A stretch of DNA of 32,000 bases from Microcystis aeruginosa NIES-843. Lineage in GTDB: Bacteria > Cyanobacteriota > Cyanobacteriia > Cyanobacteriales > Microcystaceae. The notes under the pieces were generated by a model, which saw only the letters and a program-made list of their open reading frames with translations, made no database searches and was not told the DNA's origin. This document shows positions 1 to 32,000 of this stretch, one piece after another. Each line of letters opens with the position of its first letter. Positions within the stretch are counted from its first letter, which is position 1. The stretch covers positions 4,740,001 through 4,772,000 of the forward strand of contig NC_010296.1 in assembly GCF_000010625.1 (NCBI RefSeq). The letters are read 5' to 3'. The position numbers and the translations under genes are program-made.

Positions 1-451
1 CTTCTACAGCAGCATCCCCACTTAATCCGTGATTGGTTTTGATGTATTTTAAGGCTTCGATATACCAACTAGGAGATAGTTCAAAGGCACTATTAATTTC
101 ACTCAAACCAGCGACTAGATATTCATCGATCGGGCCCGTACCGCCCACCACGAGGGCATAGGTGATAATTCGGATATAGTAGCCGATATCGCGAACGCAC
201 TTGGATTTCCCCCGCTCATCGTAGGCATAGTTCGGCCCCTGGAGTTGGGTGGTGTAGGGAAATTTTTGATAGACAGCGTTGGCTGCTTCTTGGGCTAAAC
301 TGGGGGCTTTTTGGGCGAGGATTTTTACCGCTTCTAGGGTGATGGCGGCCTGACGGAAACGACCGAACGCTACTTGTAATTCAGCACTGCTGAGAAAACG
401 GCCTTGGGAATCGGCAGTAGCTACCGCTTCGGTTAAAGGTGTTTTGGTCAT
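1..451 (-). CDS. cpcA: C-phycocyanin alpha subunit (3' end cut by window edge)
   Basis: My own translation from the ATG at 451-449 gives [35 protein letters not shown]...[11 protein letters not shown]...[25 protein letters not shown]. This matches the canonical CpcA pattern, including the Cys-84 bilin site. It is absent from the ORF track because it runs off the window. It lies 55 bp downstream of cpcB. Confidence 0.9.
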
Positions 452-506
452 GGATGGAATTGCTCCTACAAAAGTTTAATCGGATTGAGATAAGAAAGTC
501 ACAGCA

Positions 507-1028
507 TCAGGAAACTGCCGCCGCCGCTCGATCGAAGTAAGAAGCGACTTCTGCTAGTAAAGAACTGCAATCCCCGCGAGTGATCCCGTTGGGATCGGCC
601 GCTAGGGCAAGGGAAGCGTCTTTGAGCTTGAGAATTCCGGCCGCAACAGAAGCTCCCGGAACTCCCAGGGCGACGTAGGTTTCCCGGAGACCGTTCAAGG
701 CGCGATCATCGAGGATGCTGGCATCGCCGGTGAAGGTGGCATAGGTAACGTAGCGCAGGATAATTTCCAAATCCCGCAAGCAGGCGGCCGCACGACGGTT
801 TGTATAGGCGTTGCCACCGGGGGCAACTAAAACGGGCTGTTCTGAAAACAAACTACGCGCGGCATCGGTAACGATCGCAGAAGAATTACTGGAAAGACGA
901 TTGACCACATCCACGCGTTTATTACCATCTTTGACGAAGGCAATTAGGGCATTGACTTGATTCTCGCTCAGGTATTCCCCCCGGGTATCGGCCTGAGAAA
1001 CGACTTTGGCAAAGGCATCTAACACCAT
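507..1028 (-). CDS. cpcB: Phycocyanin beta subunit
   Basis: The product reads ...[18 protein letters not shown]...[17 protein letters not shown]...[10 protein letters not shown]...[10 protein letters not shown], with the Cys-82 and Cys-153 bilin sites present. The track start at 1037 touches the AGGAG at 1042-1038 with no spacer. The ATG at 1028 sits 9 nt from that SD and gives the canonical ~172-173 aa length. Confidence 0.9.
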
Positions 1029-1695
1029 AGTTTTCATCTCCTATAATGATGATTGGTTTCGGCAAAATATCGAGGTTGATTGCTCTGGCTTTTCTTTATT
1101 TTTTCCGATAAAGTATCTAGGAGTTTTTTTCTTGGGACTATACTATCGTCCTTGAAAAAAATTTACTCTCCCTTGGCCAGATTTTTTTGTATATCGAGGA
1201 ACAATTCTTGTTAATTGAATTTAGCGTTTATTGACGCTCCTAGACACACTTCGTTTTTGCCATGAATTATTTTATAAACCATTTTCCTACTTTTATTTAT
1301 TAAAAATTGTTTCCTAAAAAACCAGCAAAAAAATAATTTTTTAGGATAAATCTCAGAAAACTTTTTTAAATGTGTAACCCTATACCAAGAAAAAGTATCG
1401 CTCTTTTCATCTCTCTAATAATTCCTTTAAGTTGTTTAAACAAATGTGCTTTTATATACTAATAATAATTAACTAAATTAAGAGAAATTTCCCAAGACAA
1501 CTTTGCCGATTGTGCTTCGATATACAAAAAAAGTGGCAAGGTAATAAAAATCGACAGGGATTATCCCCGCCGACGTTGTGATCAGAGGTGCCAACACCAG
1601 CATTTTGCAGTGTACTCCGACTTAAAAAGTATTGTAAAACATCTTAAATACATATATAATCAAAAATAGTCAACAAGTATAAAGCAAGTGGGATT

Positions 1696-2643
1696 ATGCC
1701 GATCGCAAGAGACATCACCCAATTGGTAGGAAGGACTCCCCTAGTCCAACTGAATCGAATCCCAGTGGCAGAGGGAGTAAAAGCCCGCATCGTCGTCAAA
1801 CTGGAAAGTATGAACCCCGCCGCCTCGGTTAAAGATCGCATCGGGGTCAGTATGGTGGAGGACGCGGAAGCTGCCGGACTAATTCACCCCGATAAAACAA
1901 TTCTGGTGGAACCAACTTCCGGTAATACCGGCATCGCCCTGGCCATGGTAGCGGCGGCCAAAGGCTATCGCTTAATCCTGACTATGCCCGAAACCATGAG
2001 TTTAGAACGACGGGCGATGTTAAAAGCTTACGGAGCGCAATTAGAATTAACCCCGGGTAGCCAAGGCATGAAAGGAGCGATCGCCCGGGCCGAGGAAATA
2101 GTCGAAAACATCCCCAACGCCTATAGTTTGCAACAGTTCCGCAACCCGGCTAACCCGAAAATTCACCGGGAAACCACCGCCGAGGAAATCTGGGCCGATA
2201 CCGATGGTCTGGTAGATATCGTTATCGGTGGCGTGGGAACCGGGGGAACCATTACCGGTATTGCCGAAACCATTAAACCCCGTCGTCCCCAATTTCAAGC
2301 GATCGCAGTTGAACCCTCTAATAGTCCCGTCTTATCGGGAGGACCACCGGGGCCGCACAAAATCCAAGGCATCGGCGCCGGTTTTATCCCGGCAATTTTC
2401 CGACCGGAATTAATCGATGAGGTGATTATCGTCGATGATACAGAGGCTTTCGCCTACGCGCGACGGTTAGCTCGTCAGGAGGGACTACTATCGGGCATCT
2501 CGGCCGGAGCGGCTTTATGGGCGGCGATTCAGGTGGGCAAAAGACCCGAAAACGAAGATAAATTAATCGTCATGATTCAGCCTAGTTTCGGGGAACGTTA
2601 CCTCAGCACGGCCCTGTTTAAAGACCTCGAAGATATCGACTAA
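1696..2643 (+). CDS. cysK: Cysteine synthase A / O-acetylserine sulfhydrylase (PLP-dependent)
   Basis: 315 aa. It has the N-terminal TPLVQLNR motif, the PLP-lysine motif SVKDRIG, the GNTGIALA motif and the GTGGTITG loop typical of CysK/CysM. Confidence 0.92.
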
Positions 2644-2658
2644 TAGGAAAATAAATTG

Positions 2659-2836
2659 ATGGAATTTGCAACGAGGGCGATTCATGGGGGGCAAGAACCA
2701 GACTCTAGCCATGGTGCGGTAACGATTCCCATTTATCTCACTTCCACCTATAACACCGGCTTTACTACGATTATCGATCGGGATCGAGAATAGAAACGAT
2801 TTAAAGCGGGATCTGGAAAGGGCTTTGATTGGTTAG
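2659..2836 (+). pseudogene. Remnant of a Cys/Met-metabolism PLP enzyme (cystathionine gamma-synthase/beta-lyase-like) with an internal deletion
   Basis: 2659-2793 translates to MEFATRAIHGGQEPDSSHGAVTIPIYLTSTYNTGF..., a typical MetB/MetC/MetY N-terminus, then stops. The +1 frame at 2795-2836 reads NDLKRDLERALIG*, which looks like the family C-terminus. The roughly 350 codons in between are missing. Confidence 0.6.
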
Positions 2837-2869
2837 GCGAAGTTTTTATCTCATTTGATGGGTTAAACA

Positions 2870-3406
2870 ATGTTTTTTGACTCGGAAGATTGGCAAACGA
2901 TTATTTTTCGGCTCAGTATGGCTATGGCCGTCGGCTGTCTGATTGGTTATAACCGACAGCGAGGCGGTCGTCCGGCTGGATTGAGAACTTTTATCATCGT
3001 TAGTCTCGGGGCTGCCATGTTTGTCATGATTCCCCTACAAGCGGAAGGAGATGTGGGTTATGCGTCTTCTAATGCCCTCAGTCGCACTATTCAAGGGGTC
3101 GCTTCTGGTGTCGGTTTTTTAGGGGCGGGAATCATCCTACAACAATCCCATCGGGAACTAAATAAGGTACAAGTAAAAGGTTTGACTTCGGCGGCGACTA
3201 TCTGGTTAGCGGCAGGATTAGGCGCCGCTTCTGGTTGCGGTTTATGGCAGATGGTTCTGGTGGGAACTCTATTCTCTCTGTGCACTTTAAGTGGCATTAA
3301 ACGACTTAAGAAAAATAAATCTTTAGGCAAATATATTAAAGGTCGTAAGAAAATATCTACGATTAATCAAGAAATAAATCCATCGGATAATTCAGCATCT
3401 CATTAA
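2870..3406 (+). CDS. MgtC/SapB family membrane protein
   Basis: 178 aa with four or five hydrophobic helices. The GLRTFIIVSLGAAMF and GVGFLGAGIIL motifs are characteristic of MgtC-family proteins. Confidence 0.7.
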   Translation: MFFDSEDWQTIIFRLSMAMAVGCLIGYNRQRGGRPAGLRTFIIVSLGAAMFVMIPLQAEGDVGYASSNALSRTIQGVASGVGFLGAGIILQQSHRELNKVQVKGLTSAATIWLAAGLGAASGCGLWQMVLVGTLFSLCTLSGIKRLKKNKSLGKYIKGRKKISTINQEINPSDNSASH

Positions 3407-3441
3407 TAAAAAAAGTGATAAAAATTAATTTTTTATTAAAA

Positions 3442-3473
3442 GAGCAAAAGCTTTTCTATAATGGCTTTTGGCT
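3442..3473 (+). terminator. Weak hairpin downstream of the MgtC-like gene
   Basis: GAGCAAAAGC (3442-3451) pairs with GCTTTTGGCTC (3463-3473), with one bulge. The context is AT-rich. Confidence 0.3.
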
Positions 3474-3623
3474 CAAAAAGTTTATATTTTGTCTAAAATT
3501 TATCGTTTAAAAAATATAATAAATTTTTTATAAAATTTTCTGTATATAAATAACATACAAGTATTTTGTATGATAACATTTAGATAGAGTAACTAATTTT
3601 TCTAAACAGGAGAAAATTAAATC

Positions 3624-4298
3624 ATGATCAACCGAAATAAGAGCTTTAAAAGCCTCAAAAATCAAGTTTTCCAGCTGCTGATTTTCCTCTTAACTGTCAC
3701 TTTGCTCCTAGGGGGAAGAGGAAATGCGATCGCCTTGCCCCTACTCCCCGAACAGTTGGCCGTCATCGACCGTGCAACGGCAACGGGTGGCACCGTGGTG
3801 GAACCAGTTAAGAAAAAAAATGAGGTTTCTAGCCCAAAAATTCTGGAAGATGCCCAAATTGCCTATGAAAAAGCCATCCAAGCGACAAAATCGGCTATCG
3901 ATGACCTAAAGGCTCAACTAGCCGCTCCTTCTCTCGACAAGAAGATTATCGAAGCTCAACAGGACAACCTAGAGGACTTAGCGGATAATATTGACGATCT
4001 AGGGGAAAAAGTGAGTAAATTTACGAAAAAATTGACCAAATCTGGGGCTAAACTCAGTGAAACCCTGCAAAACAACCTTATTACCCTAGAAAATAGCCTT
4101 GTTAATACCTCCGAGACGATCGATATCTTAGCCGACGACACCGAACGACTCAAAGACAATGCTTCCCCTTTCCTGAAAACTCGCGTGGAAAAGACCATCG
4201 ACGCGGTTAAACAGACTCTACAGGAAAGCGATCGAGCTTGGCAAGAACTGATCTCCTCGGCCACAACGGAACTGGAGAAGACTAGCACCCCGAAATAA
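3624..4298 (+). CDS. Secreted coiled-coil protein, function unknown
   Basis: AGGAG lies 10 nt upstream of the ATG. The N-terminus has a basic region plus hydrophobic signal peptide (LLIFLLTVTLLLGG..NAIA). The rest is heptad-like and rich in E, K, L and D. Confidence 0.6.
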   Translation: MINRNKSFKSLKNQVFQLLIFLLTVTLLLGGRGNAIALPLLPEQLAVIDRATATGGTVVEPVKKKNEVSSPKILEDAQIAYEKAIQATKSAIDDLKAQLAAPSLDKKIIEAQQDNLEDLADNIDDLGEKVSKFTKKLTKSGAKLSETLQNNLITLENSLVNTSETIDILADDTERLKDNASPFLKTRVEKTIDAVKQTLQESDRAWQELISSATTELEKTSTPK

Positions 4299-4329
4299 AT
4301 AGGGCTTACAAGGGCATAAAATCGGTCTT

Positions 4330-4360
4330 TTTTGGGGTAATTATCGTTTTTACCCCAAAA
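4330..4360 (+). terminator. Stem-loop after the coiled-coil gene
   Basis: A perfect 11-bp stem, TTTTGGGGTAA (4330-4340) with TTACCCCAAAA (4350-4360), closes a 9-nt loop. Confidence 0.45.
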
Positions 4361-4363
4361 TTA

Positions 4364-4459
4364 TCAAATCCGATACCTAATAGCTGTCTCCTGTCTCCTG
4401 TCTCGGAGTCTCGGAGTCTCGGAGTCTCGACTAGGAAATTAATTTTGCACGACTACTTA
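4364..4459 (-). repeat. STRR-like element, copy L: conserved flanks around a 7/8-mer tandem array
   Basis: The reverse complement reads TAAGTAGTCGTGCAAAATTAATTTCCTAGTCGAGAC-(TCCGAGAC)x3-(AGGAGAC)x2-AGCTATTAGGTATCGGATTTGA. The same flanks occur in the opposite orientation at 26786-26907. Confidence 0.85.
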
Positions 4460-4465
4460 CCAATC

Positions 4466-5041
4466 ATGACGCTTACCTATCAACCACCAACCCCCCATCG
4501 CTGGCACTTTGATAATCGGGCGATTTTGCCCCTCAGAAACCCTAATTTCTGGAAAATCGAGAGTGGAGTCGTGAAAACCTCCACCTGGTTAGAAGATGGA
4601 ACCCTGATCGTCTTGGGATTGTGGGGACCTGGCAATTTTGTTGGTAAAACCCTAGAGAGAGTCAATCCCTATCAAGTTGAGTGCATCACTCCTGTACAAG
4701 CAGTTTCCTTTTCCACAGTTGAGAGTTATCAAATGGCAGAAATTCTGCTGTCTCATCTTCAGCAAGCACAAGAACTAAGTATTATTCGTAGCTACAAACG
4801 TACTGATGTTATGGTCTTGAAATTACTGTCATGGTTAGGCAATCAATTTGGTAAACAAACCGGTACCGGACAATTAATTGATGTGCGTCTAACTCATCAG
4901 GATATCGCTGACTTATTAGGAACCACTAGAGTCACAATTACCCGCGCACTTAATCACCTTGAACAACAAGGGGCCGTGGAACGTCTTCCCGTCCATCGTC
5001 TTCTTTTACGAGAGGAGGAAATCTGGCACTACGAGATTTAG
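4466..5041 (+). CDS. Crp/Fnr-family transcriptional regulator
   Basis: The N-terminus is a cNMP-binding-like beta-barrel (GVVKTSTWLEDGTLIVLGLWGPGNFVG). The C-terminus has an HTH (LTHQDIADLLGTTRVTITRALNHLEQQG). I prefer the ATG at 4466 to the track's TTG at 4445. Confidence 0.8.
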   Translation: MTLTYQPPTPHRWHFDNRAILPLRNPNFWKIESGVVKTSTWLEDGTLIVLGLWGPGNFVGKTLERVNPYQVECITPVQAVSFSTVESYQMAEILLSHLQQAQELSIIRSYKRTDVMVLKLLSWLGNQFGKQTGTGQLIDVRLTHQDIADLLGTTRVTITRALNHLEQQGAVERLPVHRLLLREEEIWHYEI

Positions 5042-5071
5042 AATGGGAAGGATTATCCCTTTTTTCAATCT

Positions 5072-5710
5072 ATGAATTGGTTAGTAGCCCTTTTAATTAC
5101 TAGCGTGACGAGTTTTGTAGCCACAAATCTCGATGATCTGATGGTGCTAATGTTGTTTTTCTCGCGACTTAATGCTAATTTTCGACCTCGACACCTGATT
5201 ATTGGTCAATACCTCGGTTTTACCCTCATTCTCCTAGCTAGTTCCCTCGGGTTACTATTTGGGTTACTGGTTTCTAAAGAATGGATTGGTCTATTAGGAT
5301 TTATTCCTTTGATTATCGGCATTAAACAACTTTTGTCAAGGGAAAATGAGGATTATATTCAAGAAGTAAGAGAAGATGTTAATTATTCTAAAAATCGCTC
5401 CTTTTTTCCTCGTTTTCCCTCCCAAACCTATTACGTTGCTGCCGTGACCGTGGCTAATGGCGGTGATAATATTGGTATCTATACCTCTCTTTTTGCCAAT
5501 AATTCCCCGATGCACGTCTTAATTATCATGATAATTTTTTATCTCATGATGGGGATTTGGTGCGCCCTAGCCTATTTTTTGATTACCCATCCCAGGATAG
5601 CTAAAGTGGTTACAAACTACGGACATAAAATTAGTCCTTTTATCTATATTTTTCTAGGGATTTATATATTAGTTGACAGCCGATCCTATCGTTTATTTTT
5701 AATGTCTTAA
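5072..5710 (+). CDS. CadD-family (cadmium-resistance-transporter-like) membrane protein, paralog 1
   Basis: Contains ATNLDDLMVLMLFF, GQYLGF and ANGGDNIGIY motifs and about five TM helices. A paralog lies at 25029-25712. Confidence 0.75.
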   Translation: MNWLVALLITSVTSFVATNLDDLMVLMLFFSRLNANFRPRHLIIGQYLGFTLILLASSLGLLFGLLVSKEWIGLLGFIPLIIGIKQLLSRENEDYIQEVREDVNYSKNRSFFPRFPSQTYYVAAVTVANGGDNIGIYTSLFANNSPMHVLIIMIIFYLMMGIWCALAYFLITHPRIAKVVTNYGHKISPFIYIFLGIYILVDSRSYRLFLMS

Positions 5711-5902
5711 CCAAGAATGCCCAAAAATTATCTTTTAAGTAGGGAGGCAAAATTATTTGTAGGATGGGTTAGCGGTAGCGTAACGTAATCAGGCGTTGGG
5801 TTTCATGCTTCAACCCAACCTACGTTCTCTTGAAAAGTTATATAGCGTTTCCTGTTCGCACTAGGTACATTATCGATGTTGAAAAGCTTAATTAGCAAAG
5901 GT

Positions 5903-6018
5903 TTAAGTGTGCCACACAGGTGTGAGAACCGCTATAAAAGGATTTGTTATGAGAATTAAAAAACAACAGATAGCGGCCGAAGCTTCCTGCAAAAACCGAC
6001 ATCGGCGAATTAATACTA
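5903..6018 (+). pseudogene. Degenerate fragment of an SPFH/band-7 paralog, interrupted by IS630 and continuing at 6969-6990
   Basis: 5951-5993 (gagaattaaaaaacaacagatagcggccgaagcttcctgcaaa) is near-identical to 17808-17850 of the intact SPFH gene. The sequences flanking the IS rejoin as aattaatacTAtttttcaacaaatgg, matching agttaatacTAtttttcaacaaattgg in the intact gene. Confidence 0.75.
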
Positions 6019-6968
6019 TAGTTATTTCAAATAAGAACGAGACACTAGGCGACACAATAAGTACGAATAATTTCATCAAGGGGTGTCCCCACAGGAGCAT
6101 ACATTCTTGCCCTCTTTAATGCACTAAAATCATGTTCGATATCATTTAAATCAGGAGAGTATTTTGGCAAAAACACGACCTGATGACCTGCTTCCTCTAC
6201 CAGTTGTTTAATGACTGTCTTCCGATGAATTGGTGCATTATCCATAATTAATACTGATGTTATGGTTAGAGAGGGCAACAAATATAAAGATAACCACCCT
6301 TCAAAACCTTCGGCATTCAGGCTTCTCGTAAATACCATCGGTGCAATAAAGTCTTTTTTTCCCTTTCTTCTACCAGCGACAAGGTTCTCTCTTTTTCCTC
6401 GTTTTCCTTGTCTATCTCCAAAGACTTTCTTCCCTTTTTTTGACCAAGCATAAAAACAGGCTTGAAATTCTTCAAACCCTGACTCATCAATAAATACAAG
6501 GCTTTCACTTCCATATATTTTAATCAATTCTCTCAGCACTCTGTAGTATTTCATTCTTTCTTCTCGGTTTCTTTCTCTATAACGAAGTTCCTTCTTTTTT
6601 CTGGTAACTTTCATGTTTTTTAAGGCATAGCAAATGGCACTTGGTCTCACTCCAAATTTCTCGGCTCTGTCTCTTAATCTTGCCTCGGGATTTTCTTGGA
6701 CATCTTTTGACAGTGCTTTCCAGTCCAGCTTTCTCTGACGGTGTTTTACCTTTGTTGCTTCCAGTTTTTCCCTACCTAGCCATCTATATATCGTCGCTCT
6801 TCCTATATTAAATAGAGCGGCGGCTTTGGTTATGCTTCCCCCATTCTCTACATAATCGATTACTTTTTTTCTCAAGTCTAGGCTATAAGACATTTTTCTG
6901 TATGGGTTGCTCGTTTCTCTTGATTTTACCTTATTTTTCCCTCGTCTCACACTTATTTGAAATGACTA
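6019..6968 (-). mobile_element. IS630-family insertion sequence (950 bp) with TA target-site duplication
   Basis: The terminal inverted repeats are TAGTTATTTCAAATAAGAACGAGAC (6019-) and the reverse complement of 6944-6968, TAGTCATTTCAAATAAGTGTGAGAC (21/25 identical). TA is present at 6017-6018 and 6969-6970. The empty site can be reconstructed from the paralog at about 17910. Confidence 0.9.
6045..6893 (-). CDS. IS630-family DDE transposase
   Basis: The product begins MSYSLDLRKKVIDYVENGGSITKAAALFNIGRATIYRWL (HTH). It has a DDE-type core (FIDESGF, IMDNAPIHRK, SPDLNDIEHDFSALK). I prefer the start at M20 of the track ORF. Confidence 0.9.
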   Translation of the reverse strand: MSYSLDLRKKVIDYVENGGSITKAAALFNIGRATIYRWLGREKLEATKVKHRQRKLDWKALSKDVQENPEARLRDRAEKFGVRPSAICYALKNMKVTRKKKELRYRERNREERMKYYRVLRELIKIYGSESLVFIDESGFEEFQACFYAWSKKGKKVFGDRQGKRGKRENLVAGRRKGKKDFIAPMVFTRSLNAEGFEGWLSLYLLPSLTITSVLIMDNAPIHRKTVIKQLVEEAGHQVVFLPKYSPDLNDIEHDFSALKRARMYAPVGTPLDEIIRTYCVA

Positions 6969-7064
6969 TATTTTTCAACAAATGGGCATCGCCTATCGAT
7001 GACCGAAATGCTCAACTAAACGCTTCTTTTCTCCCCAAGGACACCCTTACCATACCCCTTATCT

Positions 7065-9215
7065 ATGAGCTACATTGACCGGAATCAATTTTCTGCAACT
7101 TTCGACATCGCCATTATCGGGGGAGGATTTAGTGGTTCCCTCGTGACGGCGAACCTGTTACGCGACACGGGGACTCCATTATCGATCGCCCTGATCGAGC
7201 GCCGAAAACCCCTCGGTACGGGGATCGCCTACGGAACGCGAGACAGCGGCCACCTGCTCAATATTCCTGCGGGCAAAATGAGCGCCTTCGAGGACGATCC
7301 CGAACATTTCCTCCACTGGTTAGCGGATAACGGCTATCGATCGATCGATCCGGCCAGCTTCGTACCGCGTCTAGTGTACGGCAAATACATCCGATCGATC
7401 CTAGAAGAAGCGCGGGACAACGCCATTGCCGATCACCGTCTGGAAACATTTACCGATGCGGCGATCGATCTGGTACTCGACGGGGAAAAGGCGACAATTA
7501 CCCTCAAAGGAGGCAAGAAAATCAGCGCCGCTAAAGTAGTTCTGGCGCTGGGCAATTTTCCCGCAACGGTTCCCCAACCCCTCGCGTCTCTCAATTCCCT
7601 CTATCTCCGCGACGCTTGGGAGACGGACACACTCGCCGAGCTAAAACCCGACGGGACGATTCTGCTCGTCGGTACGGGGTTAACGATGGTGGATATGGTG
7701 GTTTCCCTGGCACAAAGGGGATTCACGGGCAAAATCCACGCAGTTTCCCGTCATGGCCTGATCCCTCGATCGCACCGACCCACCGATCCCTATCCCCCGT
7801 TCCTCACCCTCGAAACCGCGCCCCAGACCACCCGGGGACTCCTACGGCAGATTCGCGCGGAGGTAAAAACCGCCGAGAGTCGAGGTCACGACTGGCGGGC
7901 CGTTTTAAACGCCTTACGCCCGATATCTCAAGGTCTATGGCATTGTCTGCCGATAGCGGAACGCGCCAGATTTCTACGCCACCTGAAAGCCTATTGGGAG
8001 GTTCTTCGCCATCGCGTCGCCGACGAGATCGCCGGTATCCTCGACGAGGCCGTAGAATCGGGACAATTAACCTATCATGGGGGAAGAATTGAAACTGCTG
8101 AGGTTAAAAACGGCTGTGTAGAGGTTACTATCCGTCAACGGGGGACGGGAAACCTGTTAAACCTAACGATCGATCGAATTATTAACTGTACCGGCGCGGG
8201 TAACGATTACCGGACGATCACCGATCCCCTCGTCGTTCATCTTCGCCAACGGGGGTTAATCCGTCCCCATCCCCTAGGTTGTGGCATCGAAACCGCGGAC
8301 AACGGGGCGATTCTCCGGCCAGACGGTACGGCATCGGACACGCTGTACAGCTTGGGAAATCCCCGCAAAGGCGATCTCTGGGAAACCACCGCCATTCCCG
8401 AACTGCGTTTACAGGCGGCCGAACTGGCCCGGGATTTGTTGCGATCGCTGAAAGAGAGAATTTCTCTCCCCACGGCCTACTCGATCGCATTCCGGCCGGC
8501 AGCGCCGATTTTCCGCCAGCTTTTTGATAGGGAATCGAGTACCTACACCTATCTGATCGCTGATTCGGGTACGGGGGAGGCGATTTTAATTGATCCGGTC
8601 CTCGAACAGGTTGATCGCGATCGGCAGATTCTTTGGCAGTTGGGGTTAACTCTAGGCTACACGATGGAAACCCATGTCCACGCCGACCATATCACCGGAG
8701 CGCACCGCTTACGGGAGTTAACCAACTGTTCGATCCTCGTTCCCGAAAACGCCGAAGTGAGCGATATCGATGGTTATGTACGCGATGGCGACCTCTGGAC
8801 CGTGGCAGGTCAGCAGCTAAAAGCGATCGCCACTCCAGGCCACACCGATAGTCATATAGCCTATCTCATCGATGAAAAACGCCTATTAACGGGGGATGCA
8901 CTCTTAATTCGCGGTTGCGGTCGTACCGATTTTCAGAACGGTTCGCCGGAAGTACTATACAAGACGGTGACGGAGAAGTTATTCACTCTCCCCGATGATA
9001 CGCTTGTTTATCCCTGTCACGATTATCTGGGAAGAACGGTCTCCTCGATCGGTGAGGAAAAGCGCTGGAATCCCCGTTTCGCCGGCCGCAATCGTCAGGA
9101 TTTTATTCAGTTAATGAATAATCTCAATCTCCCCTATCCCAAGAAGATGACTGCGGCCTTAAGTGCCAACGCACGGGGTGGTAAGGTGGTTTTCGTCATG
9201 GATTATCAGATTTGA
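7065..9215 (+). CDS. Fusion protein: N-terminal FAD/NAD(P)-binding oxidoreductase domain plus C-terminal ETHE1-type persulfide dioxygenase (metallo-beta-lactamase fold)
   Basis: The N-terminus has the Rossmann motif DIAIIGGGFSGS and a second dinucleotide fold, LLVGTGLTMVDMV. The C-terminal ~240 aa read FRQLFDRESSTYTYLIAD...IDPV...ETHVHADHITGA...TPGHTDSH...TGDALLIRGCGRTDFQNG...YPCHDY...NPR, the pattern I recall for ETHE1/PDO. Confidence 0.85.
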   Translation: MSYIDRNQFSATFDIAIIGGGFSGSLVTANLLRDTGTPLSIALIERRKPLGTGIAYGTRDSGHLLNIPAGKMSAFEDDPEHFLHWLADNGYRSIDPASFVPRLVYGKYIRSILEEARDNAIADHRLETFTDAAIDLVLDGEKATITLKGGKKISAAKVVLALGNFPATVPQPLASLNSLYLRDAWETDTLAELKPDGTILLVGTGLTMVDMVVSLAQRGFTGKIHAVSRHGLIPRSHRPTDPYPPFLTLETAPQTTRGLLRQIRAEVKTAESRGHDWRAVLNALRPISQGLWHCLPIAERARFLRHLKAYWEVLRHRVADEIAGILDEAVESGQLTYHGGRIETAEVKNGCVEVTIRQRGTGNLLNLTIDRIINCTGAGNDYRTITDPLVVHLRQRGLIRPHPLGCGIETADNGAILRPDGTASDTLYSLGNPRKGDLWETTAIPELRLQAAELARDLLRSLKERISLPTAYSIAFRPAAPIFRQLFDRESSTYTYLIADSGTGEAILIDPVLEQVDRDRQILWQLGLTLGYTMETHVHADHITGAHRLRELTNCSILVPENAEVSDIDGYVRDGDLWTVAGQQLKAIATPGHTDSHIAYLIDEKRLLTGDALLIRGCGRTDFQNGSPEVLYKTVTEKLFTLPDDTLVYPCHDYLGRTVSSIGEEKRWNPRFAGRNRQDFIQLMNNLNLPYPKKMTAALSANARGGKVVFVMDYQI

Positions 9216-9570
9216 CATCCTCGCCGCCGTAAAACGGACGGCGATTCCTCACCACGCCACTTTTTTAGGGTGGTCGCGTCAACGGGGTTGACGCTTCACC
9301 GAAAAACGCTTAATTGCTTAAGTCTGACTCTTTCGACCCGTCCGTTTTGAGTGTCCGGATGCCCTCCGGCCACTTTGAACAAGTCGAAAAAATCTAATGT
9401 TCAACCTTATTTCCTAGAAAGTTTTACTCGTTCAAGGCCGAATTTGAATTCTTTTCTGAACAAAACCCCCTACTATCTGTTGTCAAGGTTCAGTTTTTAG
9501 CTTGGTTATCGCTTTTTCCATTGTAGCTTAAAGCCGTCCTAAAAGGACGGGGTTTTAACCCAAATTTTCG
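9212..9570 (-). mobile_element. TnpB-less miniature derivative of an IS200/IS605-family element (359 bp), both ends retained
   Basis: On the minus strand the left end CGAAAATTTGGGTTAAAACCCCGTCCTTTTAGGACGGCTTTA and the right end GGAATCGCCGTCCGTTTTACGGCGGCGAGGATGTCAA match the ends of the tnpB element at 15467-16788. A trace of the tnpB start (ATGGAAAAAGC) is retained. The flanking motif 5' of the left end is TTTAT. Confidence 0.8.
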
Positions 9571-9647
9571 ATAAACGGGCAAGCGATTGATCGCCCCGTC
9601 GGTCCTGCGCTACACTGGATAACGAAACACCAGAGGAGTAAAAGCCC

Positions 9648-9821
9648 ATTCCTACTGCCGCGCAACAGCTAACCTGTTTTATTTTAAGTTATTGGGCAAC
9701 GAAGATGTATTTGCCCGTTAATATTGTTCGGATTGACGAAAGAACGGGAAATATCTTTTTTCTCGCTGGGGAAGAGCAAGAAATTATTATTTTTAAAAAT
9801 GGCGATTGGAGGTATGTATGA
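9648..9821 (+). CDS. Small DUF6888-like protein (not in ORF track); probable ATT start, or a truncated 38-aa form from the ATG at 9705
   Basis: The frame is open from 9642 and reads (I)PTAAQQLTCFILSYWATKMYLPVNIVRIDERTGNIFFLAGEEQEIIIFKNGDWRYV*. GAGGAG at 9633-9638 lies 9 nt before the ATT at 9648. The TGA at 9819-9821 overlaps the next gene's ATG at 9818 (ATGA). The family name is from memory. Confidence 0.55.
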   Translation: MPTAAQQLTCFILSYWATKMYLPVNIVRIDERTGNIFFLAGEEQEIIIFKNGDWRYV

Positions 9822-10030
9822 TAAAACGCGAGTTTGAATCGATGAGTCGCGAGGAACTACGGAGTTATATTCTCGAACATAGAGAGGACGAGAGGGCCTT
9901 TCAAATTTATCTCGATCGGGTGACGGCCGAACCGGGAGAAATTTATCCCGCACCGCGTTCGATCGAGGATTTAAGTCATTTTCCCGAACTGGTAGCGAAA
10001 AATCGCCGCGATAAACAACAGAAAATATAA
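9818..10030 (+). CDS. Small DUF6887-like cyanobacterial protein
   Basis: The product is MIKREFESMSREELRSYILEHREDERAFQIYLDRV...IEDLSHFPELV. GGAGG at 9808-9812 precedes the ATG at 9818. The track's TTG at 9806 is less likely. Confidence 0.7.
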   Translation: MIKREFESMSREELRSYILEHREDERAFQIYLDRVTAEPGEIYPAPRSIEDLSHFPELVAKNRRDKQQKI

Positions 10031-10043
10031 AGCCAATGCACTA

Positions 10044-10631
10044 TTATTTACAGATTTTATACGTTTTCTCGAAAAGCGCGATCCCGTAATTTTCTAGAAA
10101 CTCGATCGCTAGAGATTTCCAAGTCGCATCATCTCTAGGATAAAATTCGGGTGTACAGACATACGCCTCTAGATTCAAGTCTAGATAGTTTTTGTCCAGC
10201 CTTGCGTCGAAATAACTGATCGTGTTGCTTAATTGATTGATCGCTTTACAACGATTTTCAGTAACTTTTTTGGCGCTGGTTGCATTGAATTTAAATTCGA
10301 CAAAGCAGAAATCACTTTTATCGAAAAATACACAATCACAATGGGAAGTTCCAAATCCTAAAAGACCTTTTCTGCCATCAATAGGGATAAAGCCAATTAT
10401 TGTATTGTTGCTAACCTTGAATGTTTTAGTGTCGTCGAAATCGTTAATTAAAATGTCCTCATCGTTCAAGTTAATAGTACAAGTCGAATTCACGGGAATA
10501 TCGATAATGATAAAAGACTGACCATTGTAGTCGATAATTAGAAACTCATGTCTCTCCTCGATTTGTATAAATTGATCGAGTTTGTCTATTTTTTGGGATA
10601 GATAGCTTTTGATTTCGTCAAACTCTGTCAT
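10044..10631 (-). CDS. Unknown 195-aa protein with a PD-(D/E)xK-like signature; putative nuclease effector
   Basis: The start overlaps the upstream ATPase stop (ATGA at 10628-10631). Residues HCD99CVFFDKSDFCFVE112FK114 (DNA 10290-10337) fit D-x12-E-x-K on alternating hydrophobic strands. The gene is AT-rich and contains no HIP1 site. Confidence 0.6.
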   Translation of the reverse strand: MTEFDEIKSYLSQKIDKLDQFIQIEERHEFLIIDYNGQSFIIIDIPVNSTCTINLNDEDILINDFDDTKTFKVSNNTIIGFIPIDGRKGLLGFGTSHCDCVFFDKSDFCFVEFKFNATSAKKVTENRCKAINQLSNTISYFDARLDKNYLDLNLEAYVCTPEFYPRDDATWKSLAIEFLENYGIALFEKTYKICK

Positions 10632-12046
10632 TTGCGTTTAAACGTTCTAGCGTGAATATTATATAGCTTATTAAATTCCCCTCCCATCATTTCGGATACG
10701 GTATCTAGATAATTCTGAGCGATCAATCCCGTGTTACTATCAAAAATAGATTCACAATAATTAGCCTCTTCGTCTAAAGATTGATTTCCTAGAGAGTACG
10801 CCGAAAATTCAGCCGCATTCAACCAGTAATCTTCTGGTATTATTTCCGACACTTCAGACTGTGCCGATGGATTTTTTTCAACAACTCTTTTGGCGAATAG
10901 TAAATTATTAAAAACCGATAAAATATAAGGACTGTGGGTAGTGATAATTAATTGATTATCTTCATTCCGATTAACCATTATCGCTAATAATTCAATTAAA
11001 TGTTTTTGGGCAACTGGAAATAAATGCGCTTCTGGTTCCTCTATAATTCTCAAAATTATCGAACCATAAATAATATTTAAAAAGATGTCCTGTAAAATTC
11101 TAATACATTCCTGCTGACCAGATGAAGCATTACGAAGATCAATAGAATATCGCTCGTTTTTGTTAAATATAATCTTTTCTTCAGAATTGCCAATTAAGTA
11201 TTCACCTTTTAATATTAAATCTATTTTATTTTTTATCACTCTTAAATACTCAATTCCTTTTTTATTTGCCTGATAGTTAATTAATCCATCAAAGCCAGAA
11301 AATTTTCTAAAAATTTGTTTAATAAGTTCCACTTTTTCTATAAATTGTAGCATTAAAAATTCATCTATCATTTGCAGTTTGTTAGCAAAATATTTTTTAC
11401 TATTTTCTTTTAAATCAATTTCAATACTTGCAAATAAATATTTCTCAAATAAGTCAGAATAAGTTACCGTTGCATTTCTTCCAGCAATTATAAATAGTAA
11501 ATCTTCTTGCTCGTTTTCAAATAAATTATTCAATAACTTTGATAGATATTGATAGGATAAACTATACTGGGTCAAATTATCTATTTTGATATATGGTTTT
11601 TCGGAGTTATCAATATTTTTTTTGGACAAATTAATATAATCTGCAAAACCGTTTTTGAACTGTTCATCTAAAAAATTTTCGCTAAATATTAAGCATAAAT
11701 TTTTATTTAAATCAAGATTCAATTGTATATATCTATTTTTTTGAAAACTATAATAAAATCTAACCTCAAAATTCAAAAAATTGAGCGTAGAACCAAAAAA
11801 ATCATAAAACTTTATTTTTATAAATTCTCTAAAATAAGTATCAATATCTGTATATTTCGGTATTTTTTCTTGGGCGAATAAAAAACTTTCAGATTTTAGA
11901 TTTTCTTTTAATGATTTAAAAAAATAAATCAATTTAGCGATCGTACTCTTGCCGCTTGCCTGTTCACCGATTAAAACTAGAACCTTTTTAATCTCGATTT
12001 CAGCGTACTCGATCGCTCCGAAATTTTTAATGATAATTTTTTGCAT
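10628..12046 (-). CDS. ABC/AAA_21-type ATPase (SMC/OLD-like P-loop NTPase)
   Basis: Walker A is GEQASGKST (aa 27-35), followed by a long helical insertion. The signature-like motif is ASSGQQE, Walker B is ILRIIEEPEAHLFP, and the H-loop is ITTHSP. Confidence 0.85.
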   Translation of the reverse strand: MQKIIIKNFGAIEYAEIEIKKVLVLIGEQASGKSTIAKLIYFFKSLKENLKSESFLFAQEKIPKYTDIDTYFREFIKIKFYDFFGSTLNFLNFEVRFYYSFQKNRYIQLNLDLNKNLCLIFSENFLDEQFKNGFADYINLSKKNIDNSEKPYIKIDNLTQYSLSYQYLSKLLNNLFENEQEDLLFIIAGRNATVTYSDLFEKYLFASIEIDLKENSKKYFANKLQMIDEFLMLQFIEKVELIKQIFRKFSGFDGLINYQANKKGIEYLRVIKNKIDLILKGEYLIGNSEEKIIFNKNERYSIDLRNASSGQQECIRILQDIFLNIIYGSIILRIIEEPEAHLFPVAQKHLIELLAIMVNRNEDNQLIITTHSPYILSVFNNLLFAKRVVEKNPSAQSEVSEIIPEDYWLNAAEFSAYSLGNQSLDEEANYCESIFDSNTGLIAQNYLDTVSEMMGGEFNKLYNIHARTFKRK

Positions 12047-12097
12047 AGATGCGTGCGCTCTCTATCCGGCTATAGACCATAGTACCGCAAGCGCTCT

Positions 12098-12822
12098 CTA
12101 CCCCACCATCCCCAACCCGCGACCATTTCCCATTTCCCACCCATTCCCGAAAGTCACGAGAAGATCATTCAACGCTTCCATATCGCCATCCATTAAAAAT
12201 GCGTCGTGACCGTGCGGCGATCGCAACCAGAATAATTCAGAATTGGGGATGTATTTCGCCAACTCCTCTTGTTCCACGGGAGGATAAAGAAGATCCGAAT
12301 CGATCGCCACGATCGCCGTCGGTTGTTGAATCGACTGTAAAACCGATTCGTAACTTTTTCCCGTCCGGGTGACATCATGACGATCCATCGCCCTACTTAG
12401 GGTGATATAAGCATTCGCGTCAAAACGTTCGACTAACTTTCTCCCCTGATATTCTAAATAGCGGGCGATCGTAAACTCTCCCCCCTCCCCGTACTCCCGG
12501 CCGAAACGGGACTCGAAACTGGCGTGCGATCGGTAGGTAGTCATCGCCATCATCCGGGCTGCCGATAAACCCCGGGACGGAGGGCGATCGAGCGCATAAT
12601 TTCCCCCTTGCCAATGGGGATCGGCATAGATCGCTCCCCTTTGAGCCTCTCCTAGTGCGATACACCAGGCCGAATGTCGTCCCGAAGCGGCGATGACAGC
12701 GATCGAGCGCGTCTTCTCCGGGTACAGTAGCGCCCACTCCAAAACCTGCATCCCTCCCAAGGAACCCCCGATCACCAACCGCAAAGACTCGATCCCCAAT
12801 GCGTCCACCAACAGCCGTTGTA
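12098..12822 (-). pseudogene. metX: Homoserine O-acetyltransferase, C-terminal fragment (gene split by IS630)
   Basis: The fragment reads QRLLVDALGIESLRLVIGGSLGGMQVLEWALLYPE...SPHGHDAFL, with the alpha/beta-hydrolase nucleophile elbow GGSLGG. It joins 13961-14329 across a TA duplication. Confidence 0.85.
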
Positions 12823-13960
12823 TACTTTAGACGTTCATAATCTGAGATTTATTAAACTTCTGAAATCGTAGAGTCAGCAAGGAATACAGTTCTTTTTTAT
12901 GTTTCAAATGGGCATCATTCAAACATTCATAAATGGCTGAAGAAAAGTCAGAAAAGTTTTCATAGTATTTACCATACAAACATTTCTTTTTGACAAATTT
13001 CCACAGCCTTTCAATTAAATTTAGATTAGGCGAATAAGACGGCAAATAGAGTAGCTCTATTGACAAAGAAAGAGCCAATTTTTCAACAATTTTACATTTT
13101 TGATAGCGGGCATTATCTAAGACTAGAGTGATGGGAATAGTTATTCCTAAAGCAGCTATTTTTGACCGGAGTTCACAGACTTGAGTTGCTGTAATATAAG
13201 TGTCATTCGTAACCAGAATAACTTCATGAGTTATTGCATTTAATGCTCCTAAAACATTGAAGCGTTTACGCCCGCTCGGTGACTTAACAAAAAGTCTCTC
13301 AAAACACCAAACAAAACCGAGAAATGCTCCCATGACGAAGTGAGCGGCATCAACAAAAAAAACAGCCCTTTTTCCTTCTTTAGCCTCATTTAGTCTGGGT
13401 TCTAGCTTTTTTTCTTTGTAGTCCTCTTGTTCATCTGGGTCAGCTTTAGAAGGAAGAGAACCTACTTTTAAACATTTCATTCCCATTGATTTTAAAAATT
13501 TTCTCACTTGGGTAGGACTTCGTTTTATTCCCGTTAATTCTTCTCTCCTATATACAGCTTCATTTATTGTGGCTGGTGGATTTTTCTCGAAGTATTTTTT
13601 GAGCGTTTCTTTTTGAGACTCTAATTCACTTTTAGGGCGATAGAAGTTGATTTCTTTTAATTTTTCTATTCCGCCTTCTTCATAATCTCGAAGATAGGTT
13701 AATAAGGTATTTGGCGAGATTCCTGCTAACTGACAAATTTTTTTGTGCGGTATCTTTTGGCTCTTTAACCAGAGAACTTCCATCTTCAGTTGAACCCGGG
13801 GATGGGGATGATGAAATCTTTCCTAAGACAGTGAGTTCTTTTCTTCTTCCGTGAATTCTAGGTTAATCATGTTTTTAATGAGTGCTTTGCTTCTAATTAT
13901 GACTCTTAAACTATATTATTGTCCTTGAGTAAAAAATGCAAGTTGTAGCCGTGCAAAGTA
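12823..13960 (-). mobile_element. Second IS630-family insertion sequence (1138 bp), TA duplication, inserted in metX
   Basis: TA is present at 12821-12822 and 13961-13962. The ends are TACTTTAGACG... and the reverse complement TACTTTGCACG.... Removing the element restores gat ctg gtt cac cTA caa cgg ctg, which reads DLVHLQRL in MetX. Confidence 0.85.
12827..13870 (-). CDS. IS630-family transposase carrying an in-frame TAG at codon 16 (track ORF 12827-13783 is the part after the stop)
   Basis: From the ATG at 13870 the frame reads MINLEFTEEEKNSLS*ERFHHPHPRVQLKMEVLWLKSQKIPHKKICQLAGISPNTL..., with the TAG at 13825-13823. The DDE core includes FVDAAHF, VLDNARYQK and SPNLNLIERLW. Confidence 0.8.
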
Positions 13961-14329
13961 TAGGTGAACCAGATCCCGAATGGTGATCTCCGGGAAAGTC
14001 GGACCGTAGGGTTTACCGGTACGGGGATCGATCGAAGTGGGGCCGGTTGTCCCGTAGCAACTGCCGAGAATATTGCTACAGACAATAAAATCCCGGGTCG
14101 GATCGAGAACGCGTCCGGTTCCTAACAAAGGTTCCCACCAAGCTTCCACGTCGGCCCATCCCGTGAAGGCATGACAGACAATAACCCCGTTATCCCGCTT
14201 GTTATTCAAAATTCCCCAGGTTCGATAGGCGATCCGCACCCTTTCGAGAACCGCCCCCGATTCGAGAACAAAAGGATGCGGTGGGGAATAGAAACGGGTT
14301 TCTGGGGAGATCAAGTCTAGGCGATCCAT
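13961..14329 (-). pseudogene. metX: Homoserine O-acetyltransferase, N-terminal fragment
   Basis: The fragment reads MDRLDLISPETRFYSPPHPFVLESGAVLERVRIAYRTWG...VCHAFTG...FIVCSNILGSCYGTTGPTS...FPEITIRDLVHL. The track ORF then reads on into IS sequence. Confidence 0.85.
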
Positions 14330-14344
14330 GGGCAGGGTGGTGGG

Positions 14345-17112
<2,768 letters not shown>

Positions 17113-17604
17113 TCAATTTATCGAGATATCCTGTATACAGAATATCTTTTATGCCGAAACTAGATTGTGTTAAGGTAATTGCTACAAAAGAAAGTACCAG
17201 CTAGACTGGTGGAATGAGAATGTACCATTTAAGACAAGGGAAATTTTGTTATAATTGTTTCTGGATAATCCCGATTCCTTTCTTGGACAAATAAATGCTT
17301 TTTTGGTCAAGTTTCTGACTAAAACTAACGAGATAATCGTTTTGATTCATGATTAGTAAAACATTTAATCGGCGACTATGGTAACTATAAATAGACAATT
17401 ATTTCCCGATATTTTGCCAGCCAGAAGGAAAAAATAACGAGGCTAAATCTGACTTCATCTAAATAATATAGGACAACTTTACCTTCATTTTCTAGTTGAT
17501 AAAATTCTTAAGGTAGATAAAAATATCGCTAATTATCAACATAAAATTAGTCATTTTATTTATTTGCAAAACTATCCTATCAACCATCTATATTATCAAT
17601 TAAA

Positions 17605-18411
17605 ATGCTCAAAATTCGTCTTTTAGCTAGACCAAGTAATCTCTTTTTTTTGTTATTAATTTTGGCGATTATTTTTAATCCTTTCGTGATTGTTAATGCG
17701 GGAGAAAGAGGAGTTTTAATGGTCTTTGGTCAAGTACAGGATAAAATACTTAATGAGGGTATTCACGGGATTATTCCCGTTGTTAACACGGTGAAAAAAC
17801 TAAGTGTGAGAATTCAAAAACAACAGATAGCGGCCGAAGCTTCCTCCAAAGACCTACAGGAAGTATTCACAGATGTGGCCCTGAATTGGCATATTTTAGC
17901 ATCAGAAGTTAATACTATTTTTCAACAAATTGGCGATGAAGCGGCTGTCATTGAACGAGTGATCGATCCAGCAGTGGAGGAAATTCTCAAGGCAGTTATG
18001 GCTAAATATACCGCCGAAGAATTAATTACTAAACGGGAGGAGGTGAAAGGGGAAGTAGATATTCGTTTGAGCGAAAGACTGAAAAATTATCATATCGGTG
18101 TCGATGATATTTCTTTGGTTCATGTCAATTTTTCCGATCGCTTTACCGATGCGGTGGAAGCCAAACAAATTGCCGAACAGGAGGCCAAAAAAGCCGGTTT
18201 TATGGTGCTGAAAGCCTTGAAAGAATCGGAAGTAAAAATCAATCTGGCTAAGGGAGAGGCGGCAGCTCATCGCATTCTCCAAGATTCCTTAAGTCCAGAA
18301 GTTTTACAGAACAAAGCGATCGAAAGATGGGACGGTAAACTTCCCCTATTTATGGATGATAATCTGCTTAAGTCCCTTGAATTGGCTAAAGATAAGCGAA
18401 AAACTAGATGA
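17605..18411 (+). CDS. SPFH/band-7 (prohibitin-like) membrane protein
   Basis: An N-terminal TM helix is followed by GERGVLMVFGQV...GIHGIIPVVNTV and a coiled C-terminal region (AKQIAEQEAKKA). Confidence 0.85.
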   Translation: MLKIRLLARPSNLFFLLLILAIIFNPFVIVNAGERGVLMVFGQVQDKILNEGIHGIIPVVNTVKKLSVRIQKQQIAAEASSKDLQEVFTDVALNWHILASEVNTIFQQIGDEAAVIERVIDPAVEEILKAVMAKYTAEELITKREEVKGEVDIRLSERLKNYHIGVDDISLVHVNFSDRFTDAVEAKQIAEQEAKKAGFMVLKALKESEVKINLAKGEAAAHRILQDSLSPEVLQNKAIERWDGKLPLFMDDNLLKSLELAKDKRKTR

Positions 18412-18482
18412 TAAAAACAATTTATTAAAACCATAAGAAAGAATACTTGATTTTATTGAAGTTCACTGCGAGGAACTCCTCT

Positions 18483-18881
18483 ATGCTGTTTAAATCCCGA
18501 AAGACAAAGCAGAAATTTAACCCCGATTACTGGCGAGATCATTCGGCCAACGAACGCACCTATCTGTCTTGGATGCGTGCCTCGATCGCTTTGATGGGTT
18601 TTGGTCTGGTCATTTTGCGTTTACGGACGGCATCTTCTACCGTCCTAGGATTGGGGTGGCTGTTGGGTTTTGTCTTCGCTATGGTGGGATTATTAACCGT
18701 TGTCATCGCCACGCGCCGATATTTTCTCATCCGGCGAGCGATCGATAGTAATAGCTACGAACCTGCTCAAGTCTGGATTATTTGCTTTAGTATAGCGATC
18801 GCTTGTCTAGGGTCGGGAATTCTCTATTTTGTCGCCACCAGTCCCGATAGCGGTGGAGTAGAAAGCATCGGTTTCGATTAA
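18483..18881 (+). CDS. DUF202 (YidH-like) membrane protein, paralog 1
   Basis: Contains the RDHSANERTYLSWMRASIALMGFGLVILRL motif and three TM helices. The ATG at 18483 matches the start of the paralog at 24226-24666. Confidence 0.8.
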   Translation: MLFKSRKTKQKFNPDYWRDHSANERTYLSWMRASIALMGFGLVILRLRTASSTVLGLGWLLGFVFAMVGLLTVVIATRRYFLIRRAIDSNSYEPAQVWIICFSIAIACLGSGILYFVATSPDSGGVESIGFD

Positions 18882-18883
18882 AA

Positions 18884-18911
18884 CCCCATCCTCGCACGGA
18901 GCGGGATGGGG
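18884..18911. terminator. Hairpin between convergent genes
   Basis: CCCCATCC (18884-18891) pairs with GGATGGGG (18904-18911) around a 12-nt loop. Confidence 0.4.
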
Positions 18912-18958
18912 AGAAAATTGCTCGATACAGGCGGTAAAATCCAGATAACTACTTAGAA

Positions 18959-19210
18959 TTACCCATTTTCCGACCTTTCCCAGGAAGGGGCGAAAGGTGG
19001 ACAAATCAAAGGACAGGCGCGCCAATGACTGTGGACAGCGACTCCCAAGCGTTGACAATAGCCGTTTCCTCTCCCCTGAAACTTATAAAACCGACAATAA
19101 CGACAGGTGGAGGAACAACTGACAACTTTGGGGAGAGGATTTCCCTTGGTTTCGATCGCTGTTAGTTTTGGGGATAGGGTGGAAATGGTGTCTAGCAAGG
19201 AAGTCTCCAA
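18959..19210 (-). CDS. Small Cys-rich hypothetical protein
   Basis: The core reads SCSSTCRYCRFYKFQGRGNGYCQRLGVAVHSHWRACPLICPPF, a pattern I recall from small conserved cyanobacterial proteins. Only a TTG start is available, so the start is uncertain. Confidence 0.45.
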   Translation of the reverse strand: METSLLDTISTLSPKLTAIETKGNPLPKVVSCSSTCRYCRFYKFQGRGNGYCQRLGVAVHSHWRACPLICPPFAPSWERSENG

Positions 19211-19336
19211 GGCTAACGGGGTTCACTAGCGACTCTTACCGTACCTAGTCCCAAATTATGTCACAGTCGCCCATCCTCCCGGAGTATAACGGTTGACACG
19301 CTCCTAAAAAATTGAGAAAATCCCTTGCTGCCAGAA

Positions 19337-20032
19337 CTATTCCACCACAACACGCCTAGAAAAGCCCCAACTTAAGGAGGCCGCCACCATCATTAATACC
19401 ATCCACTCTGGCGGCAAATAGGTTGGTTGACAAGCTTTTAATAACAATCTTCCCCCTACCGCTAAAACCGTCAGATAGGCCGCATCTTGTAGGTAAACAA
19501 ACTCAGCTAACCACCTGACAAATAAACCGGTCAAAAATCGTAGGGCTAACATTCCCAAAATACCACCAGTCAGGAGAATCCAGAATCGATCGGCTAGGGC
19601 GATCGCTGTTGTCACACTATCGAGGGAAAAAGCCAGATCCGTAAAAGCAATCAGAACAATAACACGGCCAAAAGATTCTATGGCGAGATTAGTGGCAAAA
19701 TTTTCGTCTTCTATTTCTATATTTAAAAATTTCTGGCAAAAATGCTTACCCGCTAACCAGATCAGGTAAATAGCACCCAGTACCTCCACCTGCCAGAATT
19801 TAACTGTCCAACTGGCACTGAGTAACAGGGCAACTCTTAACACAAATGCCCCGGCCAATCCCCAGTTTAAAGCCTGGCGTTGTTGTCTGGGGTCGGGAAG
19901 TTCTCGCACCAAAGCGGCCAGGGCGACGGCATTATCGGCCGATAGAATGGTTTCTAAGACTGCCAGGGTGAGAATAGTGCCGCAAGTGGTTAGAGAGAGA
20001 TTTTCAGCTATATCGAGAATTTGAGGGGACAT
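19337..20032 (-). CDS. TerC-family integral membrane protein
   Basis: Contains ILSADNAVALAALV and FSLDSVTTAIAL repeats and seven hydrophobic helices. Confidence 0.8.
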   Translation of the reverse strand: MSPQILDIAENLSLTTCGTILTLAVLETILSADNAVALAALVRELPDPRQQRQALNWGLAGAFVLRVALLLSASWTVKFWQVEVLGAIYLIWLAGKHFCQKFLNIEIEDENFATNLAIESFGRVIVLIAFTDLAFSLDSVTTAIALADRFWILLTGGILGMLALRFLTGLFVRWLAEFVYLQDAAYLTVLAVGGRLLLKACQPTYLPPEWMVLMMVAASLSWGFSRRVVVE

Positions 20033-20406
20033 ATAATTATATTTTTACTCCTATGACGTTGTAGATGCGTCTTGGTATTTCCTGCTAGGATTCTTGACTA
20101 TTTTTTTGTCGGTATAAATCTAAGGTCAAGTTCTTGAGCTTGCGATCGATGGCGAGATTGCTGAAAACGCTCTCCTTGACTAGGATTTTGGCCGGACACT
20201 ATCATCTTAGGTACGGGACAAGCATAAAAGCAAATATTATTAATTGTCGTTTTAATAAATAAAAGTGATGAAAGGGCGAGGGACTTTCTTGGCTTTGCAT
20301 AAAGGGAATTTATGGATTTGAAAACAAAGAATATTTGTTTTTATTAAAGCCATTGCCTAGAGTGAAAACAGAGACTCAAAAAGATCACTCAAGGAGATCA
20401 AAAACG

Positions 20407-20946
20407 ATGAAACCGAAGCTACTGACAGCCTTCTGTCTATTGCTAATCACAGTTTTTTCTTGCTTCCACCCTGCCATCGCTAGGGCCGTTACCCCCACTG
20501 GCGGCGTACCGGCAAAAATTACTCTGGTCGAGCCGGCTGCCGCCGATAATCTGCAAAAACTACAGGAAACTAACGCCTGTGTCGGTTGTGACTTTAACGG
20601 AATTAGCCTCAAAGATTTAAACTTGTCCTCGGCCAATCTAGAAGGAGCAAACCTCAGTCAAGCGGATCTAGAAAGAACTAACCTACAGGGTGCTAATCTC
20701 AAAGGGACTGACCTCCGGGGAGCCGACCTCGGCAAAACTCTCCTAGCGGGAGCCGATTTAAGCAAGGCCAATCTCTTAGGTGCAGATTTAGAAAAAGCTA
20801 ACCTGCAAGGAGCAAACTTAACCAACGCCAATCTGCAAAAAGCTGACTTAGAGAAGGCCAATCTCACTAATGCTCGGTTAGACGGTGCTAACCTGCAAGA
20901 TGCGGACGGTGAAGGGGCGATCGGTGTCGATCCCAATCTATTCTAA
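20407..20946 (+). CDS. Secreted pentapeptide-repeat protein
   Basis: AGGAG precedes the ATG at 20407. The signal peptide is MKPKLLTAFCLLLITVFSCFHPAIA. About 20 A(D/N)LxX pentapeptide repeats follow. Confidence 0.85.
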   Translation: MKPKLLTAFCLLLITVFSCFHPAIARAVTPTGGVPAKITLVEPAAADNLQKLQETNACVGCDFNGISLKDLNLSSANLEGANLSQADLERTNLQGANLKGTDLRGADLGKTLLAGADLSKANLLGADLEKANLQGANLTNANLQKADLEKANLTNARLDGANLQDADGEGAIGVDPNLF

Positions 20947-21001
20947 AAAAAGTTTTTATGGCAGAATCAAGTTTTAGCGGTTTTCAAGGAGAGCAATATC
21001 T

Positions 21002-21331
21002 ATGGAAATTACTCCTTTTTCTCAGCGATCGCTAGATGGGGAGGGAGCGGAAATGCTGCTAGACTTTAAAAAAGCCCATCAGCAAGATTTAAAGGCAATT
21101 GCCGAGATTTTGGCAAGAATTAGTCACCAATCACCAGAAAAGGTAGAAATTCTCTTGGAGACAATGCTAAAACAACTGATAGAGCCAAAAACACCTTTCT
21201 ACGAGACGGCAACATCGACGGAACGAGCGCAAGCTTTTCGGGATTGGGCAAGTAGTCACGATCGAGGCAGCGCACTTTTATCCGACTATGCCGTAAGTCG
21301 CGATAGTATCTATGACGATGAGTGCCTGTGA
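21002..21331 (+). CDS. Putative antitoxin partner of the PIN toxin
   Basis: 109 aa. The gene overlaps the downstream PIN gene by 10 bp. The C-terminal LSDYAVSRDSIYDD is typical of cyanobacterial VapB-like partners as I recall them. Confidence 0.55.
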   Translation: MEITPFSQRSLDGEGAEMLLDFKKAHQQDLKAIAEILARISHQSPEKVEILLETMLKQLIEPKTPFYETATSTERAQAFRDWASSHDRGSALLSDYAVSRDSIYDDECL

Positions 21332-21771
21332 CTTTTTTAGTTGATACTAATGTCTTATTGCGAAGTGCGGAACCTGATCACACCATGTATGGCGATGCTG
21401 TGGGTGCGACAAGTCTATTATTGGGACAAGGAGAAAAACTCTATATCGCACCACAGAATTTAATCGAGTTTTGGAACGTTTACACCCGTCCAATTAATAG
21501 AAATGGTTTAGGACGCACAGTGGCCGCAGCCAAGGCTGAAATCGATCGCCTAAAGTCACTTTTTCCCATTATTGACGATCTGCCCGCTATTTATCCCGAA
21601 TGGGAACGCTTAGTCTTCACCTATTCAGTCAAGGGTGTGCAGGTACATGATGCGAAGCTAGTAGCAGCCATGTGCGTTCATGACCTTACACATATTCTGA
21701 CCTTTAATGTTGACGATTTTAGCCGTTACCCGGAAATAATCGCCGTTCATCCTGCGACCGTCAGGTGCTAA
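21322..21771 (+). CDS. vapC: PIN-domain ribonuclease toxin (VapC-like)
   Basis: Starts with GTG. The N-terminal LVDTNVLL carries the first PIN acidic residue. Later acidic residues are in QNLIEFWNV and HDAKLVA...TFNVDDF. Confidence 0.75.
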   Translation: MPVTFLVDTNVLLRSAEPDHTMYGDAVGATSLLLGQGEKLYIAPQNLIEFWNVYTRPINRNGLGRTVAAAKAEIDRLKSLFPIIDDLPAIYPEWERLVFTYSVKGVQVHDAKLVAAMCVHDLTHILTFNVDDFSRYPEIIAVHPATVRC

Positions 21772-21786
21772 CAATAAGGGTGACTT

Positions 21787-22791
21787 TTAAGCAAAAACGC
21801 GAGCATCCCGAGGACGAACATAAACTTGCTCCCCGACTTGGAGGTGCAGTTGATCCAGTTGTTCTCGATTCAGATGGGCAATCAGGAGAGAGCGATCGGG
21901 TAGAATTAATTCCACATCGATGGCCCAACCCAGATGGATAATACGCTCGACTTTTGCCGCAATGCTAGACCCATTGGGAGAAGAGAGAATTTCTAGGTCG
22001 TGGGGACGAATGAAAATCTTGACTCCGTTAGTACCCCCTCCGAGCTGCTCGAATAGTGCAGCCGAGGTCGGTGGTAAAACATTCACCCGGCCGATAAAAC
22101 TCATCACAAAAGCAGAGGCAGGATGATCGTACACCTGATCGGGAGTTCCCACCTGTTCGATTTTACCCTCATTGAAAATTACGATCTCGTCGGCCACTTC
22201 CATGGCTTCCTCCTGGTCGTGGGTGACAAAAACACTGGTGACATGGACCTCCTCGTGTAACTGTCGCAACCAAACTCGTAGCTCTTTTCTAACTTTGGCA
22301 TCCAAGGCCCCAAAAGGCTCATCTAATAATAATACTTCCGGTTCCACCGCTAAGGCCCGGGCCAGGGCAACCCGTTGACGTTGACCCCCGGATAGTTGGG
22401 CCGGATAGCGATCGCCTAATCCCTGCAATTGAATTAAACTCAAGAGATTGTCCACTCGTTTTTGAATGTAGTCCGGGGCAGCTTTGCGAATCTTTAAACC
22501 GAAAGCGATATTCTGACGCACCGTCAGGTGTTTAAAAAGCGCATAATGCTGAAAAACAAAGCCAATATTCCTTTTTCTGACATTTAAATGGGTTGTGTCT
22601 TTGCCGTTGATGATAATTTTGCCTGTGTCGGGAGGTTCTAATCCTGCGATCGCTCTCAGGAGAGTGGTTTTTCCTGAACCGGACGGCCCCAGCAGTGCCA
22701 CCAGACGATTCGATTTGATCTCTAGGTTGATGTTGTCTAAAGCAGTAAAGGTGCCGAATTTTTTCGATACTCGCTCGATGATGATGCTCAC
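21787..22791 (-). CDS. cysA: Sulfate/thiosulfate ABC transporter ATP-binding protein
   Basis: Contains Walker [10 protein letters not shown], the signature [15 protein letters not shown] and Walker B LLLDEP. The N-terminal region ([18 protein letters not shown]...[16 protein letters not shown]) and the C-terminal TOBE-like domain are typical of CysA. Confidence 0.85.
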
Positions 22792-23070
22792 GGTAATCCT
22801 CTGGCAAAAAAATGTATAGGGTTTGACCGTATTTTAACCATGATTTAATCGCAATCGTATTAAAATACACTTACATTTTACAAGATAGCAAGAAAATTAA
22901 GTTTCGATTCGGAGATTACTGGTTGTAAACAGAGACTAAAAGATTAAACAGCGATAAAAGCTTACTAATACTCTTTTTTGCTCTTTTAGTCGGTTCTAAA
23001 GGCTTAATTAACTAATTTTGTCCCTTAACCACCAGAAACACACCGGAGAAAAGAGACAACTGAGGCAAAA

Positions 23071-23868
23071 ATGGACTATTCTTTATTGACAATATTTAGC
23101 TTTTTTATCGGAATTGTCGTGGGATTAACGGGAATTGGCGGTTCATCCTTGATTACACCCCTATTAATCTTTGTATTTCAGGTTCCCGCTACCACCGCAG
23201 TGGGTTCCGATGTGGTAGCGGCCGGGTTGATGAAAGTGGTCGGCACTGTTCGTCACTGGCAACAGCAAACGATCGAGTTAGAAGTGGTAAAATGGCTAGT
23301 AATTGGCAGTGTACCCGGTTCTCTGTTAGGATTAGTCGGTTTTCGCTATTTTCAGCAGAATAGCTCTCTCAATCTCGATCAATGGTTGCCTCCTATCATC
23401 GGTCTTGTCTTGATGATCGTGACTGTCCTAGCGGCCCTGGAACTACTAATCTCCTTGTTTTTTCCCGATTTGTCCCCTTGGTCCTGGCCAAAATTAGATT
23501 TAACCACTCGCTCTGGTCAGATAAAAACAACGATATTGGGGGCAGTTTTAGGCTATTTGGTCGGTTTAACCAGTATTTCCAGTGGTTCCTTATTTGCATT
23601 GGTCTTGATGACCTTTTTTCAGCTTGATTCTCGCAAATTAGTCGGTACAGATCTATCGCAAGCTTCCATCCTCTTAACCTGTACTTCCATCGGTCATCTG
23701 GGATTAGGAACAGTAGACTGGAATCTGGTACTTCCCATCTGGTTGGGTGGGATACCGGGGGTAGTAGTGGGAGCAAGATTATCGGAATATTTCCCCAAAA
23801 ATGCCCTAAAAATACTGCTTTATACGGTTCTAGTCACGGTCAGTTGGCGCTTACTCCAACCCACCTAA
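23071..23868 (+). CDS. TauE/SafE (TSUP) family sulfite/anion exporter
   Basis: 265 aa with eight TM helices. The duplicated GxGGS motifs (GLTGIGGSSLITPLL) are characteristic. Confidence 0.8.
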   Translation: MDYSLLTIFSFFIGIVVGLTGIGGSSLITPLLIFVFQVPATTAVGSDVVAAGLMKVVGTVRHWQQQTIELEVVKWLVIGSVPGSLLGLVGFRYFQQNSSLNLDQWLPPIIGLVLMIVTVLAALELLISLFFPDLSPWSWPKLDLTTRSGQIKTTILGAVLGYLVGLTSISSGSLFALVLMTFFQLDSRKLVGTDLSQASILLTCTSIGHLGLGTVDWNLVLPIWLGGIPGVVVGARLSEYFPKNALKILLYTVLVTVSWRLLQPT

Positions 23869-23893
23869 TCCCCAGAGTTCACTCGAAGGTCAT

Positions 23894-24246
23894 CGGAAAT
23901 TTTGGGTCTGAAACCCCGCCGTTCTAGGTTGGCTTTACGTTAGAATTAAAAGGCCAGTCTCGAAAACCAAGTGGACGGCGCAGCACCTTGAAAACTCGGC
24001 TTAGGGGGTTCCGACCAGAAAAGCTTGGCCGGGTAAAAAGTCGCGCGCAACAAGTACAAGAAGCTATAGGCGGTCAACGTACCGTGGGACACACGGAATC
24101 GGGCTTCTGAAATGGGGCGAAAGTCTGTGGACTCTGTGTAAGACAGTACATGGTTTTTTAACTGTGGTATGCGACGGTGGTGGAAGCAGAAACTTAAATC
24201 GTGAGGTTTAGGAATCGCCGCACTTTTAGGGCGGCGAGGATGTCAA
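23894..24246 (+). mobile_element. Second TnpB-less miniature IS200/IS605-family derivative (353 bp)
   Basis: The left end CGGAAATTTTGGGTCTGAAACCCCGCCGTTCTAGG and the right end AAATCGTGAGGTTTAGGAATCGCCGCACTTTTAGGGCGGCGAGGATGTCAA match the tnpB element. Its interior shares ordered patches with the 9212-9570 copy (aaccaag, accttga, tagggggtt, cagaaaag). The motif 5' of the left end is GTCAT. Confidence 0.8.
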
Positions 24247-24666
24247 CATACTACCCATCAACAGATCGGGACTGGTGGCGACAAAATAGATAATTCCCGC
24301 ACCGAGAATAACGATCACTAAACTAAATAGTACCACCCATCGATCGGCTGGTTCATAGGTATCTTCATCTATATCTCGTCTGACTGTAAAATAATGGGCC
24401 GTGGTCAAAAATACGGTCAATAAACCCACTAAAGCAAACATTAAGCCTAATTTCCAGCCATAACCGGGACGGGGAACCAGGGGAGGATGAAAGGCCCGTA
24501 AACGCAGGATAACCATACCAAAACCCATTAATGCGATCGCTGTTCGCATCCAAGACAGATAGGTGCGTTCATTGGCCAGATGATCGCGGACTCGATTGGG
24601 ATTGACTTTTTTCGGTGTAATGCTGGTCTTGCTTTCCGTCACTGGTGATTTGAGAAAAAATAACAT
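24226..24666 (-). CDS. DUF202 membrane protein, paralog 2; last codons and stop supplied by the mini-IS right end
   Basis: Contains RDHLANERTYLSWMRTAIALMGFGMVILRL. The C-terminus ...SPDLLMGSM-LTSSPP* reads into the element. The excised-site reconstruction gives ...LLMGSMMTFE*. Confidence 0.8.
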   Translation of the reverse strand: MLFFLKSPVTESKTSITPKKVNPNRVRDHLANERTYLSWMRTAIALMGFGMVILRLRAFHPPLVPRPGYGWKLGLMFALVGLLTVFLTTAHYFTVRRDIDEDTYEPADRWVVLFSLVIVILGAGIIYFVATSPDLLMGSMLTSSPP

Positions 24667-24930
24667 GATCGAGTTGACTAGGGGTCGGTTTCAAGTTGAC
24701 CGCTTGATAAGATGATGTTATTCTATGGCACTTGAGTTATAGATGGTATGGAAAAAATCTAAAATCTCTTTTTAGATGTATTTGTATTGAATCAGAAATT
24801 AAATAGGGTTTGCTGAATAAATCTAAAAACATTGTTCGATAAGACTTTTAGACCTTTTTGAAATCCAAAAGTACTGGCCATTGGAGTGATCGGGGGGAAA
24901 ATACCTGGACTTTTTCCCTGAAAATGGGTA

Positions 24931-25005
24931 AAACCCTACACCCTACACCCTGCCCCCCCGATGTCGGGGGGGGTTGGGGGGGCCACACCCTACACCCTGC
25001 CCCCA
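24931..25005. repeat. C-tract/G-tract repeat block with a CCCTACA heptamer and a C7/G8 palindrome
   Basis: The sequence is CCCTACACCCTACACCCTGCCCCCCCGATGTCGGGGGGGGTTGGGGGGGCCACACCCTACACCCTGCCCCC. The CACCCTACACCCTGCCCCC unit occurs twice. The central palindrome is CCCCCCCGA/TCGGGGGGG. Confidence 0.7.
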
Positions 25006-25028
25006 GGAAAAACTTTTTGCCGCAAACC

Positions 25029-25712
25029 CTAAATAGATTCTGCTTGCTGCTGGAGAAGCGCCCATCCATAGCTTAAGGATAGGGCCAAGAAAGCCAGGGG
25101 AAGACTTTCCTTGATTATAAACACACCCAAACCGATCAACACACAGGGGACAAAGTGGCTGCCGTGACTGGTAATTAAATTAGCGATCGCCGGTAATTTA
25201 GTCAACTGATGAGCAGTAAAACACCAAACACCCACCAAGATCAGAAAAACGCTGACGATAGTGACTAAATTTGGCCAGGTATTACTAGCAAACAGCGGCA
25301 GATAAATGCCGATATTATCACTACCATTGGCGATGGTAATTGCCGCCACAGCACCGGTTTGAGGGGAAAACCAGGCCAGCAAAGGAGAAGACGGTGCTGA
25401 TTCTACAGCCACCTCCACATTATTATCCGTCTCGGTTTCTTCTCGCTGCCAGAGAGTCCGAATCCCGACAATCACCGGCAAAAGACCGAGAAAACGAATC
25501 CACTGAGCCGGAATCAAGAAACTCCCGAAAAAGCCAGTTAAACTCGCCAAAATAAGCAGTATAAAGCCTAAATACTGACCGATAACGATATGACGACGGC
25601 GAAAAAGTTTATTGACCTGGGCGAAAAGAATCGTCAAAATCAGGATGTCATCGAGATTGGTGGCAATAAAGGCCGCTATTGCTGTGGATATGGCAGTAAT
25701 CATGGTAGTCAT
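25029..25712 (-). CDS. CadD-family membrane protein, paralog 2
   Basis: Starts MTTMITAISTAIAAFIATNLDDILILTILFA and contains GQYLGF and ANGSDNIGIY. The ATG at 25712 is preceded by AAGGAAA. The track's upstream extension is unlikely. Confidence 0.75.
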   Translation of the reverse strand: MTTMITAISTAIAAFIATNLDDILILTILFAQVNKLFRRRHIVIGQYLGFILLILASLTGFFGSFLIPAQWIRFLGLLPVIVGIRTLWQREETETDNNVEVAVESAPSSPLLAWFSPQTGAVAAITIANGSDNIGIYLPLFASNTWPNLVTIVSVFLILVGVWCFTAHQLTKLPAIANLITSHGSHFVPCVLIGLGVFIIKESLPLAFLALSLSYGWALLQQQAESI

Positions 25713-25776
25713 GGGATTTTTTTCCTTAATCGGGTCTTCTGATCTCGATCGCCCTACTTCTACTCTAGAAAGAGCC

Positions 25777-25817
25777 ATTAATAAAATCAAATATTCTTTC
25801 TTGTTGATTTAATAAAT
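25777..25817. promoter_or_regulatory. AT-rich dyad in the divergent CadD/LysR intergenic region; candidate LysR operator
   Basis: ATTAATAAAATCAA-N13-TTGATTTAATAAAT, with 12/14 symmetric positions and an inner ATCAA..TTGAT core. It lies between the divergent starts at 25712 and 25860. Confidence 0.35.
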
Positions 25818-25859
25818 TAAAATGATGGAAAGACCAATAGAGACGGAAAACCCCTTGCC

Positions 25860-26780
25860 ATGGCCAGAATGACCCTAGATCAACTGGAAATCTTTCTAGC
25901 GACTGCCGAACATCTCCACTTCACCAAAGCAGCAGAAGCTTTATATATCACCCAACCGGCCGTCAGTGCCGCCATTGCCTCTCTAGAAAGTGAATACGGG
26001 GTGAAATTATTCCACCGCGTCGGTCGTCACATCGAGATCACGGAAACAGGACGTTTATTGCAATTAGAAGCGCAACGCATTCTCACCCAGGTGACTTTGA
26101 CAGAAAGGGGATTAGCGGAATTCAACGACTTGCAACGGGGAGAACTACAATTAGGATCGAGTTTGACTATTGGTAACTATTGGCTGCCGGCAAAAATTAG
26201 CGATTTTCAGGAGCGCTATCCGGCAATTAAGATCAATTGCACCCTAGCTAATACGGAAGAAATCTGTCTGGGTACGGCTAACGGACGTTTTGACCTAGCA
26301 TTAATCGAGGGAGAAGTCAAGAGTGATTTAACACATTGTTTAGAACAGGAGATCGTCGGCAGCGATCGCCTATTAATTATTGTCGGACGTTCTCATCCCT
26401 GGTATAAAAGAGAGGCGATCGAATTACCCGAATTAGTGGAAACCCCTTGGGTAATGCGAGAATCGGGATCGGGAACTCAACAAAGATTCGAGGAAGCGTT
26501 ACAGAATTGGGGCATCGATTTACGGACATTAAAGGTGACTTTGCTGTTAAATACGGGAGAAATGGTGAAAGCAATCATCGAGAATAGTTCGGCAGCTGCC
26601 GGGATTTCCGAATTGATGGTTCAAAAGGAATTAGAATTAGGCACATTGCGATCGATTCGAGTCATCGATACTTCCGGTTTATACCCTCGTTATCTCGAAT
26701 TTACGCGCCCTTTTTTAAAAATAAAACACCGTCAGCGCTTTCAACCCCGCGTCTGTCAAGTTTTCGAGCAGATGTTGTAA
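25860..26780 (+). CDS. LysR-family transcriptional regulator
   Basis: The N-terminal wHTH reads LDQLEIFLATAEHLHFTKAAEALYITQPAVSAAIASLE. A C-terminal substrate-binding domain follows. The gene is divergent from the CadD paralog. Confidence 0.88.
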   Translation: MARMTLDQLEIFLATAEHLHFTKAAEALYITQPAVSAAIASLESEYGVKLFHRVGRHIEITETGRLLQLEAQRILTQVTLTERGLAEFNDLQRGELQLGSSLTIGNYWLPAKISDFQERYPAIKINCTLANTEEICLGTANGRFDLALIEGEVKSDLTHCLEQEIVGSDRLLIIVGRSHPWYKREAIELPELVETPWVMRESGSGTQQRFEEALQNWGIDLRTLKVTLLLNTGEMVKAIIENSSAAAGISELMVQKELELGTLRSIRVIDTSGLYPRYLEFTRPFLKIKHRQRFQPRVCQVFEQML

Positions 26781-26785
26781 TCTCA

Positions 26786-26907
26786 TAAGTAGTCGTGCAA
26801 AATTAATTTCCTAGTCGAGACAGGAGACTCCGAGACGGGAGACGGGAGACGGGAGACGGGAGACGGGAGACGGGAGACGGGATACAGCTATTAGGGATCG
26901 GATTTGA
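26786..26907 (+). repeat. STRR-like element, copy R (inverted relative to copy L)
   Basis: The sequence is TAAGTAGTCGTGCAAAATTAATTTCCTAGTCGAGAC-AGGAGAC-TCCGAGAC-(GGGAGAC)x6-GGGATAC-AGCTATTAGGGATCGGATTTGA. The 36-nt 5' flank is identical to the reverse complement of 4424-4459. Confidence 0.85.
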
Positions 26908-27105
26908 GTTTTCAGTTCACTGTTTCCTCACATCAGAAGTCTGACGGGGTAGTGGCTTAGATGTGTAATTAATTGTGCTTAGATACTTAGCAATCACCGA
27001 AAATTAACCTGAGCAAAAATAAAGATATGTAAGGGAAATTATTTTTGGCAAAAAAGAGAGATTATAAGTAAGTAGTTATAATTAAATTGAAGATAGATTT
27101 TGCCT

Positions 27106-27176
27106 CTGATCCCCCCTGCCCCCCTTGATAAGGGGGGTGCTGATCCCCCCTTAGTCCCCCCTTGATAAGGGGGGTG
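27106..27176. repeat. Tandem pair of ~35-bp units, each with a CCCCCC-TTGATAA-GGGGGG hairpin
   Basis: CTGATCCCCCCTGCCCCCCTTGATAAGGGGGGTG is followed by CTGATCCCCCCTTAGTCCCCCCTTGATAAGGGGGGTG. Confidence 0.7.
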
Positions 27177-27645
27177 TCTGACAACTTTTAACACCTACCT
27201 ACTTACTAAATTTGGTTATTAAAAACTGATTATTTATTCTCCCTTTTGCATGAGTGCCTATCCTGATATGTAGCCTATACTCAACGGATTTAGTATTAGG
27301 TATAGACCTCGACCTAATATTATCTCAGGCAACTAGACTCACTTTCTGCACTTCTTAACATTCAATTGATAATTTTTACTAATCTATTGCTGAGAAACCT
27401 TTGCCAATCAGGATTATAGCTACAATGATGGATTTTTTATTAAGGTGAAGAATTGTAAATTTTTTTCTCAGAAAAAATCAATTATTGAAAATGTTCTTAA
27501 TAGTAGTTTATACAATGAAGGTTTTTCGTCAAAACATCTTGGGGAATGTAAAAATATATAAAAGTATATGAAGATGTGCGGAATGTCGGCCCTGTCTGTG
27601 GAGATTTTAGATAGATAGTTTGATATTCAACAAGAGGAAAATGGC

Positions 27646-29118
27646 ATGAACACAAATCACAACCAGAGTTATGGCCGGTTGAAATGGAAAGCGGTGTCGG
27701 CGCGGGAGGCCCAGCACCTGAACGAGCAGGGAGTTTCATCGTCAATCCCCCAGGGGCCGAAATTCCTTAAAGAGCTACCCCCCGATAGCGCAGTGTACGA
27801 GCCGAAGCAGCCGATCACAAAGAAACTTAAAAAGCTCATCGACGATTACGCCTATGGGGGAGCCTTCCAGAGCGCGATCTGGACAGTAAGACAACAGCGC
27901 ATCCCCGAACTCGATCGGATACACAACCTCTACCAATTTTACTATTACATCGATGCCCTGGTAACGTGGATCCCCGGGTTGCGGGTCTGGGAATGGCAGG
28001 GCGACATTTACCATGAACGCACAGATTATCTGCACCTGACGCAGTTCTATTACTACTTCAACCAACCCGAACTCGTCTCCCTGCAAAGCCCCATCGCTCC
28101 CTTTACCGGCGAGGATCTAACACCGCTATCCCTCTGGCTTCGGGAATTTGCGGTCGAATGGGGCGAATTTCTCGACACACCCGAATCGGCCAACCATCTC
28201 GTAACCTATAAGTTCGGGCCGGAATATACCTACCAGGACTACAATGGGGGCGAAAACGGGATCGAGAACTACAAGACATTCAACGAGTGGTTTTCCAGAA
28301 CTTTCAAGGATATCGATCGACAGCGCCCAGTCGCCCAGCCAGACGATCCTCGGATTATTGTCTTCCCAGCCGAGTCCACTTTCGTCGGCCAATGGACTAT
28401 CACCACTCCGGCGGGCGAGCCGATGCCCGCACAGTCCTCAATCGTGGTCAAGCACGTCGAATGGCCTATCCCAGAACTGTTAAAGGGTTCCGAGTATGCC
28501 CAGGATTTCGAGGGCGGCATTCTCGTCCACAGCTTTCTCAATGTCTTCGACTATCACCGGCAGCACGCCCCGGCAGCGGGCAGGATAATTGAGGCTAAAT
28601 TTATCCCAGGACAGGTTTACCTGGATGTCCAACTTGACCTACTCGATGCTGAGGGACGTGCCGATGAAAACTCATCCTTGGCCAACGTGGCCATGCCGCA
28701 CCGTTATCTGGATGCACAGGATGCCACAGACTATCAGTTTGTGCAGTGCCGTGGGCTTTTTGTCCTGGAAACCGCTATCGGCAAGATCGCCGTACTGCCC
28801 ATTGGAATGGCACAAGTATCCTCCGTTGTCTTCGTCAAACCAGGGACGCAGGAACTTATCCGTCTTACCCAACAGGAAAAGAAGGGGCGATCTTATGATG
28901 AGCAGGTGGCACTGATCAACGAGAAGGTGCGCCAGGAGGTGGTGGGAAAAACGGTGTCGAAGGGCGAGATGATCTCGACTTTCCTCTTCGGCGGCTCCGA
29001 CATCGTGATGGTATTCGAGCGTCAGTCCAACGTCAACATCACGGCTACGGTAAATGTTCACTATCCGGTGCGGAGTCAGTACGCCTATTCAAATATCGCC
29101 AAACTGCTGTCGTTTTGA
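27646..29118 (+). CDS. Phosphatidylserine-decarboxylase-family (pyruvoyl-dependent) decarboxylase homologue with a long N-terminal extension
   Basis: Contains the PSD hallmark FDYHRQHAPAAGRI (DYHRxHxPxxG) and the autoprocessing-site-like FLFGGSDIVMVFE (GS of the LGST/GGS motif). At 490 aa it is much longer than a housekeeping bacterial Psd. Confidence 0.75.
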   Translation: MNTNHNQSYGRLKWKAVSAREAQHLNEQGVSSSIPQGPKFLKELPPDSAVYEPKQPITKKLKKLIDDYAYGGAFQSAIWTVRQQRIPELDRIHNLYQFYYYIDALVTWIPGLRVWEWQGDIYHERTDYLHLTQFYYYFNQPELVSLQSPIAPFTGEDLTPLSLWLREFAVEWGEFLDTPESANHLVTYKFGPEYTYQDYNGGENGIENYKTFNEWFSRTFKDIDRQRPVAQPDDPRIIVFPAESTFVGQWTITTPAGEPMPAQSSIVVKHVEWPIPELLKGSEYAQDFEGGILVHSFLNVFDYHRQHAPAAGRIIEAKFIPGQVYLDVQLDLLDAEGRADENSSLANVAMPHRYLDAQDATDYQFVQCRGLFVLETAIGKIAVLPIGMAQVSSVVFVKPGTQELIRLTQQEKKGRSYDEQVALINEKVRQEVVGKTVSKGEMISTFLFGGSDIVMVFERQSNVNITATVNVHYPVRSQYAYSNIAKLLSF

Positions 29119-29198
29119 TCGTGCTTCGCTGTTCTATACTGGCGGAACCTGTCATCTCCAGGGTTCCTTCCAGCCGACATTTTAGGTAAAGTTCCAAT

Positions 29199-29660
29199 AT
29201 GAAAGATCAAGCGAATTCCCTGTATGAATCCGACTTCTATGGGTGGACAGAGCTACAAGCGAAAGCTCTGGCCAACCGACAGGTAGAAGCTCTGGACTGG
29301 CAAAACTTACGGGAGGAAATCATTTCCTTGGGTAAACAAGAATATCGAGAACTGGTGAGCCGTCTAACCGTTTTGGTAGGACATCTTCTCAAATGGGAAT
29401 ATCAGCCAGATAAACGTTCTCGCAGCTGGTTTTTGACGATTAGAGAACAGAGACGAGGGATCAGACGGCATCTAGAGGGCAATCCTAGTTTAAAATCCCG
29501 GATACCGACGGCTTTATCCGATGCTTTCGAGGCCGGAGTGGATTTGGCTTTACGCGAGACGGATTTACCGATACGGACTTTTCCCTCTCACTGTCCCTTC
29601 ACCTTCGAGAACATCATGGCCGACCATTTCCTCTGCGATACGAGTCAGGATTGGCCGTAA
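29199..29660 (+). CDS. DUF29 family protein
   Basis: The N-terminus reads LYESDFYGWTELQAKALANRQVEALDWQNLREEIISLGKQEYRELVSRLTVLVGHLLKWEYQP, as in cyanobacterial DUF29 proteins. Confidence 0.8.
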   Translation: MKDQANSLYESDFYGWTELQAKALANRQVEALDWQNLREEIISLGKQEYRELVSRLTVLVGHLLKWEYQPDKRSRSWFLTIREQRRGIRRHLEGNPSLKSRIPTALSDAFEAGVDLALRETDLPIRTFPSHCPFTFENIMADHFLCDTSQDWP

Positions 29661-29737
29661 ATTTAACGGTTATACCGCCTCAACGGGTATCTGTATCTCA
29701 ACAAGTAATTTAAATACGCAGGCAGCTGATTCTTTTT

Positions 29738-32000
29738 TCACTCTCTCCCTTCAATAATTTTAATTTCTTCCTCGCTTAATCCATAGAGTTTATAAACAAT
29801 TATATCGATCAATTCATCGGTGGCGCTTAATTGTTGTTTTAGGGGCAAAAGTTTATCTAGACTGGTTTGATATTCTTTTTCTAGGGTTTCCTGTATTTGA
29901 CGATCAAGTAAGTTAACGGTAATTTTCTTTTTGTTCTTTTTCAGTATCTCCCACAGTTGATCCAAGCTAAGATGAGGTTCGCTTTTTTGGTAGTCACCGA
30001 GATAGTTTTGGATTTTTGATTTGTTGGTTAAATTATCGATCGCACTGCCGATTATTCTCTCTAAATATCTTAAAAAGCTTTTGATTTCTTTTTGTTTTTC
30101 CCGATTTATCTCGATCATCTGTTCTGCTAAGTAGGCCAGAATATCATGGACTATATCGGTTTCCTCTCTCCTAATATGTTCCTCGATTTCTTTTAATATC
30201 TCTTGCTTTTCTTGATAACTTTTGATAAGTTTCTCTAAACACTGTTGACGGCGATCGCTTTTGGTGTTAAAAGATATTTTTCGGATGGGGATATTTTGTA
30301 AATGTATCGATCTAAGTTCAAGTCTACCTCCAGCATCCTCATCACCTAAAACAGAAACCATGAGTTTAGTAACATTAAAAAGCAACTTTGAGTTAAGCAA
30401 AGCAAGAAGATAAAAATCAGAACAAGGGATAATAAAACATTTATCATTGGGAAAATAACCTTGATTATCAAGCATGAAACGAGAGGAACTTGCAATAACA
30501 GGATATATAATTTTAGGATGCTCAAAAAAAGTCCAATAATCTACAGTGTCTTGTATCTCATACCACTTATAATTACCAGCTTTTCTTCCTTGCCAACTTC
30601 CTGAATGTAGTTCTGGTTTAGGTTCTAATTTACTTTTAAATTTTTCTAAATGTTTTTTGATAGTTGGATATTCATTAATGTTAATACCACGCCGAGTAAA
30701 TATCAAAAAATTTTCTTGATAATTAATTTCATATTTTCTAATGTCGTCACCTACTACTAACGGTTTAATTATTTCTGCTGACTTTGGATCAGATTCAATT
30801 AATTTACTACGGGTATATTGATCAATAAGAAATGCTTCGTTACATCCTGTTATTATTCCACGATAAATCTGATTGTTTACATATTCACTCAGAAAAACAG
30901 CTTTTTTTTGTAATTTTTCGACAATTGTAGCAATCTGATTTTTAGCTAACGACCAACCTTCCACAGACAAGCTATTTTCACATACATAATATGACAGATC
31001 ATTAATCACATCAATTAAACTATTGAATTTGAGAGACTTAATCTTTGATATTAAAACATTTTGTTGACCTACAATATTATTTTCAATCAGTAGAATAGAT
31101 GGAAAAGTTGCCGCTTCCGAAAAAACAGGCAATTCTCCAAAATCGATAATTTCTTTTATAGTTGTTTGCTGGGTTAGAAATTGTCTTAATTTCGTTCCAT
31201 AATTAGCACGCATAAATTTATTTGATATAATCAAACCCAAGTGACCTCCTTGCTGTAAGGATAGTAACCCCATTTCGACAAAATAAACGTATAAATCGGC
31301 AACTCCATGAAAAGATTGATAATTTTCTTTTAGAAAGGGTTTAATATCTTTTAATCCTTCTTGTCGAACATAAGGAGGATTACCGATTACTGCATCAAAA
31401 CCGGGGTTATCTTTCCAAGAAGCGGAATCAAGATCGATAAAAACTTCAGGAAATTCCAGATCCCAATGAAAAAAGCGCTTACTTTTATATAAACTAGCTG
31501 CCTGGTCTAAAATTCCTTGATCTGAACGGGGTAACTTATCCCAATTAATTGCCGATATATTGCCACCGTAGCGCTGCAGAAACTCGATAGCAGTTTTAAC
31601 CCCAAAAAAGCGAGAAAGGAAAACATCTAATAAACGCTTGTAGGGTTTAGCTTGACTATCAAAATCACGGAATAACTGTTCACTTGCTTCCACTTCGGCA
31701 AAAGTCGCATCGCTGAGGGTACTAATTCCCCGCATAATTTCCGCGGCCCGAAGTAACCCAACAAAAGGGCCAGTTAAAAGAGTTAATTGACCACTTTCTT
31801 CCTCGATCATAGCGGCTTCTGCGTCCTTAGCGGTAGTTCCGATCAGAGAGTTCCCACAACGCAAATGATGATCCAAAAAACTCAAAGGTGCGCCCACTGT
31901 GAAAGAATGTAACCAGAGACTAACTTTGGCCAATTCTACAGCCATCGGATTGATATCCACCCCATAAATACAGCGCTTCATCACCACTCTCTGTAATAAT
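29738..32000 (-). CDS. Eco57I/PglX-type N6-adenine DNA methyltransferase with TaqI-like C-terminal specificity region (type IIG/IIL RM or BREX-like); N-terminus lies beyond the window
   Basis: The frame is open to the edge (...LLQRVVMKRCIYGVDINPMAVELAKVSLWL). It contains FHWDLEFPEVF, the catalytic motif IV VIGNPPYV, and the family's typical C-terminal VYKLYGLSEEEIKIIEG. The gene is AT-rich. Confidence 0.85.
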   Translation of the reverse strand, partial: LLQRVVMKRCIYGVDINPMAVELAKVSLWLHSFTVGAPLSFLDHHLRCGNSLIGTTAKDAEAAMIEEESGQLTLLTGPFVGLLRAAEIMRGISTLSDATFAEVEASEQLFRDFDSQAKPYKRLLDVFLSRFFGVKTAIEFLQRYGGNISAINWDKLPRSDQGILDQAASLYKSKRFFHWDLEFPEVFIDLDSASWKDNPGFDAVIGNPPYVRQEGLKDIKPFLKENYQSFHGVADLYVYFVEMGLLSLQQGGHLGLIISNKFMRANYGTKLRQFLTQQTTIKEIIDFGELPVFSEAATFPSILLIENNIVGQQNVLISKIKSLKFNSLIDVINDLSYYVCENSLSVEGWSLAKNQIATIVEKLQKKAVFLSEYVNNQIYRGIITGCNEAFLIDQYTRSKLIESDPKSAEIIKPLVVGDDIRKYEINYQENFLIFTRRGININEYPTIKKHLEKFKSKLEPKPELHSGSWQGRKAGNYKWYEIQDTVDYWTFFEHPKIIYPVIASSSRFMLDNQGYFPNDKCFIIPCSDFYLLALLNSKLLFNVTKLMVSVLGDEDAGGRLELRSIHLQNIPIRKISFNTKSDRRQQCLEKLIKSYQEKQEILKEIEEHIRREETDIVHDILAYLAEQMIEINREKQKEIKSFLRYLERIIGSAIDNLTNKSKIQNYLGDYQKSEPHLSLDQLWEILKKNKKKITVNLLDRQIQETLEKEYQTSLDKLLPLKQQLSATDELIDIIVYKLYGLSEEEIKIIEGRE

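Follow-up and report, generated by a model that had tools for sequence, protein, structure and literature searches.

The window analysed here, a stretch of 32,000 nucleotides from Microcystis aeruginosa NIES-843, contains two overlapping minus-strand genes near the 3' end of metX (Table 1). The upstream gene encodes an ABC-type ATPase (termed A), and the downstream gene encodes a small protein (termed B). The stop codon of the former and the start codon of the latter share an ATGA sequence, an arrangement that suggests translational coupling. Both reading frames and the junction between them lie where a first-pass annotation of the DNA had placed them, as do the ATPase motifs and residues D99, E112 and K114 of the small protein. 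Stop-free runs of this length are expected by chance at the local composition with probabilities of ~1e-18 (472 codons) and 6e-7 (195 codons). A scan for promoters and terminators around the cassette gave no signal above background, and an Rfam search found no families.

Table 1. Features of the two-gene cassette and of the adjoining metX end. Positions are those of the window; residue numbers refer to the protein in question.
Feature	Position	Strand	Remark
ATPase gene (A), 472-aa OLD/PtuA-like ABC ATPase, PADLOC PDC-M29A-like	10628..12046	-	ORF
Small-protein gene (B), 195 aa, PADLOC PDC-M29B-like, predicted PD-(D/E)xK nuclease effector	10044..10631	-	ORF
ATGA stop/start overlap, putative translational coupling	10628..10631	-	4 nt; ATPase stop / small-protein start
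A: Walker A GEQASGKST, aa 27-35	11942..11968	-	G27, G32, K33, S34, T35 invariant (27 homologues)
A: variable insertion region, aa ~41-300, putative sensor module	11147..11926	-	low identity between alleles
A: ABC signature ASSGQQE, aa 307-313	11108..11128	-	S308, S309, G310, Q311 invariant (27 homologues)
A: Walker B / D-loop ILRIIEEPEAHLFP, aa 331-344	11015..11056	-	E336, E337, P338, E339, A340, H341, L342 invariant (27 homologues)
A: H-loop ITTHSP, aa 368-373	10928..10945	-	I368, T369, T370, H371, S372, P373 invariant (27 homologues)
A: family-specific C-terminal extension, aa 377-472, putative effector-docking region	10631..10918	-	beyond the ends of the AAA_15 and AriA models
B: variable N-terminal helix and beta-rich domain, aa 1-77	10401..10631	-	model strands at 22-73
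B: predicted PD-(D/E)xK core, aa 78-195	10047..10400	-	conservation and model topology
B: D85 codon	10377-10379	-	
B: D99 codon	10335-10337	-	
B: E112 codon	10296-10298	-	
B: K114 codon	10290-10292	-	
B: Q133 codon	10233-10235	-	
metX 3'-end segment, recurring as a 64-73-bp direct repeat around cassettes in other Microcystis	12094..12164		

GC content is 0.297 in the cassette but 0.55 in the FAD-PDO gene and 0.548 in metX. The earlier remark that it is far more AT-rich than these genes is thereby confirmed, and its GC content is 25-38% in every host. The absence of the HIP1 octamer had also been cited as a sign of foreign origin. The octamer is indeed missing between positions 8823 and 12217, but 16 sites in 32 kb predict only ~1.0 per 2 kb, and the probability of observing none is 0.37. 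HIP1 depletion was therefore rejected as a sign of foreign origin and, because the absence is not significant by itself, that argument rests on GC content.

The ATPase matches the Pfam families AAA_15 (E-value 2.6e-28) and AAA_21 (2.5e-16). Its Walker A motif, ABC signature, Walker B motif with catalytic glutamate, and H-loop are all present, in that order. The closest structural neighbours of an AF2 model of the protein (pLDDT 84) are PtuA, Rad50, AriA, GajA and OLD, which Foldseek reports with a probability of 1.00 and E-values of 1.4e-9 to 1.3e-6. The ATPase class proposed in the first pass is thus correct. TM-scores of the model to solved relatives reach only 0.3-0.5, and in the case of PtuA these low values result from differences in the insertion domains. 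An insertion does separate the Walker A motif from the signature, as claimed, but the description of this ~270-aa stretch as helical does not hold, because the model interleaves strands of the ABC core with helical segments. The C-terminal extension aligns to positions ~270-408 of the 410-position PADLOC model PDC-M29A, both in the window protein and in eight partner ATPases of related loci.

The small protein matches no Pfam or NCBIfam family. To this extent the earlier statement that it belongs to no recognised family stands, but PADLOC model PDC-M29B (PDLC04563) does match it at positions 17-155 of 164, with an E-value of 8.8e-8 and a weak score of 30 bits. Its AF2 model is of high quality (pLDDT 93.4, pTM 0.91) and contains a predicted alpha-beta-beta-beta-alpha-beta core with strands at 78-82, 99-102 and 106-112, a helix at 119-144, a strand at 152-158 and a helix at 168-181 (model residue numbers equal full-protein numbers minus one). 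Conserved residues are arranged along this core in the order beta1, D85, beta2 preceded by D99, beta3 with E112-x-K114, a helix with Q133, beta4 with E155, and a final helix. The motif D99-x12-E112-x-K114 is thus placed with D99 before strand 2 and the ExK closing strand 3 of the model. Among 124 relatives, with identities as low as 21%, E112 and K114 never vary, and conservation is 90% or higher at D85, C98, D99 and Q133. The N-terminal domain, in contrast, is not conserved in distant relatives, whose matches begin near residue 65.

Comparisons of fold and profile point weakly in the same direction. The best Foldseek matches of the small-protein model are Nt.BspD6I (probability 0.97), XPF, EcoT38I, Hef, Hjc and SfsA, all with E-values of at least 0.03; none reaches 1e-3. 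Among viral structures in BFVD there is likewise no match at an E-value of 1e-3 or below, and most of the proteins retrieved are unnamed, with a few weak nuclease-like ones. Searches of PDB chains with the small-protein profiles A1 and A2 returned nothing meaningful. When the family profile is aligned by hhalign to Pyrococcus furiosus Hjc (1GEF) and to an Hjc profile, D99, E112 and K114 fall on D33, E46 and K48, with non-significant E-values of 0.05-0.1; the Hjc profile is shallow, as the homologue search gave only Hjc proteins of Thermococcales. Recurrent weak Pfam matches among the 124 relatives are to SduA_C, HSDR_N, PDDEXK_9, NERD and SfsA. Six of the nine Pfam families matched by at least two relatives belong to the PD-(D/E)xK clan (best E-value 5.8e-4). 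The conserved residues, the predicted topology and these nuclease-enriched weak matches support the proposal, already made in the first pass, that the small protein is a predicted PD-(D/E)xK nuclease.

The two genes form a stable pair. A search with the small-protein alignment A1 produced 47 reference loci, in 42 of which A and B are adjacent; the remainder lie at contig ends or are decayed remnants. The ATPase also adjoins five more distant relatives of the small protein. The ATGA junction is retained in all 36 intact loci that could be evaluated, from Cyanobacteria and Bacteroidota. The expected co-occurrence of the genes is borne out in a strict form. The 47 loci are all that were found among representatives of 185,579 species, and they are scattered over four phyla. 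A tblastn search of sequenced phage and plasmid collections with the small protein gave no match.

Both proteins of the window match HMMs of the PADLOC candidate PDC-M29, an assignment that rests on the PADLOC HMM library. PDC-M29A (PDLC04562) matches the ATPase with an E-value of 1.3e-28 in an alignment that reaches position 406 of 410, and it matches all eight of the partner ATPases of relatives through the C-terminal end of the model. PDC-M29B is matched by 120 of the 124 relatives of the small protein (best E-value 1.2e-23). The genes are adjacent on one strand in the order A then B. According to Table S8 of Payne et al. (bioRxiv 10.1101/2024.01.29.577857), PDC-M29 is cassette CAS_00123, composed of FAM_00005>>FAM_02872, and the PDC candidates are described there as drawn from genes inside BREX, DISARM or type I restriction-modification (RM) loci; the text consulted assigns B no function. 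The defining copies are embedded in such loci, whereas the copies described here are solitary among housekeeping genes. Because the B match is weak, the window pair represents a divergent cyanobacterial branch of PDC-M29. No experiments on PDC-M29 were found in the literature searched, and it is absent from the candidates tested in PMC12881386.

Pairs of an OLD-type ABC ATPase with a PD-(D/E)XK nuclease have been described previously (PMC12839542). One of them, PD-T4-4 of E. coli, is a validated anti-T4 system composed of a PD-(D/E)XK nuclease and a P-loop/ABC NTPase; it forms higher-order complexes and is classed as a PD-(D/E)XK nuclease-NTPase system (bioRxiv 10.1101/2025.07.10.664194). It has the same two-gene architecture as the window cassette, and the PD-T4-4_A HMM covers the window ATPase almost end to end (residues 3-454 on model positions 2-448 of 460, E-value 2.4e-17). 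However, the ATPase scores better on PDC-M29A, and PD-T4-4_B matches neither the window protein (E-value cutoff 1) nor any of the 124 relatives (cutoff 1e-3). HEC-02 is a validated system of an ABC ATPase and a NERD protein in which both genes are required (bioRxiv 10.1101/2024.01.29.577857). It resembles the cassette in that the partner of the ABC ATPase is a stand-alone effector assigned to the PD-(D/E)xK superfamily. The small protein of the window matches neither HEC-02B nor NERD, however, and HEC-02A is missing from the 25 PADLOC models that fit the window ATPase best. Among the 124 relatives of B, weak matches to HEC-02B occur in three and to Pfam NERD in two.

Septu, including the retron-associated PtuAB, is likewise a dyad of an ATPase and a small nuclease, and Foldseek ranks the PtuA structures 9n69, 8sux and 8eea highest for the model of the window ATPase (E-values 1e-9 to 1e-7). 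Its effector PtuB is an HNH nuclease, whereas the window small protein has no HNH or PtuB match in Pfam or PADLOC. With PARIS, Gabija and OLD proteins the cassette has in common the OLD-type ABC ATPase head, as reflected in PADLOC matches to AriA and GajA, in Foldseek matches to 8v46, 8ux9, 8u7i and 6p74, and in a PDB sequence match to 6p74 (3.2e-6). It differs from PARIS in that the small protein matches no AriB, DUF4435 or Toprim model in Pfam or PADLOC. The top match to AriA might have argued for filing the pair under PARIS, but this was rejected, as there is no AriB partner and the AriA model (PDLC02979) behaves like a generic AAA_15 model; having the same length and span as Pfam AAA_15, it appears to be a generic domain model. 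Gabija differs in that the 472-aa window ATPase has no Toprim match and no helicase ORF adjoins the pair; GajA matches are confined to the Walker B region, at about residues 330-400. The suggestion of an effector type not seen before is therefore not borne out. Both proteins match PDC-M29, and ABC-ATPase/PD-(D/E)xK dyads are already on record. The cassette is a member of this catalogued candidate family, for which validated systems of the same architecture exist, and so it does not represent a new system.

The surroundings of the cassette are rich in insertions, as had been noted. The metX gene is interrupted by an IS630-family element (12823-13960), a second IS630 lies at about 5748-7058, an IS605/TnpB element occupies 15467-16784, and a 358-bp MITE-like insert is found at 9214-9571. 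The metX-end segment is present once in the window, and it matches a second copy situated downstream of the cassette in Microcystis L006. In L062 the cassette lies between two copies, and the empty-site allele L061 has one. The cassette is thus polymorphic for presence and absence within Microcystis, where it occupies a flexible hotspot at the 3' end of metX. Another cargo of this hotspot is a MazF/PemK toxin cassette, and the alternative cargos gave no PADLOC matches and include no recognisable defence systems. Horizontal acquisition, as first proposed, is supported by the AT-richness in every host, the patchy taxonomy, the empty-site allele and the decayed remnants.

Enrichment in defence islands was not observed. 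When two genes on each side were inspected in 32 loci (116 proteins), no defence-gene neighbours were seen. Most neighbours are housekeeping genes; they include ribF, MoxR, SecA, PsbO, GidB and metX, and loci of Nostocales are repeatedly flanked by ribF (12 of the 116 neighbours scanned) and MoxR (10). The defence-island argument is therefore rejected for the genomes sampled.

Alleles of the cassette in Microcystis diverge in a module-specific manner. Between ATPase alleles, amino acid identity is 100% over residues 1-40, 30-60% in the insertion and 75-97% over residues 301-472; the insertion region retains 44-73% nucleotide identity, and the C-terminal extension is 90-97% conserved even between divergent alleles. 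The flanks are 95-97% identical between strains whose ATPases differ. The N-terminal domain of the small protein shows about 50% amino acid identity between alleles, and in L057 the domain has been swapped independently, as a discrete divergent patch of ~300 bp in a cassette that elsewhere is 97-100% identical. Judged from these alignments, divergence in the ATPase insertion and in the N-terminal domain of B is the pattern that would be expected of specificity determinants.

We assign a probability of about 0.65 to the following reading: the two genes form a nuclease-NTPase module that moves horizontally, belongs to the candidate defence family PDC-M29 and resides in the metX 3' hotspot. A function in defence, formation of a complex, sensing of a trigger and a nucleic acid substrate are inferred, and the mechanism proposed here is modelled on Septu, PARIS and PD-T4-4. 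A would oligomerise by ATP-dependent engagement of its heads and would bind B, probably through its conserved family-specific C-terminal extension, with the nuclease held inactive. Either the hypervariable insertion of the ATPase or the variable N-terminal domain of B, or the two together, might then sense a phage-derived cue. Recognition of the cue would change the state of the ATPase and release or activate B, which would cut nucleic acid (DNA, or possibly tRNA or other RNA) and stop the infection.

Several observations also suit a selfish addiction module similar to toxin-antitoxin (TA) systems, in which a nuclease toxin is restrained by the ATPase and the cassette is kept through post-segregational killing or hitch-hikes in the hotspot, rather than serving any role dedicated to phage defence. 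The pair stands alone, is AT-rich, shares its slot with the MazF/PemK cassette, lacks a defence-island context and has the tight translational coupling typical of TA pairs; moreover, Pfam text calls AAA_21 a putative AbiEii toxin domain. However, the candidate family was drawn from genes inside loci of the BREX, DISARM and type I RM systems, the nearest characterised architectures (PD-T4-4, HEC-02, Septu and PARIS) are all phage defences, and hypervariable putative sensor modules are unexpected in a simple addiction module. We regard this explanation as unlikely. TA-like behaviour would, however, be compatible with abortive infection.

In a further alternative, the small protein lacks nuclease activity; it could be a PD-(D/E)xK-like scaffold, or have another fold, and serve as an adaptor or nucleic-acid binder, with the ATPase as the functional core. 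The lack of any structural or profile match at conventional significance would agree with this, as would the fact that PD-T4-4 showed no DNA cleavage in vitro. The conservation of E112 and K114 without exception, and of D85, D99 and Q133 nearly so, down to 21% identity amounts to a preserved active-site signature, with the residues at canonical positions of the predicted fold, and makes an inactive protein improbable. Even less room is left for a chromosomal DNA-repair or recombination complex resembling Rad50/Mre11 or SbcCD and kept for genome maintenance. The structural neighbours of the ATPase include Rad50, the resolvase and repair nucleases Hjc, XPF and Hef are among the fold matches of B, and neighbours are housekeeping genes, with ribF and MoxR recurring in Nostocales. 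A maintenance function is nevertheless hard to reconcile with a distribution of 47 loci in four phyla, presence/absence polymorphism and decayed copies, and a consistently foreign GC content. Nor is 30-60% identity in parts of the protein, set against flanks of 95-97%, characteristic of a conserved housekeeping function.

The allelic pattern permits a more specific proposal, which we offer tentatively and consider rather unlikely. The specificity of PDC-M29-type dyads may lie in two modules that can be exchanged independently of each other, the ATPase insertion of ~260 aa and the N-terminal nuclease domain of ~77 aa. Recombination among co-existing Microcystis strains would reshuffle them, and the whole cassette may move in and out of a dedicated metX 3' slot bounded by the 64-73-bp repeats. 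Bloom-forming cyanobacteria would then possess a sensor-effector system that recombines in nature, with a trigger logic so far undescribed for OLD-ABC systems.

As matters stand, the assignment is a sound but unsurprising annotation. A demonstration of defence would turn PDC-M29 from an untested catalogue entry into a validated system, and would give the ABC-ATPase/PD-(D/E)xK class, to which PD-T4-4 and HEC-02 belong, a cyanobacterial member. In the natural allele series of Microcystis the catalytic cores are conserved while the variable modules are swapped, and the series offers ready-made chimeras for mapping specificity. The presence/absence polymorphism could help to explain differences between strains in susceptibility to cyanophages within blooms.

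ORF calling returned the two overlapping reading frames of the cassette exactly as first described, and the four bases common to both are ATGA. At the local base composition, reading frames this long would stay free of stops by chance with probabilities of ~1e-18 for the 472-aa ORF (27% GC) and ~6e-7 for the 195-aa ORF (35% GC). The cassette has a GC content of 29.7%, whereas the neighbouring FAD-PDO and metX genes reach 55% and the window averages 43.7%, which bears out the reported AT-richness. The HIP1 octamer is indeed absent between window positions 8823 and 12217, but this absence alone carries no weight, because 16 sites in 32 kb predict only ~1 in 2 kb (P(0) = 0.37).

The window shares 97% nucleotide identity with Microcystis ichthyoblabe FBCC-A1114 (L008) and is syntenic with a Microcystis novacekii MAG (L006/L009). 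Genes run in the order metY, metX, ATPase gene, small gene, DUF6887 gene, and FAD-NAD(P)-binding/metallo-beta-lactamase gene. The methionine-pathway genes metX (homoserine O-acetyltransferase-like, Abhydrolase_1) and metY (Cys_Met_Meta_PP) are both interrupted in the window genome, metY having lost its first ~78 codons to the IS605/TnpB insertion; M. ichthyoblabe and M. novacekii have uninterrupted copies of both. One insert is labeled MITE-like on account of its short inverted repeats (AAAACGGACGG / CCGTCCGTTTT) and of an incomplete further copy at 24210-24244. Further AT-rich stretches (GC 0.29-0.35) lie at window positions 1001-1500, 17001-18000 and 30001-31500 and perhaps hold more acquired genes; most of a 749-aa ORF (29738-31987) falls in one of them.

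Coordinates of features in the window, in the ATPase and in compared Microcystis loci (L006, M. novacekii; L061 and L062, from a metagenome scan)
Feature	Location	Strand	Remark
Small-protein ORF, 195 aa	10044-10631	-	ORF calling
ATPase ORF, 472 aa	10628-12046	-	ORF calling
ATPase Walker A	aa 27-35
ATPase signature	aa 307-313
ATPase Walker B	aa 331-344
ATPase H-loop	aa 368-373
DUF6887 gene, 74 aa	9806-10030	+	convergent with small nuclease gene
MITE-like insert, 358 bp	9214-9571		missing from M. ichthyoblabe
Second IS630	~5748-7058
IS630-family insertion	12823-13960		splits metX; compared with L008 and L006/L009
IS605/TnpB insertion	15467-16784		splits metY; compared with L008 and L006/L009
metX 3'-end repeat segment, 64-73 bp	window 12094-12164
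metX 3'-end repeat segment, 64-73 bp	L006 6473-6536 and 8781-8844
metX 3'-end repeat segment, 64-73 bp	L062 3759-3784 and 6068-6093
metX 3'-end repeat segment, 64-73 bp	L061 826-898

In PADLOC-DB, the ATPase matches PDC-M29A (1.3e-28) and the small protein matches PDC-M29B (8.8e-8), the two components of candidate system PDC-M29. PDC-M29B is also matched by 120 of the 124 relatives in the small-protein alignment (best 1.2e-23). PDC-M29A is the best system-specific model for 8/8 partner ATPases, whose alignments span a C-terminal extension absent from generic AAA_15-type models. The cassette is a divergent cyanobacterial member of this already catalogued candidate family; together with the validated representatives of its architecture described below, this removes the novelty proposed in the first-pass annotation. 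According to Payne et al. (bioRxiv 10.1101/2024.01.29.577857), the PDC systems are 145 candidates derived from genes found inside BREX, DISARM and type I RM loci. There PDC-M29 is cassette CAS_00123 (FAM_00005>>FAM_02872, with the number 110 given), and FAM_00005 heads HEC-01 and several further PDC cassettes. PDC-M29 is not mentioned in the literature searched, nor is it among the eight candidates tested in a cold-seep study (PMC12881386).

In a set of 47 loci drawn from representatives of GTDB species, the ATPase gene lies directly upstream of the small gene, on the same strand, in 42; the exceptions are two loci at contig ends (L024, L044) and three that have decayed to remnants (L013, L035, L050). 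An ATPase also adjoins the small gene in five more distant relatives (P0200, P0230, P0250, P0185, P0160), and the ATGA junction is kept in all 36 intact loci that could be evaluated, which come from Cyanobacteria and Bacteroidota, so the pair does co-occur across genomes. The junction upstream of the small gene (L008-L049) has the consensus AAGAA(A/G)ATGA, conserved in both phyla, which encodes the C-terminal K/R-K of the ATPase and might also serve as ribosome-binding context for the small gene. Hosts include Microcystis, the Anabaena/Dolichospermum/Aphanizomenon group, Pseudanabaena, Snowella, several Bacteroidota, a Caenarcaniphilales MAG and Caldilineaceae. The GC content of the pair is 25-38%, 4-16 points under its flanks, in all 23 loci checked. 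In Anabaena lutea (L013), the ATPase is reduced to aa 7-53 beside the small gene, and in L035 and in L050 (Trichormus azollae) only truncated fragments of the small gene are left. These decayed copies indicate that the system is dispensable and has been lost in some lineages.

The ATPase matches AAA_15 (2.6e-28) and AAA_21 (2.5e-16) in Pfam. Every motif named beforehand is present, and the Walker A, signature, Walker B and H-loop residues are invariant across 27 homologues. The stretch between Walker A and signature exists as described (~270 aa), but it is not a simple helical insertion, since in the AlphaFold model (pLDDT 84, pTM 0.88) helical segments are interleaved with ABC-core strands. 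The top PDB structural matches of this model are PtuA from Septu and retron-Septu complexes (E 1.4e-9 and up), followed by Rad50, AriA, GajA and the Thermus OLD nuclease; TM-scores are just 0.3-0.5 because the insertion domains differ. By sequence, the sole significant PDB match is the OLD nuclease 6P74 (3.2e-6).

The small protein has no match in Pfam or NCBIfam, so the earlier failure to recognize a family stands for those databases, but not for PADLOC. It has 112 close homologues, and a profile search of 1.84 billion representatives gave 453 clusters with E-values no higher than 1e-3. Nearly all of these are stand-alone proteins 170-210 aa long, and conservation covers ~residues 65-195. The proposed active-site residues D99, E112 and K114 are all found. 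E112 and K114 are invariant in the 124-member alignment (identity down to 21%), and conservation reaches 90% or more at D85, C98, D99, F110, Q133, P165 and F178. AlphaFold models the protein with high confidence (pLDDT 93.4, pTM 0.91): an N-terminal helix and beta-rich domain precede strand, strand, strand, long helix, strand and helix. D99 lies just before the second strand, E112-x-K114 closes the third, and Q133 is within the helix, which is the canonical PD-(D/E)xK layout.

Foldseek gave no match to this model at E 1e-3 or better. However, its top PDB list is mainly PD-(D/E)xK nucleases, with Nt.BspD6I best (prob 0.97, 94 columns, rmsd 3.6) and XPF, EcoT38I, the R.BspD6I small subunit, Hef, Hjc and SfsA among the others. 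When the 124 members were scanned against Pfam at E 1 or better, nine families were matched by at least two members, and six of these are ones that we take to belong to the PD-(D/E)xK clan: SduA_C (8 members), HSDR_N_2 (5), HSDR_N (3), PDDEXK_9 (3), NERD (2) and SfsA (2). A few relatives match the PADLOC models HEC-02B, PDC-M47B and CARF_PDDEXK. An hhalign comparison with Hjc places D99, E112 and K114 onto D33, E46 and K48, with a score that lacks significance. The small protein very probably belongs to the PD-(D/E)xK fold.

In Microcystis, the cassette site is a flexible hotspot. A 64-bp stretch of the metX 3' end is directly repeated on both sides of the M. novacekii cassette, with copies 95% identical. 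A metagenome scan with this repeat as query produced an occupied allele in which the repeat is present twice (L062) and a clean empty-site allele (L061); the latter corresponds to L062 with the cassette removed, with 73 bp of overlap. On other contigs, the same slot holds other AT-rich cargo: a 512-aa unknown protein, a 308-aa protein with a MazF/PemK toxin, a histidine kinase/response regulator two-component system alongside a large surface protein, or giant FG-GAP/RTX proteins. None of these alternative cargos has a PADLOC match. The metX 3'-end slot thus looks like a cassette-exchange hotspot. The L062 cassette carries along an 89-bp fragment of the DUF6887 gene, pointing to a cassette boundary within that gene.

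Enrichment in defence islands, raised by the first-pass annotation, is not seen: within two genes on each side at 32 loci, no island surrounds the pair in the genomes sampled. Neighbours are mostly of housekeeping type (ribF, MoxR, SecA, PsbO, GidB, metX and similar), with only scattered PADLOC matches. This agrees with a remark by Payne et al. that embedded candidates are less associated with other systems (bioRxiv 10.1101/2024.01.29.577857).

The view that the effectors of known ATPase-nuclease pairs are always HNH or Toprim-type is out of date, because PD-(D/E)XK pairs have been reported. OLD-ABC ATPases with HNH, PD-(D/E)XK-REase or PIN nucleases occur in 594 taxa (PMC12839542, which cites Krishnan et al. 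2020). HEC-02, an ABC ATPase with NERD, is described in bioRxiv 10.1101/2024.01.29.577857 as protective and as needing both genes. PD-T4-4, treated as a PD-(D/E)XK nuclease and P-loop NTPase system, defends against T4 (bioRxiv 10.1101/2025.07.10.664194); it assembles into higher-order complexes and showed no activity on the DNA substrates assayed. Both validated systems share with the cassette the architecture of an ATPase or NTPase with a PD-(D/E)xK-type partner.

Our comparisons establish the cassette as a mobile, AT-rich, co-inherited and translationally coupled pair of an intact ABC ATPase and a small protein that retains a PD-(D/E)xK-type site. The defence-type reading of the first-pass annotation is a reasonable one, and we assign a probability of about 0.65 to the cassette being a defence dyad of ABC ATPase and nuclease. 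The remainder is split among a toxin-antitoxin-like selfish module, a repair complex, and a pair whose small protein is non-catalytic. If the cassette is a defence dyad, then by analogy with Septu, PARIS and PD-T4-4 we infer that an ATPase oligomer would bind and restrain the nuclease, probably through the conserved ATPase C-terminal extension. A phage cue might be sensed by the variable ATPase insertion, by the variable N-terminal domain of the nuclease, or by both. Sensing would alter the ATPase state and free or activate the nuclease, which would then cut DNA, or possibly tRNA or RNA.

Judged from the alignments, divergence between Microcystis cassette alleles is modular. Flanks of the window and of M. 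novacekii are 95-97% identical in nucleotides, versus only 81% for the cassette. ATPase identity is 100% over aa 1-40, only 30-60% over aa 41-300 and 75-97% over aa 301-472; in the small protein it is ~50% over aa 1-75 and 83-97% over aa 76-195. A metagenomic Microcystis contig, L057, carries a mosaic allele (908-1495, versus window 10400-10700): its ATPase is 98% identical to that of the window, and its small protein is only ~50% identical to the window's over the N-terminal ~77 residues and has 90% overall identity to the M. novacekii allele. In nucleotides, the ATPase and nuclease domain of L057 are 97-100% identical to the window, with a ~300-bp patch at 58-70% that encodes the N-terminal domain of the small protein. 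Because the rest of the cassette matches around this patch, the two variable modules appear to have been exchanged independently, which does not prove, but would be expected of, specificity determinants in an arms race.
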